This document shows positions 1 through 64,000 of a DNA stretch of 64,000 nucleotides, in pieces. Location: positions 3,584,001 to 3,648,000 of the forward strand of contig OZ243972.1 of assembly GCA_965214705.1 (NCBI GenBank), given 5' to 3'. The notes under the pieces are model-generated. The model was not told the origin of the DNA and did no database searches. It was given only the letters and a program-made list of their open reading frames with translations. The translations under genes were made by a program, and so were the position numbers. The first letter of the stretch is position 1. Every line of letters begins with the position of its first letter. This DNA is from Alphaproteobacteria bacterium. GTDB taxonomy: Bacteria > Pseudomonadota > Alphaproteobacteria > UBA828.

Positions 1-327
1 GACCTTTCGGCCTGTGCGGCGACCGGGGCGGTCGAGGACCTGGCCTATGTGTCCCCGCGTAGCGGGCGGGCGGTGTCGCGTGAGGCTGCCGAGCCCTACG
101 CGGAGAAGCTGCTCCCGCTGCCGACCTTCCTCGTGCGGCCGGAGGATGACGCCGCAGTCGCCGCCACCGATATTGTCGCCGGGCTCCGGTTAACAGGATG
201 GTTCTTCGAGAAGCACGTGTTCGGCGGACAGGGGGGGCGTATGCCCGCCGCTCGTGAGCGCTTCATCGACCGCATTCAGGCAAGCACGAAGCCGTCGCCC
301 GCCGCGCCGATAGAGCAAGACCCTTAA
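1..327 (+). CDS. recO: DNA repair protein RecO, C-terminal part (5' truncated by window edge)
   Basis: Frame from base 1 reads [44 protein letters not shown]...LTGWF, typical of the alphaproteobacterial RecO C-terminus; lies directly upstream of parC. Confidence 0.88.
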
Positions 328-358
328 CCCTCACGCCGCCTGTGCTATAGCGGCTGTC

Positions 359-2593
359 ATGGCGCGAATCGCAGGCGAGGCTGAAACGGAGGGCGCGGTC
401 CACCCCGTGCCGCTCGGCGACGCGCTGAGCGAGCGCTATCTCGCCTACGCGCTCTCCACAATCACCGCGCGCTCGCTGCCGGACGTGCGCGACGGGCTCA
501 AGCCGGTGCAGCGCCGCCTGCTCTACGCGATGCGGGCGCTGAAGCTCGACCCCGACGCGGGCTTCAAGAAGTGCGCGCGGGTGGTGGGCGACGTGATCGG
601 CAAGTACCACCCGCACGGCGATGCGGCGGTGTACGACGCCCTGGTGCGGCTCGCGCAGACCTTCGCCGCGCGCTACGCGCTGGTGGAGGGGCAGGGCAAC
701 TTCGGCAACGTCGACGGCGATAATGCCGCGGCGATGCGCTACACCGAGGCGCGGCTCACGGAAGTGGCGCAAGCCCTGCTCGACGGCCTGGACGAGGACG
801 CGGTCGACTTCCGCGAGACCTACGACGGCGGCGACAGCGAGCCGGTGGTGCTGCCGGCGGCCTTTCCTAACCTGCTCGCGAACGGGGCGACGGGGATCGC
901 CGTGGGCCTCGCCACCAGCATCCCGCCGCACAACGCGGGCGAGCTCTGCGACGCGCTCACTGTGCTCCTGAAGGACCCCAAGCTCTCGGACGGCGCCCTG
1001 GTAGCGCTGGTGCCGGGCCCGGATTTTCCCACGGGCGGCGTGCTGGTCGAGGACCGCGACCAGATCGCAGACGCCTACGCGACGGGGCGCGGCGGCTTCC
1101 GGGTCCGCGCACGCTGGGAGAAGGAAAGCATCGGCCGCGGCCAGTACCAGATCGTGGTCACCGAGATTCCCTATCAGGTGCAGAAGGCGCGCCTGATCGA
1201 GCGCATCGCCGAGCTTCTGCAGGCCCGCAAGCTCGCCCTGCTGGCGGACGTGCGGGACGAATCGGCCGAGGACGTGCGCATCGTGCTGGAGCCCAGGAGC
1301 CGCACGGTCGAAGCCGAGCTGCTGATGGAGATGCTGTTCCGCCAGACCGAGCTGGAGACCCGCATCGGGCTCAACATGAACGTGCTGGATGCGGCGGGCG
1401 TGCCCCGCGTGATGACGTTGAAGCAGGTGCTGCAGGCCTTTCTCGATCACCGGCGCGAAGTCCTGCTGCGGCGCACCGCCCATCGGCTGGCGGCGATCGC
1501 CCATCGGCTCGACGTGCTCGGCGGCTATCTCGTCGCCTACCTCAACCTCGACGAAGTGATCCGCATCGTGCGCGAGGAGGACGAGCCGAAGTCCGCGCTC
1601 GTGGCCGCGTTCGGGATCAACGACGTGCAGGCGGACGCGATCCTCAACATGCGTCTGCGCGCCCTGCGCCGGCTCGAGGAGGCTGCGATCAGGCGCGAGC
1701 ACGAGGCGCTGGAAGCGGAGCGCGGCCAGTTGGAGAAGCTCGCGAACAGCACGCGCCGGCAGAAGACCGCGCTCGCGGCCGAGATTGCGGAGATCAAGAC
1801 GCGCTTCGGGCAAGAGACCGCGCTCGGCGCGCGGCGAACCGCCATCGGGGAGGCGCCGCTGCCGCAGGAAGTCCCCGTGGAGGCGCTGGTGGAGCGCGAG
1901 CCGATCACGGTGATCTGCTCGGCGAAGGGGTGGATTCGCGCGGTCAAGGGCCATGCCGAGGCAGACGCGGCGGTGCGCTACAAGGACGGCGACCGTGAGC
2001 GCTTCCGCTTCCACGCCGAGACCACGGACAAGCTGCTGCTCTTTGCCACCAACGGGCGCTTCTACACGCTGGCGGCGGATCGGCTGCCCGGCGGACGGGG
2101 CTTCGGCGAGCCGGTGCGCCTCATGGTCGATCTCGGCAACGATCACGAGGCGGTTGCGCTCTTCGCCCACCGCCCCGGCCGGCGGCTATTGGTGGCGGCG
2201 AGCGACGGACGCGGCTTCTTCGTGCCCGAGGATGACGTGGTGGCGCAGACCCGCACCGGACGGCAGGTGCTCAACCCGTCACAAGGAGCGGAGGCAGCGG
2301 TCTGTGTCGAGGCCGCCGGCGACTGGGTCGCGGTGATCGGCACCAACCGGCGGCTGGTGATCTTCCCGGCCGCCGAGGTGCCGACCATGGCGCGCGGCCG
2401 CGGCGTGATCCTGCAGCGCTACCGCGATGCCGCGCTCTCGGACGCGCAGGTGTTCGACGCCGCGGAGGGGCTGCGCTGGCGTTCAGGCGCAGGCGTCCGC
2501 ACCGAGACGGCGCTCGACCAGTGGCGCGGCAAGCGCGGTCAGGCCGGCCGCGCTGCACCGCGCGGCTTCCCCGCGGCCAACCGGTTTCTCTAG
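359..2593 (+). CDS. parC: DNA topoisomerase IV subunit A
   Basis: [35 protein letters not shown] and [10 protein letters not shown] (catalytic Tyr); 744 aa; no GyrA box. Confidence 0.95.
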
Positions 2594-3051
2594 GCGACAT
2601 TGGTGAAGATCGAAAAGACCCAACCCGGAAATCCGCATCAACTGACAATTAAACAGCATTGTTTTTCTAAAAAATCAATTGAGAGATTTTGCAACGAGAA
2701 TGGTGTGGTCGAAGTTTACCTGATCGACAAAAACAAAACCGTTCCCATGAAGCCTGACAACGAGATTTTCTGTGCACGTAGGGTATGGGATCAGCGTGCG
2801 GAAGCGCTATTCATGCAGGGTACAGAAAATGCATATCAGGATGTTGTAAGCCAATTAGAAGTAGAGGGTTGGTCTCGTCGGCTCGGCATTGAGGAAAACC
2901 AGATCGTTACAGATATGTATTCGCTTTGGCATGTTCGCTGTTGCTGGAAAAATAAGTATCTAAACGATCAAGAATTGCCGGGAGTGTTGCCCGCACGACC
3001 GGGGTATTCTCAAGACGATAGAGAAGCGTTGGAAAAGAGCAACATGGTGAC

Positions 3052-4730
3052 GGGTGTAGGTCTGGCATGGCGATCGTAAGTCATTGATTTAGCGCGATTG
3101 GCGGGTGGCCGTAGGCAGCCAGAATCGGGTTTTCGTGACAATCGGCCGGTGCAGGGCCGGATTTTGTCACAACGGCGGCATCCAGCAGTGGTGGGTGGGA
3201 ACGCTCCGCACCGCGAGATGCGGTAGGATGCCGCGCCGACAACCCAACATCAGACCCAACATCAGGAGCGTTCCCATGCCAGTGTCGCAGTCTCTCATCG
3301 CCTCGTCCATCGACCTTTTGGGCCTGCCTGCCGAAGTCGCCGAAGCGGTCGCCCAGGTGGTGGAGTTCTGTCGCGAACAGGCTGGGTCTGACCCGTCTGC
3401 CGAGACGTTCGAAACGGTTGAGACGGGGCTGCGGGACGCCATGAACGGCTTGGGTTGCAAGCTCCTTGGGGCCTTCGCCGAGAGCCGCGACGACGGTGCG
3501 AGCCGGATCGAGCGCGACGGACAGAGCTGGGTCCGGGTGGCGGCGACGCCGAAGACGATCATGACGACGCTCGGTCCCGTGACCTATCGGCGTGCGCGCT
3601 ATCGCAGCGGCGCGAGCAGCACGTCGCTGGTGCCGGTGGACGAGAGCCTGGGCCTCATCGACGACTACCTGACGCGGCCGGCGGCGCAGCTCGGGCTGAT
3701 GATGATGGGCCACTGTACGCCGCGTGAAGCGGAGGAGTTCTTCGCGAAAATGGGCGGAATGACGCCGTCGGTGAGCACGCTGCAGCGCCTGGCCCTGAGC
3801 ATGCATGAGCACTGGGAGAGCGTCGCCCCGGAGACGCTGGCCAGCATCCGTGAAACCCAGGGCATACCGCCCGATGCGGTCACCGCGTCCGTCTCCCTTG
3901 ACGGCGTCATGGTGGCGCTGCGGGCCGGCGAGGACGGCCGTGCCGAGGCGTGCTGGCGCGAGGCCTCTTGCGGCACGGTCTCCTTCCACGACGCCGAGGG
4001 CCAACGGCTGAAGACCCTCTATCTCGGCCGTATGCCCGAGAGCGGCAAGGCCGCGCTGAAAGCGCAACTTGCAAGCGAGGTCGCCCATATCCGCCGTGTG
4101 AGCCCGAAGATCAGGATCGGCGCCGTCGCCGACGGGGCCGCCGACAACTGGACCTTCCTCGAAAGCCTCTCGCCCGAGACCGAGGTCATCGACTTCTGGC
4201 ACGCTTGCGAGCATCTCCGCGTGGCCTCTGACCATGCGGTGGCGCGCCACTGGTTCGAGAAGCACCGCGAAATCCTGCGCCACGACCCCCGCGGCGTCGA
4301 CAAGGTGATCCGGGCACTGCGCTACCTCCTGGACAGGGCAAAGGGGGACCCGGCCGAGATCGAGCGCGAACTGGCCTTCTTCCGAAAGCACCGCCATCGG
4401 ATGCGCTACCACGCCCTGAAGGAAGAGGGCATCGCCATCGGCTCGGGTGTGGTCGAGGCGGCCTGCAAGACCCTCGTCGCGCAGCGCTTGAAACGCTCGG
4501 GCATGCGCTGGCGGATCGACGGCGGGCAGGCGGTTCTGACCTTCCGCGCCCTGATCAAATCCGGCCTCTTCGACCGGGCATGGGATGCGCTCATGGACGC
4601 CCGATCCGGACCAGCTAACGACAACATCAGCCCAACCGAAGTCCTGGCACTCGCTGCTTGACCAAAATGAACCAGCCCATATCCTTTAGCGCCATCACGA
4701 CTGGCATATCGCCATACGAGAATCACACCC
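3052..4730 (+). mobile_element. Insertion sequence, ISKra4-like
   Basis: Imperfect TIRs GGGTGTAGGTCTGGCATGGCGAT / GGGTGTGATTCTCGTATGGCGAT; 9-bp target duplication CATGGTGAC at 3043-3051 and 4731-4739. Confidence 0.9.
3276..4661 (+). CDS. DDE transposase, ISKra4/ISLre2-like
   Basis: SLDGVMV, VADGAADNW, IDFWHACEHL and IGSGVVEAACKTLVAQRLKRSGMRW motifs; AGGAG RBS before the ATG at 3276. Confidence 0.88.
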   Translation: MPVSQSLIASSIDLLGLPAEVAEAVAQVVEFCREQAGSDPSAETFETVETGLRDAMNGLGCKLLGAFAESRDDGASRIERDGQSWVRVAATPKTIMTTLGPVTYRRARYRSGASSTSLVPVDESLGLIDDYLTRPAAQLGLMMMGHCTPREAEEFFAKMGGMTPSVSTLQRLALSMHEHWESVAPETLASIRETQGIPPDAVTASVSLDGVMVALRAGEDGRAEACWREASCGTVSFHDAEGQRLKTLYLGRMPESGKAALKAQLASEVAHIRRVSPKIRIGAVADGAADNWTFLESLSPETEVIDFWHACEHLRVASDHAVARHWFEKHREILRHDPRGVDKVIRALRYLLDRAKGDPAEIERELAFFRKHRHRMRYHALKEEGIAIGSGVVEAACKTLVAQRLKRSGMRWRIDGGQAVLTFRALIKSGLFDRAWDALMDARSGPANDNISPTEVLALAA

Positions 4731-5183
4731 CATGGTGACCTCCATCGACCGTGGTGCAAGTGCCGTTCTGCCCGGTCGTCATATCGCCGGAATCTTGGTT
4801 CAAAACGATTATGGTCGTGTCAGAAACGCCTTGCGAGGCTATTCGTGGGGAATAGTGAAGAGTGTGTGTGGAGAATTTATTGTCCCCGACAAAAGCAGCG
4901 CTGGACTTTGCCTGCCTGTTACACCGACGATATATTTTTCCGCTGGACAGGATAATCGTCGAGTCGTCATGAAGTCGGAATTACGCCACATGAATACAGC
5001 CCTTAGATTAGGCAGTGAACAGTACTACTTTGGCAGAAAGTTATGAGGTTTGTTTAATTCGGATATGACACCTTTCTGCAATGTAGAAGAAGTTGCAGTT
5101 GAGTTCTCAAAGAATAGTTGGGATCGACGCCTGCGAAACTCTTCATTCAGTACTGGACAGCCGTGTTCTCTGGTTAGGGCGGG

Positions 5184-5414
5184 TCAGAACGCGGCGTTGG
5201 CGCCCAGAAGGAAGACGCCGGCACCGGCCGTCCCCATCGTCAGGAACAGTGCTGCCGCGAGGCCGGCGATCAACGCGAGGAACAGGAGCCCGAGACTGTA
5301 GGGGATTCTGCGCCGGCCTTTTTGCAAGCTGTCCGGTTGGGACGCCGCGGGGGCATCGTTTCCGATATCGCTCCTGCGCTCTCGGCGCGGGAGCCCTGCA
5401 CGGCTGCGTTCCAT
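5184..5414 (-). CDS. Possible small membrane protein (76 aa)
   Basis: Basic N-terminus followed by a hydrophobic stretch (LGLLFLALIAGLAAALFL); AT-rich upstream region; no family recognised. Confidence 0.35.
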   Translation of the reverse strand: MERSRAGLPRRERRSDIGNDAPAASQPDSLQKGRRRIPYSLGLLFLALIAGLAAALFLTMGTAGAGVFLLGANAAF

Positions 5415-5765
5415 AAGGGTTGGCTCTCGATGCGGACGGCGGCTTGCGCTGCCGTGCCTGCTTTACGTGCTCCGTTGCGATCCCCCGTGGCGGCAACTCA
5501 GGGCACCCGGCTATCCGCCGCCAGTTCGCATGCGTGTCGTTGGCCAATTACCTTCAAATCGTCATGCAAGCGTCACATGCACCGCAAAGACAGTCAATCA
5601 ATATCCATATGCCGCTATATCGTATACCGCACATAACATTCGCTATGTGCGTAAGTCATGGAGCAGTCGCCCGTTCGGCGCTCTACGCACCGATGCGCCG
5701 CGAATTCCTGGAGATAGATGCGATGCCTTGCCGGGGAAGGCTCGACGACTGACTCTCTTGGCCCC

Positions 5766-6449
5766 TCAAGCTTTCAAGAGACCCAGCGCGCGGGCGAGGG
5801 GAGGGGCCTCGCGCCAGGGGGCGGGGGAGGCGGAGAGACGCGGCACGTGCGCGATGGGTAGCGGCCCGGCATGTCGGGCGATGGTTTCCGCCGTCTCCGC
5901 CGGGGGCACCGGGCTTTCCGGCGATTCGCTGATGACCAGTCCGGCGACCTCAATGCCACGCCCGCGTATGGCCGCGAGTGTGGTCAGCGTGTGGCTGATG
6001 GTGCCAAGGTAGCTGCCCGTCACCACCAGCGCCGGCGCGCCGAGCTCTGCGATCCAGTCGAGCACGGTGTGGTCGTCGTTCAACGGCACCATGGCGCCGC
6101 CGATGCCCTCGACCAGCAACGGATCGCCTTGGGCGGCCCGGCAATAGGCGACGATGTCGCCCAGATCGAGGCGGCGTCCCTCGCGGGCTGCGGCCATGTC
6201 CGGCGAGAGCGGGGCGGCGAAGCGCCAGGGCGTGATCTCGGCGACCGCCTCCTCGGTCACGGCCTCGCCCAGGCTCGCGAGGAGGATGCCGGGGTCGCTC
6301 ACCGCGAGCGCCGCCGGATCGTAGCCGCTCAGCACCGGCTTGAGCGCACGCATGGGCCGGCCCGCGGCACGAAGCTCATGGCAGAGCGCGGCCGTAACCA
6401 GGGTCTTGCCGATCTCGGTGCCCGTGGCGGTGACGAAGAGCGTGCTCAT
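5766..6449 (-). CDS. bioD: Dethiobiotin synthase
   Basis: MSTLFVTATGTEIGKT, LKPVLSG, PLSPDMAA, VEGIGG and LGTISHT motifs; ATGA overlap with bioF. Confidence 0.95.
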   Translation of the reverse strand: MSTLFVTATGTEIGKTLVTAALCHELRAAGRPMRALKPVLSGYDPAALAVSDPGILLASLGEAVTEEAVAEITPWRFAAPLSPDMAAAREGRRLDLGDIVAYCRAAQGDPLLVEGIGGAMVPLNDDHTVLDWIAELGAPALVVTGSYLGTISHTLTTLAAIRGRGIEVAGLVISESPESPVPPAETAETIARHAGPLPIAHVPRLSASPAPWREAPPLARALGLLKA

Positions 6450-7615
6450 CGTTCGTCTCCGTCGAGGATGCGCGCGCGCACGATCTCCGCCAGCCGCTCG
6501 ATGTCGGCGTCGTCGTGGCCCGCGCTGAAGGTGAGGCGGAGCCGCGCCGTGCCCTCCGGCACCGTCGGCGGCCGGATCGCCGTGACGAGATAGCCCTCGT
6601 CCTCCAGCAGCCGCGAGGCCCCGAGCGCGCGCTCCGGCGCTCCGAGCAAGATGGGGACGATGCAGCTTTCCGGCGCCGGCAGCTTGAGATGCGCACAGAA
6701 GAGCGACGCCTTGCGCAGAGGCGCCGCGACCAGGGCGGGATCGTTTGCAATCAGGTCGAGGGCCGCGAAGCTGGCTGCGACCACGCCGGGCGGCAGCCCG
6801 GTGGAGTAGATGAAGGGCCGGGCGCGGGTACGGATCAGGTCGATCACCGACTGCGAGGCGCAGAGATAGCCGCCGTAGCTGCCTACCGCCTTGGAGAGCG
6901 TGCCCATCTGCAGCGGCACTTCGGTCTTCGCGCCGCCCACGAAGCTCGAGCCCCGCCCACCGCCGACCACGCCAATCCCGTGGGCGTCGTCGGTCATCAG
7001 CCAAGTGTCGTGGGCCGCCGCGATCTCGGCAAGCGCCGCGACCGGCGCGAGGTCGCCGTCCATGCTGAACACGCCGTCGGTGAGCAGCAACGCGCGCTCG
7101 TGGCCGACACGGTGTTCGGCCAACAGGGCCTCCACGTGATCGAGGTCGTTGTGCCGGAAGATCTCGACGCGCGACTGCGAGAGCGCCGCGCCTGCGCGCA
7201 GACACGCGTGGCTCAGCTCGTCCGCCACGATCAGGTCGCCGGCACCGACGAGGCTAGGAATGATGCCGAGATTGGCGAGGTAGCCCGAGCCGAAGACGCA
7301 GGCGTCGTCGGTGCCCTTGAGTCGCGCCAGCCGGCCTTCCAGCGCCGCGAAGAGGGGATGGTTGCCGGTGACGAGCCGCGACGCGCCGGCACCGGCGCCC
7401 CAGCGCTCCGTGGCCTCGATGGCGGCCCGCTTGACCGCCGGGTGCTGCGACAGATTGAGGTAGTCGTTGCTGCAGAAAGAGATCAGCCGGCGGCCGTTAC
7501 GCTTCACCTCGACCGGCCCGCACGGCGCGGTCTCGTGGACGGTGCGGCGCAACTGCCGCTCCGCGAGCGCGGCGAGCTTGTCCTCGGCGAAGCGTTCGAG
7601 CGTATCCATGCGCAT
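6446..7615 (-). CDS. bioF: 8-amino-7-oxononanoate synthase
   Basis: FCSNDYLNL, GASRLVTG, SGYLAN, DGVFSMDGD, DDAHG, GTLSKA and IRPPTVP motifs. Confidence 0.95.
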   Translation of the reverse strand: MRMDTLERFAEDKLAALAERQLRRTVHETAPCGPVEVKRNGRRLISFCSNDYLNLSQHPAVKRAAIEATERWGAGAGASRLVTGNHPLFAALEGRLARLKGTDDACVFGSGYLANLGIIPSLVGAGDLIVADELSHACLRAGAALSQSRVEIFRHNDLDHVEALLAEHRVGHERALLLTDGVFSMDGDLAPVAALAEIAAAHDTWLMTDDAHGIGVVGGGRGSSFVGGAKTEVPLQMGTLSKAVGSYGGYLCASQSVIDLIRTRARPFIYSTGLPPGVVAASFAALDLIANDPALVAAPLRKASLFCAHLKLPAPESCIVPILLGAPERALGASRLLEDEGYLVTAIRPPTVPEGTARLRLTFSAGHDDADIERLAEIVRARILDGDER

Positions 7616-7651
7616 TCCCGCGCCGAGGTGGCGGTGCCGCGCCTGTGGCGG

Positions 7652-9061
7652 CTAGAGCTCGCCCTCGCGGCGCAACATGCGGATGGTCTCGCGGAAGGCG
7701 TCGATGGTGATCGGGAGATCGTCCGCCGTGTTGGCGGCCGAGGTCATGCCGCCGGGCCAGCCCTGAATGTCCACGCCGTTCACCAGCAGGCCGAGACGGA
7801 TCTTGTTGACCAGCTCCGACGGGCGGTCCTTGAGCTCGGCGTAGTCGATCTCGAGAGGATCGAAAGTGGACGGCGTGATTGCGCGTCCGCGCGGGTTCAT
7901 GAAGAGGTGGAAGGAGGAGAAGGTGCCGTAGACCGACCAGGGCACGCCTTCATCCTCCAGCACCCCGTTGAGCCCGGCCCGAAGCTCGGCGCCGAAGGCC
8001 GTTGCCCGCTCGCAGGCATCGGAATCCCGCACGATGGTAAGCGCCGCCGTGCCGGCGGCGGCGGAGACGGGGTTCGCGTTGAAGGTGCCGGGGTGGAAGA
8101 TCTTCTCGCGGCCGGTCTCCTTGGTCGCGTAGAAGTCCAGGTCGTCGAGTATCTCCTTGCGCCCGGCCACGGCCCCGCCCGGCAGACCGCCGGCGATGAT
8201 CTTGGCGTGGGTGCTCATGTCGGGTGTCACGCCGAAATGCCCCTGCGCGCCGCCGGGGGCGACGCGGAAGCCGGTAATCACCTCGTCGAAGATCAGCACC
8301 ACGCCGTGCTTCGCCGTGAGCTCCCGCAGAAACTCCAGGAACTCGAAGGCGTGGGGCACGAGGCCGAAGGAGCCGCCGGTCGGCTCCAGAATTGCCGCGG
8401 CGATATCGTCGTCGGCCTCGAACGCGGTGCGCGCGGCTTCCTCGTCGCCGGGAGGCAGCAGAATCACCTGGGACGCGAGGTCGGGCAGCACGCCGGTCGT
8501 TGGCGAACCGTCGAAGTGCGAGATGTAGCCGGAGGTCATGTGGTCGTGCCAGCCGTGGAAGTGGCCCTTGAAGCGCACGATCTTGTGCTTGCCGGTGTGT
8601 GCGCGGGCCAGGCGGAGCGCCATGTGCGTTGCCTCGGTGCCGGAGGAGGTGAAGCGCACTCTCTCCGCGCAGGGCACCATTTCGCGCACGATCTGTGCCC
8701 AGCGTACCTCGCGCTCGTGGTTGGCGCCGGGATGTGTGCCGTCCGGCAGCGCCTCCTGGATCGCGGCGAGCACCTCCGGCCGGCCGTGGCCGAGCAGCAA
8801 GGCGCCGTGGCCGCCGGCGTAATCGACGTACTCGTTGCCGTCCCGGTCCCACTTGCGCGAGCCCTCGGCCCGCACGACGTAGATGCCGTAGGGCTGCATG
8901 TGGCGCGCATCGTGGACGATACCGGAGGGCAGGATGTCCCTGGCCTCGGCCGCGAGCGCTGCCGAGCCGGGCGTCTTCGTCAGGTAGGCCTGAACGATGC
9001 CGGAGTTGGAGGCGAGCAGGTCGGCGCTCGCCGCTGCCGCCTGTGATGTTGCCGTGTTCAT
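7652..9061 (-). CDS. Class III PLP aminotransferase, glutamate-1-semialdehyde aminomutase-like
   Basis: FTSSGTEAT, FKGHFHGWHD, FDEVITGFR, AKIIAGGLP and HPGTFNANP; start placed at MNTATSQ (9061). Confidence 0.88.
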   Translation of the reverse strand: MNTATSQAAAASADLLASNSGIVQAYLTKTPGSAALAAEARDILPSGIVHDARHMQPYGIYVVRAEGSRKWDRDGNEYVDYAGGHGALLLGHGRPEVLAAIQEALPDGTHPGANHEREVRWAQIVREMVPCAERVRFTSSGTEATHMALRLARAHTGKHKIVRFKGHFHGWHDHMTSGYISHFDGSPTTGVLPDLASQVILLPPGDEEAARTAFEADDDIAAAILEPTGGSFGLVPHAFEFLEFLRELTAKHGVVLIFDEVITGFRVAPGGAQGHFGVTPDMSTHAKIIAGGLPGGAVAGRKEILDDLDFYATKETGREKIFHPGTFNANPVSAAAGTAALTIVRDSDACERATAFGAELRAGLNGVLEDEGVPWSVYGTFSSFHLFMNPRGRAITPSTFDPLEIDYAELKDRPSELVNKIRLGLLVNGVDIQGWPGGMTSAANTADDLPITIDAFRETIRMLRREGEL

Positions 9062-9069
9062 GTCCTGTC

Positions 9070-9792
9070 CTATTCGATGTAGGGATCGACCGCGTCGCGC
9101 ACGGCCTTGGCGACCGCGACGGCGCCCGGCGTATCCGAATGGACGCAGATCGTCTCCGCCTTGGTCGGAACGTCCTTGCCGTTGACGGAGCGGATCACGC
9201 CGTCCTTCACCACGCGCATGATCTGCGCCACGGCCTGTTCCGGCGCCACGGACTTGTGCTCGCGGGTGATGATGCAGCGGCCCTCGTCGTCGTAGTCGAG
9301 GTCGGCGAAGATCTCCCACACGACATCGGCGTACTTGGGCCAGATGGTCTCGTGCATGGTGCCGGTGGTGCCGTACATGGGCACGCCGAAGACCTGCGCC
9401 GCCTCGGCGCAGGCGGTGGCCACGTCTTCGTCGATCCAGGCGGCGCCGTAGAGCGCGCCGTGGGGCTTCAGGTGGTTGAGGGTCATCCCCTCCATCTCGA
9501 GGAAGCCCTTGAGCGCGCCGCACTGATAGATGATGGCGTCGCGCAGCTCCTTGCGGTCCATCTTCATGTAGCGTCGCCCGAAGCCGTCCCGATCCGGAAA
9601 CGACGGGTGAGCCCCCACCTTCACGCCATGCTTCTTGGCGAGCACGACGGTCTCGTGCATCACGCCGGGGTCCGAGGCATGGAAACCGCAGGCGACGTTG
9701 GCCGAGGTGATGTAGGGCATGATCGCCTCGTCGTCGCCGCAGGTGTAGATGCTGTAGGCCTCGCCCATGTCGCAGTTGATGTCGATCCCCAT
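9070..9792 (-). CDS. pxpA: 5-oxoprolinase subunit A / LamB-YcsF family
   Basis: IDINCDMGE, ANVACGFHASDP, GAHPSFPD, KPHGALY and TICVHSDTPGA; GGGGAG RBS. Confidence 0.9.
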   Translation of the reverse strand: MGIDINCDMGEAYSIYTCGDDEAIMPYITSANVACGFHASDPGVMHETVVLAKKHGVKVGAHPSFPDRDGFGRRYMKMDRKELRDAIIYQCGALKGFLEMEGMTLNHLKPHGALYGAAWIDEDVATACAEAAQVFGVPMYGTTGTMHETIWPKYADVVWEIFADLDYDDEGRCIITREHKSVAPEQAVAQIMRVVKDGVIRSVNGKDVPTKAETICVHSDTPGAVAVAKAVRDAVDPYIE

Positions 9793-10228
9793 GGTCTCCC
9801 CCTGCCGTTCCGTCGCCTCTCCGCCCTCAGTCACGGGTAAGTAACGAGAACTGTCCGTCAAACGTAGCAGGATTGTTTCCCAATCTCGATTCCGTAGCCC
9901 GCGACCTTGCCGAGTCCTGTGGCGGCCCCGTGGCTTTTCGCTCTGTGGCCGTGTGGTTATATGGCGAACGAGTCGGACCCCGAGTCGCAATGAATGCGCC
10001 TGCCGATGCCGTGACCAGAATTGGTCGTCGAGTGACGCGTGAACTCGACCGGTTGAAGAAGTATCGACTGGCGGCCGGACTCCTTTCCTTCGCCGGCCTC
10101 GTGCTCGGCACGCTGCGCGATCTGGCGCCAATCATCGCCGTGGTCGCAGTGTTCCAGGTCGCGATCCTGCGCCAACCCTTCCCCGATCTTGGCGGCATCG
10201 TCGGGGGCCTCGTGCTCGTGATGCTTGG

Positions 10229-12388
10229 CCCAAGTTGGCACTTTTCCGCTGCCTGTGTTCCCTATTGGTTTGATTCAACGCGATATTTTTCTCGGTCGAT
10301 TCCAACATGGCCCCACATTTTGTGAGATTCTGTCAGCTCATCAGACGGGTCCTCGTGCGGTGGATGGCGGGGTCCACGCCCGCCGCCGAGGAGATTGCGG
10401 CAACCTCGGCGGCCGGGCGCGTGTCCTGGCGGTTGACGATCAAGGTGCCGTCGGTCTGGCGCAGGCGCGTGGTGATCCGCACCCAGGTCCGCATGCTCTC
10501 GCGGATCGACGCCCAGCACTTGTGGATGCCGCGCGCGGCCAGCCGGGTACGGATCAGATGCACGGCGTGGTAGGCCAGCACGGCGATCAGCAGGTGGGCC
10601 GCGATGCGCCGGTCGAGCTGGTGCCAGATCGGGCGAAGGCCGAGCTCGGATTTCAGGCTCCGGAATGTCGCCTCGATATCCGTGATCCGCCAGTACGTCC
10701 GCAGGACCGTCTCGATGTCCCAGTCGACGTGGCTGGTGCGCAGCACATAGGCACCGGCGCCCTCATCGGCCTCGTCGTATCGCGGCCTGCGCTTGAAGCG
10801 CACGGCGGTGGCATTGGGGCCGGTTTTCGCCCTCTCGACCGTGATCTCGTAGTGCCTGGCGACGGCGGAGAAGCGCTGCTTGAGGCGGCCTATGCTCTCC
10901 AGCACCTTGTCGTAGCGCTTGAGGCGGCCCTTGACCGGGAGGCCGCCGTGGAGCCTTTCCAGCGCCGCCTCGAAGCGGTTCCGCCTCAGGCCGATGATCG
11001 CGTTCTCGGCCTTCTTCTTGCCCTCGCTGACGACGTAGAGCCGCGCCTCGCCGTCCTCGCTGGCAAGCCGCCAGGCCCGCACCTCGTGGCGCGCGCTGGT
11101 GATCAGCAGGGCCTCGGGTCCGCCCTCGGGCGGCGCAGGCCTGGCACCGCGGCTGACCGCGATCCAGTCGTAGCCCTGCTCGCCCAGCCACGCGATGTTT
11201 TTCTCGGTGGCGATGCCCGCGTCCATGACCACCGTGGGCTTCGCCGCCGTGCCGCCGCACACCGCCTCGAGCCGCGCCAGCGCCTCGTGCAGCGTGCCCG
11301 GCTCGCTCACGTTGCCCGGCAGGATCTCGCAACTGCGCGGGAAGCCCGCGCCGTCGAGCGCCAGCGCCAGCGTGATGAGGGGACAGTCGTCGCGCTTCTG
11401 CTTGGAGCGCCCGAACCTGGGAAGCTCGCCGCCCGTGTGGCCGTGGTAGTGGACGTTGGTGAGATCGTAGAAGGCGATCGTCTCGGGCAGGTCGAGCAGT
11501 GCGCGCTCACGGTTGAACAGCTCCCGCTGGATGGCGGCGCGGTGGCGCCAGAGCAGGTCGCCGATGCGGTAGAGCGTCTTGCGCCGCAGCGCCTTGCGGT
11601 CGCCCTCCAGGCCCAGGAGCTCGGCGGCCGCGCTGTCGTGGCGGAGCCAGCGGCTGGTATCACGCTCGCTGGCGGGATGGACCATCCTGGCGACGATCAG
11701 CGCGCTGGCGATGCGCCCGTCGCGGCCCTTGATGTCGAGGCCGTGGAGGATTTCGGCGAAGCCGAGGGCGTCGAGGGCCTTGAGGCACAGGCGCTCGCAG
11801 CCGACCGTGCGCGGGTTCTCGTGCTCCAGGGTATCGAGGTCGACGGTGGCGATGTCGGGCTTGCGCGCCTCTTCCTGCATCGCCTCGACGCGGAACCCCC
11901 TGGCCCTGAGCTTGGCGACGATGTCCTCGGCTGCGGCCCGCACATCCGCCTCGCCCTCGAACAGCGGCGGCTTGCCGTGAAGCAGCGCCTCGGCGAGTTC
12001 GGTGACGGCCTTCCACTTCTCGCGCGGCACCGGATAGTCGGTGCCGAGATTGAGCAGCGTCCTGTGGCGCACCTTGTCGCCGACGCGCTGGGCGAGCACG
12101 AGGCGATGGCTTCGGACCGGCTGGCCGGCCTTGTCGGTGTGTGTCCTGGTTGCCTTGATGTACATGGCGGCGCCGTTTCTGCGATGCCTGTTTCGCATAC
12201 ACGGCGTTCGCGGCATCTGGCAAGAGGGATATCGACTCAACTCCAAAGTCCTGGCCCCACAATTGGCTTCCAGGACCACGAATGGCAAATGTGGGTCTCA
12301 GGTGTCCTCCAACCCCAACATCTAGTGGTTCAGCGCCGCAAAACTGGCTCGAACAGGCTCGGCTGGTCGGAAAAAGTGCCAACTTGGG
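10229..12388 (-). mobile_element. Insertion sequence, IS1634 family
   Basis: TIRs CCCAAGTTGGCACTTTT(T)CCG at both ends; TTGG duplicated at 10225-10228 and 12389-12392. Confidence 0.9.
10333..12165 (-). CDS. IS1634-family transposase
   Basis: [28 protein letters not shown] and [20 protein letters not shown] motifs. Confidence 0.9.
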
Positions 12389-12977
12389 TTGGGCTCGCGC
12401 TCTTCATCAAGGGCCTGGAAATGGGCCTCTTCCCGCTCGGCGAGGGTCTGGCCCAGGGGTTTGCGCAGAAGGGGAGCCTGTTCTGGCTCCTCGTCTTTTC
12501 CTTCGCGCTCGGCTTCGGAACTACCGTCGCGGAGCCTGCGCTGATCGCCGTCACGGCAGAGGCCGCCCGGGTCGCCGCCGACGCCGGAGTCGTCGCGGCC
12601 GATGCGGACGCCATGGACTCCTACGCGCTCGGCTTGCGCTACACGGTCGCCGTCTCGGTCGGCGTCGGTATCACGCTCGGCGTGCTTCGTATCCTCAAGG
12701 GCTGGCCGCTCCACTATTGGATCATCGGCGGCTACATCATCGCCGTCGGCCTCACCTTCATCGCGCCCGATGAAATCGTCGGCATCGCCTACGATTCCGG
12801 TGGGGTCACGACGTCCACCATCACCGTGCCCATGGTGACGGCCCTCGGCGTCGGCCTGGCCGCGTCGATCCGCGGGCGCAACCCGCTGATCGACGGCTTC
12901 GGGCTCATCGCCTACGCGAGCCTCACGCCCATCATCTTCGTGCTCATCTTCGGCATGGTGACTTAGGGCGTGGCGCG

Positions 12978-13100
12978 ATGGAGTTGATCTCTCTCATATT
13001 GTCCGCCGGCCTCGATACGGTGCAGGACGTCGCCCCGCTGGTCGGACTCGTTCTCTTGATGCGGATGCTCGTCACGGTCTTCCGGGGTGCGGCATGGTAG
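12978..13100 (+). CDS. 40-aa hydrophobic microprotein resembling the DUF1538 N-terminus
   Basis: MELISLILSAGLDTVQDVAPLVGLVLLMRMLVTVFRGAAW*; fills the gap between the two DUF1538 genes and overlaps the next start by 7 nt. Confidence 0.5.
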   Translation: MELISLILSAGLDTVQDVAPLVGLVLLMRMLVTVFRGAAW

Positions 13101-13882
13101 ACATTCTTGTCGTCTTACCGTCGGTGGGCCTCGATACGGTGCGCGACATCGTGCCGCTGCTCGCCATCGTGCTGTTCTTCCAGATCGTCGTCCTGCGCCA
13201 GCGCCCGGCGAATCTCGGTCGGATCGTGGTCGGCTTCGTCTATGTCGTCGTCGGACTCGTGTTATTCCTCATCGGGCTGGAGGAGGCGCTCTTCCCTCTC
13301 GGCAAGACGATGGCTGCCCAACTGACCGACCCGGCCTTCCTCGGCCTTGCGGCGGGCGCGACCGCTCATTGGCTCGACTATGGCTGGATCTACGCCTTTG
13401 CGGCAGCCATCGGCTTCGGCACCACCATCGCGGAGCCGTCGCTCATGGCCGTTGCGCGCAAGGCCGGCGCCGTCTCGGGCGGGACGATCAACCCCTGGGG
13501 TCTAAGGATTGCAGTTGCCGCGGGCGTTGCCGTCGGGGTCGGGGTGGGGACCGTCCGCATCGTTACCGGAATACCGCTCCACTATCTGTTCATGGGCGCC
13601 TACGCGCTCGTGATCCTGCTGACCATCTTCGCCTCGCGCAGCATCATTGCGCTCGCCTACGATTCGGGCGGCGTCACGTCGTCGACCGTGACCGTGCCGC
13701 TGGTGGCCGCTTTGGGGCTCGGCCTCGCCGCCAACGTGCCGGGGCGTAGCCCGATGCTCGATGGCTTCGGCCTTATCGCGTTCGCATGTGTGTTTGCCGT
13801 CATCGCTGTGCTGGGGTTTACCCAGCTTTCGTCGGCGCTCGCCGCCCTGCGCAAGCGCCGATCATCCGGGAAAGGAACCTGA
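13094..13882 (+). CDS. DUF1538-family membrane protein, copy 2
   Basis: Multiple TM segments; [33 protein letters not shown] and DGFGLIA. Confidence 0.85.
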   Translation: MVDILVVLPSVGLDTVRDIVPLLAIVLFFQIVVLRQRPANLGRIVVGFVYVVVGLVLFLIGLEEALFPLGKTMAAQLTDPAFLGLAAGATAHWLDYGWIYAFAAAIGFGTTIAEPSLMAVARKAGAVSGGTINPWGLRIAVAAGVAVGVGVGTVRIVTGIPLHYLFMGAYALVILLTIFASRSIIALAYDSGGVTSSTVTVPLVAALGLGLAANVPGRSPMLDGFGLIAFACVFAVIAVLGFTQLSSALAALRKRRSSGKGT

Positions 13883-13885
13883 ACG

Positions 13886-14236
13886 ATGCGTTTCAAGCTC
13901 ATCATGGCGCTCGTGGATTCGGGCGAGACCGATGCCGTTCTCGCCGCCGGCCGTCGCACCGGGGCGACCGGTGCTACAATCATCACCGGCTGCCGCGGCG
14001 AGGGGCTCGAGCCGCAGCAAACCTTTCTCGGCTTGAGGCTGACTGGCCAGCGCGACATCGTGATGTTCCTCGTGGAAGAGCATATGAGCCGCAACGTCCT
14101 TGAGGAGATTGCGACTGCCGGGGCCTTCGAGGAGAAGTCAGGGACGGGGATCGCGTTCCAGATTGCCATCGAAGACGCGATCGGCCTTTCCCATCAGATC
14201 GCCGAGATCAAGCACGAGATCGAGGACCAGATATGA
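13886..14236 (+). CDS. P-II-like signal transduction protein
   Basis: 116 aa; GATGATII..RGEG, T-loop-like segment and GTGIAF. Confidence 0.85.
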   Translation: MRFKLIMALVDSGETDAVLAAGRRTGATGATIITGCRGEGLEPQQTFLGLRLTGQRDIVMFLVEEHMSRNVLEEIATAGAFEEKSGTGIAFQIAIEDAIGLSHQIAEIKHEIEDQI

Positions 14237-14694
14237 GCAGGAAGGCAAACACGGCCACGGCAGAAGCGCAGGGTGCGCAGCTCAACACGGTGCGCGCGGT
14301 GATGTCGCCGCCGATGCCGGCGCCGATCAACGGCGTGGCCACGGTGCACGAGGCTCTCCAAGTGATGCGCGAGAACAACGTGTACTCGCTCGTGGTCGAG
14401 CGCCGCCGGCCCGGCGACGAGTACGGCATGGTCGTGATCTCCGACATCGCCAACAAGGTGATCGCGGACAACCGCTCGCCCGACCGGGTGAATGTCTACG
14501 AGATCATGTCGAAGCCGGTGCTCACCATCAGCGCCGACATGGAGATCAAGTACGCGATCCGCCTGCTTGGTCGATTCGGCCTCTCGCGCAGCGTGGTGGT
14601 CGACGGCAACGAGGCGGTCGGCTTCGTCACGCTGACCGACATGGTCTTTCGCTACTACGAGCAGGAGGCGAGGCGGCAGGAGGCGAGCGGGTAG
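14233..14694 (+). CDS. CBS domain-pair protein
   Basis: Two CBS repeats (VRAVMSP...YGMVVISDI; VYEIMSKP...VGFVTLTD); ATGA overlap with the P-II gene. Confidence 0.85.
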   Translation: MSRKANTATAEAQGAQLNTVRAVMSPPMPAPINGVATVHEALQVMRENNVYSLVVERRRPGDEYGMVVISDIANKVIADNRSPDRVNVYEIMSKPVLTISADMEIKYAIRLLGRFGLSRSVVVDGNEAVGFVTLTDMVFRYYEQEARRQEASG

Positions 14695-14708
14695 GGCGGC
14701 GGCAAGAG

Positions 14709-15482
14709 ATGACCGTGTCTGACGCAATTCCACGGGCGGCACTGGTCACCGGCGCCGGGGCGCGCATCGGCCGCACCATCGCCGAGGCGCTGGCGCAGGA
14801 CGGCTGGGCGGTCGCGGTGCACCATCGCGAGTCCGGTGATGCCGCCAGGGATGTCGTCGCGGGGATCGAGAGCGCCGGCGGCCGCGCCGTGGCGCTGAGG
14901 GCCGATCTCGCCGAGGAGGGCGAGGTCGAGACCCTGGTGGCGCGCGCGACGGAAGCGCTCGGGCCCCTCGGCTGCCTGGTCAACAACGCCTCTCCGTTCG
15001 AGTGCGACGACCTGCAAAGTACGAGCCGCGCGAGCTGGGATCTCCACATGGCGGTCAATCTGCGCGCGCCCTTCGTGCTGACGCAGAAGTTCGCGGCAGC
15101 GCTGCCGGACGAGGCGGAAGGCTGCATCGTCAACGTGCTCGACCAGCGCGTCTGGAGCCTTACGCCACACTTCATGTCGTACACGCTCAGCAAGGCGGGC
15201 CTCTGGACGCTCACACAGACGGCGGCGCTCGCGCTGGCGCCCCGCATCCGGGTGAACGGAATTGGCCCCGGACCGACCCTGCCCAGCGCGCGCCAAAGCT
15301 CCGAACATTTCGCCGCGCAATACGAAGCCACGCCGTTGAAACGCGCCGTGGCCCCCGCCGACATCGCGGACGGCGTGCGGTTTATCCTCGCCTCGCGCGC
15401 GCTGACCGGGCAGATGATTGCCCTGGACAGCGGTCAGCATCTTGGCTGGGCGATGCCACAGGGGAAAGAAGTCCTCGAATGA
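14709..15482 (+). CDS. SDR oxidoreductase, pteridine reductase/FolM-like
   Basis: TGAGARIG, NNAS, YTLSK and IRVNGIGPG; directly upstream of folB. Confidence 0.85.
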   Translation: MTVSDAIPRAALVTGAGARIGRTIAEALAQDGWAVAVHHRESGDAARDVVAGIESAGGRAVALRADLAEEGEVETLVARATEALGPLGCLVNNASPFECDDLQSTSRASWDLHMAVNLRAPFVLTQKFAAALPDEAEGCIVNVLDQRVWSLTPHFMSYTLSKAGLWTLTQTAALALAPRIRVNGIGPGPTLPSARQSSEHFAAQYEATPLKRAVAPADIADGVRFILASRALTGQMIALDSGQHLGWAMPQGKEVLE

Positions 15483-15867
15483 GCACGAAGACCCCAACGC
15501 CGGATCAACCCGCAGCCACGCGGCGCCACCTGCTGATTCGCGACCTCGTCGTGCCCTGCTCGATCGGAGTCCACGAACACGAGCGCCTCGGCACGCAGCG
15601 GGTGCGGATCAACGTCCGCGTGCGCGTTGCCGACGACGAGGGGCCGATCGAGGACAGCATCGCCAACGTCGTCTCTTACGAGACCATCGTGGACGGCATT
15701 CGCGCCATCATCGCCGGCGGTCATATCAACCTGGTGGAGACTTTGGCCGATCGCATCGTCGAGCTCTGCCTCGCCAACCGCCGCGTGCGCAGCGTGTGGG
15801 TGCGGGTCGAGAAGCTCGACCTCTACCCGGATGCCGCGGGCGTGGGCGTCGAAGTGGAGCGCTCCCG

Positions 15868-15871
<4 letters not shown>
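15479..15871 (+). CDS. folB: Dihydroneopterin aldolase
   Basis: IGVHEHE...QRVRIN, VSYE, LVETLA and VEKLD..P.AAGVGVE. Confidence 0.88.
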
Positions 15872-16752
<881 letters not shown>

Positions 16753-16761
16753 GGCCGCGCG

Positions 16762-17430
16762 CTAGCCGATATGGCGTGCGAGGTGGGCGAGGGACCTGTC
16801 GCGGGCGAGCGTGGCGGCCTCCGGATGATAGTCGGCCCGTTGGTCGCAGTTGAAGCCGTGGCCGGCGCCCTGATAGACGTGAACCGTGACGTCCGGGTGG
16901 GTCGTGGTGATCTCGTCCACGTCGGCCATCGGGATGCCCGCGTCTTCGGTGCCGAAGTGGAGCATCGTCGGGCAGGCGGGTGTCTCGCCCACGAACTCGA
17001 TGATCTGGCCGCCGTAGTAGCCGACCGCCGCGTCGATCTCCAGGCGGCAGGCGGCAAGCCAGGCCAGCGAGCCGCCCCAGCAATAGCCCACCACGACCAC
17101 CTTCGGTGCGCCTTCGAGCGCATCCACCCCGGCCTTGATGTCCATGACCGGACCTTCCCAGCCGATATCGGCCTTGTGCCCGCGCCCTTCGTCGACCGTC
17201 TCGGCGCTGTAGCCGAGCTCGATTCCCGGCTCCTTCCGGTCGAACAGGCATGGCGCTATGACGAGATAGCCCTGGGCCGCGTAATCGTCGCAGACCCCTC
17301 TGATGTGGTCGTTGACCCCAAAAATCTCCTGCACGAGCACGAGGCCCGCGCGGGGCTCGCCATCGGGCGCAGCGCGGTAAGCGTTGAGAACGTGACCATC
17401 GTCCGCAGTCAGCTGGACAACTGCGCCCAT
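16762..17430 (-). CDS. Dienelactone hydrolase family protein
   Basis: QEIFGVN, GYCWGG nucleophile motif and GAGHGF. Confidence 0.9.
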   Translation of the reverse strand: MGAVVQLTADDGHVLNAYRAAPDGEPRAGLVLVQEIFGVNDHIRGVCDDYAAQGYLVIAPCLFDRKEPGIELGYSAETVDEGRGHKADIGWEGPVMDIKAGVDALEGAPKVVVVGYCWGGSLAWLAACRLEIDAAVGYYGGQIIEFVGETPACPTMLHFGTEDAGIPMADVDEITTTHPDVTVHVYQGAGHGFNCDQRADYHPEAATLARDRSLAHLARHIG

Positions 17431-17551
17431 CGTGGGTGCCTCCCTGATCCCCCATTGTGTTGCGCCCATTCGAGCGCTGGCCCCTCACATAGCAGAAGGG
17501 ACATAGGCACGCCACTCATAGGCAGGCCGTGACTCTGGTGAGAAATGCGGT

Positions 17552-18655
17552 CTACACGTTGAAACGGAACAGCATCACGTCGCCGTCCCGCACGACGTAG
17601 GAGCGCCCCTCCTGGCGCATGCGCCCGGCGGTGCGGGCGGCCTGCTCGCCGCCGAGCGCGATCAGCTCGTTTGCCGGGATGGTCTCGGCGCAGATGAAGC
17701 CGCGTGCGAAATCTGTGTGGATGCGGCCCGCGGCCTCGACCGCCGTGCTGCCCTCGCGAATGGGCCAAGCGCGCGCTTCCGTCTCGGTGGCGGTGAGGAA
17801 GCGGATCAGGCCGAGCAAGCGGTGCCCGGCGTGAATCACGCGGTCCAGGCCCGGCGCTTCGAGTTCGAGGGCTTCGAGGAACTCGCGCTTCTCATCCGGG
17901 TCTTCGAGGAGGGCGATTTCCGCTTCGATCGACGCCGAAACGACCACCTGTTCCGCGCCGGCGGCGGTGGCATGGGCGGCGACGGCCTGACTCATCGCGT
18001 TGCCCGACGCCGCGCTCGCCTCATCGACGTTGCCGACATAGAGCACCGGCTTCGCGCTGAGCAGATTGAGGGCTGCGAATTCGCGCGCGGTCGTCTCGTC
18101 GGGCAGGTGGAGCCCGCGTGCCGGTTGGCCGTTCTCAAGCAGGGCGAGCGCCGGTTCGATCGCCGAGAGCCGATCCTTCGCCTCCTTGTCGCCTCCGCGG
18201 GCGCGCTTGATCGCCGCTTCGCGCTGACGCTCCAGACTTTCAAGGTCGGCCAGCATCAGTTCGGTCTCGATCAGCCCGATGTCGTGCAGGGGATCGACCG
18301 CACCGGAGGCGTGCGCCACCTGGTCGTCCTCGAAGCAGCGGACCAGATGGAGCAGCGCATCGACCTCGCGCACGTGGCCCAGGAAGCGGTTGCCCAGCCC
18401 CTCCCCCTTGCTGGCACCGGCGACGAGGCCGGCGATATCCACCACCTCCAGCACGCTCGGCACGACCTTGCGCGAGCCGGCGAGACGCGCGACCTCGTGG
18501 AGTGCCGAGTCCGGCACCGGCGCGCGCCCGACATTGGGCTCGACGGTGCAGAACGGATAGTTGCCGACCTCGGCCGCACCGCTCGCCACCAGCGCGTTGA
18601 AGAGCGTGGACTTGCCCACATTGGGCAGGCCCACGATGCCGCACCTAAACCCCAC
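17552..18655 (-). CDS. ychF: Ribosome-binding ATPase YchF
   Basis: GFRCGIVGLPNVGKST, NYPFCT, DIAGLV, GEGLGN and C-terminal FRFNV; GTG start inferred. Confidence 0.95.
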   Translation of the reverse strand: MGFRCGIVGLPNVGKSTLFNALVASGAAEVGNYPFCTVEPNVGRAPVPDSALHEVARLAGSRKVVPSVLEVVDIAGLVAGASKGEGLGNRFLGHVREVDALLHLVRCFEDDQVAHASGAVDPLHDIGLIETELMLADLESLERQREAAIKRARGGDKEAKDRLSAIEPALALLENGQPARGLHLPDETTAREFAALNLLSAKPVLYVGNVDEASAASGNAMSQAVAAHATAAGAEQVVVSASIEAEIALLEDPDEKREFLEALELEAPGLDRVIHAGHRLLGLIRFLTATETEARAWPIREGSTAVEAAGRIHTDFARGFICAETIPANELIALGGEQAARTAGRMRQEGRSYVVRDGDVMLFRFNV

Positions 18656-19367
18656 CCGACGATCCAGGCGGGGGTTCACCGCCGGCCTGCGCAGGGCTCG
18701 ATCCCGGCGGCGGGGCGAGCAGCGCGACCCGGCTCATGAAGGCACTGGCGTCGCCTGCCATGAGCAGCGGGAAGGCATCGACGATGGCGTCGAGAGTCGG
18801 GTCGAGCCAGATCCGGTCCGACGCGCCGAAGTTGGAGAGCACGTGGCCGGTCATTTGGTCCCGATCGCCGGGGTGGCCGATTCCGATGCGCACACGCCAG
18901 TAATCGGCGCCGATATGAGCGCGGATGCTCCTGAGCCCTTTGTGGCCGGCGACTCCGCCGCCGCACTTAGCGCGAATTTTGCCGGCGGCGAGATCAACTT
19001 CGTCGTGCAGGACGATGACGGCCGTCGGCTCCAGGCGATGGAAGCGCATGGCGGCGCCCACCGCGCGGCCCGAATCGTTCATGTAAGTCTGCGGCTTGAG
19101 AGCGAGCACGGACTCGTCGCCGACGCGGCCCTCGGCGATCTCGCCGTGGAAGCGGGTGCGCCGCTTGAAAGCGCCGAAGCCATGCGCCGCTGCCAGCGCA
19201 TCGAGCGCCATGAAGCCGACGTTGTGGCGATGCCGGGCCGCATCGGCGCCGGGGTTGCCGAGGCCGACCAGCAGGCGGGAAGGAGCGCCGCCCTGGGCGG
19301 CGCGGGAGCGGCGGAAGATGCCCGTGTCAGGAGTCCTCGCTTTCCTCGGCCGGCGCGCCCTCGGCAT
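18645..19367 (-). CDS. pth: Peptidyl-tRNA hydrolase (start uncertain)
   Basis: LLVGLGNPG, RHNVGF, KPQTYMNDSG, HDEVDL, GHKGLRSI and RIGIGHP. Confidence 0.92.
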   Translation of the reverse strand: MPRARRPRKARTPDTGIFRRSRAAQGGAPSRLLVGLGNPGADAARHRHNVGFMALDALAAAHGFGAFKRRTRFHGEIAEGRVGDESVLALKPQTYMNDSGRAVGAAMRFHRLEPTAVIVLHDEVDLAAGKIRAKCGGGVAGHKGLRSIRAHIGADYWRVRIGIGHPGDRDQMTGHVLSNFGASDRIWLDPTLDAIVDAFPLLMAGDASAFMSRVALLAPPPGSSPAQAGGEPPPGSSGGV

Positions 19368-20010
19368 CTTCGGCCCCTTCCTCGGCGCCTTCCTCCAGTT
19401 CCTCGCCCTCTTCGCCTTCTTCCTCCTCGACCGGCTCGACGATGACCGTGGGCGCGGCGATGGTGGCGACGGTGAAGTCGCGATCGGTGATGGTGGGCGT
19501 GACGCCCTCCGGAAGCTCGATGTTGCTGATGTGGATGCTGTCGCCGATCTCGCATCCGGTCACATCCGCCACGAGAAATTCGGGGATCGCTTCGAGCGGA
19601 CACATCAGCTCGACCTCGTGGCGGACGATGTTGAGCACGCCGCCGCGCTTCAGGCCTTCGCACTCCTCCTGACCCTCGAACCGGACCTCCACCCAAACCG
19701 CGAGCGTCGCGCCCGCGACGTAGCGGATGAAGTCGACATGGACCGGCGCATCGCTGACCGGATCGACTTGGACGTCGCGGGCCAGAACGCGAATCACGTC
19801 GCCGTTGACCTTGAGGTCGTAGAGGCGGGCGAAGAAGCCCCGCCGGCCGATCTCGCGCTCCAGCACGTTGTAGTCGAGCGATACGGACAGCGGATCTGCG
19901 CCGCCACCATAGACAATGGCTGGCGTGCGGCCTTCGCGCCTAAGTGCCCGCGCGCCTCCCTTGCCGCGCGGCTCGCGCGGCAGTGCCTCGATCATTGCTT
20001 CGTCACTCAT
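19327..20010 (-). CDS. rplY: 50S ribosomal protein L25 / Ctc
   Basis: GKGGARALRREG..PAIVYG, HVDF and GLKRGG; acidic tail. Confidence 0.95.
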   Translation of the reverse strand: MSDEAMIEALPREPRGKGGARALRREGRTPAIVYGGGADPLSVSLDYNVLEREIGRRGFFARLYDLKVNGDVIRVLARDVQVDPVSDAPVHVDFIRYVAGATLAVWVEVRFEGQEECEGLKRGGVLNIVRHEVELMCPLEAIPEFLVADVTGCEIGDSIHISNIELPEGVTPTITDRDFTVATIAAPTVIVEPVEEEEGEEGEELEEGAEEGAEDAEGAPAEESEDS

Positions 20011-20041
20011 GGTCTTGGTCTCCGGAATTCTGTCGCGCGCA

Positions 20042-20974
20042 TCAATCGAAGAGGCTCGAGACCGAGGTCTCCGAGCTGATACGGAGAATCGATTCGGCCA
20101 TCAATGGCGCGATTGGGAGCACACGGATGTTGTCCGCGCTCTCCACGGCTTCGGTTGTCTGAATGGTGTCCGTCACGACCAGCGACTCGAGCTCAGACGA
20201 CGAGACCCGTGCCACCGCTTCGCCCGATAGCACCGCGTGAGAGACATAGCCGTGGACCGCCTTCGCACCTGCTTCCTTGAGCGCCGCTGCTGCGTTGCAG
20301 AGAGTCCCTGCCGAATCGACGATGTCGTCCACGATGATGCAGCGCCGACCCTCGACATCGCCGATGATATTCATGACTTCCGATTGGCCCGCACGCTCGC
20401 GCCGCTTGTCAACGATCGAGAGATCGGCCTCGAAGCGCTTGGCCATGGCACGAGCCCGCAGCACGCCGCCCACATCGGGCGAGACGAACATCAGAGGCTC
20501 GTTGTTGTAGTTCAGCCTGATGTCATCGACCATCACCGGCGCCGCGTAGAGATTATCCACCGGAATGTCGAAGAACCCCTGAATCTGTCCGGCGTGCAGG
20601 TCGAGCGTGAGAACCCGGTTGGCGCCGCTCGCCTCGATCAGGTTGGCGACCAGCTTGGCGGAGATCGGCGTGCGTGGCGACGATTTTCGGTCCTGCCGTG
20701 CGTAGCCGAAATAGGGCACCACCGCCGTCACCCGCTGCGCTGAGGCGCGCTTCAGGGCGTCGAGGCAGATCAGCAGCTCCATCAGGTTGTCGTTGGCCGG
20801 TGTCGACGTCGATTGAATCAGGAACACGTCTTCGCCGCGCACGTTCTCCAGAATCTCCACGAAGATCTCGGAATCGGAGAAGCGGCGAATCGAGGCTCGA
20901 GTCAAACCGATGCCGAGCGCCGACGAGATCGCCTCAGCCAGCGGCCGGTTGCTGTTCCCGGCAACGAGCTTCAT
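20042..20974 (-). CDS. prs: Ribose-phosphate pyrophosphokinase
   Basis: [29 protein letters not shown] and [10 protein letters not shown]. Confidence 0.96.
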
Positions 20975-21081
20975 CGATGACGGTTCCCTGGAGCGTGGAT
21001 CGGGGCAAGACCCGCAGGGCCGCCCTGCAGGCCCCGAAGGCGCGCGGACTGTATCAATCTGCCCCTGCCCTGTAAACGCCG

Positions 21082-22203
21082 TTACCGAACCGTGACAGAG
21101 ACCGCGATGGGTGCCTCGACCAGCACCGATGGCGCTTCAGGCGGCTCGGGCTCAGACTTGAAGTGTGGCCTAGGTTGTGTCCTGGCGAGCAGTGCGAGCG
21201 GCGGCTCAACCAACGCCGCAGGCGGCTTGGCAGACGCTTGGATCGCCAGCGAAAGCGGCGCTTCGATCGGAGCCTGGCGGGGCGGTCTCGCGGGCGTCTT
21301 CCGTCGAGGTGATTGGGCGAGTTGGCTTACCTCCGGTTGATCGAGCAGCTGCACGATGCCTGGGGCACCGGCACGAGCGACGAGTCGCGGCAGAACGCCC
21401 CACGTGCCGGTCAACTGGTCCTCGCCAACGCGGTTGCTCTGGGTAACGGTGCCGAGTCTTGAGCCATCGGGATGCAGCACATCCCAGGCAATCGTGACGG
21501 TCGCGCTATCCGTGGCGGTGTCGTCCCGTGAGACCGAGACCCAGCCCTGGATAGTCAGACTCCCGTCTTCGAGGTTATCGGTGACGGTGACGCCGACGCG
21601 GGTGAGTGAATACCGCATGGCGCGTGCCAACGCGATGCCTCCGTCGCCTGGGGCACCGCGAACGGTTTCGATCGCAACAGGCAGTTGGGGCGGACGATCT
21701 GGATCTAGGGCTGCCGGCGGTTTCAGCACGGCTGCGACCCGCGCGGCGGCCCGCTCAGCGACAGCGGCCAGATTGGGTGCCGTCGCTGAGCCGGTCGGCA
21801 CGCCGGGGCTTGGCTCCTCGAACCGGAGAGCAGTCTCGCCGTCGGGCGCGATCAACGACCACCTCAGCTTGCCCGCGGCGACCGAGACGCGCCCGGCCAA
21901 GACGATGCTGCTTCGGCTGCCGGCGTGGGTATCGGCCGGCACGTCGCGCAGGTGCAGCGCCTTCACCACTTTGTCCGCCAGCGCAGCCGATTGGTGTGCG
22001 GGCAGCCCAGCGATGGGCGGCACCAGAATGCTGCCCCAGGCGACGTCTCCGGGGCCCAGCCATGCTTGCGTGCTCTTGTCTACGGGTTGGAAGGGGCGGG
22101 GCAGGTCGCCGCAGGCCGCGAGCGCCACGCACGCGATGAGGCCCAGCGCGAGAGGCATCGCCCTTCGCCAGGCGCAACGGGCCACGCTGCCGGGACGCAT
22201 CAT
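21082..22203 (-). CDS. Hypothetical lipoprotein
   Basis: Lipobox LAAC followed by GDLPRPFQP; internal repeat of two similar domains; Pro-rich tail; sits between pgeF and prs. Confidence 0.7.
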
Positions 22204-22281
22204 GAGCTCGACACCGCCAAGACGCAGCTCGCCACCATGCCGACGAACAGCAGGACGCCGAAGATGATCACGTAGGGCATG

Positions 22282-23061
22282 TCAGGGGCCGAGAGCGACG
22301 ATCGAGATATTGCGACCGTAGTCGGGCTCGCCCCGGTGGACGCTCCGGCGGTAGCTGAAGTAGCGGCCGGCTTCGGCGCAGGTGTCGCCGCCGGTCGCTG
22401 CAACCGCCGCAAGACCGAGGCCGCTCAGCCGACGGGCGACGTAACCCGTCAGGTCGAAGAGGAAGTGCCCGTCGCGCCCCGCCGGCACGAACAGGTCTTC
22501 GTCCTTTGGCCTGCGAGCCAGGAATGGTGCCGGAAACTCGGGCCCTACCTCGTAGGAGGCCGCGCCGATCGCGGGGCCGATCACGGCCCGTATCCCGTCC
22601 GCTCGAGCGCCAAGGCGCAACATGGCCTCGACCGCGGCCTCCAGGATCCCGTTCAGCGCGCCGCGCCAGCCGGCGTGGGCTGCGCCGATCACGCCGGCCT
22701 CGCGATCCGCCATCAGCACCGGCACGCAATCGGCGGTAAGGATCGCCAATGCGAGTCCAGGCGTCGCCGTCGCCATCGCATCGACTCGAGGCGCGTCCTC
22801 CGGCGCCCAGGGCGCGGTCACCACAAGCGCTTCGGCGCTGTGTACCTGATACGCGGTGCAAAGAGTTGCGGGTGAGAGCTCGCAGGCAGCGGTGGCACGC
22901 GCGCGGTTCTCGCGCACCGCCTCGGGGTCATCGCCCGAGCCGTAGCCGCAGTTGAGGGAACGGTAGAGCCCCTCGCTGACGCCCCCGGCGCGGCCGAAGA
23001 AGCCATGGTGGATTCGGCCGTCGGGATCGTCCAACAGCGCATGAGAGATGGGCTCGATCAT
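22282..23061 (-). CDS. pgeF: YfiH/PgeF family purine nucleoside phosphorylase (laccase domain)
   Basis: HGFFGRAGGVS, QVHS, TADCVPV, AHAGWRG and YFSYRR. Confidence 0.92.
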   Translation of the reverse strand: MIEPISHALLDDPDGRIHHGFFGRAGGVSEGLYRSLNCGYGSGDDPEAVRENRARATAACELSPATLCTAYQVHSAEALVVTAPWAPEDAPRVDAMATATPGLALAILTADCVPVLMADREAGVIGAAHAGWRGALNGILEAAVEAMLRLGARADGIRAVIGPAIGAASYEVGPEFPAPFLARRPKDEDLFVPAGRDGHFLFDLTGYVARRLSGLGLAAVAATGGDTCAEAGRYFSYRRSVHRGEPDYGRNISIVALGP

Positions 23062-24146
23062 GGCGCCGCAGTTGCCTCAGTCTCGAAACCCGGTGGCGCA
23101 TCCAGCGCCGGGTGTGCGATCGCCAGTGCCTTGAACAGTTCGCCCATACCGTGCATGCCCGTGAGGCGGCGAAGCGCGGCGTCGATGTCGGCGGCCTGAT
23201 CGGTGCTCGCGTTCTGCCGCAGCCGGGCTGCGCGCGCCTCGATCCCCAACGACCGTAGGAATCGGCCTTGGGGCACCGGGCCGAAGACGCGGGCGCCTGC
23301 TTGCCGCGCCACCGACGCCAAAGCGGAGAAATCGACGTGCGCTGTCAGGTCTGCGTTACCGGGCTCGTGCAGCGCGTCGTGGCGACAGTGCCGCTTCAAG
23401 GCTTGCAGGGTATCGCCGAAGCCTGGCCGCTCGGGCCCGTAGTCGATGATGAGCGCTGCGCCGCCCTCCGCTGTGACCCGCTTGGCAAGCGAAGACACGA
23501 GTGCTTCACGCGCCGGTGCGCGTTCGGCGATGGTGCCGGACGGCGCGCACCCGAGGCCATCCTCAACGGGGACCGAATCAGAGGTGGCGAAGCGGAGTGC
23601 CTGGGATGAAGGCGCCAGCGTGACCACGCGCTCCCGCCACGCGTTGCCGAACCGTTCGAACTGCCGGATCGGTAGCGCGTCGAAGAACTCGTTGGCGATG
23701 ACCAGCACCGGGCCGGGGGGCACGGTCTCGAGGCGTTCGTGCCACGTCGGGCGGGCGTCAGCGAGCAGAACGGCCTGCTCCGCGCGCAAGCTCTGGCTCG
23801 ACTCGACGAGATGCAGGTCGATGGCGTCGCGAAAGGCGGGCACGGTCCCCGCGGCGCGCAGCGCATCGGCGAGGAGGGAGCCGCGGCCCGGCCCGAGCTC
23901 CACGAGGCGCACGCGCTGTGGCTGGCCCATGCTCTGCCAAACCGCCGCGCACCAGAGCCCGATCAGCTCGCCGAACATCTGGCTAACCTCGGGCGCAGTG
24001 ACGAAGTCGCCGGCCGCACCGATTGGCCGGCCGCGGCAGTAATAGCCGTGGGTGGGATGATGGAGGCAAAGCTCCATGTAGGCGGCGACGCTGATCGGCC
24101 CGTCGCGCCGTATCCGCTCCCTTATCTCTTCCGCAAGTGCGGTCAT
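23058..24146 (-). CDS. SAM-dependent methyltransferase, MidA/NDUFAF7 family
   Basis: GDFVTAPEVSQMFGE, ELGPGRG, ANEFFDALP and ADLTAHVDF. Confidence 0.92.
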   Translation of the reverse strand: MTALAEEIRERIRRDGPISVAAYMELCLHHPTHGYYCRGRPIGAAGDFVTAPEVSQMFGELIGLWCAAVWQSMGQPQRVRLVELGPGRGSLLADALRAAGTVPAFRDAIDLHLVESSQSLRAEQAVLLADARPTWHERLETVPPGPVLVIANEFFDALPIRQFERFGNAWRERVVTLAPSSQALRFATSDSVPVEDGLGCAPSGTIAERAPAREALVSSLAKRVTAEGGAALIIDYGPERPGFGDTLQALKRHCRHDALHEPGNADLTAHVDFSALASVARQAGARVFGPVPQGRFLRSLGIEARAARLRQNASTDQAADIDAALRRLTGMHGMGELFKALAIAHPALDAPPGFETEATAAP

Positions 24147-24973
24147 TACCCGGCCTGCCCGCCCGCACGGCCGTCAATCCGAGGCACCGGCGGGATGCGA
24201 AGGATGAGGAAGAGCCCGAGCACGATCATCGGGAGCGAGAGCACCTGCCCCATGCTGATACCCGGCAGGATGAAGCCGAGGAACGCATCCGGCTCGCGGA
24301 ACAGCTCGGCGATGATTCGGGCGACGCCGTAACCGGCGAAGAACATGCCGGCGACGGTACCCGGTCGCCGGACCACCCGCCGCATATGCACGGCGACCGC
24401 GAGGATCGTGAACAGGACGAGGCCCTCCAGGACTGCCTCGTAAATCTGGCTCGGGTGGCGGGGCTCAGGCCCGCCGCCTGGGAACACCATCGCCCAGGAG
24501 ACATCGCTCACCCGACCGTACAGCTCGCCGTTAACGAAATTCGCCATACGGCCCAGGAAGAGGCCGATCGGCACCTGTGCGCAAACCGCATCGGCGACGG
24601 AGAGCAGGCTAATCTTCATGATGCGGGTGTAGAGGACCACCACGACCAGCACGCCCAGGGCACCGCCGTGAAAGGACATCCCGCCCTGCCAGACCACGAA
24701 GATTTCACCGGGATTGGAAAAGTAGTAGCCCGGTTGGTAGAACAGCACGTAGCCCAGCCTGCCGCCCACCACCACACCGAGGGTGCCCATCACCAGCAGG
24801 TCGTCGGCGTGGCGCTTGGTCATTCCATCGATGCAATTCCCGGCGAGATAGCGGACGTACTGCCAGCCGAGCAGCAGGCCGACGACGTAGGACAGCGCGT
24901 ACCAGCGGATGGCGACGGGGCCGATCTCCACGGCCACCGGGTCGATGGCGGGGAAGGCGAGGGCGAAGGTCAT
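24146..24973 (-). CDS. lgt: Prolipoprotein diacylglyceryl transferase
   Basis: IRWYAL, GGRLGYVLFY, WQGGMSFHGG, GRMANFVNGELYGR and RHPSQIYEA. Confidence 0.96.
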   Translation of the reverse strand: MTFALAFPAIDPVAVEIGPVAIRWYALSYVVGLLLGWQYVRYLAGNCIDGMTKRHADDLLVMGTLGVVVGGRLGYVLFYQPGYYFSNPGEIFVVWQGGMSFHGGALGVLVVVVLYTRIMKISLLSVADAVCAQVPIGLFLGRMANFVNGELYGRVSDVSWAMVFPGGGPEPRHPSQIYEAVLEGLVLFTILAVAVHMRRVVRRPGTVAGMFFAGYGVARIIAELFREPDAFLGFILPGISMGQVLSLPMIVLGLFLILRIPPVPRIDGRAGGQAG

Positions 24974-25956
24974 CGATAGGGGTCGTCCTGGCTCAGATAG
25001 TCACGCACATAGCAGCCGACACCATCTTCGATAGCCATGAAGGGTGCCGTGTAGCCCGCGCGGCGGAGGCGTCCCGTCCGCGCCTCAGTAAAGTACTGGT
25101 AATGCGCGCGTATGGCTTCCGGCATCTCGACATAGTCGATCGACGGTGCGCGGCCGAGTGCCGCGAAGAGCGCATTCGCAAGCGCCGTAAAACTGCGCGC
25201 CGTTCCGGTCCCGACATTGAACAAGCCGCTCATCTGCGGATTATCCAGCAGCCAGAGCATCACGGCGACACAATCACCGACCCACACGAAGTCGCGGCAC
25301 TGGCCGCCGTCGGGGTATCGCGAGTCGCAGGACTTGAAGAGGCGGATGGGTCGGTCCTCGGCAGCGTCGGGGTACGCGGTCGCCACGACGCTGCGCTGGC
25401 CGTTCTTGTGATACTCATTCGGACCATAGACGTTGAAGAATTTGAGGCCGGCCCACTGCGGCGGTCTCGGTGCGCCCGCTGCCACCTCGTGAGCGACGCG
25501 GCGATCGAAGAGATGCTTGCTGCGGCCGTAGCCATTGAGCGGCTTCAGTCGGGCGAGCGCCTGGATCGAATCGTCATCGTCGAAGCCGCACGAACCGTCT
25601 CCGTAGGTGGCGGCCGATGAGGCGTAGATCAGCGGCACGTCCTCAGCCGCGCACCAGTGCCAGAGGTTCAGGCTGAAACGATAGTTGTTCCGCGCGAGCA
25701 GACTTGCATCGGATTCGGTCGTGGACGAGATGGCGCCCAAGTGAAAGACGGCGCGCACCTGCTCGGATTGGGCTGCGAGATAGGCGGGGAGGGCGGCCGG
25801 CTCGACGAAGGCGCCGAGCTTTCGCTTGGCGATGGTCCGACCGTTGCCGCCCGCGCACGGCGTGTCGCAGACCACCAGGGGGCGCTCGCCTCGCTCTTCC
25901 AGGGCGGCGATCAGGTTCGAGCCGATGAAGCCCGCACCGCCCGTGACGATGATCAT
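24970..25956 (-). CDS. hldD: ADP-L-glycero-D-manno-heptose 6-epimerase
   Basis: MIIVTGGAGFIGSN, GAISSTTE, YASSAATYG, FFNVYGPNEYHK and YQYFTEA. Confidence 0.92.
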   Translation of the reverse strand: MIIVTGGAGFIGSNLIAALEERGERPLVVCDTPCAGGNGRTIAKRKLGAFVEPAALPAYLAAQSEQVRAVFHLGAISSTTESDASLLARNNYRFSLNLWHWCAAEDVPLIYASSAATYGDGSCGFDDDDSIQALARLKPLNGYGRSKHLFDRRVAHEVAAGAPRPPQWAGLKFFNVYGPNEYHKNGQRSVVATAYPDAAEDRPIRLFKSCDSRYPDGGQCRDFVWVGDCVAVMLWLLDNPQMSGLFNVGTGTARSFTALANALFAALGRAPSIDYVEMPEAIRAHYQYFTEARTGRLRRAGYTAPFMAIEDGVGCYVRDYLSQDDPYR

Positions 25957-26070
25957 GCCGTTGCCTTCTGCCATGCCGTTCGAGTCGGCGCGGCAGGTTA
26001 TAGGGTCGCCCCGTCGGGGCCGGCAAGCACCAAGCGACATCGCCGCGCGAAGCCGAAGCGGACGATTCGC

Positions 26071-26949
26071 TCAGATCGTTCGCAGCAGCCCGCCCATGAC
26101 AAGACGCAACTTCTGGGTCGCGGTGAACCTGATGCGCCGGCCGGCGACCGGGAAGTCCGCCCGCTCGATGCGGTCGAGATAGGCCTCGTAGACGCTGCGC
26201 ATGAGAATGGCAGGCCGCATGGAACGGCGTTCCGAGCGTGGCAGCGCCTCGCTCGCGGCACCGAAATGCCGCCGTGCCATCCCGCCCAGCGAGCGGCAGA
26301 CCTTCTCCACTCCGGGCGTGCGCCCGATTGCCTCCGGCTTGATGTCCGCGAGCCCCTGCTTCTCCAGCAGCTCCTGCGGCAGGTAGATGCGTCCCCGCCT
26401 TGCGTCCTCCGCCACATCGCGAAGGATGTTGGTGAACTGGAAGGCCTGGCCGAGATGACGCGCGAAGGTGGGGATGGTGCGCGCGCGGTACTCGAAGATT
26501 TCCACCGAGAGCAGGCCGACGCAGCCGGCGACGCAGTGGCAGTAGCGTTCGAGCTCGGCGAGCGTCGGCCGCAGCATGGCGCCGCCGCCGTCCATCTCGA
26601 AGCCTTCGAGGATCTCCATGAAGTGCTTCTCGGCGAGCCCGAAGCGCTGGACCGGGATGGCAAGGGCGCGGGTCACCGGGTGGCGGGGCGTGCCCTGGTA
26701 GAGCGCCCGGACTTCGCCACGCCAGGCGTCGATCAGCGCGCGCGACTCTTCGGGGTCCTCGATCTCGTCGGCGACGTCGTCGGTCTCCCGGCAGAAGGCA
26801 TAGAGAGCCAGCATCGCCTCGCGCTTCTCGCGCGGCAGCAGCATCATCGGCAGGAAGAACGAGCTCCCGGACGCCCGCGTCACCTCGGCGACGTAGCGCT
26901 TCGGGTCGGGCGCCTCGGGAATCGGCAGGGTGACGGCTGTGCTCACCAT
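26071..26949 (-). CDS. hpnD: Presqualene diphosphate synthase HpnD
   Basis: SGSSF, LYAFCRETDDVAD, YCHCVAG and FQFTNILRDVAEDA..GRIYLP. Confidence 0.85.
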   Translation of the reverse strand: MVSTAVTLPIPEAPDPKRYVAEVTRASGSSFFLPMMLLPREKREAMLALYAFCRETDDVADEIEDPEESRALIDAWRGEVRALYQGTPRHPVTRALAIPVQRFGLAEKHFMEILEGFEMDGGGAMLRPTLAELERYCHCVAGCVGLLSVEIFEYRARTIPTFARHLGQAFQFTNILRDVAEDARRGRIYLPQELLEKQGLADIKPEAIGRTPGVEKVCRSLGGMARRHFGAASEALPRSERRSMRPAILMRSVYEAYLDRIERADFPVAGRRIRFTATQKLRLVMGGLLRTI

Positions 26950-27827
26950 GCCTGGACGATGCCGCTCAGCGCGAGGCCGGCGCGGCTCGTTTTGGGCACC
27001 CTAATTTTGCCGGCGAGGGGGTCGCCGTGCGCGAGCCGGTGCTGGAGCGCCCAGGCCAGCTTGACGATCACTGCGCACTCCCAGCGGAAGCGGCGACGGC
27101 GCACCGAGCCCGGCATCGCTTCGGCGCGCCGGAGCAGATCCGCGGTTCCTTCCAGGCACCGGTCGATGGCGTGGCGGACCGCCGGCGCCGCCCGCCGCTC
27201 GGCGAGCATCTCAACCCCGCCGCCAGCCTCTTTCAGCCAGGGTTCCGGCACGTACACGCGATCCAGCGCGAGGTAGTCCTCTCCGCAGTCCTGCAGATGA
27301 TTGAGCACCTGGAGGGCATTGCAGAGCGCGTCGGAGCCCTCGATATCGGCGTGCCCGCTTTCGCCGTGGATGTCCATCATCACTCGGCCGACCGACGCCG
27401 CCGAGCGCTGGCAGTAGTCCATCAGGTCGTCCCAGTCGGCGTAGCGCAACTTGGTCGCGTCCTGGATGAAGGCGGAGAGCAGGTCGCGCCCGTTCTGCGC
27501 CGGGCATCCGGTCTCGATCAGGCTGCGGTGGTACGGCACCGCCCAGTCGGGGAGCGCCGACTCATCCTGGCCGAGGGCGTCGCTCGCAGCCCGCAGCCGG
27601 GCCACCTTCTCGGCCGCCGGGATGGTCGGCGAATCGGCGATGTCGTCGGCCTTGCGCGCGAACAGGTAGAAGGCATGGACGTGAGGCCGGCAGTCGGGCG
27701 GGATCAGGAAAGAGCCGACCGGAAAGTTCTCGGTGTTGGCGCGGATCAGCGCGCGGATGTTCTCCTCGCGCCCGGCCGGCGCCCGGCCGCCCGTCGTTTC
27801 CACCGCCGCGGATGCGGAAACCGTCAT
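26943..27827 (-). CDS. hpnC: Hydroxysqualene synthase HpnC
   Basis: ENFPVGS, FARKADDIAD, AFIQD, YCQRSA and LQVLNHLQD...DRVYVP. Confidence 0.85.
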   Translation of the reverse strand: MTVSASAAVETTGGRAPAGREENIRALIRANTENFPVGSFLIPPDCRPHVHAFYLFARKADDIADSPTIPAAEKVARLRAASDALGQDESALPDWAVPYHRSLIETGCPAQNGRDLLSAFIQDATKLRYADWDDLMDYCQRSAASVGRVMMDIHGESGHADIEGSDALCNALQVLNHLQDCGEDYLALDRVYVPEPWLKEAGGGVEMLAERRAAPAVRHAIDRCLEGTADLLRRAEAMPGSVRRRRFRWECAVIVKLAWALQHRLAHGDPLAGKIRVPKTSRAGLALSGIVQAW

Positions 27828-27833
27828 CGGCCG

Positions 27834-29060
27834 CTAGGTATCACCGGCCAGCAGCCGCTCGGCGTGCTCCCTGGCCGCGCCGTCGATCTCGTACACGTCG
27901 TCGAGCCCACCCACGGTGCGGTGGTTGGTCTGCTCCAGGCAGCGTTCGACCGTCTGCGCGATCTCCAGGAAGCCGATGCGGCGCTCCAGAAAGCCGCCGA
28001 CGGCAATCTCGTTGGCGGCGTTGAGCACGATCGGCGCGCTGCCGCCCTGGGTCAGGGCCTCCCGCGCGAGCCGAAGTGCCGGGAAGCGCACCTCATCCGG
28101 CGGCTCGAAGGTGAGACGGCCGAGCGTCGCGAGGTCGAGCCGGGGCGAGGGCGCCGCCATGCGAGCCGGCCACGCTAGGGCGTAGGCGATCGGCGTGCGC
28201 ATGTCGGGCGTGCCCAGCTGCGCCAGCACGGAGCCGTCTTCGTAGGCCACCATGCTGTGGATCACCGATTGGGGATGCACCAGCACCTCGATCTGCTCCG
28301 CGTCCACCGGGAACAAGTGAAAGGCCTCGATCATCTCGAGGCCCTTGTTCATCATTGTCGCCGAATCCACCGAAATCTTGGCGCCCATGTCCCAGTTGGG
28401 GTGCGCTACCGCTTGCTCCGGCGTGGCCTGCGCCATGGTTTCCACCGACGCCTCGCGGAACGGCCCGCCCGAGGCGGTGAGCACGATCTTCTCCACGCTC
28501 TCTGCGCGCTCGAAGTCGAACACCTGGTAGATGGCGTTGTGCTCCGAATCGACCGGAAGCAGTGTCGCGCCGCCGCGCTCGACCTCGGCCAGCATGAGCG
28601 AGCCGGCGCAGACCAGGCACTCCTTGTTGGCGAGGCCGATGACCGCGCCTTGTGCGGCGGCCGCGAGCGTAGGCCTCAGCCCCGCCGCGCCGACGATCCC
28701 GGCCATGACGAAATCGGCGGGCGCGGCGGCGGCTTCCACCAACGCCTCGCGTCCAGCGGCGGCAGCGGTCTCCGAGCCGGCGAGCGCCTCCTTGAGCATG
28801 CCGTAGAGCGCGGGATCGCCGATGACGGCCTGCTTCGCACCGACCGCGCGGGCCTGCTCGGCGAGCTGCTTCACGCGGCGCTGGGCAGTGAGCGCCTCGA
28901 CCTCGAAGGCCGCCGGGTGGCGGGCGATCAGGTCGATGGTGTTGCAGCCGATCGAACCCGTGGAGCCCAGGATGGTGACGCGCCTGGGCGCCGCACCCTC
29001 GCCGGCGGCGGGGATGTACGATTCGGGCGAGACGTCGACGGCCGCGTCCATCGGCGCCAT
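27834..29060 (-). CDS. dxr: 1-deoxy-D-xylulose-5-phosphate reductoisomerase
   Basis: ILGSTGSIG, LANKE, PVDSEH, TASGGPF, HPNWDMGAKISVDSATMMNKGLE and NAANE. Confidence 0.96.
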   Translation of the reverse strand: MAPMDAAVDVSPESYIPAAGEGAAPRRVTILGSTGSIGCNTIDLIARHPAAFEVEALTAQRRVKQLAEQARAVGAKQAVIGDPALYGMLKEALAGSETAAAAGREALVEAAAAPADFVMAGIVGAAGLRPTLAAAAQGAVIGLANKECLVCAGSLMLAEVERGGATLLPVDSEHNAIYQVFDFERAESVEKIVLTASGGPFREASVETMAQATPEQAVAHPNWDMGAKISVDSATMMNKGLEMIEAFHLFPVDAEQIEVLVHPQSVIHSMVAYEDGSVLAQLGTPDMRTPIAYALAWPARMAAPSPRLDLATLGRLTFEPPDEVRFPALRLAREALTQGGSAPIVLNAANEIAVGGFLERRIGFLEIAQTVERCLEQTNHRTVGGLDDVYEIDGAAREHAERLLAGDT

Positions 29061-29186
29061 TCACGAAGTTCCTTCGTCAGCCGGAGTCTTGGCGTAGTAT
29101 GGCGAATATCTTTCCAGCCCTCTCTCGCCATCGCAACCGCAAAGGCCGAGGGGCCAAGTGAGAGACCCGCGCCGCCGGAGGACGAC

Positions 29187-29519
29187 ATGAGCCTGACCAG
29201 CAAAACCTGCGAACCCTGCCGGGGCGGCATTCCGCCGCTCGAAGAAGCCGAAGCACGGGCGTTTCTGGACCAAACGCCGGGATGGGAGCTGATCGACGAC
29301 GCCACCAAGATCCGCCGCACCTTCAAGCTCGGCGATTTCGTGGAGTCCATCGCGCTGGTGAACAAGGTGGGCGACTTGGCCGAGGAAGAGGGCCATCACC
29401 CCGACATTACCTTCGGCTGGGGCTACTGCACGATCCTGTTCTACACCCACAAGATCAAGGGCCTGCACGAGAACGATTTCATCATGGCGGCCAAGGTCAA
29501 CGAGCTGGCTGGCAGTTAA
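29187..29519 (+). CDS. Pterin-4-alpha-carbinolamine dehydratase
   Basis: CEPCRGG, EGHHPDI and THKIKGLHENDFIMAAK; GGAGG RBS. Confidence 0.92.
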   Translation: MSLTSKTCEPCRGGIPPLEEAEARAFLDQTPGWELIDDATKIRRTFKLGDFVESIALVNKVGDLAEEEGHHPDITFGWGYCTILFYTHKIKGLHENDFIMAAKVNELAGS

Positions 29520-29552
29520 ACTGCCGACGGGTCTGCGTCGATATTCGGGTCT

Positions 29553-29762
29553 TTACCTGAAAGAGGCCTGGACCACGCCGTGCGGGACGTACCGTGACGG
29601 TTGAGTGAGGCGACGCTCGACCTCGGCAGCCTGCTGCGGAGTGAGGTGGAGCGCATTGGAGTCTTGGTCAACCATGCTCAAGAGCACCGCGGCCGCTTCA
29701 TCCTGACGATCGGGCGGGAGCTTGCGCAGCTTCGCGATCGCCTCTTCGAGTCGCTCAGTCAT
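29553..29762 (-). CDS. Addiction-module antitoxin-like small protein, possibly truncated
   Basis: MTERLEEAIAKLRKLPPDRQDEAA...LTPQQAAEVERRL pattern; no toxin gene follows. Confidence 0.6.
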   Translation of the reverse strand: MTERLEEAIAKLRKLPPDRQDEAAAVLLSMVDQDSNALHLTPQQAAEVERRLTQPSRYVPHGVVQASFR

Positions 29763-29775
29763 GTTGGGATGTTAG

Positions 29776-30977
29776 GGAAAGTCTGAACAACCCCATCTTG
29801 GCGGCTTCGAGGGGGAGAGGGGGCTTGGATTTGAAGCTCGACGATATTGCCGGCAGGCCGGGGGCTACTTTTGCCACGGGATGCGTTGCGAGCGGGCGAT
29901 ATCCGTGTCGATCAGCGGCATTTGCCGCCGTCCCGCCCGCGGCGGGCAACCTGCTCCCCTGTCATTGCGTCGCGTAGCGGCCGGCGATCAGTAGGTTCGA
30001 GAACCCCAGCAGCAACGCGATGCGCTGCCTGTTCTTCGCCACGCCCCGGTAGCGCACCTTGGCGTAGCCGAAGTGCCGCTTCACGTACAGGAACGGATGC
30101 TCCACCTTCGCCCGCACCGACGCCTTGCGCGTCTCCGCCGCCGCTTCGGCGCCACCCCCGGCCAGCAGCCGGCGCCGCCCCGGCTTCATCGCCACACGCC
30201 ACTCGACACTGCCATCCCGGTGCTCAGGACGCTTCTCCACCCCCTGGTAGCCTGCGTCGCCCCACGCCGTCACCTCGGCGCCATGCAGCAGCGCTCCCGC
30301 CTGCGTCACGTCGCTTGCGTTGGCCGCCGTCGTCACCACGCTGTGCGCCAGACCAGACCCGGCGTCCACCCCGATGTGCGCCTTCATCCCGAAATACCAC
30401 TGCTTGCCCTTCCTCGTCTGACGCATCTCAGGGTCCCGTGCGCGGCGCCGGTTCTTCGTCGACGACGGCGCCTCGATGATGCTCGCGTCAACGATCGTCC
30501 CCGTGCGCAGCCAATGGCCGCGCGACGCCAGGTGCGCATTGATCTCCTCGAACAGACCCGCGCCCAGATCGTGCCTCTCCAGCAGATGCCGGAAGTTCAG
30601 GATGGTGGTCTCGTCGGGCAGCGCCTCCGCCAGCCGCAGCCCCACGAAACGCCGCACCGACTCCACCTCGTAGAGCAGGTCCTCCATCCCCGGATCGCTC
30701 AGGTTGTAGAACAGCTGCACGCAGTGAACGCGCAGCATCACCCCAAGCGGGTACGGGCGCCGACCGCGCCCCGCCTTCGGATAGAACGGCTCGATCCGCC
30801 GTTCCAGCCGCTCCCAGGGAACCAGCTTGTCCATCTTCTCCAGGAACAGCTCGCGCCGCGTCCGGCGCTTCTTCAAGTCGTGCTCCAGTTCCGAAAAGCT
30901 CGCCTGTGCCATGACCCGATCATCCAATCTGCGACTCCTACGAAAATCATGGCACACCCGACTTGATCAGACCTTCC
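29776..30977 (-). mobile_element. IS5-family insertion sequence, copy A (1202 bp)
   Basis: TIRs GGAAAGTCTGAACAA / GGAAGGTCTGATCAA; TTAG duplicated at 29772-29775 and 30978-30981. Confidence 0.93.
29962..30912 (-). CDS. IS5-family transposase
   Basis: PDETTILNFRHLLE, IVDASII, WYFGMKAHIGVD, WGDAGYQG and RAKVEHPF. Confidence 0.93.
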   Translation of the reverse strand: MAQASFSELEHDLKKRRTRRELFLEKMDKLVPWERLERRIEPFYPKAGRGRRPYPLGVMLRVHCVQLFYNLSDPGMEDLLYEVESVRRFVGLRLAEALPDETTILNFRHLLERHDLGAGLFEEINAHLASRGHWLRTGTIVDASIIEAPSSTKNRRRARDPEMRQTRKGKQWYFGMKAHIGVDAGSGLAHSVVTTAANASDVTQAGALLHGAEVTAWGDAGYQGVEKRPEHRDGSVEWRVAMKPGRRRLLAGGGAEAAAETRKASVRAKVEHPFLYVKRHFGYAKVRYRGVAKNRQRIALLLGFSNLLIAGRYATQ

Positions 30978-31056
30978 TTAGCAAGGGATGAAACCTCCCG
31001 CGAGCGCACGGAGGTCCCACAGTAAGAGCCGCACGTCCTCCGGCCGGCTACGCTGG

Positions 31057-31560
31057 TCACGTTTCCAGCAGCACGTCCAGTTCGGATATCCGAAGGATCA
31101 GCATCGGGGGCTCGCGATCCGAGAACGGACGGAAACCGAACCGTCCGTAAAACGTCTTAGCCTGCTCGTCGATGGCCTGCACCACGATGGCGCGGGCGCC
31201 GATGACCTCTGCCGCAGCCTGGGCACGGCGCGCGGCGTCGACCAGCAGGTCCGAGCCGAGCCGCCGACCCTGGTAGGCACTATCCACGGCAAGCTGTCCC
31301 AACAGGATGACCGGGACCGGTTCGGGCATGTTGCGGCCGGCCCGCGACGAGAGCCGCCGCTTCTCGATGGCGCTTGCGGCCAGACTGTAGAAGCCGGCCA
31401 CCCGGTTGCCGTCGCAGGCGACATAGGTGCGTGCGCCACCTTTGGCTTCGTTGAGGCGTGCCTTGCCTTGCAGCCAGGCGTCGAGGGCAGGCACGCCCGA
31501 TGAGAATTGCGAGACGTCGTGCCGGGGGCCGAGTGGTTCCGGCGCTGCTACCGGTCCCAC
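31057..31560 (-). CDS. GNAT-family acetyltransferase toxin (TacT/AtaT-like)
   Basis: FSSGVPALDAWL, PVPVILLGQLAVD..YQGRRLG and FYGRFGF; overlaps the DUF1778 gene. Confidence 0.88.
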   Translation of the reverse strand: MGPVAAPEPLGPRHDVSQFSSGVPALDAWLQGKARLNEAKGGARTYVACDGNRVAGFYSLAASAIEKRRLSSRAGRNMPEPVPVILLGQLAVDSAYQGRRLGSDLLVDAARRAQAAAEVIGARAIVVQAIDEQAKTFYGRFGFRPFSDREPPMLILRISELDVLLET

Positions 31561-31805
31561 TGCGGCCGGCGTGCGTAACGTTCCTTCACGACGGGATCAG
31601 CTTCCACCGGCGTGTCCAGTGCGGCGACGAACGCGTCCCAGGCCTCATCGTCGAGGGCGATAATCGGACGCTCGTTCAGAGTCTCAATCGCCGCCGCCTC
31701 GCTCGACCGCAGCACGAATTCGGTCCGTGTGACACCCCGTATCGCCGCCGCGCGGTCGATGAAGGCGAGTCGCTCTTCGGACATCCGGAAGTTGACCTGG
31801 GCCAT
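31548..31805 (-). CDS. DUF1778 ribbon-helix-helix antitoxin (TacA-like)
   Basis: VNFRMS...IDRAA..G..RTEFVL...L...AWDAFVAALD.P. Confidence 0.88.
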   Translation of the reverse strand: MAQVNFRMSEERLAFIDRAAAIRGVTRTEFVLRSSEAAAIETLNERPIIALDDEAWDAFVAALDTPVEADPVVKERYARRPQWDR

Positions 31806-31853
31806 TGTGGCTTCCCTCGCGCGGATTGCGGACGCTTGACCTTCAGACCCGAG

Positions 31854-31882
31854 TGTATAGCATATGTATAGACAACTGGCAA
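31854..31882 (-). promoter_or_regulatory. Probable sigma70 promoter/operator of the TA operon
   Basis: Minus strand TTGCCA-17 nt-TATACA; overlapped by the direct repeat TGTATAG at 31854-31860 and 31865-31871. Confidence 0.55.
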
Positions 31883-31910
31883 TCGGGTACGCGTCCTGGA
31901 CAGCGTGACG

Positions 31911-34900
31911 TTAGTGTGGCGCCGATTCTCCGGCGAGGGCGCAGAGGTCGCGTAGGATGCGCTGGACGCCCTCCAGCCTCGCCTCGGTATCGGGCCAGCG
32001 GCGCGTGGCGACGAGGCGGTTGTCGGGCCGGAGACGCAGCTCGTTCTCCGGCGCCGAGACGTAGCGGACCAGTGCCGCGGGCTCGCCAAAGCCGCCGTCC
32101 CGGAAGCTAAGCACCGCGCCCTTCGGGCCGGCCTCGACGCGCTCGATGCCACTCTTCCGGCAGAGCTGCTTGATGGCCATGATTTCGAGCAGATGGTGCA
32201 CCGATGCCGGCGGCGGGCCGAAGCGGTCGGTCAGCTCGTCAACGAAGGCGTCGATCCCGGCCTGGTCTTCGAGCGCGGCGACCCGGCGGTAGAGGGTGAG
32301 CCGCACGTCGAGATCGCGCACGTAGCTCTCCGGGATCAGCACCGAGGTGCCGAGGCTGATGGTGGGCGACCAGCGCTCGGCCGGCGGCGCCTCACCGCCC
32401 GCAGCGGCGCGCGCGGTGGCCACGGCCTCCTCCAGCATGTGCTGGTAGAGCTCGATGCCGACCTCGCGGATGTGGCCCGACTGCTCGGCGCCCAGAAGGT
32501 TTCCCGCGCCTCTGATGTCGAGATCGTGGCTCGCCAGGCTGAAGCCGGCGCCGAGGCCGTCGAGGCGGTGGATGACCTGGAGCCGCTTGTGGGCGGTGTC
32601 CGTCAGCCGATGGCCGGGCGGGAGCGTCAGATACGCGTAGCCGCGCAGCTTCGCCCGGCCGATGCGTCCGCGCAGTTGATAGAGCTGGGCGAGCCCGAAT
32701 CGGTCCGCGCGATGGACAATCATGGTGTTGACCCGCTGCAGGTCGAGCCCCGATTCGATAATCGCGGTGGAGACCAGCACGTCGAACTTACCGTCGTAGA
32801 AGTCGCCCATGACGGTATCGAGGGAGCGCGCCGCGAGTCGGCCGTGGGCGACGGCGACCTTCACCTCGGGCACCAGCCGGCGCACGCGCTCGGCCACCTC
32901 GTCGAGGTCGGCGATACGCGGGCACACGTAGAAGGTCTGCCCGCCGCGCAGGTGCTCGCGCATCAACGCCTCGCGCACGACCACCGGGTCGAAGGGCAGG
33001 ATGAAGGTGCGCACCGCGAGGCGATCCACCGGCGGCGTCGCGATGACGCTCATGTCGCGCACGCCGCTCAGCGCCATCTGAAGCGTGCGGGGAATCGGCG
33101 TCGCGGTGAGGGTCAGGACATGGGTCTCGGCCTTGAGTTGCTTCAGCCGCTCCTTGTGGGCGACGCCGAAGTGCTGCTCCTCGTCCACGACGACGAGACC
33201 GAGATCGTTGAAGGCGATTTGCTTGCCGAGCAGCGCATGCGTGCCGATGACGATGTCGGTGGTGCCGGCGGCGATGCCGCGCCTGGTCTCGGCCTGCTCC
33301 TTGGCGGGCACGAGACGCGAGAGCTGGGCGATCTCCACCGGCAGCCGGGCGAAGCGCTCGCTGAAGGTCTGCATGTGCTGCCGGGCGAGCAGCGTGGTCG
33401 GCGTCAGCACCGCGACCTGCTTGCCCGCCTGAACCGCGTGAAAGGCGGCGCGCAGAGCCACTTCGGTCTTGCCGAAGCCGACATCGCCGCAGATCAGGCG
33501 GTCCATCGCGCGACCGGCGTCGAGATCGCCGATGGCCTCGTCGATGGCGCGCGCCTGGTCCTCGGTCTCGACGTAAGGGAAGCCTGAACAAAAGGCGTCG
33601 TAGAGGGCGCCCGGCGCCGTCAACTGCGGCGCGGGCCGGGTCGCGCGCTCGGCGGCGAGGCCGATGAGCTGGTTCGCCATGTCGCGGATGCGCTGCTTGA
33701 GCTTCGCCTTGCGCGCCTGCCAGCCGGCCCCGCCCAGCCGGTCCAGCGCGACCGGACGGTCGGCCGAGCCGTAGCGCGAGAGCAGGTCGATGTTCTCGAC
33801 CGGCAGGAAGAGCCGGTCGTCGCCCTCGTAGAGGATGCGCAGGCAGTCGTGCGGGGCGTGATAGACCTCCAGGGTGACCAGGCCGTCGTAGCGGCCGATG
33901 CCGTGGTCGACGTGCACGACCAGATCGCCGTCGGCGAGCGCCGTCACATCGACCAGGAACTCGTCGGCGGGCTTGCGGCGGCGACGCTCCGGTCGGCTCG
34001 CGCGCGCACCGAGAATGTCCTGCTCGGCGATCACGGCGAGGCCATCCGAGACGAAACCCCGCTCCAGCGGCAGCACGGCCGCCGCCGCCATCTCGGGCGG
34101 CAGCGCGCATGCCGCCTGCCAGTCCGCGACCGGCTCGATCGCGTGCACGCCGTGCTCCCGCAGCAGGCGGACCATGCGGTCGCGGCTGCCCGCGCCGCCG
34201 CCCGCGATCAGCACCCTGAGACCGCTCTCCTGCAGCCGGTCGATGTGATCGCCCACCGCCTCGAACAGCGCCCCGTGACGCTGCGCGCGCTCAGCGACGA
34301 AGTCGCGCCCATCACGGGCGCCTGCGTCCGCGCCGCCCTCAGCCTCGACGAAGGGCGAGCACTGCGCGACCGGTCGGTCCGCGAGGCGCTGCCCCCATTC
34401 GTCGGCGTCGAGAAAGAGCGTTTCGGGTGGGACCGGGTGATAGGGCGTGTCCGCGACCGACGAGGTGGGCGGGTTCGCGCGCGCACCGTAGAAATCGGCG
34501 ATGGTCTCGAAGCGGTCGTCGCGCACGTCCGCCGCGCGGTGGTCGAGGAGCACCGGACCCTCGGGGATGTAGTCGAAGAGCGTCTCCAGCCCGTCGTGGA
34601 ACATCGGCAACCAGTGCTCGATGCCGGGGTAACGCCTGCCGGCGCTGACCGCTTCGTAGAGCGGATCGTCGCCCGTCACGGCCCCGAACGTGCGACGGTA
34701 GGCGCCACGGAAACGCGCGATGGACTGCGGCGTGAGCAGGACTTCGCTGACTGGCGCGAGGTGCAACGCGCCGGCAGGCTCGGCACGGCGCTGCGACACG
34801 GGATCGAACCAGTGCATGGTCTCGATCACGTCGCCGAAAAAGTCGAGCCGCACTGGGCGCTCGGCATTGGGGGGGAAGATATCGACGATGCCGCCGCGCA

Positions 34901-35408
34901 CGGCGTAGTCGCCGGCCTCCATCACCGTGCCGGTGCGCACGAACCCATTCCGCTCCAGGTAGGCCAGCAGGGCCTCGGTATCGAGCGACGCACCTCCATC
35001 CAGCGGCAGGGTGGCGTCGGCGAGCATCGTCCGGGGCGGCACCCGCTGGACCGCTGCGTTGACCGTGGTGAGCACCACCTTCGGCCGCGCGGCGTCGTTG
35101 CCGAGCAGTTTGACGAGGCCGGCGAGGCGCCGGCTGGCGATATCGGCGCGTGGCGAGACCCGGTCGTAGGGCAGGCAGTCCCAGGCAGGGATGGTGACCG
35201 GGGCACAGTCGGGATCGAAGAAGGCGAGCATCGCAGAGAGGCGCGCGAGCCTGGCATCGTCGCGGGCGATGTAGAGGACAGGCGCGGTCTGCGTCTCTGC
35301 CAGCCGGAGCAGAACCACAGCCGCGAAGCCCTCGGGAACGCCGCCCAGGCTGGTCTCGCCTGGCGCGGCGAGGGCGCGCAGGCAGTGGTCGGGGACGAGC
35401 ACGGTCAA
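31911..35408 (-). CDS. mfd: Transcription-repair coupling factor
   Basis: WDCLPYDRVSP, HGIGRY, CGDVGFGKTEVA, DEEQHFGV, TATPIPRT and QLRGRIGR. Confidence 0.97.
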   Translation of the reverse strand: MTVLVPDHCLRALAAPGETSLGGVPEGFAAVVLLRLAETQTAPVLYIARDDARLARLSAMLAFFDPDCAPVTIPAWDCLPYDRVSPRADIASRRLAGLVKLLGNDAARPKVVLTTVNAAVQRVPPRTMLADATLPLDGGASLDTEALLAYLERNGFVRTGTVMEAGDYAVRGGIVDIFPPNAERPVRLDFFGDVIETMHWFDPVSQRRAEPAGALHLAPVSEVLLTPQSIARFRGAYRRTFGAVTGDDPLYEAVSAGRRYPGIEHWLPMFHDGLETLFDYIPEGPVLLDHRAADVRDDRFETIADFYGARANPPTSSVADTPYHPVPPETLFLDADEWGQRLADRPVAQCSPFVEAEGGADAGARDGRDFVAERAQRHGALFEAVGDHIDRLQESGLRVLIAGGGAGSRDRMVRLLREHGVHAIEPVADWQAACALPPEMAAAAVLPLERGFVSDGLAVIAEQDILGARASRPERRRRKPADEFLVDVTALADGDLVVHVDHGIGRYDGLVTLEVYHAPHDCLRILYEGDDRLFLPVENIDLLSRYGSADRPVALDRLGGAGWQARKAKLKQRIRDMANQLIGLAAERATRPAPQLTAPGALYDAFCSGFPYVETEDQARAIDEAIGDLDAGRAMDRLICGDVGFGKTEVALRAAFHAVQAGKQVAVLTPTTLLARQHMQTFSERFARLPVEIAQLSRLVPAKEQAETRRGIAAGTTDIVIGTHALLGKQIAFNDLGLVVVDEEQHFGVAHKERLKQLKAETHVLTLTATPIPRTLQMALSGVRDMSVIATPPVDRLAVRTFILPFDPVVVREALMREHLRGGQTFYVCPRIADLDEVAERVRRLVPEVKVAVAHGRLAARSLDTVMGDFYDGKFDVLVSTAIIESGLDLQRVNTMIVHRADRFGLAQLYQLRGRIGRAKLRGYAYLTLPPGHRLTDTAHKRLQVIHRLDGLGAGFSLASHDLDIRGAGNLLGAEQSGHIREVGIELYQHMLEEAVATARAAAGGEAPPAERWSPTISLGTSVLIPESYVRDLDVRLTLYRRVAALEDQAGIDAFVDELTDRFGPPPASVHHLLEIMAIKQLCRKSGIERVEAGPKGAVLSFRDGGFGEPAALVRYVSAPENELRLRPDNRLVATRRWPDTEARLEGVQRILRDLCALAGESAPH

Positions 35409-35692
35409 CGGCGGCGATCGCGGTGGCGGCTCATGGCCTCGCGCCTGAGCCGCGCCATGAACGGCGTGTCGTGTTCGGTAGGCACCGGCGTCCGCCCGCT
35501 GATCCAGTTGGTGATGTCCACGTCGTTCGCGGTCAGCAGGCGTTCCGCTTGCGCCACTTCATCGGGCGGGAGCTGGGGACCGAGCCGGGCGATGACATCG
35601 CCGACCAGGAGGTCGGTCTCCTTGGTGCCGGTGCGCGCCGAGCGATAGCGGAGCCGCCTGCGCCTGGTTTCGATGTCGAGGCCTTCGATCAT
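35405..35692 (-). CDS. sdhE: Succinate dehydrogenase assembly factor 2 / SdhE
   Basis: RRRRLRYRS..GTKETDLL..D...WI.G; usual position directly upstream of mfd. Confidence 0.8.
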   Translation of the reverse strand: MIEGLDIETRRRRLRYRSARTGTKETDLLVGDVIARLGPQLPPDEVAQAERLLTANDVDITNWISGRTPVPTEHDTPFMARLRREAMSRHRDRRR

Positions 35693-35723
35693 GGCGGGCG
35701 TGGCCTCAGCGCCGCGGGCGCGC

Positions 35724-36920
35724 TCAGCCCGCCATGACGGCGGCCGGGTCACGGCCGACAATCCGGCGGTAGATGGCGGGGTCGGTCGCGCCCTCGCTGC
35801 CGATGACGAGGACCCGGGAGGCTTCGTCCAGGCCCAGGGCCGCGCGCGCCTCCGCATCGCCGGCCACGGCCATCAGCCCGCCGAGCGAGGCGGCGCCGGA
35901 CTCGCCAAGCACGAGCGGCGGATCGCCGCCGATGGGCGCCGCGGCGAAGCGCATGGCGTCGGTGGCACCGTCATCGTCGAGCGCCATGAAGGCGAAGGCG
36001 CCTCGCGCGAGTACTTGCCAGGCCAAAGGCGAGACCTCGGCGGCCGCGAGGCAGGCCATCACCGTGTCGAGATCCCCCGAGGCTGGACTCGGCTTGCCGT
36101 TGACCGCGCTCTGGTAGAGGCAGTCGGCGGTCGTCGGCTCCACCATCACGCCCTTCGGGCAGTCGGTTCCGAGGTCCTGGCGGAAGGCACCGATCACCGC
36201 GGCCGCGAGCCCGCCGACACCGGCCTGGACGAAGAGATGGGTCGGCACTGTGCCGCTCAGCGCATCCCTGGTCTCGTCCACCAGCATGGCGTAGCCGTGC
36301 ATGACCCGGCTCGGTGCCTCGTCGCCGCCGGCGTGGGAGGTGTCGGAGACCAGCAGCCAGCCCCTGGCGCGGGCGTCTTCGGCGCAGGCCTCCACCGCCT
36401 CGTCGTAGCTGCCGGCGATGCGCACGATGGCGGCGCCCTGGCCAGCGATGGCACGCTCGCGACCCTCGCTCACCGGTCCAGGCAGAAACACAGTGCACTT
36501 GGCGCCGGCGCGGCGCGCACCCCAGGCCACCGCGAGTCCGTGGTTGCCGTCGGTCGCACAGCACACCGTCACGTCGCTCACGCGCGCGGCGGCCCGGCCG
36601 GCGGCAACATCCGCGATGGAGACGTCGCTTCCCAGCCGCTCGCGCAATAGGTGCACCACGGCATAGGCGCCGCCCAACGCCTTGAAGCTGCCGAGACCGA
36701 AGCGCCCGCTCTCGTCCTTGAGCCAGAGCGTCCCGATGCCGCGCGTGCCGGCGAGGCCGTCCAATTGATGCAGCGGGGTGGGCTGGTAGCCCTCGAAGCC
36801 CGTGATCGCGGTGCGTGCTGCGGCGCGGCGCTCCGGAACGATCACCGGATCGACGTCGTCGACGCTCCCTCGCGCGGGCGTGTAGCGCGGGTTAACGTGG
36901 AGGCGAAAGGGGACGGTCAT
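35724..36920 (-). CDS. dpaL: Diaminopropionate ammonia-lyase
   Basis: KDESGRFGLGSFKALGG, ATDGNHG, VSDTS, QAGVGG and GESGAA. Confidence 0.88.
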   Translation of the reverse strand: MTVPFRLHVNPRYTPARGSVDDVDPVIVPERRAAARTAITGFEGYQPTPLHQLDGLAGTRGIGTLWLKDESGRFGLGSFKALGGAYAVVHLLRERLGSDVSIADVAAGRAAARVSDVTVCCATDGNHGLAVAWGARRAGAKCTVFLPGPVSEGRERAIAGQGAAIVRIAGSYDEAVEACAEDARARGWLLVSDTSHAGGDEAPSRVMHGYAMLVDETRDALSGTVPTHLFVQAGVGGLAAAVIGAFRQDLGTDCPKGVMVEPTTADCLYQSAVNGKPSPASGDLDTVMACLAAAEVSPLAWQVLARGAFAFMALDDDGATDAMRFAAAPIGGDPPLVLGESGAASLGGLMAVAGDAEARAALGLDEASRVLVIGSEGATDPAIYRRIVGRDPAAVMAG

Positions 36921-36934
36921 GGCGTGGTCCCGGT

Positions 36935-37912
36935 CTAGCGCAGGTCCGCGAGCAAGGGCATGACCTCGTCCGCGAAGCGTTGCAGGTGGGCCGCCTTCTC
37001 GCTTTCCGCCGCGAGCGTGTTCACCACGACATGGCGCACACCGACCGCGTGGAAGGCTCGGATCGCCTCCGCGACGTCCGCCGCTCCCCCGAGCGCGCAG
37101 TAGCGCTCCGCTGCTTTGGAAAAATCCATGGCGTAGCGGACGCTCAGGAACTTGGCCGCGAATTCGAGTGCGCTTTCGCGGTCCTTGTCGAGCCGGACGA
37201 ACAGCAGGTGCGATGTGCCGAAGCGTTCCAGGGTGCGGCCGGATTCGGTTGCGGCGGCGGCGATGGTCTCGAGCGAGCGGCGGTAGCGCTTGGGGTCGAC
37301 GACGTAGGACATCCAGCCGTCCGCAAGCCGGCCAGCGCGACGGAGCGCGGGATCGGAGCGGCCGCCGCACCAGATCGGCGGGCCGCCCGGCCGTGCCGGT
37401 GGCGGGTCGATCGCGACTTCGGGGAAGGGGTAGAAGCGGCCGTCGTGGGCGACCGGGCCGCCGGACCAGAGCTTGCGCAGGACGCGAATCCCCTCGCTGA
37501 GCCGGGCACCTCGCTCTTCCACCGGCACCCCGCACAGCTCGAACTCGACGGGGAACTCGCCGCCGACACCGACGCCGAAGATCACCCGACCGTTCGAGAT
37601 CATGTCGAGGCTCGCGACCTGCTTCGCAACGGGCGCCGGATGGCGGAGCGGCAGCAGATAGACCGCCGTGCCCACGGTGAGCCGGTCGCTGATTGCAGCG
37701 GCTTGGGCGAGCTGCACCAGCGGATCGAGGATCGGGCCCGCGAAGGCCACGTGATCGCCTGACCAGATCGAATCGAAACCGAGTGAATCGAGCAAGCGCA
37801 CGGTCTCGGGCAGGTCGCGGCCGGCCGCCGCTCCCTCGGCATCGTCGTATCCCGTCGGCGCCAGCACATTCTGGTAGCCGATGCTCAGTTTCGGTTCGAG
37901 GGGCAGATCCAC
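36935..37912 (-). CDS. Luciferase-like (LLM-class) flavin-dependent oxidoreductase
   Basis: GFDSIWSGDH, LPLRHP, SNGRVIFGVGVG and PIWCGG. Confidence 0.88.
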   Translation of the reverse strand: MDLPLEPKLSIGYQNVLAPTGYDDAEGAAAGRDLPETVRLLDSLGFDSIWSGDHVAFAGPILDPLVQLAQAAAISDRLTVGTAVYLLPLRHPAPVAKQVASLDMISNGRVIFGVGVGGEFPVEFELCGVPVEERGARLSEGIRVLRKLWSGGPVAHDGRFYPFPEVAIDPPPARPGGPPIWCGGRSDPALRRAGRLADGWMSYVVDPKRYRRSLETIAAAATESGRTLERFGTSHLLFVRLDKDRESALEFAAKFLSVRYAMDFSKAAERYCALGGAADVAEAIRAFHAVGVRHVVVNTLAAESEKAAHLQRFADEVMPLLADLR

Positions 37913-37982
37913 AACCGGCTCCCGCGTTGGAAAATTGGCCGCGCACTCTAAAGGGTTTCCGTTTCACACGAAAACGCTCTAG

Positions 37983-38131
37983 GGAACCTCTGATTTATCA
38001 GGTGTTCCCGTGGCACAGGGATGTGCCACCATTTTCGGTGGCTGTAAGTCACTGAAAATGTGAGCAAAGCGGAAAGCGCGCTTCCGCCTTGCGCGTCTGA
38101 GAAATGCAGGAGGCACTTATTCAGACCTTCC
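37983..38131. mobile_element. 149-bp non-autonomous IS5-type MITE
   Basis: Ends GGAACCTCTGATTTA / GGAAGGTCTGAATAA (reverse complement), similar to the IS5 TIR; CTAG on both sides (37979-37982, 38132-38135); no credible ORF. Confidence 0.78.
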
Positions 38132-38135
38132 CTAG

Positions 38136-39337
38136 GGAAGGTCTGATCAAGTCGGGTGTGCCATGATTTGCGCATGAGTCGCGGATTGGATGATCGGGTC
38201 ATGGCACAGGCAAGCTTTGCGGAACTGGAGCACGACTTGAAGAAGCGCCGGACGCGGCGCGAGCTGTTCCTTGAGAAGATGGACGAGCTGGTTCCCTGGG
38301 AGCGGCTGGAGCGACGGATCGAGCCGTTCTATCCGAAGGCGGGGCGCGGTCGGCGCCCGTACCCGCTTGGGGTGATGCTGCGGGTTCACTGCGTGCAGCT
38401 GTTCTACAACCTGAGCGATCCGGGAATGGAGGACCTGCTCTACGAGGTGGAGTCGGTGAGGCGTTTCGTGGGGCTGCGCCTGACGGAGGCGCTGCCCGAC
38501 GAGACCACCATCCTGAACTTCCGGCATCTTCTGGAGAAGCACGGCCTGGGCGAGGGTCTGTTCGAGGAGATCAATGCGCACCTTGCGTCGCGTGGCCATC
38601 GGCTGCGCACGGGGACGATCGTTGACGCGAGCATCATCGAGGCGCCGTCGTCGACGAAGAACCGGCGCCGCGCACGGGACCCTGAGATGCGTCAGACGAA
38701 GAAGGGCAAGCAGTGGTATTTCGGGATGAAGGCGCACATCGGGGTGGACGCCGGGTCGGGTCTGGCGCACAGCGTGGTGACGACGGCGGCCAACGCAAGC
38801 GACGTGACGCAGGCGGGAGCGCTGCTGCATGGCGCTGAGACGACGGCGTGGGGCGACGCGGGCTACCAGGGGGTGGAGAAGCGTCCCGAGCACCGGGATG
38901 GCGGTGTCGAGTGGCGTGTGGCGATGAAGCCGGGGCGGCGCCGGCTGCTGGCCGGGGGTGGCGCCGAAGCGGCGGCGGAGACGCGCAAGGCGTCGGTGCG
39001 GGCGAAGGTGGAGCATCCGTTCCTGTACGTGAAGCGGCACTTCGGCTACGCCAAGGTGCGCTACCGGGGCGTGGCGAAGAACAGGCAGCGCATCGCGTTG
39101 CTACTGGGGTTCTCGAACCTGCTGATCGCCGGCCGCTACGCGACGCAATGACAGGGGAGCAGTCCGCCCGCCGCCGGCGGGACGACGGGGAATGCGGCGG
39201 ATCGACGCGGATATCGCCCGTTCGCTCCGTATCCCGCGACAAAAGCAGCCCCCGGCCTGCCGGCAATATCGTCGAGCTTCAAATCCAAGCCCCCTCTCCC
39301 CCTCGAAGCCGCCAAGATGGGGTTGTTCAGACTTTCC
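38136..39337 (+). mobile_element. IS5-family insertion sequence, copy B (1202 bp)
   Basis: Same TIRs as copy A; CTAG at 38132-38135 and 39338-39341. Confidence 0.93.
38201..39151 (+). CDS. IS5-family transposase
   Basis: Near-identical to 29962-30912 (about 10 aa differences by eye). Confidence 0.93.
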   Translation: MAQASFAELEHDLKKRRTRRELFLEKMDELVPWERLERRIEPFYPKAGRGRRPYPLGVMLRVHCVQLFYNLSDPGMEDLLYEVESVRRFVGLRLTEALPDETTILNFRHLLEKHGLGEGLFEEINAHLASRGHRLRTGTIVDASIIEAPSSTKNRRRARDPEMRQTKKGKQWYFGMKAHIGVDAGSGLAHSVVTTAANASDVTQAGALLHGAETTAWGDAGYQGVEKRPEHRDGGVEWRVAMKPGRRRLLAGGGAEAAAETRKASVRAKVEHPFLYVKRHFGYAKVRYRGVAKNRQRIALLLGFSNLLIAGRYATQ

Positions 39338-39585
39338 CTAGCAATTCATTGCTCACGGTTGCCTGCCGTCCTGAGGTTCCGCGCGCCTACCGGCGCGACA
39401 GCCCGCATGCCTCGCCAGGGTCACGGCCTGCGTCGCGCCCAGGGACCCACCCGCAGCGTCGCGCGTCGACGCGCGCGGAGCGCACGGTGCGGGGCTCAAC
39501 CGCAGTCCCTGATACGCTTTTCGGCCCGCCCTTGGCGGATCGAGCGCCTGGGCCTAATTCGTGCGAAAATCTGGCTTGGGCCCGC

Positions 39586-41037
39586 TCAGCGGGTGCCGGC
39601 GAAGCCGGCGCCCAAGTCGTCGCGCACGAGCGTGCCGCCCATACCCTCGTGGGAGGCGCCGAAGAACGCGCCGGTGATCACTCCCTCGTCGCCGCCAGTG
39701 CGGGCGAAGACGTTGCCGTCGACGGCGATGTCGTAATTCAGGTCGCCGTCGCCCCACGTTGTGCCGGAGCCGAGAGCGCCGGGAGTGCCGGTCCAGGTTT
39801 CGAGGGACGTGAAGTCCAAGTCGCCGTCCAGGGACGCAAGATCGATGGCGAGGCCGGCGGTGCCGGCCACGGTCTGGCCCGAAGGCGTGAGGCCGAGGAG
39901 GCGGCCGGACCAGCTGGCGCTGCCCATGAGCTCCTGGTTGTCGGCGAGGTCGATGCCGGGGCGCGGGCCCATCGCCCAGGGCCGCACCAAGTCGTTTCGC
40001 AGCGACGCGCCGAACGCAAGGTCGTCCAGGTCGCCGCGCACGTGGAGCGATTCGTCCTCCCAGGGACCGAGACCGCTGGCGATTTCGCCGTTAGGCAGGA
40101 TGCCCACGTCAAGAACATTGTAGACCGCGAGCAAGGCCTCGCGGTCGAGCTGGTGCATGACGTAGCCCTCGGTCCCCTGTGCCCCCGACGACTGCATGAC
40201 GGTGGAGGGGAAGCGCGCGGGATTTACGTGCTGGCGACCCAGGGCGTGAATGATCTCGTGCACGAGCGTTTCCATCCGATCGGCGGCATCGGAGGCCCGT
40301 GTGGGGTCGACCCAGACTCGAGTGGAGTTGATAACTCCAAAGATGGTATGGCGGAGCACCGCTATACCGGCGGCGGTATCGCTTGCGGAGGTTTCCCAAT
40401 TCTCGCGTAGGTCGTATTCGACGAGGATCTGGCCGTCGACCGCGTTGGGGTCCATGAGGCCGCCGGGAGCATGGGGCGCCTCGGAGACGGGCGTCGGATC
40501 GACGGTGAGCTGGAAGTCATCTGGCAGGTTGGCGTTGAGGAGCTGAACGGCGCGGACGATCTCGTCGGCCTGTTCTGCCGTGGTGCCTTCGACAAATCGC
40601 ACGACCGGCGCCTGGATGAACCGAAGAACGCCGAACTTTGAGGCTCTGGCATCTTCTCTAAGGTAATCCGTGAGTGCAGCGGCACCGAGGCCGTCTCTTA
40701 ACTGACCGTAGCGCACGGTCGCGCCGTCGTGAGTTGCGACGGATGCAAGGTCGCTTTGTTCGGGCGCAGGCATAGCGCCGACGCGAAGTTCGTCATCGAA
40801 CTGGATGACAGGGGACTGATGGGCCCCTGCGGCGTGAGCCAGCGGCAGAACGAGCTCGGGGACGGGCTCGGGCTCGGGTTCGGAGACAATGGGGTCTTGG
40901 CCGTCGTCCGGCGGCATGGCCCCGCCCGTCTCCGGACCTCCTCCTCCGCCGCCACAGGCGGCAAGCGACAGGAACGCCGCGGTGCAAGCGACTGCAACGA
41001 TCGAAGTCAGTCTGTTTCTAAGCATGGGACGCTCCAT
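39586..41037 (-). CDS. Surface lipoprotein with a metzincin Zn-peptidase domain and a C-terminal TbpB-like beta-barrel
   Basis: Lipobox LAAC-GGGGGG; PE-rich linker; HEIIHALGRQH (HExxHxxGxxH) with a downstream Met (STVMQ); C-terminal ITGAFFGASHEGMGG...GAGFAGTR. Confidence 0.75.
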   Translation of the reverse strand: MERPMLRNRLTSIVAVACTAAFLSLAACGGGGGGPETGGAMPPDDGQDPIVSEPEPEPVPELVLPLAHAAGAHQSPVIQFDDELRVGAMPAPEQSDLASVATHDGATVRYGQLRDGLGAAALTDYLREDARASKFGVLRFIQAPVVRFVEGTTAEQADEIVRAVQLLNANLPDDFQLTVDPTPVSEAPHAPGGLMDPNAVDGQILVEYDLRENWETSASDTAAGIAVLRHTIFGVINSTRVWVDPTRASDAADRMETLVHEIIHALGRQHVNPARFPSTVMQSSGAQGTEGYVMHQLDREALLAVYNVLDVGILPNGEIASGLGPWEDESLHVRGDLDDLAFGASLRNDLVRPWAMGPRPGIDLADNQELMGSASWSGRLLGLTPSGQTVAGTAGLAIDLASLDGDLDFTSLETWTGTPGALGSGTTWGDGDLNYDIAVDGNVFARTGGDEGVITGAFFGASHEGMGGTLVRDDLGAGFAGTR

Positions 41038-41136
41038 ATCTTTCGGCTGCCTCAGCCCAAGCGCTTGCGATCCCTACTCAAAGTCGTGAGGGTGCCCGGC
41101 TCATAGACGTGTGCCAGTTGCAGCGGTTCAGGGTGA

Positions 41137-41180
41137 AGATTAGACAGTCAGCGGTGTCTTGCCGCCCTCCCGCGGGAGGG
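41137..41180 (-). promoter_or_regulatory. Candidate activator box plus -10 element of the lipoprotein gene
   Basis: Perfect palindrome CCCTCCCGCGGGAGGG (41165-41180), 22 nt from minus-strand TAATCT (41137-41142). Confidence 0.6.
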
Positions 41181-41827
41181 GATTGCGCAAGAAATTCAGT
41201 TAATTCGGTGCGAACGCACGCTACGGAAGCGGGGCGAGCGGCAGCGGCATCAGCACTGCACTCCCGGCACCTCAGCCAGCGGTATCACCAGATGGACCAA
41301 CTCTACCTGCCGGGAGAGCCCGTGTTTGGCGTAGATGTGCTGGATGTGCCATTTGACCGTGGTCCGTTTCCGCCCCGTCCGGACCGCGACCTCATCGATT
41401 GTCATTCCCTGTGCGAGCAGGACGGCGATCTGACTCTCCGCCTGCGTCAAGCCGAGCGCCTCGCGCACCCTTTCCGGGTCGATGCGCATGCGGTCCGCCG
41501 GATCGACCGCCAGCACCAGCGCACCGATGCGGCTCTTACCGAGGTCCGCTGCTGCGTCATTCACGGGACTCACATGAAGCATGAGCTGCGGCAGTGGGCC
41601 TTGACGGCTCACTCGCATCGAACTTCCCATTCCTGGGCGCCTGACAACCGGCAGCGCCCGTGCGAGCAGGCTCCGGAGCGTCGCATCCTCCTCGGGCAGC
41701 GCGGCGCGCAGGTGCCCATCCTCATCCCAGAGCCCATCGCGCTTGCGCAGCAGCGCGCGGGCCCGGTCGTTGTCCGCCATAATCCGACCGCGCCGGTCGA
41801 GCTGGAGGACGCCCAACCTCAAGTTAT

Positions 41828-43440
41828 CCCGACCTATTCATGGAGAGCCTTGCACATGAGGCTCGGCTGAGGGGTCGCGTCGTGGCCTGACGCGGTTTGG
41901 CGCCGGGATCTGAGGATGGGTCGCTATTGGGTTGAGGGTTGAACGAGCCTGGGTTGTCGGGGCACATCGCCCCGGCGCTCAGGGGCCTGCTGCGGCGAGG
42001 CGGCCTGCGAGCAGTCGGAAGAGAGCGGCGTCCGGGCAGGCCGAGGCGAAGTGGATGCGGACGCGGGTGGCCTTCTCGATGACGCGGGCGCCGATCTTGA
42101 GGAGGCGCAGCCTGAGGGTTGCAAACTCGGCGCGGGCGAGCGGCGCTGTGCGGGGAATGGCGTCGCGGAGCGCGAGCATCAGCCAGTAGGCTGCGGTGTG
42201 GAGCACCAGCCTGAGCTGGTTGGCGAGCGGGCTCTGGCAGGAGGTGCGGTCCGAGGCGAGCTGGCCCTTGTGCATCTTGATCAGGTTTTCGGCCTGGCCG
42301 CGGGCGCAGTAGATGTCTTCGTAGAGGTGGCGGGGCTCGCCCTTGAGCGAGGTGACGACATAGCGGGCATCGAAGCCGCGCGTCGTCGCCTCCAGCCGAG
42401 CCACGACCCGGCGTTCGCGGCTCCAGGAGCGGGCGGCATAGGCGAAGGCGGCGAAGCTGCGCATCCTGTCCGCGCCGGCCTCGGCGCGGCGGACCTTGAG
42501 ATCGTCGGCCACCTCGTAGGCCAAGGCGTTGAGCGCGCGGTTGCCCGCGAGGCCGAAGATGTAGTCGACGCCGTTCTGCTCGCACCAGGCCATGGCTTGC
42601 GCGCGGCCATAGTGGCTGTCTCCCCGGAAGACGATCCGAGTGTGCGGCCAGTGGCGGCGGATGCGGCGGACCAGGTGCTTGATGAGGGTGCGGACCTCGA
42701 TCCCCGAGGGCGTCTTGCCGGGGCGCAGGAGGACCGCCACCGGCTTGCCGCTTTCCACGTGATAGACGTGGATGGGGAGGAAGCAGCGGGTGTCGTAATG
42801 AGCGTTGAACAGCGACAGCTGCTGGTGCCCGTGCACGGCATCGCAGGTGTCGTCGATATCCAGCGTGATGGCGGCGGGTGGGGCTGAGAAGGAGCGGCAG
42901 AAGAGATCGACCAGGGCGGCCGTCATGCGCGCCACCTCGATGCGAGACGGAGCGTTCTCCAGGCGGCTCATGGTGGGCTGGGAACAGAGATCGCGGCCGT
43001 TCTCCGGCGCCCGGCCTGAGGCCAGCTTGAACAGAGGGTCCGCGCGCAGCGTGTCGCAGTCGTCGGCGTCCTCGTACCCGCAGGCGATGGCCAACATGCG
43101 AAAGCGGAGCATGGCCGAGAGCGAGTGGATCACCTGCGCCTGATTGCGCCGGTCCCGGATGCAGCCCGCCAGGGTCTCGGCGAGACGCAAGCGGCGTTCC
43201 GCTTCGCGCAGCAGGACGAGGCCGCCGTCAGACGAGATCAGGCCGCCGTCGAAGGCGGCGCTCACCTTCTTGCGCGCGACGGCTGGCAGATCGAAGGGGA
43301 GAAGGCTATCGTCGGTCATGGCGGGCGTGGCGTGGCGTGGCTCGGAGAGGAAGACGCTCGGACAACGAATTCCTACCCGATGGCAACGGCTTACGCTACG
43401 TTCGCCACCCCAAAATCAGACCTGCCATGAATAATCCGGG
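41828..43440 (-). mobile_element. Insertion sequence, IS1380 family
   Basis: TIRs CCCGACCTATTCATGG / CCCGGATTATTCATGG; TTAT duplicated at 41824-41827 and 43441-43444. Confidence 0.92.
41979..43319 (-). CDS. IS1380-family transposase
   Basis: FDGGLISSDGG, GYEDADD, SQPTMSRLEN, LDIDDT, RGDSHY and RGQAENLIK. Confidence 0.93.
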   Translation of the reverse strand: MTDDSLLPFDLPAVARKKVSAAFDGGLISSDGGLVLLREAERRLRLAETLAGCIRDRRNQAQVIHSLSAMLRFRMLAIACGYEDADDCDTLRADPLFKLASGRAPENGRDLCSQPTMSRLENAPSRIEVARMTAALVDLFCRSFSAPPAAITLDIDDTCDAVHGHQQLSLFNAHYDTRCFLPIHVYHVESGKPVAVLLRPGKTPSGIEVRTLIKHLVRRIRRHWPHTRIVFRGDSHYGRAQAMAWCEQNGVDYIFGLAGNRALNALAYEVADDLKVRRAEAGADRMRSFAAFAYAARSWSRERRVVARLEATTRGFDARYVVTSLKGEPRHLYEDIYCARGQAENLIKMHKGQLASDRTSCQSPLANQLRLVLHTAAYWLMLALRDAIPRTAPLARAEFATLRLRLLKIGARVIEKATRVRIHFASACPDAALFRLLAGRLAAAGP

Positions 43441-44111
43441 TTATCGAGCAGCGCGACCGCTGACGAACCCAGTGCCCTCGCGCTGACCAGCGTCTGCCTC
43501 ACCGTCACGTATTGTCGGATATGGGGCAAAAGACGCTCGACCGTCCCGACCTGCGAGGACGACCAGCCATCGCCGTCGATCGGGTCGGCGATCACCCAGA
43601 CAATTCGCGAGCCGTCTGGCCCGTCGAGACGTACATTGAGGCTGTCGCGGGTGTCGCCGAGGGGCAGCGCCTCGTTGTAGACCAACGAAGTCTGCATTTC
43701 CGCGTCCGTGTAAAGGGAGGAGACGTGGACCACCCTGCTGTCGGGTAATTTCCTGATGCGTGGGATGCGTTCGTCGAGGTGGTGATAAGAATTGAAGTAC
43801 AGGCGCTCCAATTCGGGATGTCGTTGTCCGCGATAACAGAACTGGGCAAAGAAAATATCGATGTCGTCTTGTGAAGACCCGTCGCCAGTAATGAGGAAAT
43901 TGCCCTTCGCACCGCAGGCTTCATCGATCAGCCCGGACGTCGCCGGCCAACGGGCATCGTCGAGCACGGTTTTGTGCAGTGATGCCAAGATGCGCTCGAT
44001 CAAGTCCTACCGCCTCAAAGAAATTTCCACTCATCCGGGCGAGCGCCTGTCTCAGAGGTCAGGGACCATCGTCTGCTTCGATGAATCCATGTCCTCTTGG
44101 CTCTCATCCCG

Positions 44112-44155
44112 ATGCTAAGCCACCCTGAGGATTTCGTCGCCCTCCTGAGGGAGGG
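44112..44155 (-). promoter_or_regulatory. Candidate activator box plus -10 element of the LuxR-type gene
   Basis: CCCTCC-TGAG-GGAGGG (44140-44155), 22 nt from minus-strand TAGCAT (44112-44117); same geometry as 41137-41180. Confidence 0.6.
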
Positions 44156-44446
44156 GTATTCAGTTTCGGGGGGAGGGAGGATTTCCGTTTCTCCCTCCTG
44201 CATCGCTCCCGGAATATGCTCTCCGACTCCGGCGGGCCTCGCTTGACTAAGCCCGATAGGGGGGGCATGAGATGGCTGCGAGATGAGCGACGCGGCCGGC
44301 CGGCTGCGGACGAGGGAGAGACTGTGACTGACCGGAATCGGCCGGCGACGGTCGCGTCATCGGGCACGCGCCTGCGGCCTTGCGCGCGAGGCAGCGCCGG
44401 CCCCAGCCCACTCGTCTTCGCGGGCATCCCGACCGGGTACTGACGC

Positions 44447-45478
44447 GTGGCCGTGAGCACGGGCGAGGGGCCGACGCGGGGCGGCACCGATTACACGGTG
44501 TCGGCCGCGACGATCCGCCACTGGCGGGACGACGAGCTCCCCGAATGGTTCAAGAAGAAGCGCGGTAGCACGCGCTCGTTGATCGTCAACCGCTGGGTGC
44601 CGCGGGTGATGGTCGGCGTGCCCATCGCGGTGCTGCTCTTCATCGTCGCCTATCCCACGGTGCAGATGGCGTACTACGCCTTCCACGACATCAACATGGT
44701 GAGCCTATTCAAGGGCGACTACGGGCTGATCGGCTTCACCAACTTCGAGCGGGTGCTGACCTCGGACCGCTTCCACGGCTCGGTGCTCCACCTGATCCAG
44801 TACCTGTTCTTCGGCGCCGTGCTGCAGGTGGTGATCGGCACCGCGCTCGCGCTGATCCTGCACCACTGCGTGCGCAACAACGCGGCCCGGCTGGTGATCC
44901 TGGTCATCCTCGTGATGCCCATGATGCTGCCGCCCTCGATCGTGGGCGTGCTGTGGCGCTTCCTGTTCAATCCGTCGAACGGCGCGATCAACCAGGCGCT
45001 GCTCGATATCGGCCTGATCCAGGCGCACATCGAGTGGTTCCAGATCGGCGTCTCGCTCTGGACCATCACCATCGCCGACATCTGGGAATGGACCTCGCTG
45101 CCGTTCCTGATCGTCTTCAGCGGGCGATTGGGGCTGCCGCCCTCGATCTACGAAGCGGCGCGGGTGGACGGCGCCTCGCCCTTCCTCACGCTCCGGCGGA
45201 TCACGCTGCCGATGCTGAAGGAGGTCATCGCCATCGCCTTCATCATCCGCTTCATGGATGCATACAAATTCGTGGACAAGGTCTACGTCATGACCTCGGG
45301 CGGGCCGGCGCAATCGTCCGAGTTACCCGCCTACATCGCCTATCAGCGGGGCGTGCGCGAGTTCGAGATCGGCGAGGCGGCGGCCTATGCGTGGATCATC
45401 TTCCTCTTCGCCATCATCCTGATCACGCTCTTCCTGCGCTACCTCAAGCGCGTGCTGCGCGCGCAGGCGATCGCGTGA
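44447..45478 (+). CDS. Carbohydrate ABC transporter permease
   Basis: GFTNF, PMMLPP and EAARVDGAS (EAA loop). Confidence 0.9.
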   Translation: MAVSTGEGPTRGGTDYTVSAATIRHWRDDELPEWFKKKRGSTRSLIVNRWVPRVMVGVPIAVLLFIVAYPTVQMAYYAFHDINMVSLFKGDYGLIGFTNFERVLTSDRFHGSVLHLIQYLFFGAVLQVVIGTALALILHHCVRNNAARLVILVILVMPMMLPPSIVGVLWRFLFNPSNGAINQALLDIGLIQAHIEWFQIGVSLWTITIADIWEWTSLPFLIVFSGRLGLPPSIYEAARVDGASPFLTLRRITLPMLKEVIAIAFIIRFMDAYKFVDKVYVMTSGGPAQSSELPAYIAYQRGVREFEIGEAAAYAWIIFLFAIILITLFLRYLKRVLRAQAIA

Positions 45479-45489
45479 GACCGGCCGGC

Positions 45490-46329
45490 ATGAGCGTCAA
45501 GCACTACAAGCTGGTCCGGCTGCTGCTGCTGATCTTTCTCGGCGTGTGGCTGGTGCTGATCATGTTCCCGTTCTACTTCCAGATCATCACCTCGCTGAAG
45601 GACGTGGCGGAGGTGAACCGGATCGAGCCCACCTTCTGGCCGGAAGTGTTCGTGCTTGAGAACTATTCGGCAATCTGGAACGAGCCGGGCAACTTCAAGT
45701 CGCTGGTGGACAGCTTCATCATCGCGACTTGCAACACCATTCTCTCGCTCTTCTTCGGCACGCTGGCGGGCTACGCGCTGGCGCGCTTCCCGCGCCAGTC
45801 GGGCGGTGAGAACGTGGCGATGTGGATCCTGTCGAACCGCATGTTCCCGCCGGTGGCGGTGTTGCTGCCGATGTTCTTCCTGTTCGAGGAGCTGTTCGGC
45901 ACCACCGACACGCACATGGCGCTGATCATCCTCTATCTGGTCTTCAACATGCCGCTCGCGGTGTGGCTGATGATGGTTTTCTTCCGCGACGTGCCGCGCG
46001 AGCTGGAGGAGGCGGCCTACGTGGACGGCCACAAGCCGTTCAAGGTGTTCTTCACCATCACGCTGCCGCTGGTCGGCCCCGGCATGATCGCGGTCGCCAT
46101 GCTGTGCTGGATCTTCTCGTGGAACGAATACCTGTTTGCCAACATGTTCATCGGCACGGACGTGAAGACCTTCCCGGTGGTGATCCCGAGCTTCACCAGC
46201 GGCAGCCAGACGCTGTGGAACCTGGTGATGGCGTTCAGTCTGGTCGCCATGATCCCGCCGGTGGTGCTGTTCATCATCCTGCGCCGCTACATGGTGCGCG
46301 GCCTCTCGCTCGGCGTGGTGAAGGGCTGA
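45490..46329 (+). CDS. Carbohydrate ABC transporter permease
   Basis: ELEEAAYVDG, WNEYLFA and RGLSLGVVKG. Confidence 0.9.
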   Translation: MSVKHYKLVRLLLLIFLGVWLVLIMFPFYFQIITSLKDVAEVNRIEPTFWPEVFVLENYSAIWNEPGNFKSLVDSFIIATCNTILSLFFGTLAGYALARFPRQSGGENVAMWILSNRMFPPVAVLLPMFFLFEELFGTTDTHMALIILYLVFNMPLAVWLMMVFFRDVPRELEEAAYVDGHKPFKVFFTITLPLVGPGMIAVAMLCWIFSWNEYLFANMFIGTDVKTFPVVIPSFTSGSQTLWNLVMAFSLVAMIPPVVLFIILRRYMVRGLSLGVVKG

Positions 46330-46330
46330 G

Positions 46331-47440
46331 ATGGCGCGGCTGGAACTGCAGGGCATCTGCAAGGGGTGGGATTATCCCATCCTGGACCAGCTCGACCTGA
46401 CCATCGAGGAGGGCGAGTTCTTCTGCATCCTGGGGCCGTCCGGCATCAGCAAGACGACGCTGCTCCGCATCATCGCTGGCCTCGAATCGCCGGATGCCGG
46501 GCGGGTAATTCTGAACGGCAAGGACATCACCGAGGTACCGCCCTATCACCGGCCCGTGGCGCTGACCTTCGAGAGCTACGCGCTCTATCCGCACCGCAGC
46601 GTCTTCGACAACATCGCGAGCCCGCTCAGGGCGCAGAGGCTGCCGCGCAGCGAGATGGAGGCGCGCATCGCCGAGGTGGCGCGGATCCTGCGCATCGAGG
46701 AGCTGCTGCCGCGCCGGCCGAACGAGGCCTCGGGCGGCCAGATGCAGCGCATCTCGCTGGCGCGGACCCTGGTCAAGCGGCCTGAGGTCTTCCTCCTCGA
46801 CGAGCCGATCAGCCATTTGGACGCGCGCATCCGATACGAGCTGCGCCAGCAGTTTCACCGGCTGGAGGCGCTGCGCACCGTGGCCACGATCTACGTGACT
46901 CACGATTACACCGAGGCGCTCTCGCTTGGCGACCGGGTCGGCATCATGGGCCGCGCGGGGCTGGTGCAGACCGGCCTGCCGCGGGACATCTTCGAGCGGC
47001 CGAATTCGCTCTTCGTGGCCCAGCACGTGGGCCAGCCGCCGATCAACCTGATCGACTGCGAACTCCGGCATGTCGACGGCGCGCTCCACGTCGCGAGCCA
47101 GGAGACGGCGCTTTCCTACCCGCTCGCGGCCGACCATGGCGCCACGCTGGAAGCGCGCAACGAGCCGACGCTGGTCGCCGGCATCAGGCCGCAGCACCTG
47201 GAGGCGCTGGTGGACGATGCCGATGCGGGCGGGCGGCACGTGATGGAGGGCCGCGCCGAGATTTACGAGGCGCTGGGTTCCATGGGCGTGCTGATCGCCG
47301 ATGTGGGCGGTGCGAAGCTCACGGTGATCACGGCGCCCGATGCCCATGTGGAGCCGGGCCAGCCGGTGCGAATCGCGCTCAGGACCGAGCGCGTGCACTA
47401 TTTCGACATGCAGAACGGCGTCTCCCTGCTCGACGGATAG
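46331..47440 (+). CDS. ABC transporter ATP-binding protein (MalK-like, variant Walker A)
   Basis: GPSGISKTT, ASGGQ and LLDEP; C-terminal TOBE-like region. Confidence 0.9.
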   Translation: MARLELQGICKGWDYPILDQLDLTIEEGEFFCILGPSGISKTTLLRIIAGLESPDAGRVILNGKDITEVPPYHRPVALTFESYALYPHRSVFDNIASPLRAQRLPRSEMEARIAEVARILRIEELLPRRPNEASGGQMQRISLARTLVKRPEVFLLDEPISHLDARIRYELRQQFHRLEALRTVATIYVTHDYTEALSLGDRVGIMGRAGLVQTGLPRDIFERPNSLFVAQHVGQPPINLIDCELRHVDGALHVASQETALSYPLAADHGATLEARNEPTLVAGIRPQHLEALVDDADAGGRHVMEGRAEIYEALGSMGVLIADVGGAKLTVITAPDAHVEPGQPVRIALRTERVHYFDMQNGVSLLDG

Positions 47441-47445
47441 CGGCG

Positions 47446-48546
47446 ATGGCGGAAGTCAGGCTGAGCGAGGTCAACAAGGTCTACGAGGGCCGCGGGCAGC
47501 AGGTGCACGCGGTGCGCGACCTCGACCTCGTGGTGGAGGACGGCGAGTTCGTCTCGATCGTGGGACCCTCGGGCTGCGGCAAGTCCACCACGCTGCGCAT
47601 GATCGTGGGGCTTGAGAAGGCGACTTCGGGCCAGATCCTGTTCAACGGGGACATGGTCAACGACCTCGACCCGCAAGAGCGGAACGTCGCGATGGCGTTC
47701 GAGAACTACGCGCTCTATCCCAACTTCAGCGCCGAGGAGAACATCGGCTTCCCGCTGGAGGCGCGGGGGATTCCCAAGCAGGAGCGCCGCCGCCGCGTCC
47801 ATGAGCTGGCCGAGCTGCTGCAAATCGGAAACATCCTGCACCAGCATCCCAACACGCTCTCCGGCGGCCAGAAGCAGCGGGTCTCGCTGGCGCGGGCGCT
47901 GATCCGGGAGCCCGCCGCCTTCATCCTGGACGAGGTGCTGGGCCACGTGGACGGGCACCTGCGCTTCCAAATGCTGTTCGACCTCAAGCGCCTGCACCAG
48001 TCGCTCGACAGCACGATGATCTTCGTCACCCACGATCAGATGGAGGCGATCGCGCTCTCCGACCGGATTGCGGTGCTGCACCAGGGCCGCTTGGTGCAAA
48101 GCGGCACGCGCGACGAGCTCTACGACACTCCGGCGACCCGGTTCGTCGCAGACTTTATCGGAGAGCCGCCGACCAACTTCTTCGACACCCGATTCGTCGA
48201 GGAAGGAGGCGAGGAAACGCTGCGCGCGGACGATCTCGCCCTGCAATTGACGGCCGAAACCGCAGCCCGTCTGCGCTCTCGCGACGACCGGCGCTATGTC
48301 GTTGGCATCCGTCCGCAAAACCTGTTATGCACGCCACGAGCGGGCACGATCAGTTTCGACGCCACGATCGACATCCATGAATATCTGGGGGAGCGATCCA
48401 TCCTCACCCTTCGTCGGGGCGGGCTTAGGTTCCAGGCCCTGGCGTCGGCCGAAGGCTCGTGGGCCGCTGACGAGCCGATCACCCTCTATTACCGACCGCA
48501 GGACATCATGGTGTTCGACGCGGAGTCGGAAGCTCTCATCGCCTGA
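47446..48546 (+). CDS. ABC transporter ATP-binding protein (MalK-like)
   Basis: GPSGCGKST, LSGGQ, ILDE and VTHDQ. Confidence 0.92.
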   Translation: MAEVRLSEVNKVYEGRGQQVHAVRDLDLVVEDGEFVSIVGPSGCGKSTTLRMIVGLEKATSGQILFNGDMVNDLDPQERNVAMAFENYALYPNFSAEENIGFPLEARGIPKQERRRRVHELAELLQIGNILHQHPNTLSGGQKQRVSLARALIREPAAFILDEVLGHVDGHLRFQMLFDLKRLHQSLDSTMIFVTHDQMEAIALSDRIAVLHQGRLVQSGTRDELYDTPATRFVADFIGEPPTNFFDTRFVEEGGEETLRADDLALQLTAETAARLRSRDDRRYVVGIRPQNLLCTPRAGTISFDATIDIHEYLGERSILTLRRGGLRFQALASAEGSWAADEPITLYYRPQDIMVFDAESEALIA

Positions 48547-48609
48547 GCGCGACCGGGCGGAGTGCCGAGCGGCAATGTTTGTGGGTTGAACGCAACGAGG
48601 AGACACGAA

Positions 48610-50157
48610 ATGGGAATGTTTAGTCACATTACGCGGCGCAAGTTCCTCAAGGGCGCGGCGGCCGGTGCAGCGGCCCTCGGCGCCTCGGGCGTCGCGGCAC
48701 CACGGCTCGGCCGTGCGGCCCAGGCGGTGCCGCCGGGCAAGAAGCTCTTCAACGACATCGAGCTGACCTACTTCCAGGATTCCAACTGGCTGCACGCGCC
48801 GCTGTGGCTCTCCGACCATCTGATGGCGGAGGCCGGTGTCGGCATCAAGAGCCGGGAGCAGTACGACGGCGGCGACTCGGTCGCGAAGATTCTGCCGCAG
48901 CTTCTCTCCCGCAATCCGCGCTTCGACTGGGTTCAGTTCCCGAGCCTGTTCTTCGGCGCGTTCGCGGAGACCGGCCAGCTCGAGCCGCTCGACCAGTACC
49001 TCGAGAAGTACGAGGGCACGTCGGAGTATCTGGACTGGGTCATGCCCGCCTACCGCGAGTTCTACACGAAGTGGGCCGGCCAGACCTACGGCATCATGCT
49101 GGATGGCGACATCCACATCCTTCACTACCGCAAGTCCTTCTTCGAGCGGCCGGAGCTTCAGAAGAAGTTCTCCAAGCGCTTCCAGCGCGATCTTGCCGTC
49201 CCGAAGACCTGGTTCGAGTTCCTCGACGCGACACAGTTCTTCACCGAAGAGTTGTCGGAGTCCGAGGGCGTCTACGGCTCGTCGATGGTCATCAACCCGC
49301 CGAACTTCGGCTGGGGCTTCTGGATGGACGTGGCCGCCGGCAACGGGGTCAACTACTTCGACGAGAACATGAACCCGACGATCAACACGGCGCAGGCTGT
49401 CGAGGCGTTGGATCTGTTCAAGGAGATCGTCCAGTTCGGCCCGCCCGGGAAGGAGTCCCTGGGTCTCTCCACCAGCATCCAGCGCTGGCAGTCGGGCGGC
49501 GACGTGATGTCGGTCTGGTGGATCGACCTCGCCGAGTTCACGGTGCAGCAGCAGGGCATGGAGCGCGCCGAGGATCAGCGCGGCGATATCGTTCCCGGCT
49601 GGCCGCAAGAGGATGGCTCGATCAACCACCGGGCGATTTCGCTCTGGTGCCGCACCGGCGCCATTCCGAAGAACGCGCCGGAGGACGTGAAGGAAGCCGC
49701 GTTCTACTTCCTCTACCGGATGTCACACCCTGATTACTCGGACGACATCGTGGCGGACGAGTATTGCGGCTCCGATCCGTTCGGCGTCAGCCACTACACC
49801 GACGCCGCGGCCCAGAAGTACCTGGAGCCCAACCCGCAGCGTGGGACCAACGAGCTGTGGGCCACGAACTCGGGTATCTTCCAGAACTTCGACACCTCGC
49901 GGAACCATCTGGACGCAGGCCTGAAGAACGTCGAGGTCGGCTATCCGCAGTTCTTCTGGGAAGGCGCGTCCGAGTACGGCGACGCGCTCGGACGGAACAT
50001 CCAGAAGGCGATCGCCGGCAACCTCACCAGCCAGCAGGCGCTCGACGAGGCGGCCGAGGAATGGGTCCAGATCGTGCAGAAGCTGGGCATCGATAGTCAG
50101 AAGGCTCAGTATGCCAACTTCGTAGAGGGCGCTCGTTCGCTCGGCTACAAGATCTAG
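48610..50157 (+). CDS. Extracellular solute-binding protein (family 1) with Tat signal
   Basis: TRRKFLKG twin-arginine motif; LEPLDQY, YRKSFF, PKTWFEF and QQALDEAA. Confidence 0.88.
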   Translation: MGMFSHITRRKFLKGAAAGAAALGASGVAAPRLGRAAQAVPPGKKLFNDIELTYFQDSNWLHAPLWLSDHLMAEAGVGIKSREQYDGGDSVAKILPQLLSRNPRFDWVQFPSLFFGAFAETGQLEPLDQYLEKYEGTSEYLDWVMPAYREFYTKWAGQTYGIMLDGDIHILHYRKSFFERPELQKKFSKRFQRDLAVPKTWFEFLDATQFFTEELSESEGVYGSSMVINPPNFGWGFWMDVAAGNGVNYFDENMNPTINTAQAVEALDLFKEIVQFGPPGKESLGLSTSIQRWQSGGDVMSVWWIDLAEFTVQQQGMERAEDQRGDIVPGWPQEDGSINHRAISLWCRTGAIPKNAPEDVKEAAFYFLYRMSHPDYSDDIVADEYCGSDPFGVSHYTDAAAQKYLEPNPQRGTNELWATNSGIFQNFDTSRNHLDAGLKNVEVGYPQFFWEGASEYGDALGRNIQKAIAGNLTSQQALDEAAEEWVQIVQKLGIDSQKAQYANFVEGARSLGYKI

Positions 50158-50171
50158 GTGTACCGTTATGC

Positions 50172-50217
50172 GGCCGCGGTGCCGCGCCCACAAGGCGTGA
50201 CGCCGCGGCCCCTTTTT
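50172..50217 (+). terminator. Probable intrinsic terminator after the ABC operon
   Basis: GGCCGCGG...CCGCGGCC extended hairpin followed by CCTTTTT. Confidence 0.55.
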
Positions 50218-50291
50218 CCCTCGCACGCGGCGGGCCGGCGGAAGACCGATAGCGGGGCGACGGGCCCGATCCCCCCGCCGAAGAGCGACCG

Positions 50292-51899
<1,608 letters not shown>

Positions 51900-52001
51900 A
51901 GCGCTATTCGGCGCGGGCGGGCTTGCCTCCCTTCACCTGAAACACCACGTTAGCTACAAGGTACTCGCGCAGGCTGCGCAGCGGGCGCAGGTATCGGCAG
52001 G

Positions 52002-53516
52002 ATGGACAACCCCATGAAGATTGCATTTTCCGAAATCGCGACACCGGCCAAGGGAGTGATCGCCGTCGTCGTCACGGAGGAGCGTACCCTCGGCGCGACC
52101 GGACGCGGGCTCGACGAGCAGACGGGCGGTGCACTCAGCCGTGCGCTTGTCGCCGGCCGCTTCAAGGGGAAGCAGGGCACGTCCACCACCATCGTCGCGC
52201 CGCACGGCCTCGACGTCGATGCCGTGATCTTGGTCGGCCTCGGCAAGCCGGGGAAGATCGACGGCCGGGGCTTGAGGGCGCTCGGCGGTAGCGTCGTCGG
52301 CAAGATGAACGCCGCCGGCGCGAAGGCCGGCGCCGTTGCGGTGGACGCGGTCGACGGTGCCAGCATCGCGCCGCCAGCGATGGCGGCTGAAATCGCCCTC
52401 GGCGCGCGCCTCGGCAGCTACAGCTTCGACAAGTACCACACCAAGAAGAAGGACGAGGACAAGAAGAGCCTCGGCGAGCTCACCATGATGCTCGACGATC
52501 CTGCGGCGGCGGAAGACGCATTCACGCCGAACGATAACCTCGTTGACGGCGTCTTCCTCACGCGCGACATGGTCTCCGAGCCGAGCAACGTTAAATATCC
52601 GAAGACCATCACGGAGGATATCGAGGCGCTCGTCGAGGACGGGATCGAGGTGGAAATCTTCGACCGTGAGAAGATGGCCGGCCTCGGCATGGGGTCGCTG
52701 CTCGGCGTCGCCCAGGGCAGCGAGAACGAGCCTTATCTCGCGATCATGCGTTGGAACGGCGCACTCGAAGGGGCCGACGCTCAGCCCGTCGCCTTCATCG
52801 GCAAGGGCGTGACCTTCGATACCGGCGGCATCTCCATCAAGCCGAGCCAGGGCATGGAGGAGATGAAGTACGACATGGCCGGCGCGGGCACCGTGGTTGG
52901 CCTGATGAAGTGCCTGGCGGGCCGCAAGGCGCGGGTCAACGCGATTGGCGTGGTGGGGCTGGTCGAGAACATGCCCGACGGCAAGGCGCAGCGGCCAGGC
53001 GACGTGGTCACCTCCATGTCGGGCCAGACCATCGAGGTCATTAACACCGACGCCGAAGGCCGGCTCGTGCTGGCCGACGCGCTCTGGTACACGCAGGAGA
53101 CCTTCAAGCCGCAGTTCATGATCGACCTCGCCACGCTGACCGGGGCGATCCTCATCAGCCTCGGCACCTACCAGGCGGGCCTCTTCAGCAACAACGACGA
53201 ACTGGCGGAGCGCCTGATCGCGGCGGGCAAAGAAAGCGGTGAGGAAGTGTGGCGCATGCCGCTCGGCGAGCGCTACGACAAGGATATCGACTCCGCCATC
53301 GCGGACATGAAGAACGTCGGCAAGGGTCGCGAGGCCGGCAGCGTGGCCGCGGCACAGTTCCTGCAGCGCTTCGTCAACGGTGTGCCGTGGGCTCATCTCG
53401 ACATCGCGGGCATGGCCTGGATGAAGCGCGGCGACGACCCCACCGTGCCCAAGGGCGCGTCGGGCTACGGCGTCCGCCTGCTCGATCAGTTGGTGCGGGC
53501 GCACTACGAGGGCTGA
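52002..53516 (+). CDS. pepA: Leucyl aminopeptidase (M17)
   Basis: GKGVTFDTGG, MKYDMAG, NTDAEGRL and DLATLTGA. Confidence 0.96.
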   Translation: MDNPMKIAFSEIATPAKGVIAVVVTEERTLGATGRGLDEQTGGALSRALVAGRFKGKQGTSTTIVAPHGLDVDAVILVGLGKPGKIDGRGLRALGGSVVGKMNAAGAKAGAVAVDAVDGASIAPPAMAAEIALGARLGSYSFDKYHTKKKDEDKKSLGELTMMLDDPAAAEDAFTPNDNLVDGVFLTRDMVSEPSNVKYPKTITEDIEALVEDGIEVEIFDREKMAGLGMGSLLGVAQGSENEPYLAIMRWNGALEGADAQPVAFIGKGVTFDTGGISIKPSQGMEEMKYDMAGAGTVVGLMKCLAGRKARVNAIGVVGLVENMPDGKAQRPGDVVTSMSGQTIEVINTDAEGRLVLADALWYTQETFKPQFMIDLATLTGAILISLGTYQAGLFSNNDELAERLIAAGKESGEEVWRMPLGERYDKDIDSAIADMKNVGKGREAGSVAAAQFLQRFVNGVPWAHLDIAGMAWMKRGDDPTVPKGASGYGVRLLDQLVRAHYEG

Positions 53517-53526
53517 CGCCGGCGCG

Positions 53527-53976
53527 ATGGTCGAGATCGCCTTCTACCAGCTACGCCGCACGCCGCTGGAGAAGGCGCTCCCGAAGCTATTGGAGAAGGT
53601 GTTGGAGAGCGGGCGCCGCGCCGTGGTGCTTACCGCCTCGGAGGAGCGTGCAGAGGCGCTGAACGCGGCGCTCTGGACCTACGAGCAAGGTTCGTTCCTG
53701 CCCCACGGCACGGCGCGGGATGGCAAGTCCGAGCGCCAGCCGATCTTTCTTGCCACCGACGATACCAATCCCAACGGCGCCGAGATCGCCGTCATGGTCG
53801 ACGGTATCGCCCCTGCCGATCCCGGTGGCTTCGAGCGCTGCCTCGACATGTTCGACGGGACCGATCCGGCCGCGCTCGATGCGGCACGCGCACGCTGGCG
53901 GGCGCACAAGGAGCGGGGCGATACGGTCACCTATTGGGAGCAGACCCAGAGCGGCGGATGGGAACAGCGAGCGTAG
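53527..53976 (+). CDS. holC: DNA polymerase III chi subunit
   Basis: FYQL, LWTY..SFLPHG and AARARW; follows pepA. Confidence 0.93.
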   Translation: MVEIAFYQLRRTPLEKALPKLLEKVLESGRRAVVLTASEERAEALNAALWTYEQGSFLPHGTARDGKSERQPIFLATDDTNPNGAEIAVMVDGIAPADPGGFERCLDMFDGTDPAALDAARARWRAHKERGDTVTYWEQTQSGGWEQRA

Positions 53977-53990
53977 TGGGATCGAAGACA

Positions 53991-55370
53991 GTGACGGACC
54001 GGATCAGGGCCGATCTCTGCGTGATCGGCGCCGGCTCGGCGGGGCTTTCGCTCGCTGCGGGTGCGGTTCAGATGGGCGCCTCGGTGATCCTGATCGAGCA
54101 ATCTCGGATGGGCGGGGAGTGCCTGAACACCGGCTGCGTTCCCTCCAAGGCCCTGCTGGCTGCCGCGGCGCGGGGCGACGATTTCGCCGCCGCCTATGAC
54201 CACATGCGGGGCGCCATCGCAGCGATCGAGCCGCACGATTCGGTCGAACGCTTCCGCGGCCTCGGCGTCCACGTGGAGCTCGGCAAGGCCCAGTTTGTCG
54301 CGCCACGATTCCTGGAGGTGGGCAGCACCAGCGTCACCGCACGGCGCTTCATCATCGCCACGGGATCTGCGCCGGTGGTGCCGGCAATTCCGGGGCTCGA
54401 CTCCGTCCCCTATTTCACCAACGAGACGCTGTTCGACTCGGCGCCGGAGCCGAGCCATCTGCTGGTGCTGGGCGGCGGCCCGGTCGGGGCCGAGATGGCC
54501 CAGGCCTACCGCCGGCTCGGGGCGCAGGTCACGTTGTTCGAATCCAAGCGGCTGCTCGGGCGCGACGATCCAGAGCTCGCGGCCATCGTGCGCGCGCGGT
54601 TGATCGAAGAAGGCGTGACGGTCCACGAGGAGAGCCGGGTCACGGCGGTCGAGGCGAGCGCGGACGGCGGCGTGACGATTGCCTGCGGCGAGGGCGACGC
54701 GAGCCGGCGGGTCAGCGGCTCGCACCTCCTGGTCGCGGCGGGGCGTCGGCCGAAGATCGACGGTCTCGGCCTCGAGAATGCGAAGGTCGCGCTCAACGAC
54801 GGCGTGCCTCTGGTGGATAGGCGCCTGCGCACGACCAACAAGCGCATCTTCGCGGCGGGCGATGTGGTAGGGCCGTACCGCTTCACCCACACGGCGAGCT
54901 ACCAGTCGCGGATCATCATCACCAACGCGCTCTTCCGGCTCCCGGCGAAGGCTCTCTACAGCGCGGTGCCGTGGGTCACCTATACCGACCCCGAGCTCGC
55001 CCACGTCGGCATGAGCGAGGCGGAGGCGCGGGCCAAGGGCCACGAGCTGCTGCGCATCCTGCGCTTCCCCTTCGAGGAGAACGACCGCGCCATCGCCGAA
55101 GGCGCCACGGCCGGGCTGGTGAAGGTGGTCGCGACGAAGCGCGGCCGGGTGCTGGGCGCTTCCATCGTCGGCAAACACGCCGGTGAGCTGATCCTGCCGT
55201 GGGTGCTCGCGGTGCAGTGCCGGATCGGGGTCAGCAAGATCGCGCAGGCGATCGTGCCCTATCCGACCATGAGCGAGGCGAGCGCGAGAGCCGCCGGCAG
55301 CTTCCACGCGCCGATGCTGTTCAGCCCGCGCACCCGTCGCCTGGTGCGCATGCTCGCGCGTTTGGGGTAG
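53991..55370 (+). CDS. Pyridine nucleotide-disulfide oxidoreductase (mercuric reductase/Lpd-like)
   Basis: IGAGSAG, GGECLNTGCVPSK, GGGPVG and PYPT; no C-terminal Cys-Cys pair. Confidence 0.85.
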   Translation: MTDRIRADLCVIGAGSAGLSLAAGAVQMGASVILIEQSRMGGECLNTGCVPSKALLAAAARGDDFAAAYDHMRGAIAAIEPHDSVERFRGLGVHVELGKAQFVAPRFLEVGSTSVTARRFIIATGSAPVVPAIPGLDSVPYFTNETLFDSAPEPSHLLVLGGGPVGAEMAQAYRRLGAQVTLFESKRLLGRDDPELAAIVRARLIEEGVTVHEESRVTAVEASADGGVTIACGEGDASRRVSGSHLLVAAGRRPKIDGLGLENAKVALNDGVPLVDRRLRTTNKRIFAAGDVVGPYRFTHTASYQSRIIITNALFRLPAKALYSAVPWVTYTDPELAHVGMSEAEARAKGHELLRILRFPFEENDRAIAEGATAGLVKVVATKRGRVLGASIVGKHAGELILPWVLAVQCRIGVSKIAQAIVPYPTMSEASARAAGSFHAPMLFSPRTRRLVRMLARLG

Positions 55371-55435
55371 GCGGGCGCCACTCGCTGACTCTATAGTCGG
55401 GTCGGCGAAGCAACAGGCGATCGCTCCGGGACATC

Positions 55436-56878
55436 TTGGCTGGGTTTTCCCTTTCGGTGCTGTCGCGAGCCGCCCGCGGCCTCTCGGCGCGGCTGCTGGT
55501 GCTCACGATCCTCTTCGTCCTGCTGGGCGAGGTCTTCATCTACGTCCCCTCGATCGCGCGCCATCGCCTGGTCTTCCTCGAAGAGCGGGTCGACGCCGCG
55601 CGAATCGCGGCGCTGGCGGTGGAGGCGTCGCCCGACGGGATGGTGACCGAGGAGCTTCGCCTCGCCCTGCTGGACCGTGCCGGGGTCTCGGCCATCTCGA
55701 TCAAGCGGCCCGGTACGCGCCTGCTCGTGCTCAGCGATGACATGCCGGTGACGATCGACGCGACCTTCGATTTGCGCGAGGCGACGCCGATGGGCCTGAT
55801 TGGCCATGCGGCCGATGCGTTGCAGAACGGCGGCGAGCGCACGATCCGGGTGATGGGCACAGCACCGGGCGATCCGTCCGACACGGTGGTGGACATCGTG
55901 CTGCCGGAGGCGCCGCTGTTCGCGTCGATGCTCGACTACTCGGGGCGAATCCTGTGGCTCTCGATCATTCTGGCCTTCGTCGTCGCGGGCTTGGTCTATC
56001 TCTCGCTGCACTGGCTCATGGTGCTGCCGCTCGGACGCATGACCGACAGCCTGGTCTCGTTCCGCCGCGCGCCGGAGGACGCGGCCGCGACCGTCAGGGT
56101 CAGCGGCCGGCGCGACGAGATCGGCCTGGCCCAGCGGGAGCTGCAAGTCATGCAGCGGCGCGTGCGCGGGGCGCTCCGTCAGCGGGCGCGGCTCGCCGCC
56201 GTCGGCGCCGGCGTTGCCAAGATCAACCACGATCTCCGCAACATGCTGGCGACCGCCGCCGTCCTGACCGATCGGCTGGCGATGGCACGCGATCCCGAGG
56301 TGCAGAAGCTGGCGCTGCCGCTGGTCGCCGCGATCGATCGGGCCATCACGCTCTGCACGCACACGCTGAGCTTTGCGACGGGCCGTCTGCCGGCGCCCCG
56401 GCGCGCGTCGTTCGCCTTGGCGCCGCTGGTCGATGAGGTACAGGCGGCGCTCCCCATCGACGACGGCTCGATCGACTGGCGCAACGAGGTGCCGCTGGCG
56501 CTCACGATCACCGCCGATCGAGATCAGCTCTATCGGGCCATCAGCAACCTGACCCAGAACGCGGTGCAGGCATTGGCTTGCCAGGATGGGGGCGGAACGG
56601 TGCGGATCGGCGCGTGGCGCGACGCGGACGACACGGTCGTGGAAATCGCCGATACCGGTCCCGGCATTTCCGCTCCGGTGCGCGAGAAGCTGTTCGAGGC
56701 ATTTTCGGACGGTGGCCGCGACGAGGGCACCGGTCTCGGCCTCGCCATCGCCCGCGACCTCGTGCGCAACCATGGCGGCGACATCAGTCTCGAACACTCC
56801 GACCCGACCGGTACCGTCTTCAGGCTGCGCTTGCCCGACACCCCCGATCAGGAAGTCGTCGAACCGCAGGACGAGTGA
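55436..56878 (+). CDS. Membrane sensor histidine kinase (HAMP-HisKA-HATPase)
   Basis: Two TM segments; DEIG; KINHDLRN H-box; NLTQNA, DTGPGI and GTGLGL. Confidence 0.92.
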   Translation: MAGFSLSVLSRAARGLSARLLVLTILFVLLGEVFIYVPSIARHRLVFLEERVDAARIAALAVEASPDGMVTEELRLALLDRAGVSAISIKRPGTRLLVLSDDMPVTIDATFDLREATPMGLIGHAADALQNGGERTIRVMGTAPGDPSDTVVDIVLPEAPLFASMLDYSGRILWLSIILAFVVAGLVYLSLHWLMVLPLGRMTDSLVSFRRAPEDAAATVRVSGRRDEIGLAQRELQVMQRRVRGALRQRARLAAVGAGVAKINHDLRNMLATAAVLTDRLAMARDPEVQKLALPLVAAIDRAITLCTHTLSFATGRLPAPRRASFALAPLVDEVQAALPIDDGSIDWRNEVPLALTITADRDQLYRAISNLTQNAVQALACQDGGGTVRIGAWRDADDTVVEIADTGPGISAPVREKLFEAFSDGGRDEGTGLGLAIARDLVRNHGGDISLEHSDPTGTVFRLRLPDTPDQEVVEPQDE

Positions 56879-56897
56879 TCGGGGGAGGATCCTCGGC

Positions 56898-58640
56898 TTA
56901 GTGGCCGAGGGCGACCCCTTCGCGGCGCGGGTCGGCGCCGCCTTCCAGCATTCCATCCACCCGGCGGACGGCGTGCAGGCCGCTCGTCAGGGGCCGGATG
57001 CGAACCTCGTGCCCCAGAGCCTCCAGCGCGGGTGCGATCCGTTCGAGAGGGGTGCCCGCCTCCAGCTCGGTCGCACCGTTGCGGTTGACGTGGCGGGGCA
57101 GGCTAAGCGCGGCCTGCGCGTCGAGGCCCCAATCGAGCATGGCGATCACCGACTGGGCGACGAAGCCGATGATGCGCGACCCACCCGGTGAGCCGAGGCT
57201 CGCGACCAGCCGGCCCGCCTCATCGAAGATCAGCGTCGGCGTCATGGACGAGCGCGGGCGCTTGCCCGGCTGCACGCGGTTCGCGACCGGGCCGTGTTCG
57301 CTGGTCGGGGCGAAGGAGAAGTCCGTGAGTTGGTTGTTCAGGAAAAACCCCGCCGCCATGAGGCGCGAACCGAAGGCGCGCTCCACGCTGGTGGTGAAGG
57401 AGACGGCGTTGCCGCGCGCATCGACGACCGAGAGATGGCTGGTGGAGGCGAACTCCGGTGCCGCCGCGTCGGCCCGCGCGAGGCCGCCGGAGCCGGGAGG
57501 GGCGCCCGGCGCGGCTTCACCCATTGCGCGATCGGGGTCGATCAGGCTGGCGCGTCGGCGCAGGTAATCGGGATCAAGCATGCCCGCCACCGGGACCGGC
57601 ACGAAGTCCGTATCCGCCAGGTAACGATTGCGGTCGGCGAAGGCGAGGCGGCTCGCCTCGCTGATCAGGTGGACGGCTTCCACCGAGCCGGGCTTAAGTG
57701 CGGCGAGATCGAAAGGCTCCAGCAGCCCAAGGATTTGCAGCAACGTCACGCCGCCGGAGCTCGGCGGCCCCATGCTGCAAACCCGGTGGCGCCGGTAGTC
57801 GCTGCACACCGGCGGCCGCACCTTGGCGCGATAGCCGGCGAGGTCGGCGAGCGCGAGCGCGCCCGGATTCACCGGATCACCCTGCACGGCGGCGACGATC
57901 TCCGTCGCGATCGGTCCTTCGTGAATTGCGTCTGCGCCATCCCGTGCGATGGCGCGCATGGTTTCGGCGTAGGCCGGGTTGACCAGCGTCTCGCCGACGC
58001 TCTTCGGACTGCCGTCCGGATGGAATAAGTAGTCGCGGGCGTTCGGAAAACGCGCGAGATCGGGGTTTTTCTCGATCATGTGTACAAGCCGGGGCGAGAT
58101 GGCGAAGCCACGCTCGGCGAGCACTGCGGCAGGGTCGAAAAGATGTGCCCAGGGCGTGCGGCCGTGAGCGCGATGGACTCGTTCGAGCATCCGGACGACG
58201 CCCGGTACCCCGACCGGCAGACCGCCGACGGCTGCCTCCGGCCAGGGACGCGGCGTGCCGTCCGCAGTTAGGAACAGACGCTTGTCGGCGGCGGCCGGCG
58301 CCGTCTCGCGTCCTTCGTAGCTTTCCACGGTGTCCAGCGCGGCGTCGTAATAGAGCAGAAATCCGCCGCCGCCGATGCCCGAGGACTGCGGTTCGACCAG
58401 ACCGAGTACCATTTGCGCCGCGATGGCTGCGTCGATGGCGTCACCGTCCGCTGCGAGGACGCGAGCGCCGGCCTCCGCCGCTGCGGGGTGCGCCGCTGCG
58501 ATCATCGCGTGGCCGGTGCGCACCGGGGCGTCGGCCGCGGGCGCGGCCGCCGGCACGCTCAGGACCGTCAGCGCGAAAAAGACCAGCGCGGCCAGCCTCG
58601 CGAGCGGTCCACGTCGTTGCACTACCGCCGTAGGACGCAT
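56898..58640 (-). CDS. ggt: Gamma-glutamyltransferase
   Basis: EPQSSGIGGG, GRETAP, TSHLSVVD (Thr nucleophile), LNNQLTDF, KRPRSSM and GSPGG. Confidence 0.94.
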   Translation of the reverse strand: MRPTAVVQRRGPLARLAALVFFALTVLSVPAAAPAADAPVRTGHAMIAAAHPAAAEAGARVLAADGDAIDAAIAAQMVLGLVEPQSSGIGGGGFLLYYDAALDTVESYEGRETAPAAADKRLFLTADGTPRPWPEAAVGGLPVGVPGVVRMLERVHRAHGRTPWAHLFDPAAVLAERGFAISPRLVHMIEKNPDLARFPNARDYLFHPDGSPKSVGETLVNPAYAETMRAIARDGADAIHEGPIATEIVAAVQGDPVNPGALALADLAGYRAKVRPPVCSDYRRHRVCSMGPPSSGGVTLLQILGLLEPFDLAALKPGSVEAVHLISEASRLAFADRNRYLADTDFVPVPVAGMLDPDYLRRRASLIDPDRAMGEAAPGAPPGSGGLARADAAAPEFASTSHLSVVDARGNAVSFTTSVERAFGSRLMAAGFFLNNQLTDFSFAPTSEHGPVANRVQPGKRPRSSMTPTLIFDEAGRLVASLGSPGGSRIIGFVAQSVIAMLDWGLDAQAALSLPRHVNRNGATELEAGTPLERIAPALEALGHEVRIRPLTSGLHAVRRVDGMLEGGADPRREGVALGH

Positions 58641-58656
58641 CGCTGGCCCCGGCCGC

Positions 58657-58685
58657 TTGACGCGGCACCGGCGCTTCACTAAGTG
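58657..58685 (+). promoter_or_regulatory. Possible tRNA promoter
   Basis: TTGACG-17 nt-TAAGTG directly upstream of the tRNA. Confidence 0.4.
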
Positions 58686-58696
58686 AAGCCGGCGGC

Positions 58697-58774
<78 letters not shown>

Positions 58775-58971
58775 TTTACCTCCCTCGAATTGCCCAGAGC
58801 CTCGGCCTGAGTGGTCGGTGTGCCCATGCCGCGGCGGCATAATGCGGCGGACCTCTCAAGCTGCGCAAAATTCGACGTAACTACCCAGGTACCCCGCCGC
58901 CAGATCTGAGTGCGTGCTGATGTTGGTCGCCGCCGGTGCCGTTTGTCCGTCGGCGCGTCGATGATCTGCCC

Positions 58972-59000
58972 TTGACTGTATAGGCACGCTCGCCTATGGG
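58972..59000 (+). promoter_or_regulatory. Candidate promoter of the MTase-transposase operon
   Basis: TTGACT-17 nt-TATGGG, overlapped by the inverted repeat ATAGGC...GCCTAT; GAGAGGAG RBS before the GTG at 59029. Confidence 0.5.
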
Positions 59001-59028
59001 TTGCTCTCTCGCATGAGAGGAGCAGCCG

Positions 59029-59698
59029 GTGGGGTATTTCGGATCGAAGGCGACGACCGGTCTGAGCCAGGCGCTGATTGCGCTGATGCCCCCGCACTCT
59101 GTCTATATCGAGAGCCACTTGGGGGGGCGGGGCGCTGATGAAGCGCAAGCCTGCGGCCGTGCGCTCGATCGGGATTGACCGCGACGAGCGGGCGCTTGAG
59201 TCCTTCGACTGTGGCTACCCGGTGGAGTTGGTGCACGGCTGCGCCCACTCCTTCCTGGCCTCGTTCCCGTTCCTGGGCCCGGAGCTGGTCTACAGCGATC
59301 CGCCCTATCTGCACGCGACCCGGCGTTCGTCGCAGCGCTACCGCTTCGAGTACGAGGAGGCCGACCACGTCGCGCTCCTCGAACTGCTCAAGGGTCTGCC
59401 CTGCCAGGTGATGGTCTCGGGCCACCCGTCTGCGCTCTATGACGAGTTGCTGGCGGGCTGGCGCCGGCTGGCGCTGCAGGTGACGACCCAGGCCCAGGTG
59501 CGGACCGAGGCGGTGTGGTTCAACTTCGCGCCCGACCGGGTGCACTGGGCGAGCTACGCGGGCCGCAACTTCACCGACCGCCAGCGCATCAAGCGCAAGG
59601 CGGCCAACTGGGGCCGGCGCTACGAGGCCATGCCGGCGGGCGAACGCCTGGCGGTGCTGGCCGCGATCATGGCCGTCGAGGCTGACGAGGGTTTGTGA
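59029..59698 (+). pseudogene. N6-adenine DNA methyltransferase (Dam/D12-like), +1 frameshift in a G7 tract at 59121-59127
   Basis: MGYFGSKA...LMPPHSVYIESHLGG|GALMKRKP (motif I region) and VYSDPPY catalytic motif; deleting one G gives a 222-aa ORF. Confidence 0.85.
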
Positions 59699-61236
59699 CA
59701 GTGTCGCGCTGGCACGCGGACCTCGCCGCTCACGACGAGGCTTTCGCGTGCCTGCAGGACCTTTTCACCCCACAATCCTTCGCGATGACCGCCGTCAAAG
59801 CCATCCGGGAATGGGGCCAGGGGCTGCTTCGCCTGAGCGCGGCGCTGGTCAAGGAGAACGACGCGCTGGAGCGGGAGAACGCCCGCTTGCGCGAGCGGAT
59901 CGCCGAACTTGAGCGCAGCGCCGCGCTCGACAGCACCACCAGCTCCAGGCCGCCGGCCAGCGACGGCCTGAAGAAGAAGAGCGCAGACCAGGAGAAGCGC
60001 ACCCGGAGCCGGCGCGGCAAATCCGACAGGCCCAGCGGCGGTCAGCCGGGCCACAAGGGAACCACCCTGGAGCGGACCGAGAACCCGGACCACGTCGTGG
60101 ATCATGATCCGTCCGCCTGTGAGGGCTGCGGCGCGCCGCTGTCGGACGCCGACCGTCACGGAGCCCCCGTCTGCCGGCAGGTCTTCGATGTGCCCGAGCC
60201 GCAGCCCCTCGAGGCCACCGAGCATCGCGGCCATCGCTGCCTCTGCGCCGCCTGCGGCACCATGACAACAGCCGCCTTCCCGAACGGCGTGAGCGCCCCG
60301 GTCCAGTACGGGCCGCGCATCACCGCGTGGGTGACCTACCTGCTGCACGCTCAGTTCATTCCGGAGAAGCGCGTCGCCGAGGTCATGAGCGATCTCTTCG
60401 CGGTCAAGATCTCAACGGCCACCATCGCCGCCATGGGCCGGCGCACCGCCCGGCGCTTCGAGGGCTTCCTCGATCGTGTCGCAGAGATCATCCGCACCGA
60501 AGCCCCGGTCAAACACCTCGACGAGACCGGCATCCGCATCGCCGCCCGGACCCATTGGCTCCACGTGCTGTGCACCCCGTTGCTGACCATCCTGCGCGTC
60601 GCCAGCGGGCGCGGCCATTTCGACGAGAAGCTCAACGGCATCGTCATCCATGACGACTATGCCACCTACTTCGCTCTCGAGGGCGTGCGCCACGGGGCCT
60701 GCAACGCCCATCACCTGCGTGAGCTCCAGGCCCTGATCGAGATCGAGAAGGAAGACTGGGCAACGAGCATGCACCAGCTGCTCTCCCGTGCCAACAGAGC
60801 CGCCCGCTTCGCCCGCAAGAATGATCGCGACGTGCCCGCATCGCTGGTCGCCCGCATCTCGCGAGCCTGGGACCGCATCCTCGAACGTGCCATCGCCGCT
60901 CACGAAGAGATGCCGCCGCTCCAGACCGGAAAGCGCGGACGACAAAAGCGCCGCATCGGTCACAACCTCGCGCTCCGGCTCCAGAAGTACAAGGAGGGCT
61001 GCCTGCGCTTCCTCACCGACCCGCGAACCCCGTTCTCGAACAATGAGGCGGAGCGCGATCTGCGAATGGGCAAGCTGCGTCAGAAAATCTCAGGCGGCTT
61101 CCGCTCGATGCAAGGTGCCTGCGACTTCGCCAACCTGCGGTCCGTCATCGCCACCGCTCGAAAACAGCGCTGGAATGTCCTCGAAACCCTGGCGCACCCC
61201 GATCCCATGCAGCTAATCCCGGTACTGCGCTTCTGA
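59695..61236 (+). CDS. IS66-family transposase
   Basis: Coiled coil; DSTTSSRPPASD; GGQPGHKG; CxxC...CxxC zinc region; HLDETG, HDDY, CNAHHLRE and SNNEAERDLR. Confidence 0.93.
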   Translation: MTVSRWHADLAAHDEAFACLQDLFTPQSFAMTAVKAIREWGQGLLRLSAALVKENDALERENARLRERIAELERSAALDSTTSSRPPASDGLKKKSADQEKRTRSRRGKSDRPSGGQPGHKGTTLERTENPDHVVDHDPSACEGCGAPLSDADRHGAPVCRQVFDVPEPQPLEATEHRGHRCLCAACGTMTTAAFPNGVSAPVQYGPRITAWVTYLLHAQFIPEKRVAEVMSDLFAVKISTATIAAMGRRTARRFEGFLDRVAEIIRTEAPVKHLDETGIRIAARTHWLHVLCTPLLTILRVASGRGHFDEKLNGIVIHDDYATYFALEGVRHGACNAHHLRELQALIEIEKEDWATSMHQLLSRANRAARFARKNDRDVPASLVARISRAWDRILERAIAAHEEMPPLQTGKRGRQKRRIGHNLALRLQKYKEGCLRFLTDPRTPFSNNEAERDLRMGKLRQKISGGFRSMQGACDFANLRSVIATARKQRWNVLETLAHPDPMQLIPVLRF

Positions 61237-61514
61237 AATCCCCCGCCGCTCCGCTCCACGTCAGCGGCACCAGGCCAGAGGCATCAGTCCATCACGCGTG
61301 AGTGCTCGGCGGAATCAGACCTGGGCAGTTACAATTCGACTACCATGTACGCTTGCCAAGCGACCGCAGGTATAGCAGCGTGTCGTACCGGCCGTTGGCT
61401 CATCAGCGTCTCAGCATTGGGCGGAGGGTGACGGCGGTGGAGGCCACGCGGGAACGGCTTTGGCCGGCGCGACAGCATAGCCCGCACGGCCTCTTATTGA
61501 GCGGGGACCGAAGA

Positions 61515-61937
61515 GTGAGCGCGCATCTTACCCTCAACATGGAAGCGCATCTCGACGAAATCGAGCGTATTCGCGCGGCGGTCAGGATCTTGTCGCAAGC
61601 CGAATCCTGGCCTCCCGAGCTCCTGTTTCAAATCGAGCTCGTGCTCGAAGAGATCGGCACCAACATCATAAAATACGGTCAGGACGGTGAAAGGGAGACG
61701 GACATCGATATCACCCTGACCTCCGACCGCAAATCTCTCACCCTGGAAATCACCGACAACGGCAAGCCGTTCGATCCGTTTGCCGATGCACCACCGCCAG
61801 ATCTCGACTCGGCGGTCCCGGACCGCCCGATCGGCGGGCTCGGCGTCTATCTCGTGCGCGAGTTGATGGACGAGGCCAGCTACCGGCACGAGGATGGCAA
61901 GAACAAGGTGACCCTCGTCAAGCACAAGTCGCTGTGA
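61515..61937 (+). CDS. Anti-sigma factor / RsbW-like HATPase_c protein
   Basis: LVLEEIGTNIIKY, ITDNGKPFDP and RPIGGLGVYLVRELMD. Confidence 0.88.
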   Translation: MSAHLTLNMEAHLDEIERIRAAVRILSQAESWPPELLFQIELVLEEIGTNIIKYGQDGERETDIDITLTSDRKSLTLEITDNGKPFDPFADAPPPDLDSAVPDRPIGGLGVYLVRELMDEASYRHEDGKNKVTLVKHKSL

Positions 61938-62038
61938 CGCGCTCGCGGTACGTCCCCGGTGCGCCGCCGACGGCGGTTACTGCGGCGCGGGCCTCAGTGC
62001 TCTGAACCCGCGCCGGGGGCAGCGTTCGGTCCCTGTTC

Positions 62039-63202
62039 ATGGATAGTATGGCGATGCTCTGGAGCGGGCTCGCTGCGGCGGGCGCGGCTCTCTGGCTTTG
62101 CGTCCTGGTGCTGCCCTGGCAACCGTGGCGCGTGCGGGAGCGGCTCGAGCCGGAGCCCGGCCACGATGCCGCGGATATCAGCCTCGAAGACGTGACGGTC
62201 CTGATTCCGGCCCGCGACGAGGCGGCAGTCATCGGCGAGACGCTTGCGGCGCTCGGCCGCCAGGGGCGCGGCCTGCGCGTGGTCCTGGTCGACGACCGCT
62301 CCGGCGACGACACGGCAGAGGTCGCGCGGCAGGCCGCGCCCGAAGCGCTCACCCTCGACGTCCATGCCGGCGGCCGGCTGGCCGAGGGCTGGACCGGCAA
62401 GCTCTGGGCCTTGGAGCAGGGACGGCGCCGGATCGAGACCCCGCTGACGCTGCTGCTGGATGCAGACATCACGCTGCGGCCGGGGATGATCCGGGCGCTG
62501 CTCACTAAGAAGGAGGCAAGCGGCGCGGCGCTCGTCTCGGTGATGGCGGCGCTCAGGATGCGGGGAGGCTGGGAGAAGCTACTGCTGCCCGCCTTCATCT
62601 TCTTCTTTCGCCTGCTTTACCCGTTCCACCTGTCGAACGGGCCGGGCCGGCGGGTCGCCGCGGCGGCTGGTGGCTGTGTCCTGATCGAGACCTCGGTGCT
62701 TGCCCAGATCGGCGGCTTCGGGGCGATCGGGGGCGCGCTCATCGACGACTGCGCGCTGGCGCGGGCGGTCAAGGATGCCGGACACCGGACCTGGATCGGT
62801 GTGAGCCGCGGGGCGGAAAGCCACCGGACCTATCCGACCCTCGGGGTCGTGTGGCGCATGGTCGCCCGCACCGCCTACACCCAGCTCCGCTATTCTCCAG
62901 TGTTGTTGCTGGTCTGCGCGCTGCTCATGGCGCTCACGTTTTGGGCACCGCTTATTGGCCTCGGCGGGCCGCTCGCAGCGCAAATCGCCGGCGGCGTTGG
63001 GCTCGTCGGGATGGCGGTCTGCTACTTGCCGACGGTCCGCTACTACCGTCTCTCCCCCGCCTGGGCGTTGACGATGCCGCTGATCGGCACGCTCTACCTC
63101 GCCATGACCTGGCATTCGGCGCTGCGCGATTGGGGTGGGCAGCGGAGCGAATGGAAGGGCCGAGTCTACGGGCGGGAGCCGAAGGGCGGCCCGGCGGGGT
63201 GA
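62039..63202 (+). CDS. Family 2 glycosyltransferase, hopanoid-associated HpnB-like
   Basis: IPARDEA, VDDRSGD, GWTGKLWA, DADI, LIDDCALA and W.MVARTAYTQLRYS. Confidence 0.85.
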   Translation: MDSMAMLWSGLAAAGAALWLCVLVLPWQPWRVRERLEPEPGHDAADISLEDVTVLIPARDEAAVIGETLAALGRQGRGLRVVLVDDRSGDDTAEVARQAAPEALTLDVHAGGRLAEGWTGKLWALEQGRRRIETPLTLLLDADITLRPGMIRALLTKKEASGAALVSVMAALRMRGGWEKLLLPAFIFFFRLLYPFHLSNGPGRRVAAAAGGCVLIETSVLAQIGGFGAIGGALIDDCALARAVKDAGHRTWIGVSRGAESHRTYPTLGVVWRMVARTAYTQLRYSPVLLLVCALLMALTFWAPLIGLGGPLAAQIAGGVGLVGMAVCYLPTVRYYRLSPAWALTMPLIGTLYLAMTWHSALRDWGGQRSEWKGRVYGREPKGGPAG

Positions 63203-63272
63203 GCGGCCGCGCGAGGCCCGGCGACTGGCGCCTCGCTTGACGCACGCAGGGTGCCGTGTCAGCACGGGGCCC

Positions 63273-63593
63273 ATGTCGCAACCAGCGCAGAAGCGACCGG
63301 ATTCGGCGTGCCGGCTCGTGCGTCTAGCCGAGACCGAGCGGCCGGAGGTCACGATCTATCACGACGGGCAGCCGCTGGAAGCGCTCGCCGGCGACACGCT
63401 GCTGACGGCGTTGCTCTGCAACGGAGTCGCGCTCCGCCGGAACGAGTTCGACGGGGGGCTCCGCGCCGGATTCTGCAACATGGGCGCGTGTCAGGACTGT
63501 TGGGTCGTGCTCGAAAACGGGCGTCGCGCCCGCGCGTGCACGACGGAGGTGCAGGACGGCATGCGCGTGCGCGCGCCCGAATCCGAGACATGA
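63273..63593 (+). CDS. 2Fe-2S ferredoxin-like subunit (HcnA/opine oxidase type)
   Basis: GDTLLTALL and FCNMGACQDC...RACTT.V.DGM. Confidence 0.85.
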   Translation: MSQPAQKRPDSACRLVRLAETERPEVTIYHDGQPLEALAGDTLLTALLCNGVALRRNEFDGGLRAGFCNMGACQDCWVVLENGRRARACTTEVQDGMRVRAPESET

Positions 63594-64000
63594 GCGACGG
63601 CACGCCCAGGGTGCTGATCGTCGGCGCAGGCCCGGCGGGAACGCGGGCGGCGGAGACGCTGGTCGCGCACGGCTTAGCACCGGTCGTGGTCGACGAGAAC
63701 GCGCGCAGCGGCGGACAGATCTATCGCCGGCCGCCGGAGGGCTTCAAGCGGCCGGCCGCCGCGCTCTACGGCTTCGAGGCGGGCAAGGCGCAGGCGGTGC
63801 ACGCGGCGCTCGACGGCTTGCGGGCGCGCATCGACTACCGCCCCGACACCATGATCTGGAACATCGAGGGCGGCGTGGCCCAGGCGCTCGGGCCGGACGG
63901 CATCGAGCGGATCGCGTTCGACGCGCTCATCCTCGCCACCGGGGCCATGGACCGGGTGATCCCGTTTCCGGGCTGGACGCTGCCCGGCGTGTTCACCATG
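63590..64000 (+). CDS. FAD/NAD(P)-binding oxidoreductase subunit (HcnB/OoxA-like), 3' truncated by window edge
   Basis: VLIVGAGPAG, DEN...GGQIYR and LATGA.DR..PFPGWTLPGV; ATGA overlap with the 2Fe-2S gene. Confidence 0.85.
   Translation, partial: MSDGTPRVLIVGAGPAGTRAAETLVAHGLAPVVVDENARSGGQIYRRPPEGFKRPAAALYGFEAGKAQAVHAALDGLRARIDYRPDTMIWNIEGGVAQALGPDGIERIAFDALILATGAMDRVIPFPGWTLPGVFTM

Follow-up and report, generated by a model that had tools for sequence, protein, structure and literature searches.

An ISBst12-type IS66 insertion sequence with a predicted adenine methylase gene ahead of its transposase gene

Results

Structure and copies of the element

At positions 58877-61332 of the window (the whole stretch of 64,000 nucleotides of alphaproteobacterial DNA that was analysed) lies an insertion sequence of 2456 bp with 14-bp inverted ends, flanked by an 8-bp duplication, AATTCGAC. 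A methylase gene and an IS66-family transposase gene are found between the ends. The features are as follows.

58869-58876, no strand: target duplication, left copy (AATTCGAC), repeated at 61333-61340; the empty-site contig of run X5 retains one copy
58877-58890, + strand: left terminal inverted repeat, GTAACTACCCAGGT; identical in 12/12 genome copies, same end type in relatives
58972-59000, + strand: predicted promoter with embedded inverted pair; from conservation in 83 distinct upstream regions and the same layout before plasmid orphan homologues
58972-58977, + strand: -35 TTGACT, predicted promoter part
58979-58983, + strand: TATAG, left half of the pair, predicted promoter part
58994-58998, + strand: CTATG, right half of the pair, predicted promoter part
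58995-59000, + strand: -10 TATGGG, predicted promoter part
59005-59022, + strand: candidate 5' leader hairpin, CTCTC ... GAGAG, overlapping the RBS GAGAGGAG at 59015-59022; from RNA folding, weak support
59029-59178, + strand: N-terminal methylase fragment, 49 aa, with the start of motif I (ESHLGG); frame lost at the G7 run, 59121-59127
59138-59698, + strand: C-terminal part of the methylase in the +1 frame, 186-aa ORF, with DPPY at 59297-59308 and the basic segment RQRIKRKA; from ORFs, profiles and alignment
59695-61236, + strand: IS66-family DDE transposase, 513 aa, GTG start overlapping the methylase stop (GTGA); PF03050, DUF6444 and NF033517; intact in 12/12 copies
61319-61332, - strand: right terminal inverted repeat, reverse complement GTAACTGCCCAGGT; from sequence and copy comparison
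61333-61340, no strand: target duplication, right copy (AATTCGAC); from sequence, copy comparison and run contigs

The left and right ends match at 13 of 14 bases. They are absent from the 457 inverted pairs listed by an automated repeat search, and were verified by eye and by script. All 12 full-length copies in the same genome carry GTAACT(A/G)CCCAGGT termini and an 8-bp duplication, which is a different one in each. A contig of run X5 links 58868 to 61333, skipping 2464 bases (the element plus one duplicate), and thus represents the empty site; both insertion junctions are bridged by contigs of run X1. Since the ends are shared by every copy, the duplications are all distinct and an empty site exists, the element is beyond chance: it is a real, recently mobile, multi-copy IS66-family insertion sequence. 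The preliminary description had drawn it as one element on the strength of its ends and duplication, and had proposed a search of the genome for further copies with both genes and other target duplications; the 12 copies bear out the first and answer the second. With a GC of 0.44, against a genome value of 0.67, the target duplications are rich in AT; 0 of 10000 resamples were as low. No close full-length homologue was found in 400 sampled other genomes of the phylum, two of which gave matches of about 45%, so the element is sporadic among the genomes searched. Contigs of the RNA library X17 contain a relative about 95% alike, spanning about 59020-61332; these contigs may derive from DNA and are no proof of transcription.

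The transposase is of the ISBst12 type

The transposase matches PF03050 with 135.3 bits (cut-off 23.1), NF033517 with 285 bits (cut-off 180) and DUF6444 with 41 bits. Its GTG start at 59695 shares bases with the TGA that ends the methylase (59696-59698), and the GTGA junction recurs in nearly all of 80 related genome loci, in keeping with the coupling of the two genes proposed earlier. The protein consists of DUF6444 and DDE_Tnp_IS66 without LZ_Tnp_IS66 and DDE_Tnp_IS66_C, whereas a canonical tnpA-tnpB-tnpC element of the same genome has both of the latter and scores 308 bits with PF03050. Neither tnpA (HTH) nor tnpB (PF05717) was found upstream of the transposase within the element, the methylase being the sole upstream gene; PF05717 has 52 matches elsewhere in the genome, one of them in an element with the full canonical domain set. 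The nearest named plasmid-borne relatives are ISGst1 (37%) and ISGka4 (34%). The predicted enzyme is thus an ISBst12-type IS66 transposase and not one of the canonical TnpC type.

In the transposase tree, which holds only four methylase-less rows, all met by chance (the short row L076b was dropped), the window element groups with one-gene elements. The deep forks of the tree have poor support and long branches. Methylase-less sister elements in the same genome have one ORF and the same GTAACTGCCCAGGT ends, and are present in at least 10 copies. As its closest relatives without a methylase carry a single gene between the same ends, the methylase is best seen as an addition to a one-gene insertion sequence, and the view that it occupies the slot of the tnpA/tnpB accessory genes is abandoned. 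With two genes between its ends, the element departs from the single ORF of the ISBst12 group.

The methylase is related to Dam and DpnM

Residues D90, P91 and P92 are invariant in 35 homologues, and DPPY was found in 80 of 80 metagenome loci. Motif I, HLGGGA, is present in the seven intact copies of the genome and conserved in the family. A profile built from the 35 homologues matches DpnM (5.6e-8), E. coli Dam (5e-5) and T4 Dam over the catalytic core. In the profile alignment, motif I corresponds to DpnM 17-72 and motif IV to DpnM 184-265, while DpnM 73-183 (about 110 residues, which we take to be the helical target-recognition domain of the solved structures) is unmatched. Motifs I and IV lie about 55 residues apart in the methylase, which leaves no inserted target-recognition domain; a basic C-terminal segment of about 65 residues is conserved in the family. 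Classification with HMMs, proposed in the preliminary description, succeeded only in part: the profile reaches DpnM and Dam, and the methylase itself stays below the cut-offs of PF02086 (14.6 bits against 22) and TIGR00571 (26.1 against 114.85), matching over residues 85-154 only. Further matches were to phage families of DNA methyltransferases (phrog_56) and to models of Type II methyltransferases. These results point to a predicted small Dam/DpnM-related N6-adenine DNA methyltransferase without an inserted DNA-binding domain.

The methylase family comprises 6018 cluster representatives. Among plasmids, 198 PLSDB records match, of which 134 are typed conjugative. The plasmid homologues, including upf31.0 of IncP-1, are of equal length and 42-54% identical from end to end, and a Xanthomonas homologue lies near traA/traD. 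In the portion of PMC4914505 available, upf31.0 is listed among the IncP-1 backbone genes. The methylase gene came from orphan methylases of conjugative plasmids.

The window copy of the methylase gene is frameshifted

A run of seven G at 59121-59127, within motif I, splits the methylase of the window into two ORFs. The pair of genes described earlier stands; the frameshift had gone unmentioned in the reasoning. G7 occurs in five of the 12 copies (the window copy and four siblings), and the other seven have G6 and an intact ORF of 222 aa. The five G7 copies form the youngest burst and are 99.96-100% identical. Contigs of runs X1, X5 and X17 have only G6 at 59121, and contigs can drop variants. 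G7 is perfectly linked with 12 substitutions of the subfamily, which argues that it is real, though unsupported outside the assembly. Programmed frameshifting or phase variation at the run was considered and rejected: relatives encode HLGGGA with freely varying codons, their G runs being 2 to 6 long, and G7 is therefore taken as an ordinary frameshift fixed in one subfamily. The subfamily spread all the same, presumably on methylase and transposase provided in trans by the seven intact copies. That the youngest burst is methylase-defective fits the loss of a brake, and equally fits irrelevance of the methylase.

A conserved predicted promoter with an inverted pair precedes the methylase

Alignment of 83 distinct upstream regions, anchored on TTGAC only, gave the family layout TTGACA-N2-CATAG-N10-CTATG, with the inverted pair lying partly over the -10. 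Conservation is 0.87-1.00 for CATAG and 0.84-1.00 for CTATG, and the 10 bases between them are near random. The window lineage deviates in its left half (TATAG) and has a weak -10 (TATGGG). The right half of the pair shares bases with the -10 hexamer, among them the A at -11. A strict sigma-70 consensus scan of 58700-61500 found no promoter, because the -10 here is TATGGG, and the promoter call therefore rests on conservation across the 83 upstream regions. The earlier placing of a promoter in the left end thus gains from comparison what the strict scan does not give it.

The same layout precedes seven of ten plasmid homologues examined, and three lack the pair. In four IncP-1 records and in Pseudomonas pBYT5-1 the middle base has changed in both halves together, giving CATCG-N10-CGATG. 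It seems that the methylase arrived with its own predicted promoter, which now lies inside the left end and serves both genes. The centres of the half-sites are 15 bp apart, a spacing awkward for a simple dimeric repressor; the C at -13 and CATAG might serve another factor.

The candidate leader hairpin folds with -14.6 kcal/mol (z -1.9). Elements of the metagenome type show a comparable hairpin built from other bases, TTGATCC ... GGATCAA; the z-scores are weak throughout (-1.4 to -1.9).

GATC and other motifs in the ends

GATC occurs in the left end at 58903 and 58963. Conservation of the first does not extend to the other ten related left ends, and the second is found in 7 of 11. GATC was rejected as a control site, and the analogy to Dam and GATC drawn in the preliminary description is left without support. 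The conserved adenine-bearing motif is CATAG-N10-CTATG of the promoter. A methylase target within the ends was rejected as well, ends and promoter of the window lineage having no motif in common, and CTATG occurs in the window element only at 58994, 59437 and 60657. Terminal GTAACTAC was likewise rejected as a methylase-linked feature, methylase-less sisters carrying it also.

Methylase and transposase are linked across relatives

All 80 related genome loci have an IS66 transposase downstream of the methylase, as have 70 of the 75 metagenome loci with at least 150 bp of downstream sequence. Both genes are enclosed by both ends in 70 of the 80 genome loci and in 40 metagenome loci, where a generic inverted-repeat search found nothing and the ends were located by alignment of the upstream regions. 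Together with the 12 copies of the genome itself, these loci agree with the earlier view that the methylase lies inside the insertion sequence and moves with it.

Methylase identity is 65-82% where transposase identity is just 26-34%, a conservation inflated in appearance by the collection of the loci through methylase similarity. The dN/dS is 0.12-0.30 for the methylase against 0.15-0.57 for the transposase, leaving out the near-identical pair L045/L075 with almost no substitutions. A methylase ORF of at least 215 aa is retained in 78 of the 80 loci and a transposase ORF of at least 500 aa in 62. Eighteen IS-borne methylases form one clade (support 96), whose shallow groups agree with the transposase tree. 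These comparisons argue that strong purifying selection has maintained the methylase while identity among its partner transposases fell to about 30%, and that the pairing is old and widespread. A full-text literature search, with ISfinder, TnCentral and REBASE outside its scope, found no published IS66 or ISBst12 element with a methylase.

Discussion

A methylase-mediated feedback on transposase expression is, we infer, the best reading of the element as a whole, held with somewhat less than even confidence. The methylase would act back on its own promoter, whether it methylates the two half-sites or simply occupies them. Upon entry into a methylase-free cell, or just after replication, a burst of methylase and transposase would be made, and accumulation of the methylase would then shut expression off. 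Acting in trans, methylation would silence all copies jointly, which would amount to copy-number sensing; methylation across the genome, with whatever shielding from restriction it may give, would come as a by-product. The target sequence is guessed from what is conserved in the promoter. In its fullest form, a self-contained epigenetic switch in which the element's own methylase methylates the A at -11 and its mirrored site, while transposition fires in a naive cell or right after replication and is silenced in trans in proportion to copy number, a design older than the divergence of the transposases to about 30% identity, the model is rather doubtful. Against a need for the methylase stand the sisters that lack it, with the same ends and at least 10 copies in the genome. 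As these are multi-copy and ISDge4 transposes without a methylase, the methylase is unneeded for the chemistry of transposition.

A possible, if not probable, alternative is that the methylase is cargo, which modifies the DNA of the host and plasmid or phage DNA on its way out of the cell. This would shield that DNA from restriction enzymes of matching specificity, or blunt incoming restriction-modification systems, so that hosts or vehicles with the element do better and the insertion sequence is kept and spreads. The inverted pair would then be the inherited regulation of the methylase gene, and the transposase would borrow the promoter. The closest relatives outside insertion sequences are indeed solitary plasmid methylases, most of the matching PLSDB records are conjugative (134/198), one homologue neighbours traA/traD in Xanthomonas, and phage (phrog_56) and Type II methyltransferase models are matched; moreover, the one-gene sisters transpose well without the methylase, and the methylase-defective subfamily spread nonetheless. 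However, cargo genes of insertion sequences are usually sporadic and short-lived, and here the link has persisted as one clade through transposase divergence to 26-34%. The methylase is intact more often than the transposase (78 and 62 of 80 loci) and always lies upstream in the same operon, with frequent overlap of stop and start. Protection needs one copy per cell, yet nearly all copies retain the gene.

A direct role in transposition is unlikely. Here the methylase would mark the ends or the donor copy (old from new, replicated from unreplicated), as Dam does for IS10/IS50, or would assist the transposase at the GTAAC termini by binding DNA or flipping bases. Its expression is coupled to that of the transposase, its very high conservation may recall the small accessory protein TnpB of canonical IS66 elements, and terminal GTAACTAC is common to elements with transposases only about 30% identical. 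But methylase-less sisters and ISDge4 have the same termini, which are hence independent of the methylase; no CTATG/CATAG or GATC is conserved at the ends in the window lineage, the GATC at 58903 included; and the invariant catalytic motifs make a purely structural function unlikely. That a broken methylase pseudogene lies by chance, or as a decayed remnant without common biology, between an IS end and a transposase is very improbable: the frameshift of the window copy and the Pfam and NCBIfam scores under cut-off would fit it, but seven sister copies are intact, the pair recurs in 80/80 and 70/75 loci, the methylase dN/dS is low (0.12-0.30), DPPY is kept in all 80 metagenome loci, and relatives do not preserve the nucleotides of the G run, which marks the frameshift as a local mutation.

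Insertion sequences are usually defined as carrying only the genes needed to move. Of the IS66 branches, the one-gene ISBst12 group is the plainest, and here a methylase appears as a stable, selected part of such elements in hosts that bear the labels of several phyla. It is better conserved than the transposase and heads the operon, behind a predicted promoter whose symmetric motif is conserved. New is the methylase's own predicted promoter, with an inverted pair over the -10, that would also serve the transposase. If the methylase controls this promoter, the element would be a transposon with its own epigenetic brake and copy counter, and a simple, testable model of self-limitation of mobile DNA in hosts without Dam. 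The switch, if true, would be a transposon-encoded counterpart of host Dam control, and would account for the recurrence of this promoter design in the orphan methylases that broad-host-range plasmids carry, upf31.0 of IncP-1 among them. Were the methylase cargo, multi-copy insertion sequences would be a neglected means for orphan methylases to spread and to alter the methylomes and restriction barriers of bacteria. On both readings, a CTATG-containing recognition sequence is predicted for a very large family of small methylases that includes upf31.0.

Comparison with known systems

IS66 elements have inverted repeats that start with GTAA and an 8-bp target duplication. The window element resembles canonical tnpA-tnpB-tnpC members in its DDE_Tnp_IS66 domain, 8-bp duplication, GTAA-starting ends and a small upstream gene overlapping the transposase gene. 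Unlike them, it has no HTH TnpA, TnpB_IS66, LZ_Tnp_IS66 or DDE_Tnp_IS66_C, and its PF03050 score is 135 against 308 bits. With the ISBst12 group (ISBst12, ISDge4, ISGst1, ISGka4) it shares an IS66 DDE transposase without tnpA/tnpB, ends beginning GTAACT(A/G)C and an 8-bp duplication; identity to the named plasmid-borne members is only 34-37%, and the window element adds, upstream, a conserved methylase gene with its own predicted promoter. The accessible part of PMC12898284 describes members of the group with a single ORF, gives ISDge4 the ends GTGACTACTCAGCA / GTAACTGCTCAGCA and an 8-bp target duplication, and reports that ISDge4 transposes experimentally without a methylase.

The methylase, as encoded in the intact copies, shares motif I (xLGGGA) and motif IV (DPPY) with Dam and DpnM (D12-class, alpha-group), but lacks the roughly 110 residues between them and has the basic segment of about 65 residues at its C-terminus instead. 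In the alpha-group, the target-recognition domain is inserted between motifs I and IV. Family and length are those of the plasmid orphan methylases such as upf31.0, and so, in 7 of 10, is the promoter layout, with half-site CATAG in the IS-borne promoter and CATCG in IncP-1. Those methylases stand alone in plasmid backbones, whereas the window methylase lies inside an insertion sequence and heads its transposase operon.

IS10, IS50 and IS903 are under Dam control, that is, of a host methylase acting at GATC. By analogy with these elements, adenine methylation over the transposase -10 would tie expression to methylation state. Unlike them, the window element has conserved sites that are not GATC and none that is conserved in its ends, and it would bring its own methylase.

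Structure of the element at the insertion site

The region from 58600 to 61600 was read directly. The inverted ends, the flanking duplication, the DPPY motif, the overlap of stop and start codons and the GATC sites were all present as the preliminary description had stated.

Features of the element and its surroundings (window coordinates)
58698-58774: tRNA-His gene, 102 bp upstream of the element
58869-58876 and 61333-61340: target duplication, AATTCGAC, 8 bp beside each end
58877-58890: left end, GTAACTACCCAGGT, read from the sequence
58903 and 58963: GATC sites
59029-59178: methylase fragment 1, ORF of 49 aa
59138-59698: methylase fragment 2, ORF of 186 aa in the +1 frame
59297-59308: codons of the DPPY motif
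59695: transposase start codon GTG, overlapping the upstream methylase stop (GTGA)
61302-61937: ORF downstream of the insertion, 211 aa
61319-61332: right end, near-perfect inverted copy of the left end (13/14 bases), read from the sequence

The methylase of this copy is divided into two ORFs, a split touched on only in passing in the preliminary description. The break is a run of seven G residues at 59121-59127; with one G fewer, an unbroken protein of 222 aa is obtained in which motif I reads ESHLGGGA. The insertion lies in a spacer, with the tRNA-His gene on one side and the 211-aa ORF downstream.

Mobility and copies in the genome

The genome that holds the window consists of 7.92 Mb in 3 contigs at 67% GC. 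It was searched for other copies, and twelve full-length copies of the element were found at 97-100% identity, together with one copy interrupted by other DNA, two copies of an 82%-identical relative and a fragment. The end pairing of the preliminary description was reproduced throughout: all 12 full-length copies carry the same ends, and each is flanked by a perfect 8-bp duplication different from the others. The duplications are AT-rich, with a mean GC of 0.44 where the genome has 0.67; in 10000 resamples of random 8-mers the mean never fell that low. This suggests a preference for intergenic, AT-rich spots in a genome of 67% GC.

Both junctions of the window insertion are bridged by contigs of the public sequencing run X1. 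In run X5, from a differently labelled organism, a 454-nt contig joins 58868 directly to 61333. The 2464 bases skipped equal the length of the element together with one duplication copy; the contig therefore represents the empty target site. The element is thus real and recently active. Contigs of a ~95% relative in the RNA library X17 also match the element, a match that is no proof of transcription.

IS66-family elements are abundant in this genome and fall into three architectures: canonical ones, with 52 TnpB_IS66 matches; about eleven one-gene copies of the ISBst12-like kind; and methylase-bearing ones, of which at least 15 copies or fragments are present. The two copies of the 82% relative (G000:C1:1549935-1552541 and C1:1553905-1556339, outside the window) are arranged head to head about 1.4 kb apart. 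Both have an intact methylase ORF of 226 aa, neither has a long open transposase frame, and their left-end spacing is unequal; they could be a decaying pair or a composite.

Two subfamilies and the frameshifted methylase

Alignment of the 12 copies gave 82 variable columns, which split the copies into two groups. Five, including that of the window, are 99.96-100% identical and have the seven-G run and private substitutions in common. The other seven, among them the copy at G000:C1:736606-739061, have six G residues and an intact methylase ORF of 222 aa. The transposase ORF is open in all 12 (513-524 aa). Since the frameshifted subfamily occupies five sites, it has spread after, or despite, loss of the methylase; it could draw on both proteins in trans from the seven intact copies present in that cell.

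Programmed slippage at the seven-G run was considered and rejected. The G runs of relatives are 2-6 long with free synonymous variation, and because the run is not conserved at the nucleotide level, the extra G is read as a plain mutation. Contigs of X1, X5 and X17 have only the six-G form at 59121-59127. As contigs drop minority variants, they neither confirm nor refute the seven-G form independently of the assembly.

Assignment of the transposase to the ISBst12 group

The transposase scores 135 bits with DDE_Tnp_IS66 and 285 bits with the NCBIfam IS66 model, and it also matches DUF6444. For comparison, one canonical IS66 element in this genome encodes TnpA (HTH_Tnp_1), TnpB_IS66 and a TnpC with LZ_Tnp_IS66, zf-IS66, DDE_Tnp_IS66 (308 bits) and DDE_Tnp_IS66_C; unlike this TnpC, the window enzyme has neither LZ_Tnp_IS66 nor DDE_Tnp_IS66_C. 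Besides the 52 TnpB_IS66 matches, about eleven methylase-less elements consist of one ORF of 496-501 aa, with 66-67% DNA identity over the transposase part, the same GTAACTGCCCAGGT ends as the window element and 8-bp duplications. In PMC12898284, the ISBst12 group is described as single-ORF, and its member ISDge4, for which transposition was observed, has one ORF, an 8-bp repeat and the ends GTGACTACTCAGCA / GTAACTGCTCAGCA. The window element differs from the group as described there in its extra methylase gene. The nearest named plasmid-borne relatives are ISGst1 (37%) and ISGka4 (34%), both from Geobacillus.

On the basis of the absent TnpC domains, the one-gene sisters with the same ends, the likeness to ISDge4 and the relationship to ISGst1 and ISGka4, the element is classified by sequence as an ISBst12-type member of IS66 with an extra gene. 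The earlier view that the methylase fills the accessory-gene slot has to be revised accordingly, as this is not a canonical IS66 element with tnpA/tnpB swapped out.

The methylase family and its plasmid relatives

The HMM classification proposed in the preliminary description hardly registered the methylase on its own. As a single sequence, it scored 14.6 bits with PF02086 (cut-off 22), 26 with TIGR00571 (cut-off 115) and E 0.54 with DpnM. A profile of 35 diverse members matched DpnM (5.6e-8), E. coli Dam (5e-5) and T4 Dam. The family is very large, with proteins of about 220-280 aa: a word-indexed search gave 3769 matches, the top 120 at 71-96% identity, and an exhaustive search gave 6018 cluster representatives at E up to 0.001. 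Matches to phage DNA methyltransferase families (phrog_56, phrog_1996) and to Type II methyltransferase models were also obtained.

In the profile alignment, DpnM 17-72 pairs with the N-terminus and DpnM 184-265 with the DPPY region. Nothing in this family corresponds to the ~110 DpnM residues between these blocks, which form the target-recognition domain in Dam-type enzymes; its members have instead a conserved C-terminal stretch that includes the basic segment RQRIKRKA. Since G5, H23, G32, D90, P91, P92, H113, S130 and G131 are invariant in the 35-member alignment, catalysis has very likely been retained. One protein-search match, P0126, combines the N-terminal 160 residues of the methylase with a C-terminus similar to that of an IS66 transposase, as if the two genes had been fused by a deletion.

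In PLSDB, a homologue was found on 198 plasmids, always below 60% identity; 134 of the 198 are typed as conjugative. One of these homologues is upf31.0, a backbone gene of IncP-1 plasmids that carries the annotation 'putative adenine methylase'. A Xanthomonas plasmid carries a stand-alone homologue near traA/traD (54% identity).

Linkage of methylase and transposase

One-genome-per-species contigs were searched with the methylase, and the best 80 of 266 relatives (88-96% identical) were kept; these loci are labelled Alphaproteobacteria, Dehalococcoidia, Binatia and Tectimicrobiota. A homologue of the window transposase lies downstream on the same strand in all 80, directly abutting the methylase in all but L044 (~2.5 kb between). 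Both ends enclose the gene pair in 70 of the 80, with perfect 8-bp duplications in 50 of these 70. The methylase ORF is at least 215 aa in 78/80 loci and the transposase ORF at least 500 aa in 62/80. About eleven copies (L032-L043) occur on two chromosomes of one alphaproteobacterial MAG, with distinct duplications and an intact 230-aa methylase. Their transposase falls in three frames by tblastn (longest ORF 338-339 aa), reflecting either two frameshifts inherited by all copies or systematic long-read assembly errors.

A metagenome scan was seeded with more distant methylases, and 80 loci of 495 relatives were kept. Where at least 150 bp of downstream sequence was available, an IS66-family transposase adjoins the methylase in 70 of 75 loci (Pfam check, three types); of the remaining five, one contains an inserted IS of another kind, the flanks of two are short, and the neighbours of the other two are host genes. 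Both ends, GTAACTACTC(A/G)CCCC, were found in 40 loci at a distance of 2.23-2.34 kb, with perfect duplications in six. In L163 (3501-4172) and L182 (664-1341), the genes after an IS-type methylase are host-like, encoding a multihaem cytochrome and a solute-binding protein, and there is no transposase; such loci could be truncated elements or else solo or domesticated copies. In L130, L132 and L148, a second IS with a DUF4277-bearing ORF has inserted downstream of the methylase, either inside or directly behind the 5' portion of the IS66 transposase gene.

Between lineages the methylases are 65-82% identical and the linked transposases 26-34%. Methylase dS between lineages is 0.8-1.9, hence their similarity does not stem from recent exchange. 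Within the window lineage, the methylase has a dN/dS of 0.12-0.30 and the transposase one of 0.15-0.57, leaving aside one near-identical, almost substitution-free pair. The 18 IS-borne methylases form one clade (support 96), to which the Xanthomonas plasmid gene is sister, with the IncP-type genes outside; shallow groups within the clade match the transposase tree. In the transposase tree, four methylase-less elements are sister to the methylase-bearing clade of the window. For loci gathered by methylase similarity, with a small and haphazard methylase-less sample and weakly supported deep forks, the simplest reading of these trees would be a single capture of a plasmid-type methylase by an ISBst12-type element and long co-descent, with the methylase evolving several-fold slower and at least one later loss.

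An inverted pair on the candidate promoter

When the left ends of metagenome-type elements were aligned, a block lying between the end itself and the start codon stood out as strongly conserved. A profile was built from 157 upstream regions, anchored on TTGAC alone to avoid circularity; 152 had the anchor and gave 83 distinct sequences.

Promoter profile and the corresponding block in the window
Positions 1-6: TTGACA
Positions 8-12: CATAG, 0.87-1.00 conserved
Positions 13-22: near random, 0.05-0.65 bits
Positions 23-27: CTATG, 0.84-1.00 conserved
Positions 24-29: TATGCT, the -10 hexamer at the canonical 17-bp spacing
Window 58972-58977: TTGACT
Window 58979-58983: TATAG
Window 58994-58998: CTATG
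Window 58995-59000: TATGGG

Neither the C at position 23 nor CATAG is required by sigma-70. CATAG and CTATG are exact inverted copies of each other; the A at position 25, which is invariant, corresponds to -11 in the -10 element. A strict consensus scan called no promoter at the window block. Further downstream, a small leader hairpin covers part of the ribosome-binding site; it occurs in both lineages, its sequence differs between them, and its statistics are weak.

The homologue on the Xanthomonas plasmid is preceded by CATAG-N10-CTATG. Four related IncP-1 plasmids and Pseudomonas pBYT5-1 have TTGACA-N2-CATCG-N10-CGATG, and a Methylorubrum plasmid has the CATCG/CGATG pair at another position; of ten plasmids examined, three lack a pair of this kind. 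Between the CATAG and CATCG forms of the pair, the middle base is altered jointly in the two halves, which favours a single recognition event that reads both strands. As the same design precedes the plasmid homologues, the candidate promoter belongs to the methylase gene and in the IS also became that of the transposase. In L200 (IncP-1beta pB8, 2399-2460), and also in L205 and L207, two GCATCG-N10-CGATGC copies stand before upf31.0, one on the promoter and the other ~46 bp upstream. No such operator-like design was described in a full-text literature search on upf31.0, and the motif common to the IS methylase and upf31.0 appears to be a second finding for which no description was found.

Novelty and possible role of the methylase

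A full-text literature search returned no IS66 or ISBst12 element with a methylase gene, and an entry in ISfinder, TnCentral or REBASE is possible. Source annotations, where given, read only 'DNA adenine methylase', 'DNA methylase', 'hypothetical protein' or 'transposase'. An ISBst12-type IS with a conserved methylase accessory gene appears to be new.

The element moves, and the methylase is a part of it that is under selection. By the design of the gene pair, the methylase would be co-expressed with the transposase; it appears catalytically conserved, and a conserved symmetric motif lies on the -10 of the putative shared promoter. The transposition chemistry has no need of the methylase, because the one-gene sisters and ISDge4 move without one. 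We propose that the methylase acts back on the shared promoter, where it would methylate the A of CTATG on both strands (one being the -11 A) or bind the pair; for the IncP-1 homologue, the predicted target is CGATG/CATCG. An unmethylated element in a cell without the methylase would then express both genes strongly and transpose; build-up of the methylase would lead to shutdown, with all copies silenced together, and passage of a replication fork would briefly reopen expression. The descriptive part of this reading is nearly certain; the feedback step is tentative, its chance lying between about a third and a half, and the reading as a whole falls slightly short of even.

It is rather unlikely, though the main alternative, that the methylase is beneficial cargo, for instance in anti-restriction as for its plasmid relatives, and that the promoter merely came along with it; its persistence over long times in almost all copies and its constant place in the operon speak against pure cargo. 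A direct action of the methylase at the element ends is improbable, as no conserved site was found in the ends. Chance juxtaposition of methylase and transposase is excluded by the recurrence, selection and tree data across loci.

Feedback of the methylase on the shared promoter would follow the same logic as the control of IS10 and IS50 by host Dam and as the self-regulating methylases of restriction-modification systems. With IS10 and IS50 the methylase comes from the host, whereas here it would be supplied by the element itself.
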